From contig CAWHCQ010000011.1 of assembly GCA_963827755.1 (NCBI GenBank), positions 64,001 to 128,000 of the forward strand: 64,000 nt of DNA, written 5' to 3'. Positions 1-64,000 of the stretch are shown piece after piece; positions within the stretch are counted from its first letter, which is position 1; the number at the start of each line of letters is the position of its first letter. The notes below the pieces were generated by a model. That model saw nothing but the letters and a program-made list of their open reading frames with translations, searched no databases and had not been told where the DNA came from. Origin of the DNA: an uncultured Gammaproteobacteria bacterium. Its GTDB lineage: Bacteria > Pseudomonadota > Gammaproteobacteria > UBA9214. Made by a program: the position numbers and the translations under genes.

Positions 1-1804
1 CGACACGGCCCTGTCTTGCCTCGGCACGCACCAGGCCACCGAGGTTCCAGTCGCCGCGGGTGTATTCCAGGCTGAGGCTGCCGCCGAGCGGCGGGGTCTG
101 GGCGATCGGCCGGTTGTCATCGGTATTTTCTGCATGCACATAGGCCAGCGTGGCGCGGCTCGACCAGTGCGGACGCCCAGCGGATGCCGGCCTCGATCTC
201 GAAGCCGTAGAGTTCCGCGTCGACGTTGCGGTAGATGCTGGCATTGTCACCGGGCATGTGAAAGCGGTCCCTGAGGATATAGTCGCTGACATCGTTGTAA
301 TAGATCGAGGCGCCGGTGTCCCAGCGACCGGCATCACGGCTGTAACCCAGCTCCAGCTGGTGATGGGCTTCCGGGTCCAGGTCGGGGTTGCCGGCCCAGC
401 GCATGCCGGACATCATGGCCGGGGCGTCCGCGGCGATATAACGCTCGGTGGCATCGGCCGTGCGCACCGTCCGGCTCAGCGTGGCATAGACCGCGGCGCC
501 GGGGTTGAGCGTGTGTTCCAGGGTAACGAAGCCGCCGACATTGTTTTCGCTGCTGTCGGTGCCGGTGGCGCCATTGTAGTCGAGGTACATCTGGTCGGGG
601 CTGCGCAGCATCGGTTTGTCGCCGGCCCGGTCTGCCGAGGCCTCGACATGATCATAGCGGATGCCGGCCTTGAGGCTGTCCCTGTCGGTGAGCGGCCTGG
701 TGAACTCGGCAAACAGGCCGGTCTGTTGCAGGTCGACATCCGGCCAGATGATGGACTGCAGGGTGCTGAGCGTGGCGCCGGCAAAACGGTCGGCATCACG
801 GTTGTTCTTCTGGTAGTCGGCGCCCACGGTCCAGACCATGCCGTTGCCGGCATGGATTTCACCGCTCATCCGGCCGCCGCCGGTATCCGAGCTGCTGGGG
901 GTTTCCATTTTCATCGGGATCGCGGCTGAGCGGCCGCAGCGAAAAGTTGTTCATCAGGTGATCGATGTTCCGAGTAGTACACCTCGGCCTTGACGCCGGC
1001 AAAGATTCCCAGGGGTGTCGCCGCTTTCGAACTTGAGCCGCGTGGTGTCGTTGTCGCTGTAGGGCGCAGTCCATCCCGGCCCCGGCGAACAGGACATCCT
1101 CTTCGCGGTTGGCCTCGAAAGACAGTTCCAGCCGGGTATCGTCGCTCGGGGTATAACCGAGAATGACGACACCCTCCTTGTTGGTGTAGGCGGAGCGGAC
1201 GGTGTTGCCGTCACCGTCTTCGTAATTGTTGGCATCGGTGTAGTCGACGATGCCGCGCACGAACCAGTCCCGGTTGCCGGCAGCGACGTCGGCACCATAC
1301 TGTTGAGTTTCGGAATTGCCCATGTAACCGGCAGAGGCTTCTGCCCGGAACGGCTCATCCGCGGTGAAGCGCGGTGTGCGGCGTTCAAACAGCACGGTCC
1401 CGCCCGGGCCACCGCCACCGTAGGACTACGGACTGTGAGCCCTTGATGACAATGATGTTGTCATAGCTGTTCATCGAGGAGTAGGCCGTGGGCGGGTCCA
1501 TGCGGTTCGGGCAACCGCCGTGGACATAGGCCCCGTCCAGCAGGATATTCAGGCGGTTATTGCTTTGACCACGGATAATCGGGTCGATGCCGCGCCCGCC
1601 CTGGCGAATGCCGGAGATGCCGGGAATATTGCGCAGCAGTTCACCGCCGTCACTGACAGGCGCCAACTCGATCTCTTCGGGCTGGAAGGTCCGGATGGCC
1701 GGTGCGGGCAGTGCCGCGTCCTCCACCAGGATCACCGGGTCAGCCGCCAGCAGGCCGGTGGAGGGAAATAGCAGGAGCAATACATAAAAAAAGTTTTTTT
1801 TCAT
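1..1804 (-). CDS. TonB-dependent copper receptor (OprC/NosA-like), 3' end outside the window, broken by several frameshifts
   Basis: ORF pieces 1385-1804, 859-1395, 954-1418 and 117-914 join into one receptor: signal peptide, plug with DPIIRG and the OprC-type GGCPNRMDPP motif, barrel strands and NPDLDPE. At least four frame changes. Confidence 0.85.
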
Positions 1805-1911
1805 CAGTCTTTTCCAGTGGTGTCAGGCTGAAGAGAGAGCTTTGGTTGAGCGCGCAACGGATGAACCGGCGCCAGGCAGGCGTAGTTTAAGACGGCCGCA
1901 GTGGTTTGGGG

Positions 1912-1928
1912 TGTGACATAAGGTCGCA
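1912..1928. promoter_or_regulatory. Inverted repeat TGTGAC-N5-GTCGCA, resembling a RegA/PrrA/RoxR site
   Basis: Near-palindrome about 110 nt upstream of the receptor start; resembles the GCGNC...GNCGC RegA/PrrA consensus. Confidence 0.4.
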
Positions 1929-1987
1929 CGTGCAGCAGGCAAGGCATATACACAGCACTGCTGTGCAGGTTTATTCCCGGGCAGGCA

Positions 1988-2013
1988 TAAAAAAAGCCCG
2001 CGTTTTGCGGGCT
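1988..2013 (-). terminator. Rho-independent terminator after the FimT-like gene
   Basis: Minus strand AGCCCGC-AAAAC-GCGGGCT followed by a T run, about 25 nt after the stop at 2039. Confidence 0.8.
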
Positions 2014-2038
2014 ATCCGGTCGGGGCAGGGCGTGTGCG

Positions 2039-2596
2039 TCAGGGTGTGCAGCTGTCGATGTTGTTTGCCTGCATTGCCGGCGAGCCTGACAGCGGTATCG
2101 TGATCTGCCGGCCGTAGGCATTACCCCGATCATCACACAATGCCATGATTGCCGTGCAGCCTTCATCAAGTGTTCCCGACGGGTTTATTTCCAGGTTATT
2201 GCTCCAGGTCATGCTGGTGCGCAGCCGGACACCGCGCAGTGCGGGCTGGCCACGGCGCAACAGCGTGTCGCTGCCGGCCTGGTAGGTGTTGTTGCCGTCT
2301 TCGCCGGTAAAAACGAGATAGCCCGTTGACCAGTCCTGCGCGCTGCCGCCACAGGCCGGCGCGGCACTGTTCGGGGCGTCAGAACGGCACATGATGATGG
2401 GTACGTGGCGTTTTGCTGCCTCGCTGCGCGCCAGGTCTATATCGGCGACGATCGCGTTGAGTTGGCCCTCCAGGCGTTTGTCCTTGATCGTGTTGGAGAC
2501 GCCGGGCACGGCGGCGGAGAGCAGGATGGCAATCAGGCCCATGCTGATCATGAGTTCAGCAAGGGTAAAGCCGTGGATTTTACCGTGTGTTTCCAT
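2039..2596 (-). CDS. GspH/FimT-family minor (pseudo)pilin
   Basis: Prepilin site G|FTLAELM, hydrophobic helix, LARSEA motif, W..G..VF and C-terminal Cys residues. Confidence 0.85.
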   Translation of the reverse strand: METHGKIHGFTLAELMISMGLIAILLSAAVPGVSNTIKDKRLEGQLNAIVADIDLARSEAAKRHVPIIMCRSDAPNSAAPACGGSAQDWSTGYLVFTGEDGNNTYQAGSDTLLRRGQPALRGVRLRTSMTWSNNLEINPSGTLDEGCTAIMALCDDRGNAYGRQITIPLSGSPAMQANNIDSCTP

Positions 2597-2716
2597 CGCG
2601 AGACCTGCAGCGCTGATTATTGCTGACTGTATCGGCCACCACGGCGTTTGCTGAACCCGGGCAGGTGCCTGCGAGATGTCTGTCCTGTGCGCCGGACAGG
2701 CCTTGCCATTCCCTGT

Positions 2717-3556
2717 TTAGATCGTAAATAACATAGATAAATCAACGGCCTGAATATTCTTTGTGAGTGAACCAATCGAAATATAGTCCACGCCCGTGAG
2801 GGCGATATCGCGCACGTTGTCGATGGTTATCCCGCCGGAGGCCTCCAGTTCGGTGCGCCCGCCTGCCTGGCGGACGGCCTCGTTGAGGGCGTCGAGGCTG
2901 AAATTATCCAGCAACAGGCGCTCGGCGCCGGCCTCGAGCGCCGCCGTGATCTGCTGCCTGTTTTCGACCTCGATTTCGACCGCCATCCCCGGGTTCACAC
3001 GGCGTGCATTGTTGACGGCCTGCGCAATGGAGCCGGCCGCGGTGATGTGGTTTTCCTTGATCAGTATGCCGTCGTAAAGCCCGCTGCGATGATTGTGGCA
3101 GCCACCGCTGCGCACTGCATATTTCTGTGCCTGGCGCAGTCCGGGGATGGTCTTGCGGGTATCGAGGATTTTAACCGGCAGGTCGGCAACCCTGTCGGCA
3201 TAGCGCCGTGCAAGCGTTGCCGTTGCCGACAGGGTCTGCAGGAAATTAAGCGCGGTGCGTTCACCGGCCAGCAGCGGGCGGGCGGGTCCCGTGAGGCTGC
3301 AGAGCAACTGGTCCCTGTCGACAGGATGGCCGTCATGAATTTCCCAGTCTATCCGGATGCTGCTGTCGAGTTCCGCAAACACGGCATTGAACCAGGCCAT
3401 GCCGCAGAGGATGGCCGGCTCACGGCTGATAACCCGGGCGGTTGCGATGGTCCCTTCGGGGATCAGCCTGGCGGTAATGTCGCCGCTGCCGACATCCTCT
3501 GCCAGTGCTTCGCGCACACTGTGCAGCAGGTTTTCATCGAGTTTTTCGAGCAGCAT
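2717..3556 (-). CDS. nadC: Quinolinate phosphoribosyltransferase
   Basis: ALAEDVG, GERTALNFLQ, LDTRKTIPG, LIKENH, LLDNF and EASGG motifs. Confidence 0.97.
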   Translation of the reverse strand: MLLEKLDENLLHSVREALAEDVGSGDITARLIPEGTIATARVISREPAILCGMAWFNAVFAELDSSIRIDWEIHDGHPVDRDQLLCSLTGPARPLLAGERTALNFLQTLSATATLARRYADRVADLPVKILDTRKTIPGLRQAQKYAVRSGGCHNHRSGLYDGILIKENHITAAGSIAQAVNNARRVNPGMAVEIEVENRQQITAALEAGAERLLLDNFSLDALNEAVRQAGGRTELEASGGITIDNVRDIALTGVDYISIGSLTKNIQAVDLSMLFTI

Positions 3557-3907
3557 TCAGGTCGATATTTCCAGCAGTTCAATCTCGAAAATCAGGGTGG
3601 CATCCGGTGGTATCACGTTACCGGCACCCCGCGACCCGTAACCGAGTTCGGAGGGAATCACGAGACGCCGGATTCCGCCAACCTGCATGCCCTTGACCCC
3701 TTCGTCCCACCCGGGAATGACGAACTGGCAGTCCAGCGGAAAACTGAAGGGTTCATTACGATCAACACTGGAATCAAACTTGGTGTTGTCTTCCAGCCAG
3801 CCGGTGTAGTGCACGATGACGGTTTGTCCCTTGCCCGTGGCGGTTTCGCCGTCGCCGGTTTTAATGTCGGTGTAACGCAGTCCGGAGTCGGTTGTAATTT
3901 CAGTCAT
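3557..3907 (-). CDS. FKBP-type peptidyl-prolyl isomerase
   Basis: SGLRY, VHYTGWL, FDSSVDR, VIPGWDEG, IPPDATLIFEIEL; start taken at ATG 3907. Confidence 0.95.
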   Translation of the reverse strand: MTEITTDSGLRYTDIKTGDGETATGKGQTVIVHYTGWLEDNTKFDSSVDRNEPFSFPLDCQFVIPGWDEGVKGMQVGGIRRLVIPSELGYGSRGAGNVIPPDATLIFEIELLEIST

Positions 3908-4065
3908 ATCGATTGCCTCGGTGTAAATTTCTGGTTGGTATTTCTGTAAACGTTGTAACTTCTCACGCAAAGGCGTAGTCATGCAGGCCTGAAGGAGCCG
4001 GAATCCGGGCTGCGTCGCTTGCGATCTTTGCATCCTGGCGAGGGTTCCTGATTCCCGGTTAGATG

Positions 4066-5433
4066 CTACCCGGTTCTTGTCTGCGGCCGGGAGAAATAGT
4101 CATCTTTCAGCTTCTTCACCAGGCCAGCCAGTAGTATCAGGCCCAGCAGGTTCGGTATGGCCATCAGGATATTGGTGACGTCGGCAATGTTCCACACCAG
4201 GTTGAGCGGCACACCGGCGCCAATCACGACCAGGATGGTATACAACACCCGGTAGGGGAGAACGGCGCGTTCGCCAAACAGGAAATAGGCCGAACGATCA
4301 CCGTAATAGGACCAGGCAATAATGGTTGAATAGGCGAACAGGGTCAGGCCGCCACCGACCACCCAGGCACCGGCATCGCCAAGCGAACTGCCGAAGGCGT
4401 GGGCGGTCAGTGCGGCACCTTTGAGTGTTTCACTGCTTTCCTGCCAGGCCCCGCTGACCACGATAACGAGGCCGGTCATGGTGCAGATGACCAGCGTATC
4501 GATGAAGGGTTCCATCATGGCCACCAGTCCCTCGCGCACCGGCTCGTTGGTGCGTGCCGCGGCGTGGGCCATCGGCGATGAGCCGAGACCGGCCTCGTTC
4601 GAGAACAGCCCGCGCGCCACTCCCCAGCGGATGGCCTCGCCGACGGCCGCGCCGCCAACCGACCAGGGATTCAGTGCCAGCTTGAAGATCAGGGCAAACG
4701 CCGCCGGAATTTCAGCGGCATGATTGATCAGCACCAGCAGGGCGGCGCTGATGTAGAGGATGGCCATGAAGGGCACGATGGTGCTGGCGACGCGTGCAAT
4801 ACGCTTCACACCGCCGAGGATGACGAGCCCGACCAGGGTGGCGAGAACGCAGCCGACCAGCCAGCGCAGGGAATGCAGCTCCGGAAAGATATAGGAAAGC
4901 CCGTCGATCACGGAATTGGCCTGCACCATGTTGCCGATGCCAAACGAGGCAACCAGTGCAAAGATGGCAAACAGGCCCGCGGTGCGCCGCATGTTCAGTC
5001 CATGCAGCAGGGTGTACATGGGGCCGCCCGCGACTTCGCCATCCCTGGACACCTGGCGAAATTGCAGTGACAGGGTGCACTCGACAAACTTGGTGGCCAT
5101 GCCGAAAACGGCCGTGACCCACATCCAGAAGAGGGCGCCCGGCCCGCCCAGCGTGATGGCGGTGGCGACACCGGCAATATTCCCGGTGCCGACCGTGGCG
5201 GACAATGCCGTGGACAGGGCCTGGAAGTGTGTCACTTCGCCGCTGTCGGTTATACAGCTGTATTTGCCGGTAATCAGGTGCAGCGAGTGACGGAAGCCGC
5301 GCACCTGGATCAGGCCCATGCGCACCGTCAGGTAGCAGCCGGTGCCGAGCAGCACCAGCAGGGTGACCGGATTGCCCCATAAAAGACCGGACAGCCGGCC
5401 GCTCCAGTCTGTCAGCTGCTGGATTATATCCAC
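4066..5433 (-). CDS. Alanine/glycine:cation symporter (AgcS/AlsT family)
   Basis: ATVGTGNIAGVA, GGPGALFWMW and RGLFSNEAGLGS signatures. Confidence 0.95.
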   Translation of the reverse strand: MDIIQQLTDWSGRLSGLLWGNPVTLLVLLGTGCYLTVRMGLIQVRGFRHSLHLITGKYSCITDSGEVTHFQALSTALSATVGTGNIAGVATAITLGGPGALFWMWVTAVFGMATKFVECTLSLQFRQVSRDGEVAGGPMYTLLHGLNMRRTAGLFAIFALVASFGIGNMVQANSVIDGLSYIFPELHSLRWLVGCVLATLVGLVILGGVKRIARVASTIVPFMAILYISAALLVLINHAAEIPAAFALIFKLALNPWSVGGAAVGEAIRWGVARGLFSNEAGLGSSPMAHAAARTNEPVREGLVAMMEPFIDTLVICTMTGLVIVVSGAWQESSETLKGAALTAHAFGSSLGDAGAWVVGGGLTLFAYSTIIAWSYYGDRSAYFLFGERAVLPYRVLYTILVVIGAGVPLNLVWNIADVTNILMAIPNLLGLILLAGLVKKLKDDYFSRPQTRTG

Positions 5434-5445
5434 AACCCTTTCTCC

Positions 5446-5980
5446 TTATTGTGCATATTTCAGTGTCAGTGTATTGCCCTGCTGTTTAAAGTCCAGCTGC
5501 TTGAGAAAGCTCATGCCAAGCAGGACGGAATCACCTTTGACATGCGGATTGATACTGGCGCGCACCGGCCCAAGCCGCAGCGGGCCGAGCTGGATTTCAT
5601 CGGCGATGGTTTGCCAGGCGCTGATGGTGCCGTTGGCTGTTTGATAATTGACCCGCCTGCCGCGTTTCAGTCCCAGCCTGTCGGCGATACTCGCCGGAAT
5701 GGAGACGTCGGTCGCGCCGGTATCGAGCATGAACTCGACCGGCTGCCCGTTGATTGTACCGCTGGCCACATAGTGTCCATAGCGGTTGCGTTGCAGGCTG
5801 GATCTCGGGAATTTCATCGTCCGCCGTTGTACTCGACATCTGCCGGTTGGGATTGCGTTGCTGCTCCAGGCGGTCATTGAAAAACCAGGTGAGCAGGACC
5901 AGCAGTAGTATCCACGCGGCAATAATCATCCCCTTGCCGATGTGCTGTGACTGCCTGTCCTGTTTATCCGGTGTATTCAT
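5446..5980 (-). CDS. Clan AA retropepsin-like aspartic protease with N-terminal TM anchor (frameshifted near 5810)
   Basis: TM segment and NPN from ORF 5597-6031 join LQRNRYGHY, FMLDTGAT, TANG and LLGMSFL from ORF 5446-5922. Confidence 0.88.
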
Positions 5981-6134
5981 TGACACGCTACCCGTATGTT
6001 TCATTGCTGTCCCGTTAAAATCCGATTCCACGCCGGTACCAGCAGCGACCTGTAGGAGCGCTTCTCAAGCGCGATCATTCTGTGCGAGATTCTATCGCGC
6101 TTGAGAAGCGCTCCTGCAGTCAATACGTAATATT

Positions 6135-7293
6135 TCATGCCTGGTAAACCAGCCGCAGGCCGGCGAATATGTGGCGCTTGTCCGCCTGGTAGAAAGTTTC
6201 TGAAACTGGCGCGCTTCAGCGCCGGCCGTGTGTACAGGCTGCCGCCGCGCAGGGTGTAGTGCCTGCCATCGAACCAGGCCTGCGAGTATTCCGGGTAGGG
6301 AAACGGCGTGAAGCCCTGGTAGGGATAAAACGGGTTGGCGCACCATTCCCATGCGCGCCCGCTATCTTCCAGCTGCTGCAGGCGGCAGGCCACTTCCCAC
6401 TGGTGTTCATGGGGCAATTGACCGCCGGCCCACCCGGCATAGGCCTGTGCTTCATACAAGGAGATGCCCTGCAGCACATCATCGCCATGCAGGTCGTAAG
6501 CGCCACGCAGCCCGGTGCCATACCAGGCACCGGCGGCATCCCTGCGCCAGTGTTGCGGGGCTGTAATATTCTCCTGTTCCAGCCACGCCCGGCCGGCATC
6601 ACTCCACAGGTCACGCCGGGAATAGCCGCCGGCCTCGATAAAGGCAAGGAACTCGGCGTTGCACACCGGCCTGCGCGCGATGCGGTAAGGCCCCAGCGTT
6701 GCCTGTTGTGGTGGAAGCTCGTTGTCACAGGCCAGCGGCGCCTTGCCGCCAACCCGGTAATGTCCCGCGTCGATGTGGCAGGTTTCGGCAGCAGGCTCCC
6801 TTGCCAGCAGTGGATTGCCGACGCGGTGGTCGGGTGCTGCAGCCGCCAGTGCCTGCTGGGTCAGCACCATCATCATGTTCTCGTAGTGCTGGTTGTAATG
6901 CTGGAGGAGGAAATGTACCAGGTAATTATCCTGCATGAGCGGGTGTTCGCTGATGCAGGCGTCGGGCGCTGCAAGGGTTTCATGATTCATTGCTCGCATT
7001 TCATGCGCCCATTGCAGCATGACTTCCGGGCCCGGTATTTTTCTTCCGCGTTCTGCTTTCGGGGTAAGCGGGGGTGTATACAGCTCCCGCAGCGGCGCCG
7101 TCAGGCGGCTGTCCTGCCGGACAACCTCCTGTAGCCAGTAACACTCGGTATAGATGCAGTGTCCCAGGTGCCAGCCCAGCGGGCTCAGTTCGGGGTGGAA
7201 CTGTTTCCGGAAACTGTCTTCATCCGGTTGTTCGGCCAGCGCCGTGACGAGGTCCTGCGCATTGCGCAGTTCATCGAGTAACCCGGCGTTCAC
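6135..7293 (-). CDS. egtB: EgtB-like sulfoxide synthase (DinB plus FGE-sulfatase domains), frameshift near 6195
   Basis: SPLGWHLGH and HYNQHYE iron-ligand motifs, LPHEHQWE, AWEW, PYPEYS, LRGGS and RASFRNF; a shifted frame restores FYQADKRHIFAGLRL with stop at 6135; adjacent to egtC. Confidence 0.75.
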
Positions 7294-8069
7294 AGTGCCT
7301 GCAACTCGGGCGGGTCGTCCGGGTCAAGCACCAGGATATGGTGTTCCGGCACCGGCTGCCAGAAGCCGGTTTCCGAGAAGCGTTCCGAGGCAAGCAATTG
7401 CCCGCCCGGAAACAGTTCATCATCGGTGGTGTAATACAGGGACGGGCATTCATGGTTGAGGCCATGCCGGGCGGCATAGAGGCGCTCGCCATTCGAGACG
7501 ATGATGTTCAGCAGTGCCGGCTGTTCATCGACCCAGCCATCCAGCAGCCTGAACAGCTTGCGAATCGCGGCGGGCACGTCGGCTTTTGCGTGTTTGTAAA
7601 GCAGCTGGCAGAGCAGTATGAACAGGTATTCGGAATCCGTATTTCCACGCAGCTTCGCGATACTCCCGGGTGACAGAAAGCGCAGTATTTCCGGGACGAG
7701 CTGCGTATGGAAATCACCGATAAAGCCGTTGTGCACAAACAGGTATTGCCCGTCGCTGAAAGGCGCCGTGTTGAACGTGTGTACCGGGTGACCTTCGGTT
7801 GCACTGCGAACCTCGGCAACCCAGAGCGGCTCGCAAAGCGTGGCGGCGAGGGCGGGCAGGTTGTGGTCCGACCAGATCGGTGAGGTAGAGGTGTAGGTGG
7901 ATGCAAGCTTCTCGCTGTTATACCAGCCAAAGCCGTAACCGTCGGCATTCAGCAGGGTGTACTTCAGCTCTTTTGGTTCCCAGGACTGTTTGTACAGGCT
8001 GTGTGGCGGGTCGAGCAAAAACTGTTGCAGTGGAATGGCGGGTCCCAGGTAGGCGGCTAGTCTGCACAT
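7290..8069 (-). CDS. egtC: EgtC-like class II glutamine amidotransferase (Ntn hydrolase)
   Basis: MCRLAAYLG N-terminal Cys, PPHSLYKQS, NADGYG, VRSAT, FVHNG and GNTDSE. Confidence 0.85.
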   Translation of the reverse strand: MCRLAAYLGPAIPLQQFLLDPPHSLYKQSWEPKELKYTLLNADGYGFGWYNSEKLASTYTSTSPIWSDHNLPALAATLCEPLWVAEVRSATEGHPVHTFNTAPFSDGQYLFVHNGFIGDFHTQLVPEILRFLSPGSIAKLRGNTDSEYLFILLCQLLYKHAKADVPAAIRKLFRLLDGWVDEQPALLNIIVSNGERLYAARHGLNHECPSLYYTTDDELFPGGQLLASERFSETGFWQPVPEHHILVLDPDDPPELQAL

Positions 8070-8131
8070 GATATCCCCCGGTGTGGCATCAGCGTTGCCG
8101 CTGCTGCCGGAAATTGCCCAAGTGTACGTAT

Positions 8132-9034
8132 TCAGGCAAGCAGAAACTCGAGCAGTGCCTTTTGGGCATGCAGCCTGTTTTCTGCCTCGTCCCATACTAC
8201 GCTCTGCGGACCGTCGATCACATCTGCCGAGACTTCCTCGCCCCGGTGCGCCGGCAGGCAATGCATGAATAATGCGTCTTTGGCAGCTGCCTTCATGATG
8301 TCTGAATCGACCTGGTAATCTGCAAAGGCCCTGGCGCGCTTTGCCTGTTCTTCCTCCTGTCCCATGCTGGCCCATACGTCGGTCACCACCAGGTCGGCAC
8401 CGGCTGCAGCATCTGTCGCAGAACCCGCCTGGACAATACGTGGCCCGGCGGCCTCGAGTATTTCCCGGTCCGGTTCGTAACCTTCCGGGCAGGCGATGTG
8501 CAGCTTGAAGTCGAACTGTCGGGCTGCATTGATATAGGAATGGCACATGTTATTGCCGTCCCCGATCCAGGCGACGGTTTTGCCGCGGATGTCGCCGCGC
8601 CGTTCATACCAGGTTTGCATGTCAGCGAGCAGCTGGCAGGGGTGATACCTGTCAGTAAGGGCGTTGATGATCGGCACCTGTGAAAATTCAGCAAAGCGTT
8701 CGATCTTCTCGTGTTCGAATGTCCTGATCATGATGACATCTGACATGCGTGACAGGACGCGAGCCGAGTCTTCAATCGTTTCACCACGGCCAAGTTGAGT
8801 GTCGCGGGGTGACAAAAATACTGCATGTCCGCCAAGTTGAGCCATGCCGACTTCAAAGGACATGCGCGTACGTGTCGATGATTTCTCGAACACCATGGCC
8901 AGCACGCGGTGCTTGCATGTTTCATCGTACTTGCCGGCGGTATTCAAGGCCTTGAGTTCAACGGCGCGTTTTATCAGTCCGTCCAGTTCATCGGCAGACA
9001 GATCGAGGAGTGTCAGAAAATTCCGGATACCCAT
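8132..9034 (-). CDS. argF: Ornithine carbamoyltransferase
   Basis: SSTRTR, HPCQ, DVWASMG and HCLPAHRG. Confidence 0.97.
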
Positions 9035-9038
9035 GTGT

Positions 9039-10214
9039 TTATCCTTCGAGATGACCGCGTACCAGGTCGCTGACCTGTGCAACGAGTATGTCGGCCTGTT
9101 TCCCGGTCATTATCAAGGGCGGTAACAGGCGTATAACACGCTCGGCAGTGACGTTGATCAACAGCCCCTGCGAAAGGGCCATGCCGGGCAGTTCGCTGCA
9201 GGGTTGTTCGAGCTCGATACCAATCATCAAGCCAAGGCCGCGGACTTCGCTGATGCCTTTCACATCCTTCAGTGCAGTCCTGAAGCCATTCAGCAGTTGT
9301 TCTCCGAGTTTGCCCGCCCGGGTGACCAGCTTGTCCTGCTCCATGGTGTCCAGTACGGCCTGTGCCGCGCGGCAGGCAAGTGGATTACCGCCAAAGGTGG
9401 TGCCGTGACTGCCGGGTTGCATCATCTCAGCGGCCTTGCCGCGGGCCATGCAGGCGCCGATGGGTACACCGTTTCCGAGTGCTTTTGCAATTGTTACGAT
9501 ATCCGGCACGATGCCGGTGTGCTGGTGGGCAAACCATTTTCCTGTGCGACCCATGCCGGTCTGGATCTCATCGAGCATCATCAGCCAGCCGTTTTCGTCA
9601 CACAAGGCGCGAATGCCTTCAAGGTAGCCGGCGTCCGGGATATTGATGCCGCCTTCGCCCTGTACCGGTTCAACCAGTACCGCAACGGCATCGCTTTTGT
9701 TTGCAGCGACGGCCTCGATGGCCTGCAGGTCGTTGTACGGGACGCGGATGAAACCGCGCACCAGTGGTTCAAACCCGGCCTGCACCTTGCGGTTACCGGT
9801 TGCGGTAAGCGTGGCCAGGGTGCGCCCGTGGAAACTGTTCTCCATGACGATAATGGCGGGGCAGTCCACGCCCTTGCTGTGGCCGAACAGGCGGGCGATC
9901 TTGATCGCTGCCTCGTTGGATTCCGCCCCGGAGTTGGAGAAAAATACCCGGTCCATTTTTGCCAGACCACACAGGTGATCTGCAAGCTGTTCCTGCAGGG
10001 GGATGCCATACAGGTTGGAGGTGTGTACCAGCTTGCCGGCCTGGTCACTGATGGCCTGCGTCACTGCCGGGTGAGCATGGCCGAGTCCGCAGACTGCAAT
10101 ACCGCTGAGGGCATCCATGTACTGCCTGTTCTCGGTGTCCCACAGCCAGATGCCTTCACCACGCTCAAACTGGATGGGCAGGCGTTTGTAGGTCGACATA
10201 AGGTGATCAGCCAT
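9039..10214 (-). CDS. argD: Acetylornithine aminotransferase
   Basis: [32 protein letters not shown] and HGTTFGGNP; upstream of argF. Confidence 0.93.
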
Positions 10215-10393
10215 TTTTTCTTCGTCCAAAATAGAAAAGGCAGCCCGTTACAGACTGCCATGCCTCGAGGTATTGATTTTATAACCGCTGCTTCGAAAAG
10301 CGCAAACCCGGCCAGGGACCGGGTTTGCAGAGCCTGTAATGACCGGTTCAGGCCTGTATTGCCCGATTATCGGCCATTCCTGTCGGCTGTCGC

Positions 10394-10981
10394 CTAGAAG
10401 GGGAGACTGCCATGTCCATGGCTGACCATGCACATCAGCATGGGGATCGACAGCAGCGTGTTCGTGCGTGATGCCATCAGTGCCACTTTCTTTCCGCTGG
10501 CAATCTGCTCGGCAGTGGCTTCCACCATGCCAAGGATCTTCTTCTGGTTTGGCCAGATCAGTACCCATACGTTGAACAGCATGATGGTGCCCAGCCATGC
10601 GCCGATGCCGATGACCTGTGCGCCCTCGGCCAGCATGAAGGCGTTGACAAAACCGACACCCATGGTCTCCAGCGCGGCCGCCCCGGTCACCCACGTGGCA
10701 ACGGCAGCCCAGCGAAACCAGACCAGTGCACGGGGTGCGACGTACTTGTTGATTGCAGCCGGTCCGGGACCGCCTTCATCACCGAGCGCGGCACCGACTG
10801 CCGGGACCTGGACAAAATTGAAGTAGTACAACAGGCCGATCCAGGTAATACCGGCCAGCACGTGGGCCCAGACTTCCAGCACCCAGAGATTGACATCGCT
10901 GAAGCCGAGTGCGGCGACGATGATAACGGCCAGTGCGAAACCGGAAATGATGGTTCCCCAGATAGATGTTAATGGATTCAT
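10394..10981 (-). CDS. Membrane protein related to the PuuD urate-oxidase N-terminal domain (no cytochrome c domain)
   Basis: WAHVLAGITWIGLLYYFN, WFRWAA, NVW..IWPNQKK and SRTNT..SIPML; no CxxCH. Confidence 0.7.
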   Translation of the reverse strand: MNPLTSIWGTIISGFALAVIIVAALGFSDVNLWVLEVWAHVLAGITWIGLLYYFNFVQVPAVGAALGDEGGPGPAAINKYVAPRALVWFRWAAVATWVTGAAALETMGVGFVNAFMLAEGAQVIGIGAWLGTIMLFNVWVLIWPNQKKILGMVEATAEQIASGKKVALMASRTNTLLSIPMLMCMVSHGHGSLPF

Positions 10982-11264
10982 TGCGATGTTCTCCCATGGC
11001 TTGCAACGCTGCTGCTGCAGGCGGTTTGTGAAATAGGTGACTAATTTAGTCAGGAATGGGAGGATACGGCAGCCATAGGCACATTGCAATATGATGAATT
11101 TCGATTTTCTGTTAAAAAAAGCATTGGCTTACAGCAGTTTCGGCACGCCTTGCGCGCTGCCGGACGAACACCGGAGAAGAGCATTGGACGCTGTTGGATC
11201 AAGTATATTCACCTGGCTATGCGCCGCCCGCGGAATGTCCCGGGCAAGGCCGGGCGACTGACGA

Positions 11265-13046
11265 ATGTGCGGAATCTGCGGCGAGTTGCGTTTTGATGGA
11301 CAGGCGCCCCTGCGTGACAAACTGGAGGCAATGACCGCCAGGCTGGCGCGGCGCGGGCCGGACGCCAGTGGTCATTATTTTGCCGGGCCGCTGGCGCTGG
11401 GGCATCGCCGCCTTGCGGTGATTGATCTCTCCGAGCGTTCCAACCAGCCGATGGTCGATGAAGCACTCGGGCTGGTGCTGGTCTTTAACGGGACGATTTA
11501 CAATTACCGGGAACTCAGGGAACAGCTGCGCGCAAAGGGCTACCGGTTTTTTTCGAATGGCGACAGCGAGGTTATCCTCAAGGCGTACGCGGAATGGGGT
11601 GAGGATTGCCTGGTGCATTTGCATGGCATGTTTGCCTTTGCCATCTGGGAAACTGCGCGGCAGCGCCTGTTCCTGGCACGTGACCGTTTCGGCATCAAAC
11701 CGCTGTATTACAGTTTCACCCCGGGCGGCCTGCGTTTTGCTTCAACCAGCCAGGCCCTGCTGGCAGCCGGTGATGTGAATACAGCCATTGACCCGGTCGC
11801 CCTGCATCACCATTTCAGCCTGCATGCCGTGGTGCCGGCGCCGCGCACCCTGTTGTGCGGGGTGCGCAAATTACAGCCCGGCCACTGCATGACCATCCAT
11901 GCCGATGGCCGCAACCGGGTGCAACGCTACTGGCAACTGGACCTGTCGCGCCGGTATCCGCCAATGAATGAATGGGAATGGATCGAGGCGACCCATGTCG
12001 CGCTGCGCAAGGCCGTTGAAAGGCGGCGGGCGGTGGCCGATGTGCCGGTCGGTATCCTGCTCTCGGGTGGTCTCGATTCCAGCCTGCTGGTCGCGTTGCT
12101 GGCCGAGGCGGGTGGCGGAGATTTGCTGACCTTCTCCGTCGGCTTCGAGGACGAACCGGAAGAGCAGGGCAACGAGTTCCAGTATTCCGACATGGTCGCG
12201 GAACTCTATTCCACGCAGCATCAGCGTTTCATCATTCACAATGAGCATGTGCTGGAACGTTTGCCGGAGGCGGTCGACAACATGGCCGAGCCCATGGTCG
12301 GCCAGGATGCGATCGCCTTTTACCTGTTGAGCGAGCGGGTCTCGCGTGAAGTCAAGGTGGTGCAGAGCGGCCAGGGCGCGGATGAAGTGTTTGCCGGCTA
12401 TTTCTGGTATGCGCAGATGCTTGCGGCCGAGGGCAATGATATCGAGCGTTTTCGCGAACGTTATTTCGACCGCTCGCATGCCGAGTGGCTGCAGCTGACC
12501 ATGCCTGCCTGCCATGGCCCGGATTACACCAGCGCGCGTGTCGCAGAGGGCCTGTCACAATTTGGCGGCGATGATTTTATCAACCGTGTGCTGGCCTTCG
12601 ATGTCACCACCCTGATTGTCGATGATCCGGTCAAGCGCGTGGACAACATGACCATGGCATGGGGGCTGGAGGCGCGCGTACCGTTTCTTGACCAGGAGCT
12701 GGTCGAGCTGGTGGCCTGCATGCCCGCGCAGATTAAAATGAAATCAGGCGGCAAGCACCCCTTAAAAGTGATGGCCCGCGATCTCCTGCCCGATATCGTG
12801 ATTGACCGGCCAAAAGGCTATTTTCCGGTGCCTGCGCTGAAGTTTGTGCGCGGTCAGACCCTTGAATTCATGCGTGGTGTACTGGAGTCGAGGGCGTGTC
12901 GCGAGCGCGGGCTGTTTCAGCGCAGTTACGTACAACAGATGCTGGATCACCCGGACCGGGTGCACACGCCGATCAATGGCAACAAGCTCTGGCATCTCGC
13001 CTTGCTGGAATTCTGGCTGCAGCGCAATGTGGATATACCCGCATGA
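11265..13046 (+). CDS. Asparagine-synthase-family amidotransferase (N-acetylglutaminylglutamine amidotransferase-like)
   Basis: MCGICG, RGPD, HRRL, FNGTIYN, LSGGLDSS, QSGQGADE, DDPVKRVDNMTM and KGYFPVP. Confidence 0.85.
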   Translation: MCGICGELRFDGQAPLRDKLEAMTARLARRGPDASGHYFAGPLALGHRRLAVIDLSERSNQPMVDEALGLVLVFNGTIYNYRELREQLRAKGYRFFSNGDSEVILKAYAEWGEDCLVHLHGMFAFAIWETARQRLFLARDRFGIKPLYYSFTPGGLRFASTSQALLAAGDVNTAIDPVALHHHFSLHAVVPAPRTLLCGVRKLQPGHCMTIHADGRNRVQRYWQLDLSRRYPPMNEWEWIEATHVALRKAVERRRAVADVPVGILLSGGLDSSLLVALLAEAGGGDLLTFSVGFEDEPEEQGNEFQYSDMVAELYSTQHQRFIIHNEHVLERLPEAVDNMAEPMVGQDAIAFYLLSERVSREVKVVQSGQGADEVFAGYFWYAQMLAAEGNDIERFRERYFDRSHAEWLQLTMPACHGPDYTSARVAEGLSQFGGDDFINRVLAFDVTTLIVDDPVKRVDNMTMAWGLEARVPFLDQELVELVACMPAQIKMKSGGKHPLKVMARDLLPDIVIDRPKGYFPVPALKFVRGQTLEFMRGVLESRACRERGLFQRSYVQQMLDHPDRVHTPINGNKLWHLALLEFWLQRNVDIPA

Positions 13047-13132
13047 AAAGTGCCTTTTAGTGGATGCAGTACGGGGTTACACTGATGCCCATGCCGGTTA
13101 TCCGGAAATCAATTTCCAGAGAGGATGAAACA

Positions 13133-13453
13133 ATGGATGTAATGGAACGAATCGACAAAGAAGTAAAAGACCACCCGGTGATGATCTTCATGAAAGGCAC
13201 GCCGCAGTTGCCGCAGTGCGGCTACTCCAGTCGTACCGCCCAGGCACTGGCGGCCTGTGGCCAGGAATTCGGCCATGTAAACGTACTGGCTGATCCGGAA
13301 ATATTCGAGAACCTGCCGCGCTATGCCAACTGGCCAACCTTTCCGCAGGTCTATATCAACGGCGAGTTGATCGGCGGCTGTGATATCACCCTGGAGCTTT
13401 TCCAGAAGGGTGAGTTGCAAAAGATGGTGCAGCAGGCCGTGGAGAAGGCCTGA
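13133..13453 (+). CDS. grxD: Monothiol glutaredoxin (Grx4)
   Basis: MKGTP..PQCGYS, WPTFPQ and GGCDI. Confidence 0.93.
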   Translation: MDVMERIDKEVKDHPVMIFMKGTPQLPQCGYSSRTAQALAACGQEFGHVNVLADPEIFENLPRYANWPTFPQVYINGELIGGCDITLELFQKGELQKMVQQAVEKA

Positions 13454-13459
13454 GATATT

Positions 13460-13584
13460 GACGGGTACGCTGCGCTTTACCCGTCCTGCCTTGAGTTCTG
13501 AATACACATGTTAGGTACGCTGCATTTTACCCATCCTACCTGCCAGCTTTCTTCGTAGGACGGGTAAAGCGCAGCGTACCCGTC
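13460..13584. repeat. REP cluster, family A (GTAGGAYGGGTAAAG...TACCCRTC), 3 copies
   Basis: Copies at 13460-13489, 13514-13539 and inverted at 13555-13584; the same unit occurs at 42250 and 50227. Confidence 0.9.
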
Positions 13585-13606
13585 ACATCCATCACCCGGC
13601 AAAAAA

Positions 13607-14158
13607 CTAGTTCGCTTCCAGCTTCAGCAGTTCCTCGATAATCTCCAGCATCAGTTTCTGCCCCTTCTCGCCCATTTTATCGCTGAGCTTGTCAGGATCG
13701 CGCTCACCCTCGACCAGCGGGCGAATCCGGCCGGCAAGGATACCCATGTCACCACCGGCCGCGAGCATTTGCTTGGCCATGGAGCCGATAATCTGCAGCG
13801 CCTGCACGTTACCGTTGCGGGATGCGTGCACCAGGCCGGCAATGCCCGGTGCTGCCATGGTGGAATCAAAGTCCGCCTGCAGGTCAGGCAGGGTTTGCGG
13901 GTCCTGCAGGCCGCGCAGGATGGACTCCACGATGACCCGATCTTCCTCGTCAAGTCCTGACAGTACGGATTCATCCCGCGTGCCCGACATAATGCTCCGA
14001 ATGGCCACAACAAGTTGCTTCCAATCATTCATTTCAGCCTGCTCGAGGACCTGTTCCATGTCCGGGACCGAGCCGGGATTATTGCAGTGCATGACGACGC
14101 GATGAATCAATCCTGTGTGTGCCTGCAGGATCTGCTCGTTTTTATCCGGTAGAGACAT
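13607..14158 (-). CDS. Hypothetical helical protein
   Basis: 183-aa ORF directly after rnt; two similar halves (IMSGTRDESVL and LVEGERDPDKL). Confidence 0.75.
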   Translation of the reverse strand: MSLPDKNEQILQAHTGLIHRVVMHCNNPGSVPDMEQVLEQAEMNDWKQLVVAIRSIMSGTRDESVLSGLDEEDRVIVESILRGLQDPQTLPDLQADFDSTMAAPGIAGLVHASRNGNVQALQIIGSMAKQMLAAGGDMGILAGRIRPLVEGERDPDKLSDKMGEKGQKLMLEIIEELLKLEAN

Positions 14159-14165
14159 GAGTGTA

Positions 14166-14828
14166 TTACCCTTTAGTTGCGATGATTGATGTACCTGGAC
14201 CTGGCAGACTGATGTTGAATTCATTCCAGCGATTTATGATCGAACAAAACAGGTCGGCCGTGCGTTCGGTATCGTAGACGGCTGAATGTGCCTTTTCGCT
14301 GTTCCAGTTAAAGCCGGCGGCCTGTACGGCCCGTGCAAGTACGGTCTGTCCAAAGGCCAGGCCGGCCAGTGATACCGTATCAAAGGTGCTGAAGGGATGG
14401 AACGGGTTGCGCTTGATGCCGGAGCGTTTCACGGCCTCGTTCAGGAAAGACAGGTCGAACGAGGCATTGTGGCCGACGAGGATCGCACGTTTGCAGTCAC
14501 TTTCCCTGATCGCCCGGCGTACCGGTTTGAAAATCAGTTCCAGTGCCTCGTGCTCCGGGACGGCCATGCGGAACGGGTTATAAGGATCGATGCCGGTAAA
14601 TTCGAGGGATTCCTGGTCCAGGTTGGCACCGGGAAAGGGTTCGACGTGGCTTGAGAAGGTATCCTTGCGGGAGATGAAGCCCGCGGCATCCATTTCCAGT
14701 GTGACCGCGGCAATTTCCAGCAGGGCGTCACGCCGGGCATTGAAGCCGGCCGTTTCGACATCGATTACCACGGGAAGAAAGCCGCGAAACCGTTGTGCCA
14801 TGGGTGCCTTGTCAGCAATATCCGTCAT
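14166..14828 (-). CDS. rnt: Ribonuclease T
   Basis: [30 protein letters not shown] and AHSAVYDTE. Confidence 0.96.
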
Positions 14829-14966
14829 TTGACTAGCATACCCAATCGTTGCGGTCTTGGCGATGCCGGCAAATGCCGTGGCTGCCGGGATAAATCGCTG
14901 GCAAGCGTATAAAATACACCTGTACATTGTTATTCAGCCTGAACGGTATTCAGCGGGGATTGATAC

Positions 14967-15869
14967 GTGCACCAGCCAGAAGCATTGCAGAAACACCGCC
15001 AGAGATATCCGCTTGCTTTTGCAACCCTGCTGATATGCCTGTTTGTCTCGCTGGCGCAGGCCGGTGCGGAGAAGGACCGGGGCCTGCTGTGGGAGCTGAG
15101 CAAGCCGGGTACCCCTGCCAGTTATCTGTTCGGTACGCTGCATTCGGAAGACCCGGACGTCGTGCGGCTTGCTCCGCCGGTGCAGAAGGCCTTTGATGCC
15201 GCGCAGGCCGTTGTCATCGAGGTGTTGTTTGATATGCAGGCCATGAAGTTGTCAAGTGCCGCCATGTTGATGATGGATGGCCGCTCGCTGAAAGACATCG
15301 TGGGAGAGTCGCTGTTTACAGCAGCGGCAGCCGCGATGCGGCTGCGTGGCATGCCTGACATGCTGACCGAGCATATGCAGCCGTGGGCAGTGGCCGTCAG
15401 CCTGTCGACGCCCGCACCGGAAACCGGGCAGGTGCTGGATATGGTTTTGTACCAGGATGCCCTGCAGCAAGGCAAGCCGGTTTACGGGCTGGAGACGATC
15501 CAGGAACAGCTGGAGGTTTTCACCGGCATGTCACTGGACGACCAGGTGAGGTTGCTGCAGGATGCAGTCGAGCACTTTGATGAGATTGACGCACTTTATG
15601 CAGAGCTGTTAACGGCGTGGAAGCAGCGCGACCTGGCGAGGCTCGTGGCAATCAACGAGTCTGAACTGGCAAGCGGTGGCGAGCAATTCGCGGCTGATTT
15701 CCAGAAGCGTTTAATCGTTCATCGCAACCATTTGATGGCGCAACGGATGCAGCCGTACCTGACACAGGGCAGGGCGTTCATCGCCGTGGGCGCCCTGCAC
15801 CTGCCGGGCGAGACGGGCCTGTTGAACCTGCTGGAGCAGCGCGGTTACACGGTGAAGGTGGTTTACTGA
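14967..15869 (+). CDS. TraB/GumN family protein
   Basis: Signal peptide, SYLFGTLH, GLETIQEQ, RN..M and AVGALHLPG. Confidence 0.9.
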   Translation: MHQPEALQKHRQRYPLAFATLLICLFVSLAQAGAEKDRGLLWELSKPGTPASYLFGTLHSEDPDVVRLAPPVQKAFDAAQAVVIEVLFDMQAMKLSSAAMLMMDGRSLKDIVGESLFTAAAAAMRLRGMPDMLTEHMQPWAVAVSLSTPAPETGQVLDMVLYQDALQQGKPVYGLETIQEQLEVFTGMSLDDQVRLLQDAVEHFDEIDALYAELLTAWKQRDLARLVAINESELASGGEQFAADFQKRLIVHRNHLMAQRMQPYLTQGRAFIAVGALHLPGETGLLNLLEQRGYTVKVVY

Positions 15870-15898
15870 GAGAGCCATCTCGCGCAAGATGGTTCTTG

Positions 15899-16930
15899 TC
15901 AGGTCTTCACTCGCCAGTGCAGGGTTTCACCGGCATACATCGGCACGACTGTTGAATCTCCCAGCGGATAGCTGTCCGCTACGGTCCAGTCGGTTTTCTC
16001 CAGGGTGATGGTTTGCGTGTTGCGTGGCAGGCCGTAGAAATCAGGCCCGTAATGGCTGGCGAAACCTTCCAGCCTGTCGAGCGCGCCTGCAGCCTCGAAG
16101 GCCTTTGCATACAGTTCCAGTGCGGCATGGGCGGTGTAGATGCCGGCACAGCCGCAAGACGATTCCTTGCGCTCCCTGGCATGCGGCGCACTGTCGGTGC
16201 CGAGGAAGAATTTATTGTTGCCGCTGGTGGCCGCTTCAATCAATGCCCGGCGGTGGCTTTCGCGTTTCAGGACCGGCAGGCAATAGGCATGCGGCTGCAG
16301 GCCGTTTTTGAACATGGCATTGCGGTTCATCAACAGGTGGTGGGCGGTGATCGTGGCGGCCACCGTGTCCGGCATTGAGCGAACGAACTCGATCCCCTGC
16401 CGGGTGGTGGCATGCTCCAGCACCACTTTGAGTCCGGGGAAGCGCACCGTCAGGGGTTCGAGCAGGCTGTCTATGAAAACGGCTTCACGGTCGAAGACAT
16501 CGACATCCGGGTCTGTCACCTCGGCATGCAGCAGCAGGGGCATGCCGGCCTCCTGCATGGCTTCGAGCGTTGACCAGGTCTTGCTGATGTCCGTCACGCC
16601 GGCAGCGGAGTTCGTCGTCGCACCGGCCGGGTAGTATTTGAAGGCTACTACCATGCCGCTGTCCTTTGCGCGGCTGACTTCATCGGCTGTGGTGTTATCT
16701 GTCAGGTAGAGGGTCATCAGCGGGACGAAGTCTGTCCCTGCGGGCAGCGCATCGAGGATGCGCTGGCGATAGGCCAGGGCCTGTGCGGTTGTCGTGACCG
16801 GTGGCTGCAGGTTGGGCATGATGATGGCCCGTGCAAACTGGCGGGCCGTGTGCGGGATCACCGCGGCCAGTGCCTTACCATCACGGACATGCAGGTGCCA
16901 GTCGTCCGGGCGCGTCAGCGTCAGTTCCAT
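15899..16930 (-). CDS. pyrC: Dihydroorotase
   Basis: PDDWHLHVRDG, YPAGATTNS, CLPVLK and FLGTDSAPH. Confidence 0.97.
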   Translation of the reverse strand: MELTLTRPDDWHLHVRDGKALAAVIPHTARQFARAIIMPNLQPPVTTTAQALAYRQRILDALPAGTDFVPLMTLYLTDNTTADEVSRAKDSGMVVAFKYYPAGATTNSAAGVTDISKTWSTLEAMQEAGMPLLLHAEVTDPDVDVFDREAVFIDSLLEPLTVRFPGLKVVLEHATTRQGIEFVRSMPDTVAATITAHHLLMNRNAMFKNGLQPHAYCLPVLKRESHRRALIEAATSGNNKFFLGTDSAPHARERKESSCGCAGIYTAHAALELYAKAFEAAGALDRLEGFASHYGPDFYGLPRNTQTITLEKTDWTVADSYPLGDSTVVPMYAGETLHWRVKT

Positions 16931-18439
16931 GTCTTATCCATGATGGACTGTTCCAGTAACAGGTTCATTGTATAGCGTATGCCAAAGCCGGTGGTATCGG
17001 TTCGCGATATGTCCGAGGCCGCCCTTGTGGTTGCTGGCGGCGAGGTCCACGTGCACCCAGTGAATATCATCATTGACGAAGCGTTTCAGGAAGCGTGCAG
17101 CCAGGATATGGTCGGCATCGCCTTCCAGGGTGCATTGCAGGGTATCGGCGATGTCCGATTTCAGTGATTCATCGAAGTCCTTGTCGAGCGGGAAGGGCCA
17201 CACCCGTTCACCGCTGTCACGGCCTGCCGTGGTCAGCGCGGCGTGCAGGGAGTCGCGGTTGCTGAAGACGCCGCTGTAGCGTGAAGACAGTGAGTAGATG
17301 CAGGCGCCGGTCAGGGTGGCGTAATCGATCATCACGTGCGGTTTTGTCTTGCTGGCCAGTGCCAGTGTATCGGCCAGTACCATGCGGCCTTCGGCATCGG
17401 TGTGTTTGATCTCGATGCTGGTGCCGTTGCAGGCCTTGACCACGTCATTCGGTTTGTATGCCTTGCTGCCAATATGGTTCTCTGCAAGCGCCAGCCAGCA
17501 ATCCACAGGGTAGTCCACTTTGAGCCGTGACAGCGCCAGCAGCGTACCCAGTGCGACTGCGCTGCCCTGCATGTCTTCGTGCATGCCGTTCATGTACTTT
17601 GCCGGCTTGACGTTGACGCCACCGGTATCGAAACAGATGCCCTTGCCGACCAGGGCAAGTTTTTTTCCGCCCGTAGTCTTCGGGCGATAGCGCAGGTGAA
17701 TGATGCCGGCGTCATCGTCCGGGCTGCCCTGGGAGACGGCAAGGAAGGCGCCGGCCTTCTTGCGTTTCAATGCACGGGAGTCGAGGAAGGTCATCTGCCA
17801 GCCCTCGCTTTTTGCCAGCCCGGTGACATATTTCCGGTAGGTCGCCGGCGTGAGTACGTTGGGCGGCAGCACCGACAGCCAGCGTGCCAGGTGGTTGCCC
17901 TGAATCTCTGCCTGTACCGCTGACAGGTCGATCTCTTTCTCCAGGCCATAAATATCAATGCCCTTGAGGCGGGCGACCGGCCCTGGTTCGGCCTGGTAGC
18001 TCGGCATCGGGCATACCGCTGCCAGCATGGCGGCGATCAGGGTCTCAAGCGGGCGTGTCGCTGCAACCGCCTTGATGCCCGCGATCTGTACGAGCAGGGT
18101 GGCCGGGTCCTGCGCGCGCGTGACCGCAGCAAGCTCGCGTGCGGTAGTCAGCAACTCGAAGGTCGTGGCTGGCGTGGCCAGCGTTTGCAGGATGGCCCGG
18201 GTGCCGGTCTTGTTCGGCAGGTCCGTGACCAGCCGGGTTGCGTGTTTGTCACGGCGCTTTTGCTCCAAAAAGCGCCGCTTCAACAGGTCGGCGTAGGCCA
18301 GTTGCCCCCAGGCGGCCTTGCCGGGTTTTTCCGGGAGCAGCACCAGGACCACTCGGGCGGCATCGATCTGCTTCTTAAACGGGACTTTTAAATATTGATT
18401 TAGCTTGATTTTTTCACTATGCCGAAAGGGGATATGCAT
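16921..18439 (-). CDS. M17 leucyl aminopeptidase (frameshift near 17000)
   Basis: VGKGICFDTGG, EDMQGS, HTDAEGRMVLAD and DYATLTG; removing one base restores TDTTGFGIR and a stop overlapping the pyrC start; start codon uncertain. Confidence 0.88.
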
Positions 18440-18627
18440 GCTTTTGTCTTGACCTGTAAACGCAAAACACTGATCATATCGCGCTTGCCGTGTTTCGGGT
18501 ACCGCTGTTTCCTTTGAATTCAGGAAGATGGCTCCCACCATCGCGCGTAGCTGCCCCGCCATGGCCGATATTCCGCAATCTCGACGGAGAAGACTGTCAA
18601 ATGTCCGTCGCAACGACCGAGTAGACG

Positions 18628-19620
18628 ATGAAAGACACTGATAAAAAACGCCTGTTGGGTGAAATGCTGTTTGCGCGCCGTTTCGAGGAGCGCTGCTACG
18701 AGGCCTATGTCGAACGCAACATCGGTGGCTTTCTGCATCTCTACCCCGGTGAAGAGGCCTGCGCCTTTGGTGTGCTCGAGGCGGCCAATCCCGGAAGTGA
18801 CTACGTCATTACCAGTTACCGCGATCATGTGCATGCCATCAAGGCGGGTGCCGACCCGCGCAAGGTGATGGCCGAGCTGTTTGGCCGTGAAACCGGCGTC
18901 TGCAAGGGACGTGGTGGCTCGATGCACATCTTCGACGTAGCGCATCGTTTCATGGGTGGCTATGCGCTGGTCGGCGGACCCTTTCCACTGGCGGCCGGTA
19001 TCGCCAAGGGTATCCAGATGCAGGGCGGTGATGAAATCTGTGTCTGCTTTCTGGGCGACGCAGCCAATAACCAGGGCACCTTCCATGAGTCACTGAATAT
19101 GGCCAAGCTCTGGAACCTGCCGGTGCTCTATGTCTGCGAAAACAACCTGTACGGCATCGGTACACGCATCGATCGTTCCACGGCCGTTATTGACCAATAC
19201 AAGCGCGTCTCGGCCTATAACATCCCGTCGGCCCAGGAAGACGGGCAGGATGTTGAGCAGGTTTACAAGGCCGCTACCAAAGCCGTCAGGCATGTGCGTG
19301 GAGGCAAGGGACCTTATTTTCTGGAGCTGATGACCTACCGCTACCGTGGACATTCCATGTCGGACTCAAATGCCTACCGCGCCAAGACAGAGGAACGCAT
19401 GTGGGGTGAGCGCGACCCGGTCATTATATTGCGCGACCGCCTCATCGACGCAGGCACGCTGACCCTGGATGAGTACAAGGATATGGACACGGCAATCCTC
19501 GATGAGATTGAAGACGACATCATTCGTTTTGCCGCCGAGTCGCCCGAGCCGCTTGTCTCGGAAGTGGAAAAATATGTACTGGCCGAGAATGACCCCTGGG
19601 TCAGGGGCGGGGTGCAGTAA
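18628..19620 (+). CDS. pdhA: Pyruvate dehydrogenase E1 alpha subunit
   Basis: GFLHLY, YRDH, GRGGSMH, GDAA..QG...CENN ThDP motif and TYRYRGHSMSD. Confidence 0.93.
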   Translation: MKDTDKKRLLGEMLFARRFEERCYEAYVERNIGGFLHLYPGEEACAFGVLEAANPGSDYVITSYRDHVHAIKAGADPRKVMAELFGRETGVCKGRGGSMHIFDVAHRFMGGYALVGGPFPLAAGIAKGIQMQGGDEICVCFLGDAANNQGTFHESLNMAKLWNLPVLYVCENNLYGIGTRIDRSTAVIDQYKRVSAYNIPSAQEDGQDVEQVYKAATKAVRHVRGGKGPYFLELMTYRYRGHSMSDSNAYRAKTEERMWGERDPVIILRDRLIDAGTLTLDEYKDMDTAILDEIEDDIIRFAAESPEPLVSEVEKYVLAENDPWVRGGVQ

Positions 19621-20600
19621 TGGCCGAGATCATGTACTGGGAAGCGATCCGCCGCGCCCACGATGAGGAAATGGAGAATGACCCCATGGTGATTGCCATG
19701 GGTGAGGACATCGGTGTGGTCGGCGGCACCTACAAGGCGACCACGGGATTGTACGAGAAATACGGTGAAGCGCGCGTCATCGATACACCGATTTCGGAGA
19801 ACGGCTACACCGGCCTCGGCATCGGCGCTTCTTTCATCGGTGTTCGCCCGATTATCGAAATCATGTCGGTCAACTTCGCCTGGCTGGCCATGGACCAGAT
19901 GTTCAACACCGCCGCCAAGGTGCGTTACATGTCCGGCGGACAGCTCGAGGCCCCGGTCGTGATTCGTTCACCCGGCGGTACCGCACACCAGCTGGGTTCG
20001 CAACACTCGGCACGCATGGAGAAGGTGTTCATGGGAATTGCCGGCCTGCGCGTGGTGACGCCTTCCAGTCCGCGCCAGGCCTATGGCCTGCTGAAATCGG
20101 CAGTGCGCTGCAATGACCCGGTGTTCATCAATGAACACGAACTCATGTACAACATGAAAGGTGAAGTACCCGATGATGAATACTTTCATCCTCTCGAGGG
20201 TTCCGAAATCGCCCGTGAAGGACGGGATGTGACGCTGTTTGGCTACAATATTTCGGTGCACTGGTGCATGCAGGCGGCAGAACTGCTGGCAAAACATCAT
20301 GGAATCGAGGCAGAAGTAATCGACCTGTTTGCATTGAGCCCGCTCGACCGGGAAGGTATCCGTAACTCGGTGAGCAAGACCCACCGCGCCGTCATTGCCG
20401 AAGAGGCGGAACCGGCCGTCGGGGTGGGTGCCGAGGTCATGGCAATTATCAACGAAGAGTGCTTCTTCGAACTGGATGCGGCACCGGTGCGGGTATCGGC
20501 CCTGAATGTGCCGATTCCCTATAATCACGCGCTGGAGAAGGCCGCGTTGCCTGATGCAAACGATGTCGTCGAGGCTGTCCGGAATATGTTCGGTGTTTGA
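19620..20600 (+). CDS. pdhB: Pyruvate dehydrogenase E1 beta subunit
   Basis: GEDIG, DTPISE, QHS and PIPY. Confidence 0.93.
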   Translation: MAEIMYWEAIRRAHDEEMENDPMVIAMGEDIGVVGGTYKATTGLYEKYGEARVIDTPISENGYTGLGIGASFIGVRPIIEIMSVNFAWLAMDQMFNTAAKVRYMSGGQLEAPVVIRSPGGTAHQLGSQHSARMEKVFMGIAGLRVVTPSSPRQAYGLLKSAVRCNDPVFINEHELMYNMKGEVPDDEYFHPLEGSEIAREGRDVTLFGYNISVHWCMQAAELLAKHHGIEAEVIDLFALSPLDREGIRNSVSKTHRAVIAEEAEPAVGVGAEVMAIINEECFFELDAAPVRVSALNVPIPYNHALEKAALPDANDVVEAVRNMFGV

Positions 20601-20609
20601 CAAAAATCT

Positions 20610-20743
20610 TCTCGCGCAAAGCTGCAAAGAACACCAATAAATATGTAATTGCGGTTTGATCTGACCGGAAAATGAAGTGTATGGAAAGTTCGAATATTTT
20701 ATTTCCAGTTTTTTTCTTTGCGCCTTTGCGGCTTTGCGCGAGA
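20610..20743. mobile_element. MITE-like element with 20-bp imperfect terminal inverted repeats
   Basis: TCTCGCGCAAAGCTGCAAAG (20610-20629) versus CTTTGCGGCTTTGCGCGAGA (20724-20743), 19/20 match; AT-rich interior. Confidence 0.6.
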
Positions 20744-20770
20744 TAGTTTTTATCCAAGGAATGGCACTAA

Positions 20771-23423
20771 ATGGCTGAACCCTACGCAATTAAAATGCCC
20801 CAGCTTTCCGACACCATGACGGAAGGTGTCATTGTCAGCTGGGAAAAAAATATCGGCGATGCAGTCGCGCGTGGCGATATCGTTGCCACGGTGGAAACCG
20901 ACAAGGCCGTCATGGACGTTGAAATATTCCGTGACGGCTTTCTTTCCGGTCCGCTTGCAGCGATAGATGCTACCGTGCCCGTCACCGGGGCAATCGGTTT
21001 CATCGTCGCGTCAAAAGACGATGTCGTGGAAGGCGAGGCAGAAGCCGGCGGCCCCTGCAGCGGCAACGCCGGCAGCTGCTGCAGCAGCCCCCCCGGCAGC
21101 AACAGGCAGCGCCAGTCCTGCCGCTGGCGCAAGGACTGCTCCGGTCTTGCGCCCGCAGGCCGGCAAGGCCTCGCCACTGGCGCGAAAACTGGCGGCACAG
21201 GCGGGTGCCGACATCGAACGTATGACAGGCAGCGGTCCGGGCGGCGTAATCACTGCCGCGGATGTGCAGCGTGCACCCGCACCCTTCGAGGTGGCTGTGC
21301 CCGGTGACGGTCGTCCCATGAAATCGATGGAGAAGGCCATCTCGCGTGCCATGGCTTCATCCATCTCCATGCCGACATTCCGGGTGTCAGCACATATCCG
21401 TCTCGAAGTCCTGATGCGTGCTGCCAAGTCGGCCGGCGTGTCGGTCACGGTAGCGATCGCCAAGGCCTGCGGACTGGCACTGAAGCAGCATCCAAAAATA
21501 AACTGGTGTTACCAGCCGGATGACAGGCTGGTCGAGCGTGAGCAGGCCGATATCGGTATGGCGGTCGCCGCCGATGACGGCGGGCTGGTGGTGCCGATTC
21601 TGCGCAACTGTGAATCGCGTGAACTTGCCGAGTTGAATACCGACTGGAAGGACCTTGTCGCGCGTGCACGTACCCGGCGCCTGAATCCTGAAGAATTTAC
21701 CGGCGCCACCTTCCAGATATCGAACATGGGCATGTTCGGCGTCAGCTACTTTGATGCCATTGCCACACCGGGACTGTCTGCAATCCTGGCGATTTCATCA
21801 AACACCGACAAGGGCAGTGCCTTTACCATCACGGCAGATCATCGCGTGATCAATGGCGCCGATGTCGCGCTGTTCCTGCAGACCCTGAAAGCACTCATCG
21901 AGGACCCGGCCGACTGGATGGGACCCGGTGGTCCGGCCATCCCGGAAGGTGAGTGGGATTACGATGTCGTCGTCATCGGCGGCGGCCCGGGCGGTGAAGA
22001 CTGCGCGCGTGACCTGGTGGGACACAAGCTGAAAGTGGCCGTGATCAATGACGCGCCTTTCCCGGGCGGTGAATGCCTGTGGCGCGGCTGCATTCCCTCA
22101 AAGGCCTGGCGTGCCGCGGCGGACCGCATGCGTGACCGTGCCGGGGACGCCCGCCTGGGTGTTACCGGCACCAACAAGGCCAAACTGGTCTGGAAGGACC
22201 TGGAGGCCCATCGCCGCAACGTGCTGGAGACGCGTGGCGAGATGGCGTTGAAGACCGACAAGGGTGTGCGTATCGATTACCTGCACGGCTTTGGTCAATT
22301 TAAAGACAGTCATAGCATCGTTGTGAATACCTCCACCAACCAGGATGATCCGCATACCCGTGCAGCCGTTCCTTCAAACGAGGCGGGCAAGACCGTGACC
22401 TTTGGTTGTGCCGTGATTGCAACGGGTGCGCCGCCGTTCATTCCGCCGATTCCCGGTGCACGCGAAGGCCTGGAGAGCGGCGGCGTGCTGACCTCGGACA
22501 CCGTCTGGGAACTGGCTGCCCCGCCGAAGAAACTGGCCGTGGTCGGGGCGGGCGCCATCGGTGTGGAAATGGCGCAGATCTTCCAGGACTTTGGTGCACG
22601 GGTCACCCTGCTGGAAGCGCAGGAACGCATTCTTGCCGAGGTCGAGCCGGAGATTGCAAAAACACTGGCCGCTATTCTCGATGACGAGCCGCGGCTCGAC
22701 GTGCATACCTCGGCGGCCGTGAACAGCATCAGTGGTGAGCCGGGCAAGATGAAGCTCGCCTACACCGATAGCGGCGGCAAGAAGCGCAGCCTGACCGTGG
22801 ATTACGTCATCATGGCGACGGGCAAGCGCCCGGAGCTGGATGGCCTCGGCCTGGACAAGGCCGGTGTCGCCCACGAGCGCAGTATCGTGACGGCGGATGC
22901 CCGTTGCCGCACCAGCGTGCCGCATATCTTTGCAGTCGGTGATGTCATCGGCGGGCTGATGCTGGCGCATACCGCTGCCCAGCAGGGCCGGGTTACGGCG
23001 GCGACCATCCTTGGCGAGAATATGAAGTACGATCAGGACAAGGATTGCGGGGTGATTTTCTCGCGTCCACAGGCGGCATTTGCCGGCCTGTCCGTCGAGC
23101 AGGCCAAGGCGAAAAATATCGATGCCGTCGAGGTCAAGGTGCCCATGAGTATCGATGCGAAGGCAATGATCAACCATGAGACCCATGGCATGATCAAGAT
23201 CGTGGCGGACAAGGCAAGCCGGCGAATTATCGGCGTACACCTGCTGGCGGATCACGCCGACACCCTGATCGGTGAGGCGACATTGATGGTGTCGGCCGGG
23301 CTCACGCTGGAGCAGGTGGGCGCGGCCATCCATGCGCATCCTACACAGACGGAACTGTTCGGTGACCTGGCGCGGAGGCTGCTGTCACGCCTGCAGCGCA
23401 GCAGGAAAAAGACCAAAGCTTGA
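20771..23423 (+). CDS. pdhC: Fused dihydrolipoamide acetyltransferase (E2) and dihydrolipoamide dehydrogenase (E3); frameshift near 21055
   Basis: Lipoyl domain (VETDKA), E3-binding domain (ASPLARKLA...GSGPGG), E2 core (DHRVING), then in frame DVVVIGGGPGG, GGECLWRGCIPSK, GAGAIG and HPTQTE. Confidence 0.9.
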
Positions 23424-23487
23424 TCAAGGCTGGATTGCCGGTGTTGAGGATTGAGCGCAGGACATAACGGGCTGCACGCTATAGCCT

Positions 23488-23567
23488 GTAGCCTGGATAA
23501 AGCGTAGTGGAATCCGGGGGTGCGGAGCTGCCCGGCCCCGGATTACGTTGCACTCCATTCGGGCTAC
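23488..23567. repeat. REP doublet, family B (GTAGCCYGGAT...ATCCGGG), inverted pair
   Basis: GTAGCCTGGATAAAGCGTAGTGGAATCCGGGG facing CCCCGGATTACGTTGCACTCCATTCGGGCTAC. Confidence 0.75.
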
Positions 23568-23600
23568 AATATTTCCCCGGGAATTAATGGAAAAACAATA

Positions 23601-24827
23601 ATGTCAGATATCAGGAAAGTTGTGCTTGCCTACTCCGGTGGTCTCGATACCGCCGTTATCCTCAAATGGCTGGTGGAGGTGTACGAGTGCGAAGTCGTCA
23701 CCTTCACCGCCGACATCGGCCAGGGAGAGGAAATCGAGCCGGCGCGTGCCAAGGCCAAGGCCATGGGCATCAAGGAAATCTACATCGAAACGCTGAAGGA
23801 AGAGTTTGCACGCGATTACGTGTTCCCGATGTTTCGCGCCAATACCCTCTACGAGGGCGAGTATCTGCTCGGTACCTCGATAGCCCGTCCGTTGATTGCC
23901 AAGCGGCTGGTCGAGATTGCCCGTGAAACCGGTGCCGATGCCATTGCGCACGGCGCAACGGGCAAGGGAAATGACCAGGTGCGCTTTGAACTCGGGGCCT
24001 ATGCGCTGAACCCCGATATCAAGATCATCGCACCCTGGCGGGAGTGGGACCTGACCTCGCGGCAAAAACTGCTCGACTATGCGAAGCAGCACGGCATCGC
24101 CGTCGAACACAAAAAAGGCGGGAAATCGCCGTATTCCATGGATGCCAATTCCCTGCATATTTCCTATGAAGGCGATGTGCTCGAAGACCCGTGGGCGGAG
24201 CCGGAAGAGAAAATGTGGCTGTGGACCGTCTCACCCATGAAGGCGCCTGCAAAGCCCACCTATGTCGAAGTAGGCTTCGAGCATGGCGACCCTGTTTCCA
24301 TTGACGGCAAGTCCAGCAGTCCCGGGCTGGTGATGGAGGTGTTGAACAAGCTTGGCGGGGCCAATGGCATCGGGCGTTCCGACATTGTCGAGAACCGTTA
24401 CGTCGGCATGAAGTCACGCGGTTGTTACGAGACGCCGGCCGGTACGATTCTGTTAAAGGCGCACCGTGCAATGGAATCACTGACGCTGGACCGTGAAGTG
24501 GCGCACCTGAAAGACGAACTCATGCCTCGCTATGCAAGCCTGGTCTACAACGGCTACTGGTGGAGCCCCGAACGGAAAATGCTGCAGCAGATGATCGATG
24601 CCTCGCAGGAGACAGTCAACGGCACCGTGCGTCTGAAACTTTACCGGGGTAATGTCATCGTGGTTGGCCGCAAGTCTGATAGCGACAGCCTGTTCGATGA
24701 GCGCATCGCAACATTTGAAGATGATGCCGGTGCCTATAACCAGAAAGATGCCGAAGGTTTTATCAAGCTGAATGCATTGCGCATGCGTATTGCAGCCAGG
24801 CAGAAGAAGACCGGCAAGCGCAAGTAG
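23601..24827 (+). CDS. argG: Argininosuccinate synthase
   Basis: [22 protein letters not shown] and [16 protein letters not shown]. Confidence 0.97.
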
Positions 24828-25000
24828 CGTGGGTGCCACTGCGCAGGTTTGAAATGCGCTGTAGTGCCTGTAGTAACAGTGCTTGCTCCCGCAGCTGCGT
24901 CAGGGGAGAGATAGTAACAGGCCTTCATGGCTCTGGCTTTTATTGACGTTGCGATCCTTGCGTCATTGCGAGAGTCTTGATTTCCGAATGGAGAAAAGTC

Positions 25001-25495
25001 ATGTTTTCAGTATTGTCCAAACGCCTTGTTAACAGCGCCGGTTTTCTGTTCTGCGCGGGCCTGCTCGGTTTCGGCCTGTATCTCCAGTTTCTCAAGGACC
25101 TCGAGCCCTGTCCACTGTGCATCTTTCAGCGTATTACTTTCATATCCATGGGGCTGATTTTCCTGGTTGCGGCAATCCACAATGCCGGCCGGATCTTCAG
25201 CCGGGTCTATGCCCTGCTATTAGCCGCGCTCGGCCTGACCGGTGCCGCTATTGCGGCGCGGCACGTGTGGATACAGCACCTGCCGGCGGACCAGGTGCCG
25301 GAGTGCGGACCATCGCTGGAGTACATGCTGGAGGTGTTCCCGCTCGGCGAGGCGCTCACCATGGCCTTCACGGGGTCCGGGGAGTGTGCTGATGTTTTAT
25401 GGACCTTTCTTGGACAAAGCATCCCGACCTGGGCCCTGTTGTGCTTTCTCGGTTTGACCGTCGTGGGCCTGGTCAGAAACTGGTTGCCGGAGTAG
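25001..25495 (+). CDS. dsbB: Disulfide bond formation protein B
   Basis: PCPLCIFQR, second Cys pair (PECG...GECA) and four TM segments. Confidence 0.93.
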   Translation: MFSVLSKRLVNSAGFLFCAGLLGFGLYLQFLKDLEPCPLCIFQRITFISMGLIFLVAAIHNAGRIFSRVYALLLAALGLTGAAIAARHVWIQHLPADQVPECGPSLEYMLEVFPLGEALTMAFTGSGECADVLWTFLGQSIPTWALLCFLGLTVVGLVRNWLPE

Positions 25496-25504
25496 GCTGT
25501 TAGC

Positions 25505-25891
25505 ATGCGCTTGTTGCACACCATGCTCCGTGTCGGCGACCTGGAGCGCTCGATCGAATTCTACACCCGTGTCCTGGGTATGAAGCTGCTGCGCCGGAAG
25601 GACTACCCTGACGGGAAATTTACCCTGGCCTTCGTCGGCTACGGTGACGAGTCCGACCACACCGTCATCGAGTTGACCCACAACTGGGACACGGAGAGTT
25701 ACAAACTCGGTGATGGCTATGGTCATATCGCCATCGAGGTGGATGATGTCCATGCGGCGGTAGATGAACTGCAGGGCCGGGGTGGCAAGGTCATTCGGCC
25801 TGCCGGGCCAATGAATGCGGGTACAACGATTATTGCCTTTATTGAAGACCCGGACGGCTACCAGGTCGAGTTGATCGGGAAGAAGTTCTAG
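25505..25891 (+). CDS. gloA: Lactoylglutathione lyase (glyoxalase I)
   Basis: [24 protein letters not shown] and DPDGY..E. Confidence 0.96.
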
Positions 25892-25998
25892 AAATCCGAC
25901 GCAGGTTGTTACTGCAGCGGCATTACAAATCACCAGCGCATCATCCGCGAAGCCGGGTTCTCCATGGTCGGAGAACAGGCAGAAATTTTACCGGGTAT

Positions 25999-26030
25999 AA
26001 AAAAACCCCGCACTCTGGCGGGGTTTTTTT
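25999..26030. terminator. Bidirectional terminator between gloA and the csp gene
   Basis: A7-CCCCGC-loop-GCGGGG-T7. Confidence 0.9.
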
Positions 26031-26054
26031 GTTCAAGCCTGTAACGAAATTTCG

Positions 26055-26258
26055 TTACCCGGCCGTCACGTTGGTTGCCTGCAGGCCTTTCGGACCCTGC
26101 TCGACATCAAAGTTGACTGTCTGACCTTCAACCAGTGTCTTGAAACCGTCGCCGGAAATTGCAGAAAAATGTACGAAGACATCTTCTCCACCATCAGCCG
26201 GTGCGATAAAACCAAAACCCTTGGAATCGTTAAACCACTTAACTGTACCTGTTGCCAT
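26055..26258 (-). CDS. Cold-shock protein (CspA family)
   Basis: GTVKWFN, KGFGFI and DVFVHFS. Confidence 0.96.
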
Positions 26259-26707
26259 GTAACATACCTCTAGTATTTAAATAATATTGTTTCAATCGCA
26301 GTCCAAAAGTAAGTACAGGAGATACAGCAAGGAACTTCCGATATGACCTGTTCAACATACAACTGTGATCGTTATTAGCAAACAGCGCGTGATCTTGATG
26401 TAGATACGCTTTGCGTGCTACTGCCGGATTCTACACGATATTTGAAATAAATGCCCTCTTTTTTATGTGGAGAGGCGGCTGGCCGGAATGCGTGGTTGCC
26501 GCCTGTGTTTGTCGGGGGCGGCGGGATGTCCGGCTGCCGAACGTCAAAGGCACCAGGTAACAATAACTTCATGTAATTGAAGTAATTTTATGGAGGGCAG
26601 GTTTGTTTGACCGGGGCTGGCCTGTCCCGCAGACCCCTGCACAAGCTGTTGAGCCCGAAGAACCTGTTGCGTCCGCGTGGAGGAGGGTAACCGGGTAACA
26701 GCCAGAG

Positions 26708-27445
26708 CTAGTAGGGTTCTTTAACCAGCACCCTGATTTTCTCTATATCCCTGTTTTTGAAGTGGAACGAGAATCTGCCGTGCTTGCTGCGTTGAGCGAG
26801 TTCTATGTGCTTGGGCGATGCGCCGGTGATGAGATATTCTTTTTCCTCTACATTTTTCCGTGTAATTTTTGCGGTTGTACCGATGTGTTTTTTGATCTCG
26901 GAGACCTTGATAGGTATGTAGGTGAGCCGGTAGCGTACTGGTTTTTTGTCTTCCACGGCAGGTTCATCGTCGATGCCTGCTGTTTCTTCCGGTTCAGTTT
27001 GCGCATTCATATCGCCGGAATTTTCTGCAGACTTGTGAGCGCCGGAAAAGTCCGGGTCTTGACGGAACATCCCGTCTTCTGCTGAAGCTTCCCCGACAGA
27101 GAAGCTCGCGCGCCTCAGGTCACCGTTGCCGTCCCTGTCCATGGTTTTCCCCTGCACTTCCTGTTGAAAGTTTGCGGAAAAGCGCAGCAGTTCCGTGCCG
27201 CCTGAAACGGTAAACAGGTAGATGCATAAAACCAGCGTTGCGGTCAGTGTCGTTACATAGAGCAGAAAAGGTTCTCTCTGCTTGTCCCAGAATTTGACGC
27301 CGAAGACAATGGCGCTGACAGGCGATAGCAGCAACACCGCAAATCCCCAGCCGGGATGTGTTTTGAATGCACGAATGATCAGCCAGATCATTGAGCCACA
27401 GGCGAGCAGTGCAAGTAGCTGGGTTATCAGCGGGAGTGTATTCAT
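26708..27445 (-). CDS. Hypothetical membrane protein (3 N-terminal TM segments, acidic linker, basic small C-terminal domain)
   Basis: 245-aa ORF with a coherent hydrophobic N-terminus; no family recognised. Confidence 0.7.
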   Translation of the reverse strand: MNTLPLITQLLALLACGSMIWLIIRAFKTHPGWGFAVLLLSPVSAIVFGVKFWDKQREPFLLYVTTLTATLVLCIYLFTVSGGTELLRFSANFQQEVQGKTMDRDGNGDLRRASFSVGEASAEDGMFRQDPDFSGAHKSAENSGDMNAQTEPEETAGIDDEPAVEDKKPVRYRLTYIPIKVSEIKKHIGTTAKITRKNVEEKEYLITGASPKHIELAQRSKHGRFSFHFKNRDIEKIRVLVKEPY

Positions 27446-27638
27446 AGCAGTTATCCGGTTCCGTTATCGTTCGCCCCTGCAAAAAAGACAGGGGTCTGAT
27501 CAATGACCTTAACGGCGCCGCCGGCAGGATCCTTTAATGGCGGGCAACTGCGGGACTGCGTGGCTGCTATGAGTAAATATATATAATAATCAGATAGTTG
27601 TTTTCATAGAATATTCAATCTTGAGAAAATGCCGGGGA

Positions 27639-27857
27639 CTAGTAATGGGGTGGCGGGGGCTCATCAGCAGCGGCAGCCGGGCTTGAAGCGGCAAGGCCTC
27701 TTAACTGTTCCTCCAGGCGCTTGATGGCCTCGACATGCTTGTTGATCAGCTGTTCCTGTTTCAGCAGGATGCTGGTCAGTTCATCAATGGCAGCATCCTG
27801 GTGCATGATGCGTGATTCCAGGGATTCGATGCGCACCTTCATATCGGTGTTTGTCAT
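27639..27857 (-). CDS. slyX: SlyX family protein
   Basis: LESRIMHQD coiled coil and DEPPPPHY terminus. Confidence 0.92.
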   Translation of the reverse strand: MTNTDMKVRIESLESRIMHQDAAIDELTSILLKQEQLINKHVEAIKRLEEQLRGLAASSPAAAADEPPPPHY

Positions 27858-27886
27858 GCCGGGCAGGTTCTCCTTGATCTCCGGGT

Positions 27887-29068
27887 TTAAAGTGTTATTA
27901 CAACGGCCTTTGAGCCGTGCCTGGCCTTCTGCAAGGCCTCTTCGACCGAGGTGCCGCGGGCCAGGACAACGCCCATGCGGCGTTGCCCGCTGACCCCGGG
28001 TTTTCCGAACAGACGTAATTGCGTGTCGGGCGCACCGAGCACCTCCTCAAGATTGCCGAAGCATACCTGCCTCGATGTGCCTTCGACCAGAATCACACTG
28101 GAAGCCGAGGGACCGTGGTGGCGGATGTTCGGTACGGGTAAGCCGAGGATGGCGCGTGCATGCAGTGCAAACTGTGACAGGTCCTGCGAGATCATGGTAA
28201 CCATGCCGGTGTCATGTGGACGCGGCGAGACCTCGCTGAATATGACCTCGTCACCCTTGATAAACAGTTCCACACCGAAAATGCCGTGGCCGCCGAGTGC
28301 GGCGGTTACTTTCGCCGCAATGTCGCGTGCGCGGGACAATGCCCGTTGACTCATCATTTGGGGCTGCCATGACTGGCGGTAGTCGCCATCGACCTGTACA
28401 TGGCCGATGGGTTCGCAAAAACCGGTGCCGCCGGCATGGCGGACTGTCAGCTGGGTGATTTCATAATCAAAATCAACGAGGCCCTCGACGATGACCTTGC
28501 CGGCCCCCGTGCGGCCACCTTCCTGTGCGTAGTTCCATGCCGGGTCAATATCGTCTGCTGTTCTCAGGGTGCTTTGACCTTTCCCGGATGAACTCATGAT
28601 GGGCTTGACGACGCACGGCAGGCCAATCATCCCGATGGCCTTGTCGAATTCGTCGCGACTGGCGGCAAAACAATAGGCTGATGTCCTGATTCCCAGTTCC
28701 TCGGCGGCCAGGCGGCGTATGCCCTCGCGGTTCATGGTCAGGCGAGCCGCACGTGCCGTTGGAATGACGGTATAGCCTTCTGCTTCGAGTTCGACCAGCG
28801 TGTCGGTTGCAATGGCCTCGATTTCCGGAACAATGTAGTCCGGTTTCTCTTTTTCGATGACGGTCCGCAATGCGTCACCATCCAGCATCGAGATGACATG
28901 ACTGCGGTGTGCAAGCTGCATGGCGGGCGCGTCCGGATAACGGTCTACGACGATCACCTCGACGCCAAGCCGCTGCAATTCAATGACCACTTCCTTGCCG
29001 AGTTCACCGCCACCGCAAAAGAGGACACGGGTGGCTGTGGGTGATAACGGGGTGCCGATGCTGCTCAT
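27887..29068 (-). CDS. purT: Formate-dependent GAR transformylase
   Basis: [31 protein letters not shown] and RRMGV. Confidence 0.97.
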
Positions 29069-29266
29069 GTACGGTGCCTGCAAATTTGAGTGAAAGGAAT
29101 CAATGTCTTATTAGGTACACGGGGTGCTTTCATATTGATTGTACGTGGTCCTGTTGAATGCCGAAGCCGCGCGGGCGTTCCTGTGCTGGAGTAAATTAAT
29201 GTATATTCGGGTCTCTGAACAGGCTCTGGCCGAAAAGTAAACCTGTATATTAAAGGTAGATTGGCA

Positions 29267-30112
29267 ATGCGCTGGAAAACAGGACGTAGAAGTTCACATA
29301 TCGAAGACCGGCGCGGATCGCGGGCCGGGCGCGCCGGTCTCAAGGGCGGCATAGGCACTATCGTGATTGCGCTGGCCCTGGGTTATTTCCTCGGAATCGA
29401 CCCGATGACTATATTGAAGGTGCAGCAGGCGACCGTGCCTGCCGGGACCGCTACCGATTGGCAGCCGACAGCAGCTGAAAAACAGGCCGCTGATTTTGTC
29501 TCTGTGGTACTGGCGGATACGGAAGACACCTGGAACGCCATTTTCCGCAAGGCCGGCAGGGAATACGAGGAGCCGAAGCTGGTATTGTTTTCCGGCCAGG
29601 TAACGTCTGCCTGTGGCATGGCCAGTGCGGCCATGGGGCCGTTCTACTGTCCGGGCGACAAGAAAGTCTACATCGACCTGTCTTTCTTCGATGACCTGAA
29701 ACGCCGCCACGGTGCGCCGGGTGATTTTGCACAGGCCTATGTCATCGCCCATGAGGTGGGCCACCATGTCCAGAATCTGCTCGGGACCAGTCAACAGGTG
29801 AGGTCGGCACAGCGCGGACTTGGCAAGGCAGATGCGAATGAGCTGTCCGTAAACCAGGAATTACAGGCAGACTGTTATGCCGGTCTGTGGGGTTATCATG
29901 CAGACCGCAGCCGCCAGGTGCTGGAACAGGGTGATCTCGAGGAGGCGCTGGCGGCTGCAAGCGCTATCGGGGACGATCGCTTGCAGAAAGAGGCGACCGG
30001 CAGAGTCGTGCCGGAGTCATTTACGCATGGCACCTCGAAACAGCGTGTTAAATGGTTCAGGCGCGGGATAGAGAGCGGTGATGCCGGTGACTGCAATACC
30101 TTTGATTCTTGA
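29267..30112 (+). CDS. Neutral zinc metallopeptidase (YpfJ-like)
   Basis: GPFYCP, AHEVGHH, ELQADC and SFTHG. Confidence 0.92.
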   Translation: MRWKTGRRSSHIEDRRGSRAGRAGLKGGIGTIVIALALGYFLGIDPMTILKVQQATVPAGTATDWQPTAAEKQAADFVSVVLADTEDTWNAIFRKAGREYEEPKLVLFSGQVTSACGMASAAMGPFYCPGDKKVYIDLSFFDDLKRRHGAPGDFAQAYVIAHEVGHHVQNLLGTSQQVRSAQRGLGKADANELSVNQELQADCYAGLWGYHADRSRQVLEQGDLEEALAAASAIGDDRLQKEATGRVVPESFTHGTSKQRVKWFRRGIESGDAGDCNTFDS

Positions 30113-30133
30113 CGGAACGGGACAGAAAAACGG

Positions 30134-30832
30134 ATGAGTGATATGGATCAAAATACCCTGGATACGGTTAACCCCGGTCGTGGCATGAGTGGCATGAAGA
30201 TTTTTCTTATCGTGCTCGTGACCATGCTGATTACGGTTGGCGTGACCTTGCTGGTCGTTAAATACTATTTCTTTCCATCGGAGTTCAAACCGGTACAGCT
30301 CAGTGTAAAGGAAGAGCAGGTGCTGGATGCAAAACTCGACAGGCTGGAATCGCTGGACGCAGCGTATCAGCCGCGCCGCAAGATCACCGCTTCCGATGCC
30401 GGTGCGCTCGAGCCGGAGGCCTATAGCGAAGAAGGTGCCGAGCGTTCGATCAGGCTCAGCGAACGGGAGTTGAATGCCCTGCTGGCAAAGAACACCGATC
30501 TTGCCAGGAAGCTCGCGATCGACTTGTCAGACAACCTGATGAGTGCCAAATTACTGATGCCGGTAGACGAGGACTTCCCGATCATGGGTGGCAAGATACT
30601 CAAGGTCCGGGCGGGTATCGAACTGGCCTACAGGAATAGCAAGCCAATCGTCATCCTCAAGGGCGTCAGCATTATGGGTGTGCCCATACCCAACGCCTGG
30701 CTGGGTGGTTTGAAAAATATCGACCTCGTAGAAGAGTTCGGCTCCAGCGACGGGTTCTGGAAGGCCTTTGCCGACGGTGTGCAGGACATAAGCATTGTGG
30801 AAGGGGACCTGCGAATCGAGCTGAAGGAATAA
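30134..30832 (+). CDS. Hypothetical membrane-anchored protein
   Basis: Single N-terminal TM and PNAWLGGLKN motif; follows the metallopeptidase on the same strand. Confidence 0.75.
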   Translation: MSDMDQNTLDTVNPGRGMSGMKIFLIVLVTMLITVGVTLLVVKYYFFPSEFKPVQLSVKEEQVLDAKLDRLESLDAAYQPRRKITASDAGALEPEAYSEEGAERSIRLSERELNALLAKNTDLARKLAIDLSDNLMSAKLLMPVDEDFPIMGGKILKVRAGIELAYRNSKPIVILKGVSIMGVPIPNAWLGGLKNIDLVEEFGSSDGFWKAFADGVQDISIVEGDLRIELKE

Positions 30833-30907
30833 ACGGGTCACCCTGTCTACCCATTGAATGCCCTGTATCACTGCACCGGTCAAGGTGTTGTCAAGGCATG
30901 GTGACTG

Positions 30908-31264
30908 ATGCCCTCGTCAACCGGTAATAACGAGTTTGTTTCGCATGTGGTCGATCTCATGCAGTCCATCGGGCCGGTGAGCGCAAAACGAATGTTCGGC
31001 GGTTACGGCATTTTCCTCGACGGCCTGATGTTCGCGCTGATTTCGAATGAAACCCTTTACCTGAAAGCCGACAGGGAAACTGAAAACGAGTTCAAGGCCG
31101 GTGGACTTGAAGCGTTTTCGTATTACAAGCAAGGCAAGGCCTGCTCCTTGTCATATTTCCAGGCGCCCGAGGAGACACTGGAACGTGCCGAGGAAATGAA
31201 TATCTGGGCAAACAGGGCTTATGCTGCGGCAACAAGGGCTGCCCCCGGAAAAAGAAAGAACTAA
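30908..31264 (+). CDS. TfoX/Sxy N-terminal domain protein
   Basis: KRMFGGYG, MFAL and LYLK motifs. Confidence 0.9.
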   Translation: MPSSTGNNEFVSHVVDLMQSIGPVSAKRMFGGYGIFLDGLMFALISNETLYLKADRETENEFKAGGLEAFSYYKQGKACSLSYFQAPEETLERAEEMNIWANRAYAAATRAAPGKRKN

Positions 31265-31522
31265 AAATACACCGCACAGTCAGAATTACGGGTTTCGCAT
31301 GGACGCTTTTGTGCGTCTCGCCGAAATTACCCGATTCAGGCACTTGACAGGGTGTTGTGTTCAGGGAACAAAACACCTGTCGAATAGTGACAGCTATCCG
31401 GTCAGGAGCACGCGGGGAAAGCGCATGGTTTTCCGGTCGTGCGGCAAGGTGCGGCAGGGCCATGTTCTCCATGTATATTGCTGAAATAAAGAGATAAAAC
31501 GTTCGCGCCCCTGTTATTTTTG

Positions 31523-31550
31523 TCAAGTTATGCCTGTATCGGGCCGATAA
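31523..31550 (+). promoter_or_regulatory. Candidate sigma-28 (FliA) promoter
   Basis: TCAAGTTA-N12-GCCGATAA; the spacer is one base longer than the usual consensus. Confidence 0.4.
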
Positions 31551-31630
31551 GGAGGTATGCGGGTCTCCCATGACCCGCAGGCGCAAGGATGACGCCCGGT
31601 ATGTGATTACTACTGTTTCCGGAGGCGGGC

Positions 31631-32764
31631 ATGGATAGTAGGCAGGCAAGTCGAATAGCGTTGCAGGGTCTTGTAATGATGACCCTGTCATTCATTGCCT
31701 GCGCCAGTCCGCAACTTCCCAATGATTATTTTCAGCTCGGCTGGCAGGAATACGAGGCCGGTCAGTACAACGCTGCGCTCAGCTACTGGTTGCCGCTTGC
31801 AGACCAGGGCGATGTGAATGCACAACTCAATGTGGGACTGATGTATGACACCGGTCGGGGTGTTGCTGAAGATCCGGCGCGTGCAGTGAGCTGGTATCGT
31901 CTGTCAGCCGAACATGGTCTGGCAGCCGCACAATACAATCTCGGGGTGATGTATGCATCCGGCCGCGGTATCGAACAGGATGCCGGCCAGGCACAATTCT
32001 GGCTGGAGCAGGCTGCCGGGCAGGGGTTGCAGGATGCGCGCTCGCTGCTTGCGGAGTACACCGGCAAGTCAGCGGCGGGTGCAGCGCAACCGGTTGTTCA
32101 TGAAAATTCCAGTTTTATCGATTCGCTCAGTGGTACTTCAACCGGTACCGCATGGCCGGTAGCGGTAAATTACGCGGTTACCAGCAATCACGTAGTTGAA
32201 GGTGTCGACTCGGTGTTACTCTACAACGCCTCGGGACTGCCACTGCGCGCAACCGTGGTGTTACGCGATACCGATAATGACATCGCGCTGCTGCGTACCA
32301 GTGATGAGGTTAGTTTGCCGCCGCCATTGCCATTGTCGCGTGCGCCCGGTCGCCTCGGCAGTGACGTCTTCACCCTGGGTTTCCCGCGTGTCGATGTTCT
32401 CGGGCGCACCCCAAAACTTGCCGACGGTATTATCAGTTCGGTGAATGGCTACCATGATGATCCGGCCAGTTATCAGACCTCGGTGCAGATACAGCCTGGC
32501 AACAGCGGCGGTCCGCTGCTGAACATGGCAGGTGAGGTGGTGGGTATCGTTGCCTCGATGCTGGGTACCGTGAATGGCTCGGCAGAGCCGGTGGTGATGC
32601 CCAATATCAGTTATGCAGTCAAGGTGGAGTGTCTGCTTTCCCTGATGGAGTCGCTGCCTGAATCCGTGCTCGCAATGGCCACCGCTGCAGGTACGCCGGC
32701 CCCGCTGGCCGATCTCGCCGAGCGCATCCAGCCCTCGGTCCTGCTGGTGGTGGTCGCAGAGTAA
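31631..32764 (+). CDS. Exported SEL1-repeat plus trypsin-like (S1C) serine protease
   Basis: Signal or lipoprotein-like N-terminus (FIAC), AQ.NLG.MY..G.G SEL1 repeats, triad TSNH / DIAL / GNSGGP. Confidence 0.9.
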   Translation: MDSRQASRIALQGLVMMTLSFIACASPQLPNDYFQLGWQEYEAGQYNAALSYWLPLADQGDVNAQLNVGLMYDTGRGVAEDPARAVSWYRLSAEHGLAAAQYNLGVMYASGRGIEQDAGQAQFWLEQAAGQGLQDARSLLAEYTGKSAAGAAQPVVHENSSFIDSLSGTSTGTAWPVAVNYAVTSNHVVEGVDSVLLYNASGLPLRATVVLRDTDNDIALLRTSDEVSLPPPLPLSRAPGRLGSDVFTLGFPRVDVLGRTPKLADGIISSVNGYHDDPASYQTSVQIQPGNSGGPLLNMAGEVVGIVASMLGTVNGSAEPVVMPNISYAVKVECLLSLMESLPESVLAMATAAGTPAPLADLAERIQPSVLLVVVAE

Positions 32765-33005
32765 ACCGGCTTATTCGGGCTTTCCCCGCAGTATTCAGAA
32801 TTTTTAGTCGTCAGCGTGGTTTATGTGCGCTGACATACCCCTGTTTGTTAAGGAAAACGCAGTTGAAACGCTGCAGCGTGGTGTGCGCCTGGACGGCAAG
32901 GTTGCTCTCGAGCTGGTCGTGGTGCCGGCTGATTAACCCTATCTTCATCGGGGAAAATGGCGGGCTGTGGGTTGGTTCGACCATGGAAAAAGCGCCATTT
33001 TCCCT

Positions 33006-33034
33006 TAGACACTGCCGTGCTCTCCTCGTATAGT
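33006..33034 (+). promoter_or_regulatory. Candidate sigma-70 promoter for the 33178 gene
   Basis: TAGACA-N17-TATAGT. Confidence 0.5.
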
Positions 33035-33177
33035 ACCCCCCACGGCCGGGAGCACTACTGTACCGTGCTCGAAAGGTCTGTATCGACAATCACAGCAGCT
33101 TCCCGGGTAGACACCGCCCGAGAACAATAACGCTGTATCTGTAAGTTTAACCGGAATAACCCAGAGAGGTCCTGAAT

Positions 33178-34602
33178 ATGGAATTTCGTAATACATTACC
33201 ACTCGCACGAATAGCCCTTGTGGCGGTTGTGAGTGGCGCACTCGGCCTGGCAACGTTACAGGCAGGCGCAGAGAACAAGGCGTCTGGCGCGGGCCTGTTG
33301 CCAGCCAATGCGCAACCCGGTCAGTGTTATGCCAAGGTCATGATACCCGCCAAGTATAAAACGAGCGAAGAGAAGGTGGTCATTGTCGAGGCTGGCGAGA
33401 AGATTGAAATCATTCCTGCCAAGTACGAGTGGACCGAGGTGAGAGTGCCGCTGCAGCAGGAATCGGAAAAATTGATTGCTGTTCCGGCAGTATACGAAAC
33501 CGTCGAGGAAAAGATTTTACTCGAGCCCGCGCGCACGGTGTGGCGTTCCGGTCCGGGGGCCAAGGCACGTGACATTTCCGACCGTGACCTTGCCACTGCG
33601 CAGGCACTTGGCCTGGCGAAGACTGCCAAGGCCGGTCAGTGCTACAACGAGTTCTACAAGCCGGCGGAATTCGAAGTAAAAACAGAGAAGCTGCTGAAGA
33701 CTGCGGCATCCGAGAAGATCACCACGACCGAACCGGAGTTCAACTGGGTCGAGGAAAAGGTGCTGGTCAAGGAAGCTTCCCAGAAGTTTGTCAACGTTCC
33801 CGCCAAGTACAACATCGTCAAGGAAAAAGTGCTTGAGTCACCTGCCTACACGACCTGGAAGACCGGCCGTGGCATGAACGAGCGAATCGACAATGCCACC
33901 GGCGAAATCATGTGCCTTGTGGAAGTGCCGGCCAAGTACACCACGATCGAGAAGCGTGTGCTGGTCTCACCGGCCACCATCAAGAAGGTGGAAGTTCCGG
34001 CAGAGTACAACACCGTGCGTGTCAAGAAGCTCATCAAAAAATCGGCCGAGAGCCGCAAGCCGGTCGAGGCCGAGTACCAGACCGTTTCCAGGCGTATCAA
34101 GGTGTCAGATGCCGGGGTCAGCTGGAGTATGGCGGGTATGCGGGGCGAAGGCGAAGCAACCGGCAGGACCTATTGCCTGTCTGAAGTACCTGCGAAATAC
34201 AAGACCATCACCAAGCGCGTCGTGAAGACGCCGGCCACGGTCAAGAAAATGGCTGTTCCGGCGACCTTCAAGACGGTGCGCATGAGCAAGCTGGTGTCTC
34301 CTGCAAAGGAGAAGCGCATTCCGATTCCCGCGAAGCACAAGATCGTGCAGAAGCAGGTCAAGGTATCGGATGCAAGCCAGGAGTGGCGCCAGGTATTGTG
34401 CGAGACCAATACAACGCCTGACCTTGTCATGCAAATCCAGCGTGCCCTGCAAAGGGCCGGTCAGAACCCGGGGCCGATTGACGGTGTCCTGGGTCGTTCA
34501 ACGATGGCGGCTGCGGATGCCTACCAGCGCAGAAACAACCTGCCGACCGGTGGTCTGACAATTCAGACGCTTGAGAAGCTGGGCATTAGACTCGGCAGCT
34601 AG
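33178..34602 (+). CDS. Exported repeat protein with C-terminal peptidoglycan-binding domain
   Basis: Signal peptide; 12 PA.Y-type repeats with 23-aa period; IQRAL...G..PGPIDG..G..T..A...YQ PG_binding_1-like end. Confidence 0.85.
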   Translation: MEFRNTLPLARIALVAVVSGALGLATLQAGAENKASGAGLLPANAQPGQCYAKVMIPAKYKTSEEKVVIVEAGEKIEIIPAKYEWTEVRVPLQQESEKLIAVPAVYETVEEKILLEPARTVWRSGPGAKARDISDRDLATAQALGLAKTAKAGQCYNEFYKPAEFEVKTEKLLKTAASEKITTTEPEFNWVEEKVLVKEASQKFVNVPAKYNIVKEKVLESPAYTTWKTGRGMNERIDNATGEIMCLVEVPAKYTTIEKRVLVSPATIKKVEVPAEYNTVRVKKLIKKSAESRKPVEAEYQTVSRRIKVSDAGVSWSMAGMRGEGEATGRTYCLSEVPAKYKTITKRVVKTPATVKKMAVPATFKTVRMSKLVSPAKEKRIPIPAKHKIVQKQVKVSDASQEWRQVLCETNTTPDLVMQIQRALQRAGQNPGPIDGVLGRSTMAAADAYQRRNNLPTGGLTIQTLEKLGIRLGS

Positions 34603-34651
34603 TATCCCGTCCAGGCGTTGAATTACCGGCCTTGTGGCTGGTATGCGAGTT

Positions 34652-34687
34652 ACGGCCCGGTGAGTAATCACCGGGCCGTTTTTATTT
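34652..34687 (+). terminator. Rho-independent terminator
   Basis: ACGGCCCGGTGA-GTAA-TCACCGGGCCGT followed by T-rich tail. Confidence 0.9.
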
Positions 34688-34799
34688 GCCGGTGTACAGG
34701 GTACGTGCTTTACACCAGGGTATTCTTCCGGCGTGAATTGACCATACATGGTTGCCTGGTGCTTACACCTTGTTGAACGACGGTTTCGAGTCACTACAC

Positions 34800-35723
34800 A
34801 TGAAGCATTATTCGACTTTTATTCAGGCTATTGGATTGCTGTTCCTGTTGAACAGCCTGCCGGTCAGTGCGGATTATCCCATTGAGGTCATCCAGCTGAA
34901 ATCACGTCCGCTGGAAGAGATCCTGCCGGTCATCCAGCCTTTTACCGGCGCGGATGGCAGTGCTACCGGGATGGGGAATAACCTGGTACTCAAGGCAGCA
35001 CCCGATCGAATTGATGAAATCAGGAAACTGCTGCTTGAACTGGACCGTCCGCCAAAGCGCCTGTTGATCATCGTTAACAAACAAGGTGATCTTGAACGCA
35101 GTGTATCGGGCTATTCGGCCAGTGCCGACATCAAGGCCGGTGACGGGCGAGTCAGTATCAATTCCCCGGGATATCCTGTTGACGGGTCGCGGGCCCGGGT
35201 GCGGATTTATGGCACAGAAGATCAGCGTGCACGGACGGCCGGGCAGCGGGTCCAGGCGCTGGAAGGCCGGCCGGCCTTTATCGCCACTGGCTCTCGCATC
35301 CCGTTTCGTAGTGTCGATCGTTATTACATGCATGGACGCCCGTATGATCGATACGTAACAGAGCTGCATGATGCAAACAGTGGATTTTACGTAGTGCCGC
35401 GTGTGCGTGGCGAATATGTGACACTGGAGATTCAGCAATTCGATGACCGTCCCGGCCGTCGTCGGGGTGTTATCAATACGCAAAGCACGGACACGGTTGT
35501 GCGCGGCAGGCTTGGCGACTGGATCAGCCTTGGCGGCATTAAAACCTCCAGCAAGCAAAGCCAGGGTGGCCTGGGTCGCTCGATTTCAACACAGGATTCT
35601 GTCGATCAGCAGATCGAGGTGATGGTGGAATGCCTGGACTGCGGGTTGAGCAACGAGCGTTATCACAGGTTTTCCCCGGAAACGCATGACTCCGGGATAA
35701 ATCCGTTCCCTGCGGACAGGTAA
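34800..35723 (+). CDS. Short secretin-like protein (NolW/secretin-N domain plus reduced secretin domain)
   Basis: Signal peptide, EVIQLKSR..EEILP, LDRPPKRL, VQALEGRPAFI, GFYVVPR and GDWISLGG. Confidence 0.75.
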   Translation: MKHYSTFIQAIGLLFLLNSLPVSADYPIEVIQLKSRPLEEILPVIQPFTGADGSATGMGNNLVLKAAPDRIDEIRKLLLELDRPPKRLLIIVNKQGDLERSVSGYSASADIKAGDGRVSINSPGYPVDGSRARVRIYGTEDQRARTAGQRVQALEGRPAFIATGSRIPFRSVDRYYMHGRPYDRYVTELHDANSGFYVVPRVRGEYVTLEIQQFDDRPGRRRGVINTQSTDTVVRGRLGDWISLGGIKTSSKQSQGGLGRSISTQDSVDQQIEVMVECLDCGLSNERYHRFSPETHDSGINPFPADR

Positions 35724-35829
35724 CGGGCCTGTATTGCGTGGATTGATCCGCAAGCCTGCTAAACCTGACCTGATTGTGAATCAACTGCGTTATAGTGTGT
35801 GCAACAGCTGCCTGGTTGAATGCGACAGA

Positions 35830-36273
35830 ATGTACACAACGCGAAAAATACAACCTTGGGTACTGGCCGCGCTGTTGATGGCCATGTCTTCCTGCGCAAC
35901 GACTCGTGAGCTGGCCGGGGATAATATGAAATGTCCAGACAGTCCGAACTGTGTTTCCAGCCAGGCGCCTGATGCGCGCCATTTCATCGAGCCTTTCAGC
36001 TTTCACGATCAGCCTGCAGAAGCGATGCAACGCCTGAGGGCGGCGTTGATGACAGAGCAGCGGGTGTCGATTATCAGCGAGCAGGCCGATTATCTGCATG
36101 CCGAGGCGCGCAGCCTGCTGTTCAGATTTGTGGATGACATCGAGTTCAGCCTGCAAGCGGAAAAGGGTCTGATCCAGGTACGTTCCGCTGCACGGACCGG
36201 GTATTCCGATTTTGGCGTCAATCGCCGGCGTATCGAAAGAATCCGGCGGATATTCCTGGACCGGGAGCGTTAA
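35830..36273 (+). CDS. DUF1499 family lipoprotein
   Basis: CPDSPNCVSSQ, FVDDIEF and RSAARTGYSDFGVNRRR. Confidence 0.9.
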   Translation: MYTTRKIQPWVLAALLMAMSSCATTRELAGDNMKCPDSPNCVSSQAPDARHFIEPFSFHDQPAEAMQRLRAALMTEQRVSIISEQADYLHAEARSLLFRFVDDIEFSLQAEKGLIQVRSAARTGYSDFGVNRRRIERIRRIFLDRER

Positions 36274-36319
36274 TGAAGCCGACTGCCGTTTTACTGTTAA
36301 TTACCGATACGGTTTTGTT

Positions 36320-36919
36320 ATGTACCTGGTGTTAAAGAATACAGTCTTGCCGGGCATATTTGTTGCGCTTGTCACGGCCTGCACAGATGCACAGGTACTG
36401 CATAGCGTTAACGAGGAGAACGGACTGCAGACATGGCATTTTATCGATGGTGACATAGAGATTGAACTGGTACAGCGGTTGCCGGACCAGAGCCGTGCCC
36501 TGTTTATGAAGCATGAATTCTCCCGCGATGTCATCGAGAGCCTGGCACTGAGTTGCATGATGCAGACCATTATCCGCAATAGTGGCAAATCAGGCAGCGG
36601 ACAGGCCGTGTCGATTGACCTGACCCGGTGGCGCATGCAGCACAAGGGCGTGACCAGTGGCATCAGGCTGAAGGAGCAGTGGCTGGCCTCCTGGTCGGAC
36701 GAGCAAGCCAGCCCGGCAGCAAGGCTGATCGTTCGCTGGGGCCTGTTCCCGACGCAGCAGGAATACCTGCCGGGCGACTATAACTGGGGATTGACGACCT
36801 ACGGGATAGCGCCGGGCTCGGTATTCGATCTTGCAGTAAGCTGGGAAGAGGGGGGCAAGCCCCGTTCCGGGAAAATCAGCAACATCGTCTGTGCACCGGA
36901 TGTGGATAAACTGAAATGA
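36320..36919 (+). CDS. Hypothetical exported or lipoprotein
   Basis: Lipobox-like LVTAC; stop overlaps the start of the TlpA-like gene. Confidence 0.7.
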   Translation: MYLVLKNTVLPGIFVALVTACTDAQVLHSVNEENGLQTWHFIDGDIEIELVQRLPDQSRALFMKHEFSRDVIESLALSCMMQTIIRNSGKSGSGQAVSIDLTRWRMQHKGVTSGIRLKEQWLASWSDEQASPAARLIVRWGLFPTQQEYLPGDYNWGLTTYGIAPGSVFDLAVSWEEGGKPRSGKISNIVCAPDVDKLK

Positions 36920-37426
36920 TTGTAATGAAAACCCTGCAGGGCCTTGCAATATTGCTGCTGATGCTGGCCGGCATGGCCCGTGCGGACCAGACCATGACGG
37001 TGATCCCGGGCGGGATCGAGGCGCCGGACTTTGTTTTGCAGGATACAGAAGGCAAGACGCATCGCTTGTCCGATTATCGCGGCAAGCCGGTCATTATTAA
37101 TTTCTGGACCACCTGGTGCCCGCCATGTCGTGAGGAAATTCCCTCCATGAACCGCGCATGGCACCTGCTTGAAGACGGAGGACATCGCGCTGCTCGCCAT
37201 CAACATGGGTGAAGATGAAGACACCATCTTTATCTTTACCGCGGATTACCCCGCAGACTTTCCAGTGCTGATGGACAGGGAAGGCGAGGTCATTGCCGAG
37301 TGGCCGGTAAAAGGGTTGCCGACGACCTATGTCGTCGCACCCGATGGGACGCTTGCCTACCGGGCAATTGGCAGCCGGGAGTGGGATGACAAGGCGCTGC
37401 TGGATGCGGTGCGCGCCCTGAAGTAA
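36916..37426 (+). CDS. TlpA/ResA-family thiol-disulfide oxidoreductase (frameshift near 37175)
   Basis: APDF.L, INFWTTWCPPC; the second frame gives AIN.GED and GLPTTY. Confidence 0.88.
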
Positions 37427-37870
37427 GTACACAGCAGGCCGGATTCAACAGATCACTGTGTCGGGGATATGGTGTGCAATGCCAGTCATTCGTGAATCCG
37501 GCCCCTGCGATACCCTCGCTGATAACCGCCCGGGACACGGGATTGCCCGGGACGAGATTCAGTATTACCCGTTGTTGCCGGGCAAACCGGGATGGCCGTC
37601 ACACATCCGGAGATCGGCGACGGTTAGCAGGCGATAGCAATACCCCGGGGTGAAATGTTTCAGGCATTACCGGTTTTCCGTTCAAGTGGCAGCACGTCGG
37701 GGTGCAGTTCGTTCAGCGGTATCGACAGGCCGTTGTTTCCAACGACACGCGCATGAAAACGGCGCAATTCACGGGGCTCCCTGACACCGCAGGAATGTGC
37801 GATCAAGCCGACTTCATGTGGACAATGCTACCTGCTTGTATCTATGGACAGGTCATTAACCGGCTGGTAC

Positions 37871-38524
37871 TCAGCGCCTCTTGCTGGTCCTCCAGGTACG
37901 TGAAATCCAGTCATCAACGCTGAAGTACCTGCCCGCACCAATGAAGAACAGGGCCAGCAGCATGATGAAGTAGGTGGCGGCAAATTCAATGCCGTTGTTG
38001 AGGATCACCAGGCTGCCGTTTTCGGTGATCCAGCTGTAGTTGGCCTGTTCCTGCAGGATTGCCTTGGCCATGTCCAGGCGTTCGATGGCGCCTTGCGTTC
38101 GTTCGCTGGCGAAGAAACCGTCCCCTGCGGCGATTGCCAGCCAGCCGTTTGGTAAATGTACGGTTACGGCTGCAACCACCATGGTGATCATCAGCGGGAT
38201 GGATATCCAGCGTACCGCCAGGCCGATCAGCAGCAGGATGGCCCCGAAGTATTCCGTGTAGGACGCCAGGTAGGCCATGACCTCGGGGAAGGGCAGGCCA
38301 AGCCCCCAGTCCGGGTTGCCGAACCAGTCAATCACGTCCTGCTTGGGTACAAGGCTGCAGCCGGCCTCGCTGTCGAGACAGTCCAGTCCGGCATTTTCAA
38401 GCTTGTGAACACCGCCCATCCAGAAAATCGGCACCAGGTAGAGGCGCAAGGCGAGTGGTGCAAGAAAATCAAGCGCGCGTGTCCGGTCCAGCAGGTCCTG
38501 CATGCCGTTGAGTAAACCTGTCAT
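37871..38524 (-). CDS. DoxX-family membrane protein (HvfX-like)
   Basis: LRLYL, WFGNPDWGLGLPFP, VH..NGW and NNGIEF; last gene of the DUF692 operon. Confidence 0.88.
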   Translation of the reverse strand: MTGLLNGMQDLLDRTRALDFLAPLALRLYLVPIFWMGGVHKLENAGLDCLDSEAGCSLVPKQDVIDWFGNPDWGLGLPFPEVMAYLASYTEYFGAILLLIGLAVRWISIPLMITMVVAAVTVHLPNGWLAIAAGDGFFASERTQGAIERLDMAKAILQEQANYSWITENGSLVILNNGIEFAATYFIMLLALFFIGAGRYFSVDDWISRTWRTSKRR

Positions 38525-38562
38525 GACTATCTCCTCGGTTTTTGTCCTGCTTTAACGCAGGA

Positions 38563-39348
38563 TCAGAATCGTTTTGTGCCCGGCAAAATATCTTTTTCAT
38601 GCAAGCCGTTCATTATTTCAGCGCCGCCTTTGACCACAACCCCGGGCCGGGGGTGAGACAACTCGGCTGCGATCCGTTCAAGTAACTGTTCACCGCTGGA
38701 GTTGCTGTCTTCCGCGATGAGTTCCAGCAGGCGCTTGGTGACCGGGTTGACCTCCATGAATCCGACCTTGTCCTCACTGTCACGGTAGACGACCAGCAGG
38801 GTCGGGTTCTCACCGGCTTGTTGCGGCAGGAAGTCCGGGCCGATCTTGTGAACCGGGTATTGATAGACAAGCTGCCAGGCCAGCGGTGATAGTACCGGGA
38901 TACCGGTCATCAGGTCACCCTCCGGGTCGATAGTATCCTGCTCGAGGGTTGCCTCGGAAATCGACAGGGCGAGTTCCACCCATTCGTAATGGGCCAGTTC
39001 GTGGAGAAAGGGAAAATCGCCGGGTTCGTGCCGGCGTTCATTTTCAAGCCAGCCGAGGAATTCACGCGGGATCTCCAGGAACAGCGGGCTGCGGGACTGG
39101 TGGCCGGAGAAAAAACCGCGCACCAGCCTGTGCCAGGCCTCGTCTTGATAAATCTTCCTCAGTACCGGGAAGGTGCCGGCAAGAAAATTCTCGACGTTAT
39201 TGTAGAACAACTCGCGGTAGATCTGCATGCGCCGGTCTTCAACATCATCCGGTGCAGGTTTGTGCTCCGGGTCGCGAATATGCGCAGCGAACTGGTACTG
39301 CCGGCGGGTAAATTCAGGCCTTGATTCCACGGGTAATGCCCTTGTCAT
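38563..39348 (-). CDS. DUF2063 MNIO partner protein (HvfC/BufC-like)
   Basis: [22 protein letters not shown] and [10 protein letters not shown]. Confidence 0.9.
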
Positions 39349-40180
39349 GCGTTGCACCCTGTTTTTTCTGCAGGCTTGCAATCTGTTCGACCTCGGCCAG
39401 CAATTCGGGCAGCGGGGGTATATTGAAATCGCGTTCAAGCAATGTCGGGACTACCCCGAAATGCTCATAGGCGGTTTCCAGCAATGACCAGACCGGGTCG
39501 ATGATGTCTGCCCCGTGGGTATCGACCTTCAGGTCTTCGGCTTCATCGTAGTGGCCGGCAATATGAAAATATGCAATGCGCCCGGCCGGCAGCGCTTTCA
39601 GGAATTGTTCCGCGTCATAGCGGTGGTTGATGCTGTTGACGTAGATATTATTCACGTCCAGCAGCAGGTCGCAGTCGGCTTCCTCGAGGACCGCGTTGAT
39701 GAAATCAATTTCGTCCATTTCCTTGCCGGGTGCCGCGTAGTAGGAAACATTCTCCATGGCAATGCGCCGTTCAAGAATATCCTGCACGCGGCGGATACGG
39801 GCTGCAACATAGTGAACGGCCTCTTCGGTAAACGGAATCGGCATCAGGTCATAGAGGTGGCCATCGTCACTGCAATAGCTCAGGTGCTCGGTATAGAAGC
39901 GAAAATTATGCTGGTCCAGCAGGCGTTTCACCCGGTGGAGAAAGGTCTCGTCCAGTGGTGACGGGCTGCCGATCGACAGGGACAGGCCGTGTGCAACAAA
40001 GGGGTAGCGTTCCGTGAAGTGGCGAAAATCCTTGCCGGGTTTGCCACCCATGCCAATCCAGTTTTCCGGCGCGACTTCAAAAAAATCGACAGACTCCGGC
40101 GGATTGTCCCGCAGCGGACCCATGAGGGTCCGCCGCAGTCCAAGTCCTGTCCCTGTAACAGGGTATTGTTTCGGGATCAC
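39314..40180 (-). CDS. DUF692 multinuclear non-heme iron oxidative enzyme (HvfB/BufB-like)
   Basis: GLGLR, EVAPENW, HGLSLS, EHLS, ENVS, LDVNN, HIAGH, DTHG and LERD. Confidence 0.95.
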
Positions 40181-40198
40181 GACAGCTGTGCAGGGTGA

Positions 40199-40654
40199 TT
40201 ACTTCATGCCGCCACACTTGCCTTCACCGCACTTGGCTTCCATCACCTTGCCGGCTTTTCCTGCGGCACCGCACTTGCCTTCACCGCACTTGCCTTCCAT
40301 TGCCTTCATTTCATCGGCACTGATTACGCCATCGTGATTCGCATCTTTACTGTTGAACATGGCCTCGTGCCCTTTCATGAACTCGTCCCTGGTGATGTTG
40401 CCATCTCCATCGGCGTCCATGCTCTGCATGCCGCACTTGCCTTCACCGCACTTGGCTTCCGTTGTCTTGGCGGCACCGCACTTGCCTTCACCGCACTTGC
40501 CTTCATGAGACGCCGCAACCATGTAGCCACTGGAAAGGGTAGACATGGCAAACGGGTTATCTGCTGCGTTGGCAACCGGGGTAGCGGCGAGCGTGGTAAC
40601 AAACGCGGTACCGAGCGCAATAGCCATGGGTTTCAGGGTTGTTTTTTGTGACAT
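40199..40654 (-). CDS. Secreted RiPP precursor with 8 E(G/A)KCG repeats and two EF-hand loops (HvfA/bufferin-like)
   Basis: Sec signal (..ANA|), NPF leader-like motif, two blocks of 4 KCG motifs flanking DADGDGNITRDE and DANHDGVISADE. Confidence 0.9.
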   Translation of the reverse strand: MSQKTTLKPMAIALGTAFVTTLAATPVANAADNPFAMSTLSSGYMVAASHEGKCGEGKCGAAKTTEAKCGEGKCGMQSMDADGDGNITRDEFMKGHEAMFNSKDANHDGVISADEMKAMEGKCGEGKCGAAGKAGKVMEAKCGEGKCGGMK

Positions 40655-40745
40655 TGGATATGCTCCATTATGGGTTTGATTCAGAGGGGGCAGGCGCCCC
40701 GCGTGTTTTCGGTCGCTTGCCACGACCTGTGCTTGTGTCAGTCAC

Positions 40746-40773
40746 TCCGACATACAAGGGTTCAAAAAGTTTC
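40746..40773 (-). promoter_or_regulatory. Candidate ECF (RpoE/AlgU-like) promoter of the RiPP operon
   Basis: Minus strand GAAACTT-N16-TCGGA, about 90 nt before the precursor ATG. Confidence 0.5.
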
Positions 40774-40874
40774 TCGTGACGGCGGAGTATTGGTTTCTGC
40801 AAATGTTCTTATGTTCAACAAGGCTGCATATGGCAACCGCACCGAACCATACAGCAAAATGTAGTCGATTGTAA

Positions 40875-41510
40875 TCATTCAACATTCTTCTGTTTATACT
40901 CACAAAGATCGAAGATGCAACAGGACCCGCAGCGTGGTTTTCGGGCGATACAGGTATAGCGTCCGTGCAGGATCAGCCAGTGGTGGGCATCCTGCCTGAA
41001 TTCATCCGGCACCAGGCGCAGCAGGCGCTGCTCGACTTCCAGGACGTTTTTGCCGGGCGCGATGCCGGTGCGGTTTGCAACCCGGAATATATGCGTGTCC
41101 ACGGCAATGGTCGGCTGGCCGAAGGCCGTGTTCAGGACGACGTTTGCCGTTTTGCGGCCAACACCGGGCAGGGCCTCCAGTGCAGCACGCTGTTGCGGTA
41201 CTTTTCCGGCGTGCTGTTCGACCAGGATTGCACAGGTCTTGATGATGTTTTTTGCCTTGGTGTTGAACAGCCCGATGGTCTTGATATGGTCCTTCAGGCC
41301 GGCCTCGCCCAGCTTCAGCATGGCAGCGGGTGTCTTCACTTTCCTGAACAGGGCCCGGGTTGCCTTGTTCACGCCGACATCCGTTGACTGGGCCGACAGC
41401 ATCACGGCAATCAGTAACTGGAACGGGTTAGCGTACTTGAGTTCCGTGGTCGGGTGGGGGTTTTCCGCGCGCAGGCGTGTGAAGATTTGCTGGCGTTTGC
41501 TGCGGTTCAC
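40875..41510 (-). CDS. nth: Endonuclease III
   Basis: LSAQ, LPGVGRKTA, VDTH and C-x6-C-x2-C-x5-C. Confidence 0.97.
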   Translation of the reverse strand: MNRSKRQQIFTRLRAENPHPTTELKYANPFQLLIAVMLSAQSTDVGVNKATRALFRKVKTPAAMLKLGEAGLKDHIKTIGLFNTKAKNIIKTCAILVEQHAGKVPQQRAALEALPGVGRKTANVVLNTAFGQPTIAVDTHIFRVANRTGIAPGKNVLEVEQRLLRLVPDEFRQDAHHWLILHGRYTCIARKPRCGSCCIFDLCEYKQKNVE

Positions 41511-41525
41511 TGCGCGCGGTCGGCC

Positions 41526-42215
41526 TCAGGCCCCGGCGGCCTGGATGGCCGTGGTATCGACCACCTCAAGCCTTGCCTGGCGACGCGCATTGATGACGTT
41601 CATGCCGGCAATCAAAAAACCCAGTCCCAGGAATGCGCCGGGCGGCAGGATGGCCAGCAGGAAACCACGGTAGTTGTCGATCACGGTCACCGTGAACTGG
41701 CGGCCGATCTCGCCGAACATGAGGTGTGCCTGTGACAGCAGGGTGCCCTGTCCAATGAGTTCGCGCAGTCCGCCGAGTGTCACCAGTACCAGGGTAAAGC
41801 CGATGCCCATGGCAACGGCGTCGAGCAGGGCCCGGTCCATGCTGTGCCGGGATGCGAACGATTCGGCGCGGCCAATAATGGCGCAGTTGGTAACGATCAG
41901 CGGAATGAAAATACCGAGAATCTTGTACAGGTCGTGCAGCCACGCATTCATGGCCAGTTCGATGATGGTGACGACCGATGCAATCACCAGCACGAACACC
42001 GGGATACGCACTTCAGGCCGGACCAGCTTGCGTATCAGGGAAACGATACCGTTGGAAAATACCAGTGTCAGCAGGGTCGCGAGCCCCAGGCCGAGGCCAT
42101 TGATGACCGAGGTGGTCACGGCCAGCAGCGGGCACAGACCCAGCAGCTGCACCAGGCCGGCATTGTTGGACCAGAGGCCGTCCTTGAGGATGCTTGAATA
42201 GGTCGGTGCATTCAT
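41526..42215 (-). CDS. rnfE: Rnf/Rsx complex subunit E
   Basis: LGLCPLLAV, IPLIVTNC, RAE and LPPGAF. Confidence 0.95.
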   Translation of the reverse strand: MNAPTYSSILKDGLWSNNAGLVQLLGLCPLLAVTTSVINGLGLGLATLLTLVFSNGIVSLIRKLVRPEVRIPVFVLVIASVVTIIELAMNAWLHDLYKILGIFIPLIVTNCAIIGRAESFASRHSMDRALLDAVAMGIGFTLVLVTLGGLRELIGQGTLLSQAHLMFGEIGRQFTVTVIDNYRGFLLAILPPGAFLGLGFLIAGMNVINARRQARLEVVDTTAIQAAGA

Positions 42216-42249
42216 TGTCTATTAGCCCGGTGTTCCGTGTAGCTGTTCC

Positions 42250-42359
42250 GACGGGTACGCTGCGCTTTACCCGTCCTGCGAAGCGCCCGAAACCGTAGGA
42301 TGGGTAAAGGCCAAAGGCCGTACCCATCAAGACGGGTACGCTGCGCTTTACCTGCCCTG
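42250..42359. repeat. REP cluster, family A, 3 copies
   Basis: Copies at 42250-42279, 42295-42328 (inverted) and 42331-42359. Confidence 0.9.
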
Positions 42360-43001
42360 TTCATTGCCTGTCGCGGATGCCTGTTTTCCGGCTGCAAGCA
42401 GTGTCTCCTGGTGCTGGCGATAGTATAACAGCGCATTGCGCACCGCCTGTACCACGGCGCGCGGGGTGATGGTCGCGCCGGTGAGCTGGTCGAAGTCGCC
42501 GCCGTCTTTCCTGACTTTCCAGCGATCCACCGGCGGCTGCTCCAGCGAGCGGCCGGTAAACCCGAGGATCCAGTCAGAGCGATCCTCGTCGATGGCGTCG
42601 CCGAGGCCGGGGGTTTCCCGGTGGGCCACTGCACGGACACCGCTGAGCGTGCCGTCTGTATTGATGCCGACCAGCAATTTTATCGAGCCGCTATAGCCAT
42701 CCGGGGCAATCGGCGCGATGACGAGGGCAACGGCCTTGCCGGCCTTTCTGGCACGGTAGACCATGACTGGCTCAGCGCTGCCGAGCAGCTTCTGGTCACG
42801 TACCTCGATGGCGTCATCAAGCAGGATATTGTCATGCCGGTCGGGTGGAACCAGGCGGTGCAGTTTGCGCAGCAGGGTGGCGCGCTCATTGGCGGCAATC
42901 CGTTCGCGGGTGTTATCAAATGTAAAGGACACCAGCCCGGTACCGATGACCGCGAATATCAGCAGGATAATAGTGGTGATGATGATCTGGCGATAATTCA
43001 T
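42348..43001 (-). CDS. rnfG: Rnf/Rsx complex subunit G
   Basis: APDGYSG, HRETPGLG and FMN site TGATIT. Confidence 0.95.
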   Translation of the reverse strand: MNYRQIIITTIILLIFAVIGTGLVSFTFDNTRERIAANERATLLRKLHRLVPPDRHDNILLDDAIEVRDQKLLGSAEPVMVYRARKAGKAVALVIAPIAPDGYSGSIKLLVGINTDGTLSGVRAVAHRETPGLGDAIDEDRSDWILGFTGRSLEQPPVDRWKVRKDGGDFDQLTGATITPRAVVQAVRNALLYYRQHQETLLAAGKQASATGNEQGR

Positions 43002-44023
43002 GGCTTGTCATCGTGGCCGTAGACGACAGGCCGGGTGTAGTAATCGATGGTCGGAGCTGCCATGTTCATCAGCAGGACGGCAAAGGCAACGCCGTCGGGG
43101 TATCCGCCCCAGGTACGGATGATGTAGGTCAGCAAGCCGATGCCGGCCGCGTAGTAGATGCGACCGCGCGGTGTGGTGCTGGCAGAGACCGGGTCGGTTG
43201 CAATAAAAAAGGCCCCGAGCATCGCGGCCCCGCTGAACAGGTGAAACAGGGGTGTAGAATAGATGTCCGGGTTGATGACATGGAACAGCAGGGCGATCAC
43301 AGCCAGTGCGCCGAGCATGCCTGCCGGGATCTGCCACTGGATGACCCTTTGCTGTAACAGCCACAGGCCACCGAGCAGGAACCATGTATTGATCCACTCC
43401 CAGCCGGCACCGGCAAACAGGCCGAACAGCGGCCCACCCCTGATTTCGGTGAGTGTCTCGCTAAGACCGATCCGGGTCTTGATTGTGTCCATGGGCGTGG
43501 CCATGGTGATGGCATCGAGTGACAGACCGACCGGCAGCTGGCCGGTAAACACAAGGGAAAGTGTCTCCAACAGCTGCAGGGACTCACCGACCGGTGTCCA
43601 CAGGGTCAGTTCCAGCGGGAATGAAACAAGCAGGACGACATAACCGGCCATGGCCGGGTTGAAGGGGTTATAGCCGAGCCCGCCGTAGAGTTGCTTGGCA
43701 ATGACGATGGCAAACAGGCTGCCGATAACCGGTATCCACCAGGGGGCAAGCGGTGGCAGCGCCAGTGCAAGCAGCACACCGGTCAACAGCGCGCTGCAAT
43801 CCAGCAGTGCCGGTTTGACCGGGCGCCTGCGCAGCATCAGCATGCCGGCCTCTGCCGCGATTGCAGCCAGTGCTGCAAGCAGGATGTTGATCAATATGCC
43901 CCAGCCGAACATCCAGAAGGCGCAGGCGGTGCCGGGTATCAGGGCAAGCAGGACGCGTTGCATCATCGCGGCTACGCTTTCGGCAACCGGCAGGTGAGGT
44001 GAGCTGTAGGTCCTGAATTCCAT
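42998..44023 (-). CDS. rnfD: Rnf/Rsx complex subunit D
   Basis: SSPH, KQLYGGLG.NPFNPA, TMATP and FFIATDP. Confidence 0.95.
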   Translation of the reverse strand: MEFRTYSSPHLPVAESVAAMMQRVLLALIPGTACAFWMFGWGILINILLAALAAIAAEAGMLMLRRRPVKPALLDCSALLTGVLLALALPPLAPWWIPVIGSLFAIVIAKQLYGGLGYNPFNPAMAGYVVLLVSFPLELTLWTPVGESLQLLETLSLVFTGQLPVGLSLDAITMATPMDTIKTRIGLSETLTEIRGGPLFGLFAGAGWEWINTWFLLGGLWLLQQRVIQWQIPAGMLGALAVIALLFHVINPDIYSTPLFHLFSGAAMLGAFFIATDPVSASTTPRGRIYYAAGIGLLTYIIRTWGGYPDGVAFAVLLMNMAAPTIDYYTRPVVYGHDDKP

Positions 44024-45681
44024 CAGTCGGATGAGTTGCCCTGTCGTCTTTTATCGGCTGCATCGATGAGATGTTGCTGTTCGGGTGTCAGGTTGTCGAT
44101 GTTTCTCGGTGTAACCTCCGCCGCTGCCTTTTTTTGTTTGACGCGTTCCAGGGCGGCTTCAATGGCAGCCTTCTTGGCAGCGTTGCCGTCATCTTTCGAG
44201 AGCGCCTGTTTTTTGCGGGACTGCCGCTCGGCGCGTTCCTGCTTGATGCGCGCAAGCCTTGCCAGGCGCGCTTCGTGCCGCTGACGGGCGATGTCGGATG
44301 CCTTCTTCTGCTCCTCCTGCGACCAGATTTCGGTCTTCGCATGGCGGTAATACTGAACCAGCGGAATATGGCTCGGGCACACGTAGGCGCAGCAGCCACA
44401 CTCGATGCAGTCAAACAGGTCATAGTCCTGGGCGGCATCATGATTGCCGCTGCGCGTATACCAGTACAACTGTTGCGGCAGCAGGTCCGCGGGGCAGACC
44501 TCGGTGCATTTTCCGCAGCGTATGCATGGCTGCTCGAGTGGCGGCGCGGGCATTTCCTCGTGCGTGACCGCAAGAATGCAGTTGGTAGTCTTGACAACAG
44601 GGACGCTGTCCGTTGCCACCGCGTAACCCATCATCGGTCCGCCGATCAGCAGGCGTTCAATAGACTTTGTATAACCGCCGCAGCTGTTGACGAGGTGGCT
44701 GACCGGCGTACCCAGCAGTGCTTCGACATTGCGCGGGCTTGCGATGCCTTGCCCGGCAACGGTAACGATACGTGACAGCAGGGGCCGGTTCCTGGCAACG
44801 CTGTTGTAAATGGCGGCAGCCGTACCGACATTCTGGCAGATGACGCCAATATCCACCGGCAGACCCTGGCTCGGAACTTCGCGATTGGTCAATACCTTGA
44901 TCAACTGGCGTTCACCGCCGGTCGGGTAAATGTCGGGAACACGGACGACGCGGATAGCGGTTGCATTGCCTTTGTCGAGTACCGCGTCCAGCGCACGTCC
45001 GGCCTCGAGCATATGGTTTTCGATTGCAATGATGCAGCTATCCGCCTTGATGATGTGTTGTAAAATCCTGGTCCCTTCGATGACTTCTTCGGCCCGTTCC
45101 TGCAGCAAACGGTTGTCACAGGAAATATACGGTTCGCATTCGGCACCGTTGATCAATAGCAGGTCGATGTTGTAGCGCGCACCTGCAAGTTTGACCGGCG
45201 TCGGAAAGCCCGCACCGCCAAGGCCGACGATGCCTGACTGGCGGATCTGCGTGCACAGTGATGCCGGATCAATCGATGTGTAATCAAGCGCCGGCGCCGG
45301 GAGGTTCCCGCCACTGGTCCTTGCCGTCGGTTGCAATGATGATGCACGGGGCCTGCAAACCAGACGGGTGGGGAACGGGCCGGGGCTCTACCGCGATAAC
45401 CGTCCCGGAACTCGGAGGCATGGATGGGTGCGCTGACGGCACCGACCGGCTGCGCAACAGGCTGGCCCTTGTAGACGTAGTCACCGGTCTTCACCAGCGC
45501 ACTCGGCCGGTGTGCCGATATGTTGCAGCAGGGGCAATACCAGCTGCCCCGGAATGGTGACGGGCGCAATCGGCGTGGTAGATGTAACAGACTGTTTACT
45601 ATCGAGTTTCAGGCCACCATGAAACCTGTAGAGGCGCCCGTGGCCCGGCACTTTCACGCTGCTGGCGGCCGGGTCAGGCAT
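44023..45681 (-). CDS. rnfC: Rnf/Rsx complex subunit C (about three frameshifts in 45300-45520)
   Basis: [28 protein letters not shown] and two 4Fe-4S motifs; N-terminus split over ORFs 45481-45738, 45153-45569 and 45284-45484. Confidence 0.92.
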
Positions 45682-46234
45682 GCCGCTTGATATCGACGGG
45701 GTCACTGCCCGGTTTTGGCCATTTCCAGTCGAGCACACCGGTTTTCACCGGGACGATGTGTATGCATTCAACCGGGCAGGGCGCGATGCAGAGATCGCAG
45801 CCGGTACATTCTTTTTCGATCACGGTATGCATCTGTTTGGCGGCACCGAGTATTGCGTCAACGGGGCAGGCCTGGATACAGAGTGTGCAACCGATGCACA
45901 CTTCCTCGTCAATGACGACAACGGTTTTCTCTGCGTGTACACCATGCTCCGGATTCAGTGGTTTCGCATCCCTGCCAAGCAAGTCAGCCAGCGCCTGGAT
46001 GGTAATTTCTCCGCCTGGCGGGCACTGGTTGATGTCCGCTTCACCGGCGGCGATTGCTTCTGCGTAGGGCCGGCAGCCGGGGTAGGTGCATTGTCCGCAT
46101 TGTGTTTGCGGCAACAGTGCATCTATGCGGTCAACAACCGGGTCACTCTTTACTCGAAAACGAATCGCCGCATAAGCGAGTACCAGGCCAATCAGCAGGG
46201 CCAGGCTTCCCAATGCAAGTATTGCGGTCAACAT
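45674..46234 (-). CDS. rnfB: Rnf/Rsx complex subunit B
   Basis: [18 protein letters not shown] and two ferredoxin motifs. Confidence 0.95.
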
Positions 46235-46274
46235 CGTTGTGAATAATGGCCGGGCAGATTGTTAACCGCCCGAC

Positions 46275-46856
46275 TCAAGCTTTTATCAGGCCCGAGAAGC
46301 CCATGAACGCAAGCGACATCAGGCCCGCGGTTATCAGCGCAATTGCCGAACCGCGAAACGGAAGCGGTACATCCGCAGCCATGACGCGTTCGCGAATGGC
46401 GGAAAACAGGATCAGCACCATGGAGAATCCAACAGCGGCGCCAAAGCCATACACGGCCGACTCCAGAAAGTTGAGTTGTTGCTGAACGTTGAGTAATGCG
46501 ACACCGAGTACCGCGCAGTTCGTGGTGATCAGGGGCAGGAAAATACCCAGCACCTTGTAGAGCAGCGGGCTGGTCTTGTGCACCACCATTTCCGTGAACT
46601 GTACAACGGCAGCGATCATCAGGATGAAGGTAATGGTGCGCAGGTATTCGAGTCCCAGCGGCACCAGCAGGTATTCATTTGCCAGGTAACTGCAGATCGA
46701 AGACAGCGTCAGTACGAAGGTGGTGGCCAGTGCCATGCCGGTGGCGGTATCGACATTGCGCGACACGCCCATGAACGGACACAGCCCGAGGAAGCGCACC
46801 AGCACAAAGTTATTGACCAGGATGGTGCTGACAAGAATGAGGGCTATCTCTGTCAT
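46275..46856 (-). CDS. rnfA: Rnf/Rsx complex subunit A
   Basis: [14 protein letters not shown] and [12 protein letters not shown]. Confidence 0.95.
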
Positions 46857-46878
46857 TTAATTCAGTCGGTTACGATAC

Positions 46879-48915
46879 TTACTTAACGCGCATTCCGGGC
46901 TCTGCACCGGCATCGGGATGCAGGATGAACAGTTCATCACCACCGGCACCGGCCGCCAGCACCATGCCCTCCGACAGGCCGAAACGCATCTTGCGCGGGG
47001 CAAGGTTGGCCACCATGACCGTCAGTTTTCCTTCCAGTGACTCCGGTGTGTAGGCCGACTTTATACCGGCAAACACATTGCGGGTTTCGCCGCCGAGATC
47101 GAGCGTCAGTTGCAGCAGCCTGTCGGCGCCCTCGACGTGCTCGGCCTTCTCGATGCGTACAATACGCAGGTCAAGTTTTGCAAAGTCATCGTAGTTGATC
47201 GTCTCTGCAATCGGGTCGTCTTTTAACGGACCCTCTGCGGCGGCCGTGTTGTCCCGGGCGTTGCCAAGACTGTCTTTGGAATCTTCCAGCATGGCCTTGA
47301 TTTTCTCCTCTTCAACGCGGGTCATGAGCGGTTTGAACTTGTTGATGGTGTGGGCAGTCAATGGCGTGCCGATCGCATCCCATGTCATGGCCGGTATATT
47401 CAGAAATGTTTCTGCTTCACTTGCCATCTGCGGCAGGACCGGCTGCAGGTACGTCATCAGAACCCTGAACAGGTTCAGTCCAACCGTGCATGTTTCCTGA
47501 AGTTCGTTTTCCCTTCCCGCTTGCTTGGCAATAACCCAGGGCTTCTTCTCGTCAATGTACTGGTTTGCAAAATCTGCAAGCGCCATGATTTCCCGAATAG
47601 CGGTACTGAACTTGCGGCCATCGAAGTTCACGGCGATCGCATCACCCGCAAGCAGGAAAGTTTCATACAGGTCCGGTTCGGTGAAGCGGTCTGACAGCTT
47701 GCCTGCAAAACGTTTTGTGATAAAACCGGCACAGCGGCTCGCAATGTTGACAACCTTGCCAACGAGGTCGCTGTTAACGCGCGCGGCAAAATCTTCCAGG
47801 TTAAGGTCGATGTCATCGACACCGCTGCCGAGCTTCGCTGCAAAATAGTAACGCAGGTATTCCGGGTTCAGGTGGTCGAGATAACTGCGCGCCTTTATGA
47901 AGGTGCCGCGTGACTTGGACATTTTCTGTCCGTCAACGGTAAGAAAACCGTGGGCGAATACCGCGGTCGGGGTACGCATGCCGGCGCCGGACAGCATGGC
48001 CGGCCAGAACAGGGCGTGGAAGTAGATGATGTCCTTGCCGATGAAGTGGTACAGCTCCGCCGTGCTGTTTTTGCCCCAAAAGTCATCAAAATTCCGGCCC
48101 GAGCGGTCGCACAGGTGTTTGAAGCTGGCCATGTAGCCGATGGGGGCGTCCAGCCAGACATAAAAGTACTTGTCTTCGGTGCCGGGGATGCGAAAACCGA
48201 AATAGGGCTCGTCGCGGGAAATATCCCACTCGCGCAGGCCTTCCTCGAACCACTCGCCCAGCTTGTTGCTGACCTCGTCCTGCAGGTGTCCTGCCCGGGT
48301 CCAGTCACGCAGCATCGGCTCGAAATCGGCCAGTTTGAAGAAATAATGCAGTGAGTCCTTCTCGACAGGCGTGGCACCGGAGACGGCCGATTTCGCGTTC
48401 TTCAGCTCGGTGGGCGAGTAGGTCGCACCGCATACCTCGCAGTTATCGCCGTACTGGTCAGCGGCGCCGCAGCGCGGGCATTCACCCTTGATAAAGCGGT
48501 CCGGCAGAAACATCTGTTTTTCCGGGTCAAACGCCTGGGTAATGGTGCGCGTACTGATGTGACCGGCGGCCTGGTGGCGCCGGTAGACGAGTTCTGCGAG
48601 TTCGCGATTTTCGTCAGAATGGGTGCTGTGATAGTTGTCAAAGCCGATGTGAAAGCCTGCAAAATCGTCGCGGTGTTGCCGGCCGACGCTCTCGATCAGT
48701 TGTTCCGGGCTGATGCCTTCCTGCCGGGCGCGCAGCATGATCGGGGTGCCATGTGCATCATCGGCACAGACATAGAGACAGTCATGCCCGCGCAGCTTCT
48801 GGAAGCGCACCCAGATATCCGTCTGGATGTACTCCACCAGGTGGCCGAGGTGGATCGGCCCGTTGGCATAGGGCAGGGCGCTGGTGACCAGTATTGTGCG
48901 TTTTTCCTGACTCAT
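46879..48915 (-). CDS. metG: Methionine-tRNA ligase
   Basis: PYANG..HLGH, Zn knuckle, KMSKS and C-terminal tRNA-binding domain. Confidence 0.98.
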
Positions 48916-49109
48916 GCGGCGGCGGCGGTATTAAAACCCTGAAACGAATGTGATTTATCGGTGCCAAGTATGCCATATACCCGTGAGCCATGGGGCATTA
49001 TGACGCACTGGCGGTGGGACGGTTCCACAAAGTTCGTGTACAATTCGCGGTCAATTTTCCCGCTCGGCAGGCTGCCCGGGTGACCGTTTTTTTGTGAAGG
49101 AGTGATTCG

Positions 49110-50201
49110 ATGGCTGAAGTAACCCAATCCCAGGTCGAAGAGAAGCTGGCGACCTATATCGATCCCTATCTGGAAAGGGACCTGGTCTCCACCAAGTGCG
49201 TGAAGGACATCAGCGTTGACGGCGACAGCGTATCGGTCAGTGTGGTGCTTGGCTTTCCCTCCAAAGGTTATCACGAGCAGCTGGGCGCGAAGCTGAAGGA
49301 ACTGCTCGAGTCCATCGATGGCATCAACAGTGCAAAGGTGGAGGTCAGCACAAAGATTTCCTCCCACTCTGCACAAAAGGGCGTCAAGCATATAGAAGGC
49401 ATCAAGAACATCATTGCCGTGGCGTCCGGAAAGGGCGGCGTCGGCAAGTCAACCACGGCCGTGAACCTGGCGCTGGCCCTGTCAGCCGAGGGTGCGAATG
49501 TCGGCATTCTCGACGCGGACATCTACGGCCCCAGCCAGCCGCGTATGCTCGGCATCAGTGGCAAACCGGAATCGCTGGACGGCAAGTCACTTGAACCGAT
49601 GAACAGTTACCACTTGCAGGCCATGTCGATCGGCTTCCTGGTGGACGAGGAAACGCCGATGATCTGGCGCGGCCCGATGGTGACCCAGGCACTGCAACAG
49701 CTGTTGAACGATACCAACTGGAAAGACCTCGACTACCTGATCGTCGATCTGCCGCCGGGTACCGGTGACATCCAGCTGACCCTGGCGCAGCAGGTTCCGG
49801 TCAGTGGCGCGGTGATTGTCACCACGCCCCAGGACATTGCCCTGCTGGATGCGCGCAAGGGCCTGAAGATGTTCGAGAAGGTGGAAGTCCCGGTGCTGGG
49901 TGTGATCGAGAACATGAGCATCCACATCTGCAGCGAATGCGGCCATGAAGAATATATCTTCGGCCAGGGCGGCGGTGAACGCATGTCGGAACAGAATAAT
50001 GCGGACTTCCTCGGCGCCCTGCCGCTGGATATACGCATTCGTGAAGAAACCGATGCCGGCAAGCCCACCGTCGTGGCGGACCCGGATGCCCGGATATCGC
50101 AGATCTATATGGAGATTGCGCGGCGCACTGCCGCCAAACTGTCGCTGAAGACGAAGGATTACGCGGCCCGGTTCCCGCAGATCGTTATTCAGAATGACTA
50201 A
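49110..50201 (+). CDS. apbC: Fe-S cluster carrier ApbC/Mrp
   Basis: GKGGVGKS, DADIYGPS, WRGPM, DLPPGTGD and ENMS..C..C. Confidence 0.96.
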   Translation: MAEVTQSQVEEKLATYIDPYLERDLVSTKCVKDISVDGDSVSVSVVLGFPSKGYHEQLGAKLKELLESIDGINSAKVEVSTKISSHSAQKGVKHIEGIKNIIAVASGKGGVGKSTTAVNLALALSAEGANVGILDADIYGPSQPRMLGISGKPESLDGKSLEPMNSYHLQAMSIGFLVDEETPMIWRGPMVTQALQQLLNDTNWKDLDYLIVDLPPGTGDIQLTLAQQVPVSGAVIVTTPQDIALLDARKGLKMFEKVEVPVLGVIENMSIHICSECGHEEYIFGQGGGERMSEQNNADFLGALPLDIRIREETDAGKPTVVADPDARISQIYMEIARRTAAKLSLKTKDYAARFPQIVIQND

Positions 50202-50226
50202 CGCACTACTGCCAATTCTCCGGAAC

Positions 50227-50308
50227 GCAGGATGGGTAAAGGCCGAAGGCCGTACCCGTCACTCAATACCATGATGGGTACGTCGCTGCGCTCCTTTACC
50301 CATCCTGC
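50227..50308. repeat. REP doublet, family A
   Basis: 50227-50260 facing 50273-50308. Confidence 0.88.
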
Positions 50309-50334
50309 TTGTGGCGCAGGACCGCGATAAGCTG

Positions 50335-50902
50335 ATGTCAATCAAAGCCGACAAGTGGATTCGGCGTATGGCCGAAGAGCACGGCATGATCGAGCCGTTC
50401 GAGTCCGGCCAGGTGCGTGAGAACGAGCAACGGGCGCATCGTCTCCTATGGTACATCCAGTTACGGTTACGATATCCGCTGCTCGGACGAATTCAAGATT
50501 TTTACCAATATCAACTCTGCCATCGTCGATCCGAAGAACTTCGACGACAACAGTTTTGTCGATGTGAAGTCGGATGTCTGCATCATCCCGCCGAACTCGT
50601 TTGCCCTTGCCCGTACGGTCGAGTATTTCCGTATCCCGCGTAACGTCCTGACGATCTGTCTTGGCAAGTCCACCTATGCCCGCTGCGGCATCATCGTCAA
50701 TGTCACGCCGTTCGAGCCGGAATGGGAAGGGCACGTGACACTGGAGTTTTCCAATACCACACCGTTGCCCGCGAAGATCTACGCCAACGAGGGTGTCGCG
50801 CAGGTATTGTTCCTGGAGTCCGACGAGGTCTGCGAGACCTCCTACAAGGACCGCGGCGGCAAGTACCAGGGGCAACGGGGCGTCACACTGCCGAAGACCT
50901 GA
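50335..50902 (+). CDS. dcd: dCTP deaminase (frameshift near 50425)
   Basis: [15 protein letters not shown], then in a shifted frame [19 protein letters not shown] and YQGQ. Confidence 0.95.
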
Positions 50903-51005
50903 GCGGGCCCCTGGCTGCCGGGATTTCCTGTCTGTTGTTTGTTATTTGCGCGCCTGCGCAGTAGTCCCCGGGGCCGTGCAGGCAGCGCCCCGGCAACCCC
51001 GACCG

Positions 51006-51398
51006 TTAGGGCCGGATTCCGTAGTCCCTGGCGATAGGCTCGAATCTTGCGACAAACTCGGTTGGCGCCAGGGTCATGTTGAGACTTGTATCACCCGACG
51101 CGGTTAGATAGCAATTTACCGCATCTTCAAGAGACGAATAATGCACCAGGTATTCGGTTTGTTGTTGACCGAGCTCGACTCCAAGCTTGTCTGACCAGCG
51201 ATAAATCCAGGCCTTTGTGTGACCAAAATAGGTTAGATGGTCTGCATCATAGAATTTTGGAATGTATGACACGCAGAGTTTTGCCAGCTGCTGACTCTTT
51301 ACGGTGCAATCATTCGCGGGTACTTCAGGTTGAGACGCGACCGTTATCGTGACCAGGATGGCGAGGATGATGAAGAGTGCAGTTACCACCTTGTTCAT
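51006..51398 (-). CDS. Hypothetical exported protein
   Basis: 130 aa with signal peptide, upstream AGGAG, 3 Cys; AT-richer than the flanks. Confidence 0.65.
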   Translation of the reverse strand: MNKVVTALFIILAILVTITVASQPEVPANDCTVKSQQLAKLCVSYIPKFYDADHLTYFGHTKAWIYRWSDKLGVELGQQQTEYLVHYSSLEDAVNCYLTASGDTSLNMTLAPTEFVARFEPIARDYGIRP

Positions 51399-51786
51399 GA
51401 TGTCAGCTCCTGTTTATAAATCATGTCCGGCTGTGCCCTTGTACCTGGACAGCCGGGTGCTTCCGGCCCGGGCAGCACTGGTGGCTTTCTATTATGCCGG
51501 CCGTCCTCACACTGACTATGCATGGTCGCCGGTTATTATTCAAACAGGGCGGGCGGCTGTTGTGCGCGGTACCACCTGCCGGGTGTTGCCGTCGGTGTCA
51601 GGCGCGCGGCTGCCGCCAGTCAAACGGGGCTGGAGAAGCCTGCAGTGGAATGCCGGGTCGAGCGGGTTGCCAATGGCTGATGCCCGGTCGGGAGATTTCG
51701 AGTCGGGACATATCCGCCCCGGCTGCACTTGCAGCCTGTGGATGCGCAGAGCTCGGAAAGGCTGTTGCCAGCGGTGAAAGGCGGGA

Positions 51787-52746
51787 CTATGCGACAGCCC
51801 GCTTCTTTTTGTACATCAGGTCATCGGCGCTCTCCAGCAGTTCTTCAACTGACTGGTTTTGCGTGATGTCAACAGTCACGATGCCTTCGCTGAATGAAAT
51901 ATCATAGCCGCGTCCGGCCTGTTCGTTGTAGAGGTCCATGGACCGGCGGAACCTCTTGATGGTTTCATTTGCGAGTTCGTTCGATGTATTGGTTAGCAAG
52001 GCCACGAACTCATCGCCACCCAGTCGGGCATATACATCTGAATCCCTGAACGTGCTTTGCATATGCTCTGCAAAGGTGACCAGTGCGTGGTCGCCCTCGG
52101 CGTGACCGAAGGTGTCATTGATGGGTTTGAACCCGTTCAGATCGAAGAACACCAGGGATGCCGGAATTGCCTGCCGAATACACAGGTCCACGCTCTTTTG
52201 TGCAAGCGTTATGAAGCCCCTTCTGTTCGATATTCTGGTTAGTTCATCCAGTGTTGCCAGTTGAATGGCCGCAAGTTCGCGTTCTGCCATTTCTGCAAGG
52301 TCCTGCAAGGCATCAATGTCATCTTCGCCAAGTGTTCTTGGTGCATCATCGATAATGCACAGGGTTCCCAGCTTGCTGCCATCCTGGTGTCTCAGCGGGC
52401 AGCCGGCATAAAAACTGATACTGGGTGCATTCACAACCAGCGGGTTGTCTGCAAAACGCGGGTCAGTGCTGGTGTCGTTGACAATAAAGGGTTCGTTGCC
52501 GAGGATCGCATGTCCACAGAAGGAAATGTCCCTCGGTGTCTCGCTGGCATCGAGGCCCGCCCTGGACTTGAACCACTGGCGGTTTTCATCGACAAGACTG
52601 ACAAGCGCTATGGGTACATCGAACATCCGTTTTGCCAGTCGTGTCAGGCGGTCAAAACGCTCTTCCGCCGGCGTGTCGAGGATATCCAGGGAACGCAGTG
52701 CCTTGAGACGGCCGACTTCATCTTCCGGTAAGTCTGGTTTCTTCAT
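51787..52746 (-). CDS. GAF-GGDEF diguanylate cyclase
   Basis: GAF (SFCGH, DPRF..NP.V, FYAG.PL), intact GGDEF with RDSD I-site five residues upstream. Confidence 0.95.
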   Translation of the reverse strand: MKKPDLPEDEVGRLKALRSLDILDTPAEERFDRLTRLAKRMFDVPIALVSLVDENRQWFKSRAGLDASETPRDISFCGHAILGNEPFIVNDTSTDPRFADNPLVVNAPSISFYAGCPLRHQDGSKLGTLCIIDDAPRTLGEDDIDALQDLAEMAERELAAIQLATLDELTRISNRRGFITLAQKSVDLCIRQAIPASLVFFDLNGFKPINDTFGHAEGDHALVTFAEHMQSTFRDSDVYARLGGDEFVALLTNTSNELANETIKRFRRSMDLYNEQAGRGYDISFSEGIVTVDITQNQSVEELLESADDLMYKKKRAVA

Positions 52747-53107
52747 GTGCTTTGCCTGCTGTTATGTCAATGGCCCTGTGGCGGGAATGCTGATGCCTGT
52801 ATCGGCCAGGGCCGGGGCAGCTTGAACAACCGTTGCCTGCACTGAAAAACCCCGTAATCAGCTGGTATTGCCAGCCAGAACAGTGCCTTGAGAGGGCGAT
52901 CGGGTGGGCAGGATACGGGCGCGTCCGGCGCGGGGCCGCGTGAAGACTGCCGGGTTGGCGCTAAATAGTGCATGAAACACCGGGCCCGGGCCGCTACACT
53001 ACGCGGCCCTCGGGATTTTACTGCGGTTTCATCGTGGACAGGGGCAAACAGGATACCCCGGCTAATCCTTGGCGTTCCCCGCATTTCATTACTACCAGGC
53101 ACTGCAC

Positions 53108-55006
53108 ATGACTACCGATACAGTAACGGCGTTCAGCCAACTGGCGTTGAATAAGGCCATTCTCAAGGTGCTGGATGAGGTGGGCTATGAAACGCCCTCA
53201 CCCATCCAGGCAGAAACGATTCCGCTGTTGCTGCAAGGCCGGGATGTCCTCGGCCAGGCACAGACCGGAACCGGCAAGACGGCGGCTTTTGCCCTGCCGA
53301 TTTTATCCAGCCTCGATTTAAAACAGAAAGATCCGCAGGTGCTGGTGCTGACACCAACCCGTGAGCTGGCCATCCAGGTAGCCGAGGCCTTCCAGAAATA
53401 CGCCAGGCACATGAAGGGCTTTCACGTATTGCCGGTTTACGGCGGCCAGGATTACCGCGGCCAGATCCATGCGCTGAAACGCGGTGTCCACGTGGTGGTC
53501 GGCACGCCCGGTCGTGTCATGGATCATATGCGTCGTGGCACCCTGAAACTGGACAGGCTCGGCATGCTGGTGCTGGATGAAGCCGATGAAATGCTGCGCA
53601 TGGGATTTATCGATGACGTGGAATGGGTGCTTGAGCAGACCCCGTCCGACAGGCAGATCGCGCTGTTTTCCGCCACCATACCGCAACAGATTCGTCGTAT
53701 AGCCGAGCGGCACCTCAATAACCCGGCTCAAATAACCATCAAGATGAAAACCACCACGGCGGAAACCATACGCCAGCGCTACTGGCCGGTGAGCGGTGTG
53801 CACAAGCTCGACGCCCTGACCCGGATCCTCGAGGCCGAACACTTTGATGCGATGCTTGTGTTTGTGCGCACAAAGACCTCAACAATAGAGCTGGCAGAAA
53901 AACTGGAAGCGCGTGGTTATGCCTCGGCAGCACTGAATGGCGACATTCCGCAAAGCCAGCGTGAACGTACCGTTGAGCAGTTAAAAAATGGCAAGGTGGA
54001 TATCCTCGTTGCCACGGATGTGGCCGCGCGCGGGCTCGATGTGGCACGCATCAGCCACGTTATCAATTACGATATTCCCTATGATGCGGAAGCCTACGTG
54101 CATCGTATTGGCCGTACCGGGCGTGCAGGAAAGAAAGGTGATGCCATTCTGTTCGTCGCACCCCGCGAAAAGCGCCTGCTCAGTACGATCGAGAAGGTCA
54201 CCCGGCAGAAGATTGACAGGATGGAGCTGCCGTCTACCGAGGTGGTCAATGACAAGCGTATCGCCAATTTCAAACAGCGAATTACCGATATGCTGGCGGA
54301 AGAGGATACCGGGATATTTACTCAGCTGATCGAGCAATACCAGCTGGAGCATAATGTGCCCGGGATCGAGATCGCTGCCGCGCTTGCCCGCCTGCTGCAG
54401 GGTGATACGCCTTTCCTGCTGCAACACAAGCCACAACATAAGTCACAGCACAAGGCAGATACACGCCGGGACAGCGGCGACAAACCCCCGCGAAAGAAAC
54501 CGGCACACAGGAAAGGTGAGCGACCGGCAGGGAACACATCACTGCCTGAAGCGGGTATGCAGCGATATCGCATAGAGGTGGGGAATAGCGACAGGATCAA
54601 GCCGGGCAATATCGTCGGTGCGATTGCCAACGAAGCCGGGCTCGATAACCGGCAAATCGGGCGCATCGATATCCGTGATGACTACAGCCTGATAGATTTA
54701 CCTGCCGGCATGCCCGGGGATGTCTTCAGGGATCTGCAGAAAATCCGCGTTTGCGGCAAGCAGTTACATATTTCCCTGGCGGTAAAAGAGGGCAGACCCG
54801 GTCAGAGAACAGTTGCATCGGGAGAAAGGAAGTTCGGCAAGCCTGCCGATGCCGCGAGAAAAAGAAAGCCGGGCAAGCCAGCCTCTGCCGCAAAAGACAA
54901 AAAGCCGGTAAGGCCGGCCAGGCGGGCCGGGGTCAAGGCAAAACCGCACGCTAAAAGCGCGGCGGGAGCCGGGAAGTCCACTCGCAAGAAGCAGCGTAAA
55001 AAGTAA
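53108..55006 (+). CDS. deaD: DEAD-box RNA helicase with DbpA domain and Lys-rich tail
   Basis: AQTGTGKT, PTRELA, DEAD, SAT, HRIGRTGR and GAIANE. Confidence 0.92.
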   Translation: MTTDTVTAFSQLALNKAILKVLDEVGYETPSPIQAETIPLLLQGRDVLGQAQTGTGKTAAFALPILSSLDLKQKDPQVLVLTPTRELAIQVAEAFQKYARHMKGFHVLPVYGGQDYRGQIHALKRGVHVVVGTPGRVMDHMRRGTLKLDRLGMLVLDEADEMLRMGFIDDVEWVLEQTPSDRQIALFSATIPQQIRRIAERHLNNPAQITIKMKTTTAETIRQRYWPVSGVHKLDALTRILEAEHFDAMLVFVRTKTSTIELAEKLEARGYASAALNGDIPQSQRERTVEQLKNGKVDILVATDVAARGLDVARISHVINYDIPYDAEAYVHRIGRTGRAGKKGDAILFVAPREKRLLSTIEKVTRQKIDRMELPSTEVVNDKRIANFKQRITDMLAEEDTGIFTQLIEQYQLEHNVPGIEIAAALARLLQGDTPFLLQHKPQHKSQHKADTRRDSGDKPPRKKPAHRKGERPAGNTSLPEAGMQRYRIEVGNSDRIKPGNIVGAIANEAGLDNRQIGRIDIRDDYSLIDLPAGMPGDVFRDLQKIRVCGKQLHISLAVKEGRPGQRTVASGERKFGKPADAARKRKPGKPASAAKDKKPVRPARRAGVKAKPHAKSAAGAGKSTRKKQRKK

Positions 55007-55082
55007 ACCTGATCAAGGATTGCACGCAGGACGGCGGCAGCGGCGAACGCTGGCAAGGCGTGCAACCGGGGGCCGGATCGCT

Positions 55083-55913
55083 TCAAGAAGCAGGCCGGGG
55101 CTTTTGCGGTCTGTATAGTATCAGGGCAAGATCATCCGGCTTGTGCGGTATGTCTTCGACCGGCTGCAGCATGCGCGAGGTACAGATTCCGACCAGTTTC
55201 TCCGCGGCTTCCAGCAGCGGCCCGCTGCGGATCACTTCGACAATTTCTTCAATCTGCATGTTGTCAAACAGCCCGTCGCTGCCTATGAGCAGGGTGTCAC
55301 GGGGCGCCAGCTTTATTCGCGGTCCGATTTCCAGACGCATCGCTTCGCTGCCGACCATGTTTGAAATCAGGTGACGGTCTTCATGGAAGAGGGCGTCTTC
55401 CTCTTCAATGACACCGGCTTCCACGGCATAGCCAACCGGTGAATGGGGGATGGTTTGATACTTGATCTTGCCGCGCTGGCCGACAAGCAATATCGCAGAA
55501 TCGCCGACGTGATAGGTGCGTACGCGATGGTCAACCAGTTCTACGGCAGCAATCGTCGTCCCCGAGCCGCTGGTTTTTTCCAGTACCTTGCGATTGGCCT
55601 GTTCGATGCCGTCAAGTATGGATCCGCGCAGTTCCAGTTTTTCATCACAGGCATTGCCTACGGATTTTTCAAGTTGTCGAACGGTAATGGCGGAGGCCTG
55701 GTCACCCGAGGGAAGCCCGCCCATTCCGTCAGCAACGGCAAATACCGCGCTGCCATCATCGCAGTCCAGCAGTGCAAGCGAGTCTTCATTGTCCGATGGT
55801 TTTTCCGGGGCGCGCCGGGTAAACGCGCAAACGCTGCCGGCGGCCATGTCGAATGGCCGGACCCCGGCAAAGTCGGCAGCCATAAACAACTGCGAGTCCG
55901 GTTTTATTCCCAC
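55083..55913 (-). CDS. PP2C/PPM-family Ser/Thr phosphatase
   Basis: NED, VADGMGG, SGTT, HVGDS, SDGL and DD; start either GTG 55913 (overlapping the kinase stop) or ATG 55883. Confidence 0.9.
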   Translation of the reverse strand: MGIKPDSQLFMAADFAGVRPFDMAAGSVCAFTRRAPEKPSDNEDSLALLDCDDGSAVFAVADGMGGLPSGDQASAITVRQLEKSVGNACDEKLELRGSILDGIEQANRKVLEKTSGSGTTIAAVELVDHRVRTYHVGDSAILLVGQRGKIKYQTIPHSPVGYAVEAGVIEEEDALFHEDRHLISNMVGSEAMRLEIGPRIKLAPRDTLLIGSDGLFDNMQIEEIVEVIRSGPLLEAAEKLVGICTSRMLQPVEDIPHKPDDLALILYRPQKPRPAS

Positions 55914-56647
55914 GACAGCATTTCCAGGTATTCGCGCAGCTGGCCTGCCGTGCGGAATTTTTTCAGTATCAATGTGCGCTTCAGACCGCAGCACAGGTCA
56001 CGAATGACTTTTGGCTGCTGTGCGTAGTACTTCCTGCCACCGATCGATTCATGGAGGATCTTGATCAGGTCGACAACATCGTCATGAATGTTTTCAGGTC
56101 TGGGTGCGCCCCAGTGATAGAAGTCGAGGAGCTTCAGATCGAAGCCAAGCCCGTAGCGCTGGATAATGATGTTTTCGGGATGCAGGTCGCCGTGGTATTC
56201 CTTCATGGTGTGGATGTGTTCAATACCCGTGGCAAGTGCATGCAAAAGGTGCAGCGCCTGGAAGGGCGCCAGGCGTTTGCCGGGTTGACGTTTGAGAAAG
56301 TCGGAAAGGAGTTCGCCTTCAACAAACTCGGAGACCAGCAGCGTTATGGGTAAATTGCGATAGCTTATCTTTTCGCTGGTGTGGTACTGGATAACCATCG
56401 GGCAGTGTCGAAGCTTGTGCAATTTTCGCGCATAGAAACCTGCCGTGCGATCTTTCAGGTTGCGGTGCGGGTAAAACAGCTTGACTGCCCGTTCAATATC
56501 GGTCGGCAGTTCGTTGATCAGGAATACCTCGCCTTCCCAGCCGGTACCGAGCCGGTCGATGATTTCATATTTACGTGCCAGTACCTGTCCGGGTTTGAAA
56601 TCAAAATGTTTGATGACAGGCAGGGCTGCTTTTGACTGTTTGGGCAT
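55904..56647 (-). CDS. Small soluble Ser/Thr-type protein kinase
   Basis: LGTGWEGEV, AVK, SEFVEG, HGDLHPEN and LLDF. Confidence 0.85.
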   Translation of the reverse strand: MPKQSKAALPVIKHFDFKPGQVLARKYEIIDRLGTGWEGEVFLINELPTDIERAVKLFYPHRNLKDRTAGFYARKLHKLRHCPMVIQYHTSEKISYRNLPITLLVSEFVEGELLSDFLKRQPGKRLAPFQALHLLHALATGIEHIHTMKEYHGDLHPENIIIQRYGLGFDLKLLDFYHWGAPRPENIHDDVVDLIKILHESIGGRKYYAQQPKVIRDLCCGLKRTLILKKFRTAGQLREYLEMLSWE

Positions 56648-56764
56648 GTGCGTACTGTTCTTCTGATCGGGTTACAGTTCGGGGTGCAGTATAGTTAATG
56701 GCCGGGTGGTACGGCAGACTGATTCACTGCCCCGTCATTCTGCAAAGCTCAGCCTGTGCCGTAA

Positions 56765-57499
56765 TTACTGCACAGTCGCTGAAGCAGTCGTATAGCTCTC
56801 CAGGTCACTCTGGTAGATGGCGTCGTCTTTTTCGCGTTGCCAGATACGCACCGGCAGGAAGTTCAGTTGCGGAGCGCACCAGATGTAGGTTTCACGAGAT
56901 TTATTGTTGCGCAGCTTGGTGATCTTGACGGTCTCGAAACGCCCGGCGGGGAGTTCCAGGGTCTCATGCCCAACCGCTTTGAAACGGTATTCCTTGAGTT
57001 TTCCGCCATCGGCGATATTGAAGGTGATGTCGGTCTCGCCCCTGCCAAGCGCGAGCATCATGCCGAGCTGTGAAGCCAGCTTGTCGAGGGTGCCGCCGGG
57101 GATATCCATTTTCCAGCGGCTGTCATCCACATTGTTTGCGACGATCATGGCATCCCAGTCAAATGCGAGGCTGGCCTCGCGTTCTGTTTTACCGCCGCTG
57201 CGGCTGTAGTGATAGTTCAACGGGCGCAGTCCGTTTTCATCCAGGCGGCCCTCGCTGGTTTCATGGAGTATGTCTTTCAGGAACCACGCCACCCAGCTTG
57301 TTGGCCAGCTGCGCGATTCATAGCGGTAGCCGTTGTTTTCCCTGTTCACCAGGGAGATGGTTGATGTGCCGATGCGCAGGTTGCCGCGTTTCAACTGGTA
57401 GCTGGCCTCGAAATCTGCCAGCGGCGCCGCCTGCAGCATGCACGACATCAGTACGGCTGCCAGCAGCAGTAATGATTTTCCCGGCGCACCGCTCAACAT
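56765..57499 (-). CDS. DUF3108 exported protein
   Basis: Signal peptide, P..Y, GE.L..PAG.F and W.AP.L..LPV; typical position after purN. Confidence 0.85.
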   Translation of the reverse strand: MLSGAPGKSLLLLAAVLMSCMLQAAPLADFEASYQLKRGNLRIGTSTISLVNRENNGYRYESRSWPTSWVAWFLKDILHETSEGRLDENGLRPLNYHYSRSGGKTEREASLAFDWDAMIVANNVDDSRWKMDIPGGTLDKLASQLGMMLALGRGETDITFNIADGGKLKEYRFKAVGHETLELPAGRFETVKITKLRNNKSRETYIWCAPQLNFLPVRIWQREKDDAIYQSDLESYTTASATVQ

Positions 57500-58191
57500 G
57501 CTGCATCCGTCCCGGCGGGCAGCAGTGCCGGTTGGTCAAGCAGTTTCCCATCCATGCGGATATGACCGTTTTCATCCAGAATGATTCGTTTTTCCGCGAA
57601 CCAGCGGATGGCCTGCGGATAGAGACGATGTTCCTCCCGCAGTACCCGTGCCGCCAGGGTGGCGGCATCGTCGTCCTCGCGAACCGGGATGCGGACCTGC
57701 AGCAGCACCGGCCCGCCATCGATGTCTTCGGTGACAAAATGTACGCTTGCGCCATGTTCCCGTTTGCCTGCATCGATGGCGCGCTGGTGGGTATTGAGTC
57801 CTGGAAACTCCGGCAGCAGAGACGGGTGGATATTCAACAGCCGTCCACGGTAGTGCTGCACAAAACCGGGTGTAAGGATGCGCATGAACCCGGCCAGAAC
57901 GACCAGTCCGGGCCGGTAGCTGTCGATGCAGGCTTGCAGTGCCTGATCAAATGTCTCCCGGTCCGCGTAGTGCTTGTGATCGATGACCCTGGTTTCGAGA
58001 CCGGCCTGGCCGGCATGTTCCAGGCCGGCTGCATCGGGGCGGTTGCTGATCACGGCGCGTATCTCGATTGGCAATTCACCGCTGCCGGTCCTGTCGATGA
58101 TGGCCTGCAGGTTGCTGCCCCGGCCGGATATCAGGATCACAACCGGCAGGGGGGTGTACCTGTCCCTTCCCGTACCCCGGGTGCTGTTCAT
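57493..58191 (-). CDS. purN: Phosphoribosylglycinamide formyltransferase
   Basis: [24 protein letters not shown] and HGASVH. Confidence 0.97.
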
Positions 58192-59258
58192 TCAGTGAGG
58201 ATGACGCCGGGTTTACCTTCTCCCTGGTCAACGTGGCCGATAACGCAGGCCGCTTCACCCTCTGCGCCCAGATGTTCCATCGCGGTCCGGGCATCATCGG
58301 CGGCGACCACGATGGCCATGCCGATGCCGCAGTTGAAGGTGCGGTACATTTCCCCTGCTGCAACATTACCGTTGCGCTGCAACCAGTCAAACACGGGGGG
58401 TTGTTGCCAGGTGCTGGTATTGATGACGGCATTGCAGCCATTCGGCAGTACCCGTGGCAGGTTTTCGGTCAGCCCGCCGCCAGTGATATGGGCGAGGGCG
58501 TGCACCTTGAGCGTGCTGAACAGGGAGAGCAGTGGTTTGACATAGATACGCGTGGGCGCAAGCAGCCACTCTGCCAGTGGCTTGCCATCGAGCGGGTCAT
58601 CCAGTTTGCTGCCGCTGTGTTCGAGAATCCTGCGGATCAGGGAATAGCCGTTGGAATGCGGGCCGGTTGATGCCAGTCCGATAATGACATCGCCTTGTGT
58701 GACAGCGCTGCCGTCGATGATGGCGGATTTCTCAACGATGCCTACAGAAAAGCCTGCCAGGTCATAATCGCCGCCGGCGTACATGCCCGGCATTTCCGCG
58801 GTCTCGCCGCCGACCAGGGCGGCACCCGCCAGTTCGCAGCCACGGGCGATGCCCTTGATGACATCGGTGGCCACATCGAGGTCGAGTTTGCCGGTGGCGT
58901 AATAGTCGAGAAAGAACAGGGGTTCGGCACCGGCGACCACGATGTCATTGACGCACATGGCGACCAGGTCAATACCGATGGTGTCATGCAGCCCGGCTTC
59001 CACGGCGAGCTTCAGCTTGGTGCCGACCCCGTCAGTGCCGGAAACCAGCACCGGTTGCCGGTAACGGTCCAGCGGCAACTCGAACAGTGCGCCGAACCCG
59101 CCAAGGCCGGCGAGTACGCCCGGACGCCGGGTCCTGGCAACGGCCGGTTTTATTCTCTCGATGAGCTGGTTACCGGCGTCGATATCAACACCGGAATCAC
59201 GATAGCTGAGGGATGCGGTGTTGCTCTTGATGTTGCCGGCTTTATCGTCTGCGCTCAC
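58188..59258 (-). CDS. purM: AIR synthetase
   Basis: [29 protein letters not shown] and HITGGG. Confidence 0.97.
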
Positions 59259-59397
59259 GCGGGGTTTCCATGGTTCAGGGCAGCGCTATGGTAGCGGTCG
59301 GTTGTGGGCGCTGCAAACCTGCGCCTGATATGGCCAAATTCTGCGGATACCCGTATGCTTTGAGACAAACAAACTCCCGGGGTTCTCTGGATAAGGT

Positions 59398-60453
59398 ATG
59401 GAAATCTATAAACAAAGCACAAAATTCCACGCCGTGGCGGTCTGCCTGCTGTGGCTGTATGCCTCACTGGCAGGGGCGGCCGTGTCAGCGCAGTTGTTTG
59501 AATCCGAGGTGATCGTGCCAAGCCAGGCGCCCGCCCTGCGGGCCGAGGCCATGAAGTCGGCGCTGGAAGAGGTGCTGGTGAGGGTGTCCGGAGAGGCGTC
59601 CGTGCTGCAGACGGAACCTGCACAGGCGCTGTTGCAAAAACCGTCGCGCCTGGTGCAGCAATATCGTTATTTTACCGTGCCCAACAGCCAGCCACCGATA
59701 CTGAAACTCTGGGTGCGTTTCGATGGCGAGGTCATACAGCAGGCCCTGCAGCAGCAGGGCGGGGCGTACCAGGCTGCGGAGCGCCCGGATACCCTGGTAT
59801 GGCTGGCCGTCGATGATCGCGGCGAGCGTTACCTGGTTGCGGCCGATGACCAGACCGATGTGCACAGGCAGATGGCGCTGCAGGCGAGGCAGCGTGGTTT
59901 GCCGATTCTGTTCCCGCTGATGGACCTTGAGGACCAGTCGCAGGCGCGCTTTACCGATATCCAGGACGGGTTCCTCGACAATGTTGTAAGGGCATCGGCG
60001 CGCTATAACCCGCAGGCGATCCTGGCTGGATACCTGCAGCACGACGCTTTTGCCGGCTGGTCTGCGCGCTGGTACCTGGATGTTGCCGGCAATCCGGCGT
60101 CATGGTCGGACAATCGCCAACAGCTTGCCGCGTTGTTGCAGCAGGGTGTCGATGATGCGGCTGATTACCTGGCTTCCCGGTTTGCGGGGATGGACAAAGG
60201 GGACAGCTACAACGCCGTGCGTATATCGGTGGGCGGGGTCAATTCGCTTGCTGCGTATGCACGCGTCAATCAATATCTCGCATCCTTGACCCCGGTCACA
60301 GCTTACCAGGTTGAACTGATAAACGGGTCAGAGGTGCAATACCTGCTGCGCCTGAACGGGGGTGTGCAGGACCTGGCGCACACGGTTTCAATCGGCACGG
60401 TGCTTGAACCTGTCGCAGACAACTTGCCCGGCTACTATCAATTACGCCAGTGA
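59398..60453 (+). CDS. DUF2066 exported protein
   Basis: Signal peptide, VLVRVSG, RP.TLVWL and RGLP..PLMDL.D; divergent from purM. Confidence 0.85.
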   Translation: MEIYKQSTKFHAVAVCLLWLYASLAGAAVSAQLFESEVIVPSQAPALRAEAMKSALEEVLVRVSGEASVLQTEPAQALLQKPSRLVQQYRYFTVPNSQPPILKLWVRFDGEVIQQALQQQGGAYQAAERPDTLVWLAVDDRGERYLVAADDQTDVHRQMALQARQRGLPILFPLMDLEDQSQARFTDIQDGFLDNVVRASARYNPQAILAGYLQHDAFAGWSARWYLDVAGNPASWSDNRQQLAALLQQGVDDAADYLASRFAGMDKGDSYNAVRISVGGVNSLAAYARVNQYLASLTPVTAYQVELINGSEVQYLLRLNGGVQDLAHTVSIGTVLEPVADNLPGYYQLRQ

Positions 60454-61004
60454 AGACTTCCGATATACCCAATATCATTACGGGCTTCCGGTTCCTGCTG
60501 GTCGCCCCGCTGGTATGGCTGTTGCTGAACCACCAGTACGGCGCCGCGCTCATCGTCTTTGCCATTGCCGGTTTTTCGGATGCACTGGACGGGTTTATTG
60601 CCCAACACTATGGCTGGAGCAGCCGACTGGGCGCGATGATGGACCCGCTTGCCGACAAGCTGCTGCTGGTTTGCAGTTTTATCACGCTGGGCTGGCTTGG
60701 CCTGATCCCGTTCTGGCTGGTCGCCCTGGTTATTTTTCGTGACCTGGTCATCGTCATCGGTGCGATGACCTATCACTGGTGCGTGGAGTATCTCGATACC
60801 GCTTATCCAACCCTGGTGAGCAAACTGAATACCTTTACCCAGATCATGCTGGTGCTGGCGGTGATGTTTTCCCTGTCGGTACAGCCGCTGCCTTCGCTAT
60901 GGATCGATGTGCTGCTCTACAGTGTCCTGGTAACCACGATCTGGAGCGGTATTGATTATGTCTGGATATGGGGGCGGCGCGCCTGGTCCAGGCGTGACGA
61001 CTGA
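60450..61004 (+). CDS. CDP-alcohol phosphatidyltransferase family protein
   Basis: IPN.IT..R and D.LDG.IA....S..G..DP.ADK. Confidence 0.92.
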   Translation: MKTSDIPNIITGFRFLLVAPLVWLLLNHQYGAALIVFAIAGFSDALDGFIAQHYGWSSRLGAMMDPLADKLLLVCSFITLGWLGLIPFWLVALVIFRDLVIVIGAMTYHWCVEYLDTAYPTLVSKLNTFTQIMLVLAVMFSLSVQPLPSLWIDVLLYSVLVTTIWSGIDYVWIWGRRAWSRRDD

Positions 61005-61023
61005 CTGCTGTTCCACCGCAAGC

Positions 61024-61722
61024 GTGAAGGAAAATCCGCAACTGCCGCTCGGATTGTCGCTGCGGGAAGGCGCCCGTTTCGAGAGTTATTTTCCGGGGCA
61101 GAACGGCGAGCCTTTCCGGAACCTGCAACTGGCCGCAGAAGGCAAGGGTGAAAGCCTGCTGTATATCGCTGCAGCAGGCGGGCTGGGCAAGACACACCTG
61201 TTGCAGGCGGCCTGTCATCACGCGAGTCGCTGCCAGCGCAGCGCCGCCTATTTACCGATGCAGCAGCTGCCTGAACTGACACCGGCCGTATTCGATGGAC
61301 TCGAGCAGATGGCGCTCGTCTGTCTCGATGATATCCACGCGGTTGCCGGTAATGCACCCTGGGAGCGGGCCCTGTTCGATCTGTTCAACCGGCTGCGCGA
61401 CAGCGGCAGCACCCTGCTGGTCTCGGCGGAAAAACGACCCGACCGTTGCGGGTTTGGCCTTGCCGACCTGGTGTCAAGACTTGGCTGGGGTGTGACCTAT
61501 GTCCTCAAGCCGCTCGATGACGCCGATGTGCAGCAGGCGCTGACCGGCCGCGCAGCGGCACGCGGCCTGGAGTTGCCGGAGGAGACGGCTCAATTCTTGC
61601 TGCGCCGTTTCCCGCGCGACCAGGCTTCCCTGTTTGCATTGTTCGATACCCTGGATGCCGCCTCGCTGGTGGAGCAGCGGCGCTTGACCATCCCGTTCGT
61701 CAAGTCGGTGCTTGATCGCTAG
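61024..61722 (+). CDS. hda: DnaA regulatory inactivator
   Basis: QLPL clamp-binding motif, GLGKTHLL, CLDD and DL.SR. Confidence 0.93.
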   Translation: MKENPQLPLGLSLREGARFESYFPGQNGEPFRNLQLAAEGKGESLLYIAAAGGLGKTHLLQAACHHASRCQRSAAYLPMQQLPELTPAVFDGLEQMALVCLDDIHAVAGNAPWERALFDLFNRLRDSGSTLLVSAEKRPDRCGFGLADLVSRLGWGVTYVLKPLDDADVQQALTGRAAARGLELPEETAQFLLRRFPRDQASLFALFDTLDAASLVEQRRLTIPFVKSVLDR

Positions 61723-61767
61723 GTCTTGTGCGGTCGGCGGATGCTGATCTTCTTCTGTCTATCTCGT

Positions 61768-61871
61768 GCAGGAGCGAGCGCCATCCGCTCGCGAACATGC
61801 CGCGAACATGCCGCGAACATGCGCGAACTGGCAAATCCGCAAAACCTTCGCCAGCTGGCGCTGGCTCCTAC
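61768..61871. repeat. REP doublet, family C, with internal 11-bp tandem repeat
   Basis: GCAGGAGCGAGCG...CTCGCGAA facing TTCGCCAGCTGGCGCTGGCTCCTAC; (CGCGAACATGC)x3 at 61790-61822. Confidence 0.85.
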
Positions 61872-62207
61872 AATTTATTTGACTGCGATGCTCGGCTGCG
61901 CCTACGGGAGGTGTTCAAAACCGTTTTCCTGCTGTGACAAGCTGAATGCTGGTACCAAAGTAGGATGGACAGAAAATTGACACCATGACATTATCACCAC
62001 AGTCGGGTTTTTTCCCGTTTCGGAAGTTGCTATCAGGCGAATAGTATCCGGTATGTCCTGAACAGCAGTTTTTTTCTGCTATGTTCAGGTTGTCACGTTA
62101 AAACGGTATTTCCATGCCGGAATTGGCTAGATTCCAGTTAACTAATTGTTTTTATTGTTATTAATAATAGGTATGTGTCGAATTATATGAAATCGAGGTA
62201 AAAAATC

Positions 62208-62532
62208 ATGAAAAAAAATTCACTGGCAATCATCCCGGCCATCATCCTTGCCTTCGCCTCAACCCAGTTGATGGCAGCAGGTGGGAGAGATAAGGGTCAT
62301 AAAGTCATCGATTCGAATAAATTTACGGCAGTCTGTCATAAGGTCGATCACCCCAGAAATGTTAAAGGAAAGAATCCGTTACCGGATAGCCATCCGCAAC
62401 CGTTCTTGCTCTGGGTGCCGCATGTTGCAGTTGACAAGCACATAGCTCATGGAGATGAACCAGCGAACCAATATAGTACGAGATCCGGATGGAGGTCCAA
62501 CAACATTCGATTGTGGAGTAATACCCCAGTAA
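62208..62532 (+). CDS. Small exported Cys/His-motif protein (probable 1-nt frameshift near 62469)
   Basis: GAGG RBS, signal peptide, VCHK...AVDKHIAHGD; removing one base gives ...TTFDCGVIPQ* just before a terminator. Confidence 0.65.
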
Positions 62533-62539
62533 TCATTAC

Positions 62540-62571
62540 AAAAAAACCGGCCTGCAGGCCGGTTTATTTTT
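62540..62571. terminator. Bidirectional terminator-like palindrome
   Basis: AAACCGGCCTGCAGGCCGGTTT (62544-62565) with an A run before and a T-rich run after. Confidence 0.8.
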
Positions 62572-62625
62572 GGTCGGTTTCTCAATCAAGGGGCGTCAGG
62601 CTCGATTGACTAGATTCCCTTCCCA

Positions 62626-62722
62626 GTAGGAGCCAGCGCCAGCTGGCGAATCTTGCTGTGACGCATGAACCCATTCGGCCAGCTAGGCGCTATTCCATTC
62701 GCCAGCTGGCGCTGGCTCCTAC
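62626..62722. repeat. REP doublet, family C
   Basis: GTAGGAGCCAGCGCCAGCTGGCGAA (62626-62650) and its exact reverse complement (62698-62722), with a degenerate copy between. Confidence 0.9.
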
Positions 62723-63105
62723 GATTGTTTGGTATTGGTATTGGTTTTGGGTTTGATTTGGTTGTTGTGGCGTATATACAGGATCGCGGCGATGAACCAG
62801 GTCGAGGTGAACAGGATCTCCAGCAGGCCGAGGTGGCGGGCGGTTTCCGAGGCGTAGGCCTCGCCGACGCCATGCATGAAATAGAGGGCTGCCAGGAAGC
62901 AACTCCACTGGAAGGTGTAGGGCCGCCCGTGCAGCAAGCCGCGCAGCGGGAACAACAGCGGCGTCAGCAGCACGATCAGAACGATGGCTGTCGGCGCGTA
63001 TTTCGAGGGTGCGAGCCAGCCATACCAGGCGGTGAGCAATGCGAGCGTGCCGAGGTAGCCAGCCAGTGCCAGGCCATAGAGGACGCGGGTGCCGGGCATC
63101 TGCAT
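62719..63105 (-). CDS. DUF2069 membrane protein
   Basis: PLL.PL.GL..G..YT..W...L.YF..G; downstream of wrbA. Confidence 0.88.
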   Translation of the reverse strand: MQMPGTRVLYGLALAGYLGTLALLTAWYGWLAPSKYAPTAIVLIVLLTPLLFPLRGLLHGRPYTFQWSCFLAALYFMHGVGEAYASETARHLGLLEILFTSTWFIAAILYIRHNNQIKPKTNTNTKQS

Positions 63106-63130
63106 GTCGGTGAAAGACCCGCTGCGTCTG

Positions 63131-64000
<870 letters not shown>

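Follow-up and report, generated by a model that had tools for sequence, protein, structure and literature searches.

A predicted captophorin operon with an EF-hand pair between two EGKCG repeat arms in an uncultured gammaproteobacterium

Introduction

The described systems are summarized here from the accessible parts of the papers cited. The Lys-Cys captophorins comprise oxazolin (HvfXABC) of nontypeable Haemophilus influenzae (NTHi), fontiphorin (FonABC) and gonophorin (NgoABC). Their Cys modification, also in HvfA, was assigned as a 5-thiooxazole; in the same work, FonBC was shown to modify a double EGKCG-type repeat in vitro, and captophorin products were shown to bind Cu and to aggregate with it (10.1101/2025.11.18.689057). 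For HvfA, six -4 Da modifications were reported (PMC11252979), and its repeats are fully modified by HvfBC. The bufferins Buf1 and Buf2 of Caulobacter are under the control of an ECF sigma factor (SigF/NrsF) and are involved in Cu protection (PMC11626156).

About 2,000 Buf_EGKCG precursors of two types were described by Antoine et al. in 2025 (PMC12452194). The second type, stated to form 'a sizeable proportion' of the Buf_EGKCG cluster, consists of a signal peptide, a short unstructured EGKCG domain and then two EF-hand_5 domains. A role in Cu and Ca homeostasis was proposed for it, for which EfhP serves as the example. In Pseudomonas aeruginosa, EfhP (PA4107) shares an operon with DUF692 and DUF2063 genes, and its EF loops span residues 88-99 and 115-126 (PMC4053335). 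It contains four EGKCG repeats (10.1101/2024.01.09.574892), is regulated by BfmR (PMC8025907), and, as a recombinant protein that had been cloned by itself, was shown to bind Ca with a Kd of 13.7 uM (PMC9132961). Mutants in efhP have Ca-dependent phenotypes, and Fe sensing by the repeats was proposed (10.1101/2024.01.09.574892, PMC9132961, PMC4053335).

Here, a related operon is described from a window of 64,000 nucleotides, the whole stretch of DNA that was analysed. An earlier note on this DNA had stated that no characterised member with an EF-hand insert was known. This has been overtaken by the chimaera class in PMC12452194 and by the Ca binding measured for EfhP, so that the architecture had largely been described before. 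The EF-hand fusion is already in print, and the remaining difference from the published text, as far as it is accessible, is the two-sided layout, which itself turned out to be common.

Organization of the operon

Four co-oriented open reading frames, all on the minus strand, occupy the region 37871-40654 in the order precursor, MNIO, DUF2063 gene and DoxX gene, which confirms the reading in the earlier note:

40199..40654, minus strand: precursor of the HvfA family, a two-sided Buf_EGKCG/EF-hand chimaera of 151 aa with 8 Cys
39314..40180, minus strand: HvfB-family MNIO (DUF692), intact, 288 aa (PF05114, E 1e-107)
38563..39348, minus strand: HvfC/PME1 partner (DUF2063 + NGO1945_C) of about 261 aa, start codon uncertain (PF09836, PF22106)
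37871..38524, minus strand: HvfX/DoxX membrane protein, 217 aa (PF07681)

The intergenic distances are, in this order, 18 nt, an overlap of 35 nt, and 38 nt. Each of the four genes occurs once in this genome, which is 2.85 Mb in size and 92% complete.

The profiles that had been named beforehand (PF05114, DUF2063, DoxX and EF-hand) were all matched above cut-off, and the HvfB, HvfC and HvfX models were passed as well. The MNIO scored 454 bits with NF003818 (cut-off 360) and 275.6 with the BufB model NF050167, below the cut-off of 310. All 19 His, Asp or Glu columns that are conserved to at least 97% among 87 homologues are present in this protein, and its closest PDB match was 3BWW (E 7.7e-76). 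The DUF2063 protein, the gene of which adjoins that of the MNIO, reached 324.5 bits with the HvfC model NF050145 (cut-off 142), and the DoxX protein 219.3 bits with the HvfX model NF050144 (cut-off 80). For the precursor, a score of 63.1 bits was obtained with the HvfA-family repeat model NF050137, above the cut-off of 19.5, and of 60.2 with the HvfA equivalog NF050188, below the cut-off of 95; it is classed as a member of the HvfA family and not as HvfA itself. PF13202 and PF00036 were both above cut-off on the precursor, PF13202 with 41 bits (cut-off 25.9) over two stretches.

Because these HMMs are above cut-off, and because of the published work on HvfA and FonA, an assignment to the Hvf/bufferin-type family is supported, with the operon being identified as an Hvf/oxazolin-type captophorin cluster. 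The same two lines of support apply to the Cu-binding modified Cys residues and the Ca-type module proposed in the earlier note. The oxazole-type heterocycle named in that note corresponds to what has now been assigned as a 5-thiooxazole in the accessible part of 10.1101/2025.11.18.689057.

In comparison to the Lys-Cys captophorins, the operon shares the enzyme families, the repeat unit and Sec export, the last being putative here. While the 5-thiooxazole and Cu binding were demonstrated for HvfA, FonA and NgoA, they are predicted by analogy here. The DoxX gene is the first of the cluster in NTHi and the last one here, and the N-terminal disulfide Cys pair of the Lys-Cys captophorins is absent. 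An EF-hand is not mentioned in the accessible texts on these systems (10.1101/2025.11.18.689057, PMC11252979), whereas an EF pair is present here. With the bufferins, the operon shares the order precursor-MNIO-DUF2063-DoxX and, all three putative here, a Sec signal, ECF-sigma-type control and a part in Cu protection. However, bufferins have folded DUF2282 or 6/12-Cys precursors and SigF/NrsF, whereas no match to DUF2282 was obtained for the precursor in the profile search and the MNIO is below the BufB cut-off.

Domain layout of the precursor

The following parts of the precursor were distinguished:

40565..40654, minus strand: candidate Sec signal peptide, residues 1-30, from sequence composition, with putative cleavage after A-N-A
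40430..40504, minus strand: N-terminal arm of four E[GA]KCG units with Cys54, 59, 69 and 74, predicted to be disordered
40382..40417, minus strand: EF loop 1, residues 80-91, canonical (PF13202/PF00036)
40310..40345, minus strand: EF loop 2, residues 104-115, canonical, separated from loop 1 by 12 residues that form one shared helix
40211..40297, minus strand: C-terminal arm of four E[GA]KCG units with Cys123, 128, 142 and 147, predicted to be disordered

The N-terminus, with basic residues K4 and K8, a hydrophobic stretch (hydropathy up to 1.89) and the AxA site A-N-A at positions 28-30, makes a Sec signal probable. The precursor gene lies directly ahead of the MNIO gene and codes for eight repeated EGKCG-type units. 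Each of the eight Cys residues lies inside an EGKCG or EAKCG unit, with four of them ahead of the EF pair and the other four behind it. The length, the Cys content, the two EF loops and the block sequences are as first stated. None of 100,000 residue shuffles of the precursor produced even one canonical EF loop.

An AlphaFold2 model built on 86 sequences (mean pLDDT 56) is confident only over about residues 76-123, with helices at 76-79, 89-103 and 113-123. The pLDDT is below 50 at residues 37-72 and 124-151, that is, in both arms. No solved structure homologous to the whole precursor was found, and a Foldseek search with the model returned nothing at an E value of 0.001 or better. In the VIA structural comparison, the best row was lanmodulin (LanM), with a weak Z of 3.9 and an rmsd of 2.4 over 49 residues.

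The precursor resembles the published chimaeras of Buf_EGKCG with EF-hand_5 in its putative signal peptide, its unstructured EGKCG parts and its two EF-hand_5 motifs, and the operon resembles theirs in the MNIO-DUF2063-DoxX cluster. Confidence of AlphaFold2 is limited to the EF region here, as is stated in the accessible text of PMC12452194 for the class. The same text, from which the class is known here, places the EF-hands C-terminal to the EGKCG domain, whereas in the present precursor they are followed by a second arm with four Cys residues.

EfhP, with the operon PA4107-PA4106-PA4105, has the EGKCG repeats, the two EF loops and the DUF692/DUF2063 neighbours in common with the precursor, as well as a signal peptide that is putative in the latter, and is of similar length (about 155 aa versus 151 aa). 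Its loops are 27 residues apart and are followed by a tail of 29 residues, in contrast to the spacing of 24 and the four-Cys C-terminal arm found here; it is regulated by BfmR, whereas the operon described here has a sigmaE-type promoter. The EfhP sequence was absent among the protein homologue matches, the plasmid tblastn matches and 30 Pseudomonadaceae loci. EfhP is very probably one-armed with four Cys residues, because its published loop numbers match the one-sided Pseudomonas homologues.

Distribution of two-sided, one-sided and EF-less precursors

Among the best 120 of 6,744 protein matches, ranked by likeness to the query and including it, EGKCG repeats flank the EF pair on both sides in 119. 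Two pattern-matching loops are present in 115 of these 120 homologues; in all 115 the start-to-start spacing is 24 and D1, G6 and E12 of loop 1 are invariant, while D5 is present in 114 and position 9 of loop 2 is Asp in 99. Cys74 is invariant in the alignment (A1). The arms vary in length from 1 to 8 units per side.

A survey of EGKCG precursors for EF-hands, as had been suggested in the earlier note, identified 30 two-sided, 48 EF-less and 2 one-sided forms among the best 80 of 431 GTDB loci. In this set, a MNIO gene is encoded within 1 kb downstream, where room is given, for 23 of 28 two-sided, 42 of 45 EF-less and 2 of 2 one-sided precursors; the other 5 of the 28 are orphan two-sided precursors without an adjacent MNIO. 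Two-sided forms were identified in Pseudoxanthomonas, Lysobacter, Dokdonella, Thiobacillus and uncultured Gammaproteobacteria, and recur in several orders. The homologues from Pseudomonas are one-sided, with N-terminal repeats only and no C-terminal arm (120 of 120 proteins, 30 of 30 loci), and have a loop spacing of 27 followed by a tail of 29 residues. Judged from these homologues, the two-sided layout is common and differs from EfhP, and the published chimaera class may already include two-sided members.

The EF cassette within the genus

From 37 genomes of the genus, the precursor was matched in 32 and gave no match in 5. At the locus next to hvfB, the EF cassette was seen in 11 genomes and is absent from 17, one of which looks frameshifted; one further match is split across contig ends and three are unclassified. 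The EF-less forms derive mostly from metagenome assemblies, and some of them could be repeat collapses in assembly.

When the two-sided label is mapped on a quickly built maximum-likelihood tree of 87 MNIOs, 14 changes are required, of which starred branches force 7; gain and loss cannot be separated by these counts. The label is still clustered overall (none of 500 shuffles was as low). Three starred sister pairs are discordant for the cassette, with MNIO identities of 91.7, 98.2 and 92.3%. The sister of the query genome has kept both arms and carries additional repeat units at the position of the cassette. In one independent run, a contig joins 40298 to 40430 via 14 other letters, in frame and with the sequence of the sister, a kind of joint which often stems from relatives or repeats. 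A Mantel comparison of cassette and MNIO DNA distances in 10 genomes gave a rho of 0.23 (p 0.089).

Wherever the cassette is present, it has a constant length of 111 nt. Its EF ligands show strict conservation while the DNA has diverged by about 25%, which argues that the cassette is selected for something. As the sister species keep the operon without it, the EF module would not be required as a maturation switch, and its control of folding or maturation, as considered in the earlier note, is unlikely to be essential. From this comparison, the cassette is classed as accessory, being selected when present and dispensable for the cluster. Five 45-nt copies of a direct repeat were identified, and loss by recombination between direct repeats would be the simplest route, with gain as the alternative.

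Orphan EF precursors are located behind lpdA in five genomes of the genus; they are new here, together with the conserved promoter described below. That orphan EF precursors complement EF forms at the main locus (0 of 11 versus 4 of 17, Fisher p 0.13, among kin that are not independent) is no more than a lead.

Promoter and leader

Upstream of the precursor gene, the following elements were identified:

40746..40773, minus strand: predicted sigmaE (RpoE)-type promoter, with the -35 box at 40773-40767, a 16-nt spacer and the -10 box
40727-40711 and 40700-40687, minus strand: two conserved leader hairpins, the second with covariation in the alignment

The promoter is located between nth and the precursor gene. 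Of 29 genus loci examined, 26 extend upstream by 260 nt or more. With a pattern that was relaxed after variants had been seen, a sigmaE-type promoter was found at all 26 of these, and also at a 27th locus with 254 nt. The background of the pattern in the genome is 0.0067 per 400 nt. It was found at none of the five orphan loci; in the wider GTDB set it occurs at 11 of 75 loci, with no Lysobacterales or Pseudomonas among the 11. The geometry matches the -35/-10 spacing reported for E. coli sigmaE promoters in the accessible part of PMC1312014, and the second -35 position is A in nearly all copies versus G in the E. coli consensus.

RpoE is encoded in the genome (TIGR02939, 316.5, over the cut-off of 236.15), as is a second ECF sigma factor, and promoters of the same geometry were identified upstream of the rpoH and rpoE genes themselves. 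The conserved sigmaE-type promoter suggests a response to envelope stress and not a dedicated sigma factor or a two-component system; from these sites, transcription of the operon would most likely occur under envelope stress via RpoE. No link of an EGKCG cluster to gammaproteobacterial RpoE was found in the titles and abstracts that a literature search returned. Scans for sigma-70 promoters and terminators gave no convincing site for the operon.

In the leader hairpins, 97% of the cells are paired, and 16 changes affect both sides, all of them in hairpin 2; none of 500 shuffles was as high. Rfam gave no match between 37300 and 41000.

Two candidates were set aside. A genome-wide promoter ranking that gave first rank was discounted, the weights having been chosen after the motif had been seen. 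A BfmR-like TACA-N6-TACA repeat, compared with the motif in the accessible part of PMC8025907, lies about 220 nt upstream, and only one other was present among 110 upstream regions.

Proposed function and alternatives

The operon probably produces a stress-induced, periplasmic, Cu-sequestering captophorin, the Cys residues of which are converted to 5-thiooxazoles, with an accessory Ca-binding spacer. Under envelope stress, RpoE would most likely initiate transcription of the four genes. The Cys residues of the E[GA]KCG units, up to eight, would be oxidised in the cytoplasm by the MNIO together with its DUF2063 partner, giving 5-thiooxazoles with about -4 Da each, as in HvfA and FonA. The calculated mass of the mature protein, 12,315.8 Da, would thereby fall to about 12,283.6 Da with all eight modified. 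The precursor would then be exported by Sec with removal of residues 1-30. In the periplasm, the two disordered arms would bind and sequester Cu, by analogy to HvfA, FonA and NgoA. The central three-helix EF pair would bind Ca2+, as suggested by its canonical, conserved ligands and by EfhP, and would act as a folded accessory spacer or stabiliser. In the comparison of sister species, some of which have the cassette between their repeat arms while others lack it, it appears not to be needed for the pathway. Among the papers accessible to the search, none was found that tests whether an EF-bearing precursor is modified by its MNIO.

The control by the EF module considered in the earlier note could be developed into a more elaborate role, although this is considered unlikely. 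The pair could be unfolded in the low-Ca cytoplasm, where both arms would be modified before export, and could fold with Ca2+ in the periplasm, gathering the arms into ordered Cu sites or controlling the release or aggregation of Cu. By the same doubtful reading, the two-sided chimaeras would form a distinct, widespread subclass in which Ca2+ folds a lanmodulin-spaced EF pair only after export and so clamps the thiooxazole arms into defined Cu sites. The last unit of the N-terminal arm abuts the EF module (in the query, loop 1 begins six residues after Cys74), and the invariance of Cys74 in alignment A1, the fixed loop spacing (115 of 115, within the best 120 of 6,744) and the recurrence of the layout in several orders are in line with this; moreover, EF-less EGKCG products aggregate with Cu, which a scaffold could solve. 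However, 17 genomes of the genus have the operon without the cassette, arm length varies freely from 1 to 8 units per side, the C-terminal arm is absent from the Pseudomonas forms (120 of 120), and the AlphaFold2 model is without confident arm contacts. If it were true, a RiPP metallophore would be gated by a second metal, with a gate added or removed between repeats in evolution, and EfhP would be an unrecognised captophorin with phenotypes partly due to Cu or Fe binding.

It is rather improbable that the protein mainly senses or buffers Ca2+, the role proposed for EfhP, with Cys arms that are secondary, Fe-binding or disulfide-forming. The Ca-dependent phenotypes of the efhP mutants and the Fe sensing by the repeats proposed by their authors in the accessible texts would agree with such a role, as would the orphan EF precursors, both in 5 of 28 two-sided loci among the best 80 of 431 GTDB loci and behind lpdA in the five genomes of the genus. 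Yet the precursor is encoded at the start of an operon in which hvfBCX is intact, it is the EF module that varies, with the Cys arms and the enzymes being retained, and the EfhP data in the accessible papers were obtained on recombinant protein cloned alone.

A lanthanide site of the lanmodulin type in the EF pair, instead of a Ca site, is very improbable: although lanmodulin is the best sequence and fold row, aligns without gaps across both loops and shares the 12-residue gap (12-13 residues between adjacent loops in the accessible part of PMC10232371), and although Asp is frequent at position 9 of loop 2 (99 of 115, within the best 120 of 6,744), lanmodulin has four EF-hands with Pro2 in at least one loop, whereas two loops are present here and Pro2 was found in 0 of 234 loops, position 9 is Thr and Ser in the query, the LanM model NF053806 scored 29.6 against a cut-off of 135, ordinary EF-hand rows reach the same weak Z of 3.9, and none of 37 genus genomes has a PQQ alcohol dehydrogenase that passes the TIGR03075 cut-off.

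Use as a test system

As a discovery the operon is modest: few types of RiPP cluster are more common in Pseudomonadota, and the EF-hand fusion has been published. Its value would lie in being a test case for true two-metal proteins, and the same question applies to EfhP. The genus offers natural controls in the form of sister species whose enzymes are 92-98% identical and whose precursors either carry or lack the cassette; because such natural pairs exist, it would be a useful test system.

Occurrence in environmental data

In the RNA run X12, a few near-identical contigs cover parts of the operon, from which neither level nor strand is readable. Near-identical DNA, with a best holder that may be the source itself, is also present in sediment and marine-sediment metagenomes.

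Genomic Position and Leader of the Operon

The operon lies on the same strand as, and behind, an upstream gene run that we take to be rnf/rsx-like and the gene nth, which was recognised by family-model matches. This position behind nth is common to many Gammaproteobacteria in the survey.

40875-46234, minus strand: gene run and nth, upstream of the operon
40687-40727, minus strand: two conserved leader hairpins, 5' of the precursor gene

In hairpin 2 of the leader, G-C pairs are swapped for A-U pairs in 7-8 of 18 sequences, and hairpin 1 is cleanly absent from two species. No Rfam family was matched by the hairpins, which possibly serve as an mRNA stabiliser or a regulatory leader.

EGKCG Precursors without a Maturase Match Nearby

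Five genomes of the genus contain a second, orphan EF-hand/EGKCG precursor directly 3' of lpdA.

Orphan EF-hand/EGKCG precursor loci (genome in brackets)
L161 (G003)
L162 (G346)
L163 (G005)
L164 (G022)
L171 (G001)

In these five lpdA loci, neither an adjoining MNIO gene nor the sigmaE-type promoter was found. The main-locus precursor lacks the EF cassette in four of the five genomes, and in the genus survey no orphan was present in any of the 11 genomes with a main-locus cassette; for orphan versus main-locus cassette, Fisher's test gave p = 0.13, with genomes that are kin and not independent. G010 contains a sequence similar to the orphan precursor but broken by a stop, and G344 has part of such a sequence.

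G012, the genome of the EF-less sister precursor, also encodes a divergent member of the EGKCG family, in which the later repeats give way to other Cys-Gly units.

L154:660-1055 (G012): divergent EGKCG-family protein

No match to MNIO, DUF2063 or DoxX was obtained within the 3.5 kb fetched around it. Likewise, no MNIO match was identified in the fetched flanks of the EGKCG precursors of loci L003, L013, L028, L069 and L089; some of these precursors keep the place behind nth, as in L003.

Apparently Interrupted Genes and a Neighbouring Repeat Protein

36916-37426, plus strand: TlpA/ResA-like redoxin split over two frames (halves 36916-37212 and 37169-37426)
33178-34602, plus strand: 474-aa Val/Lys/Pro-rich repeat protein

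Each redoxin half matches AhpC-TSA, and the split represents a frameshift or an assembly error. Since lpdA of G000, the genome of the window, also gives a three-part alignment whose segments shift frame (G000:C17:20617-22040), there are hints that the assembly carries indel errors.

The 474-aa protein looks exported and contains several Cys residues. Searches with domain and family models gave no good family match for most of its length; a peptidoglycan-binding domain (PF01471) was identified at its C-terminus.
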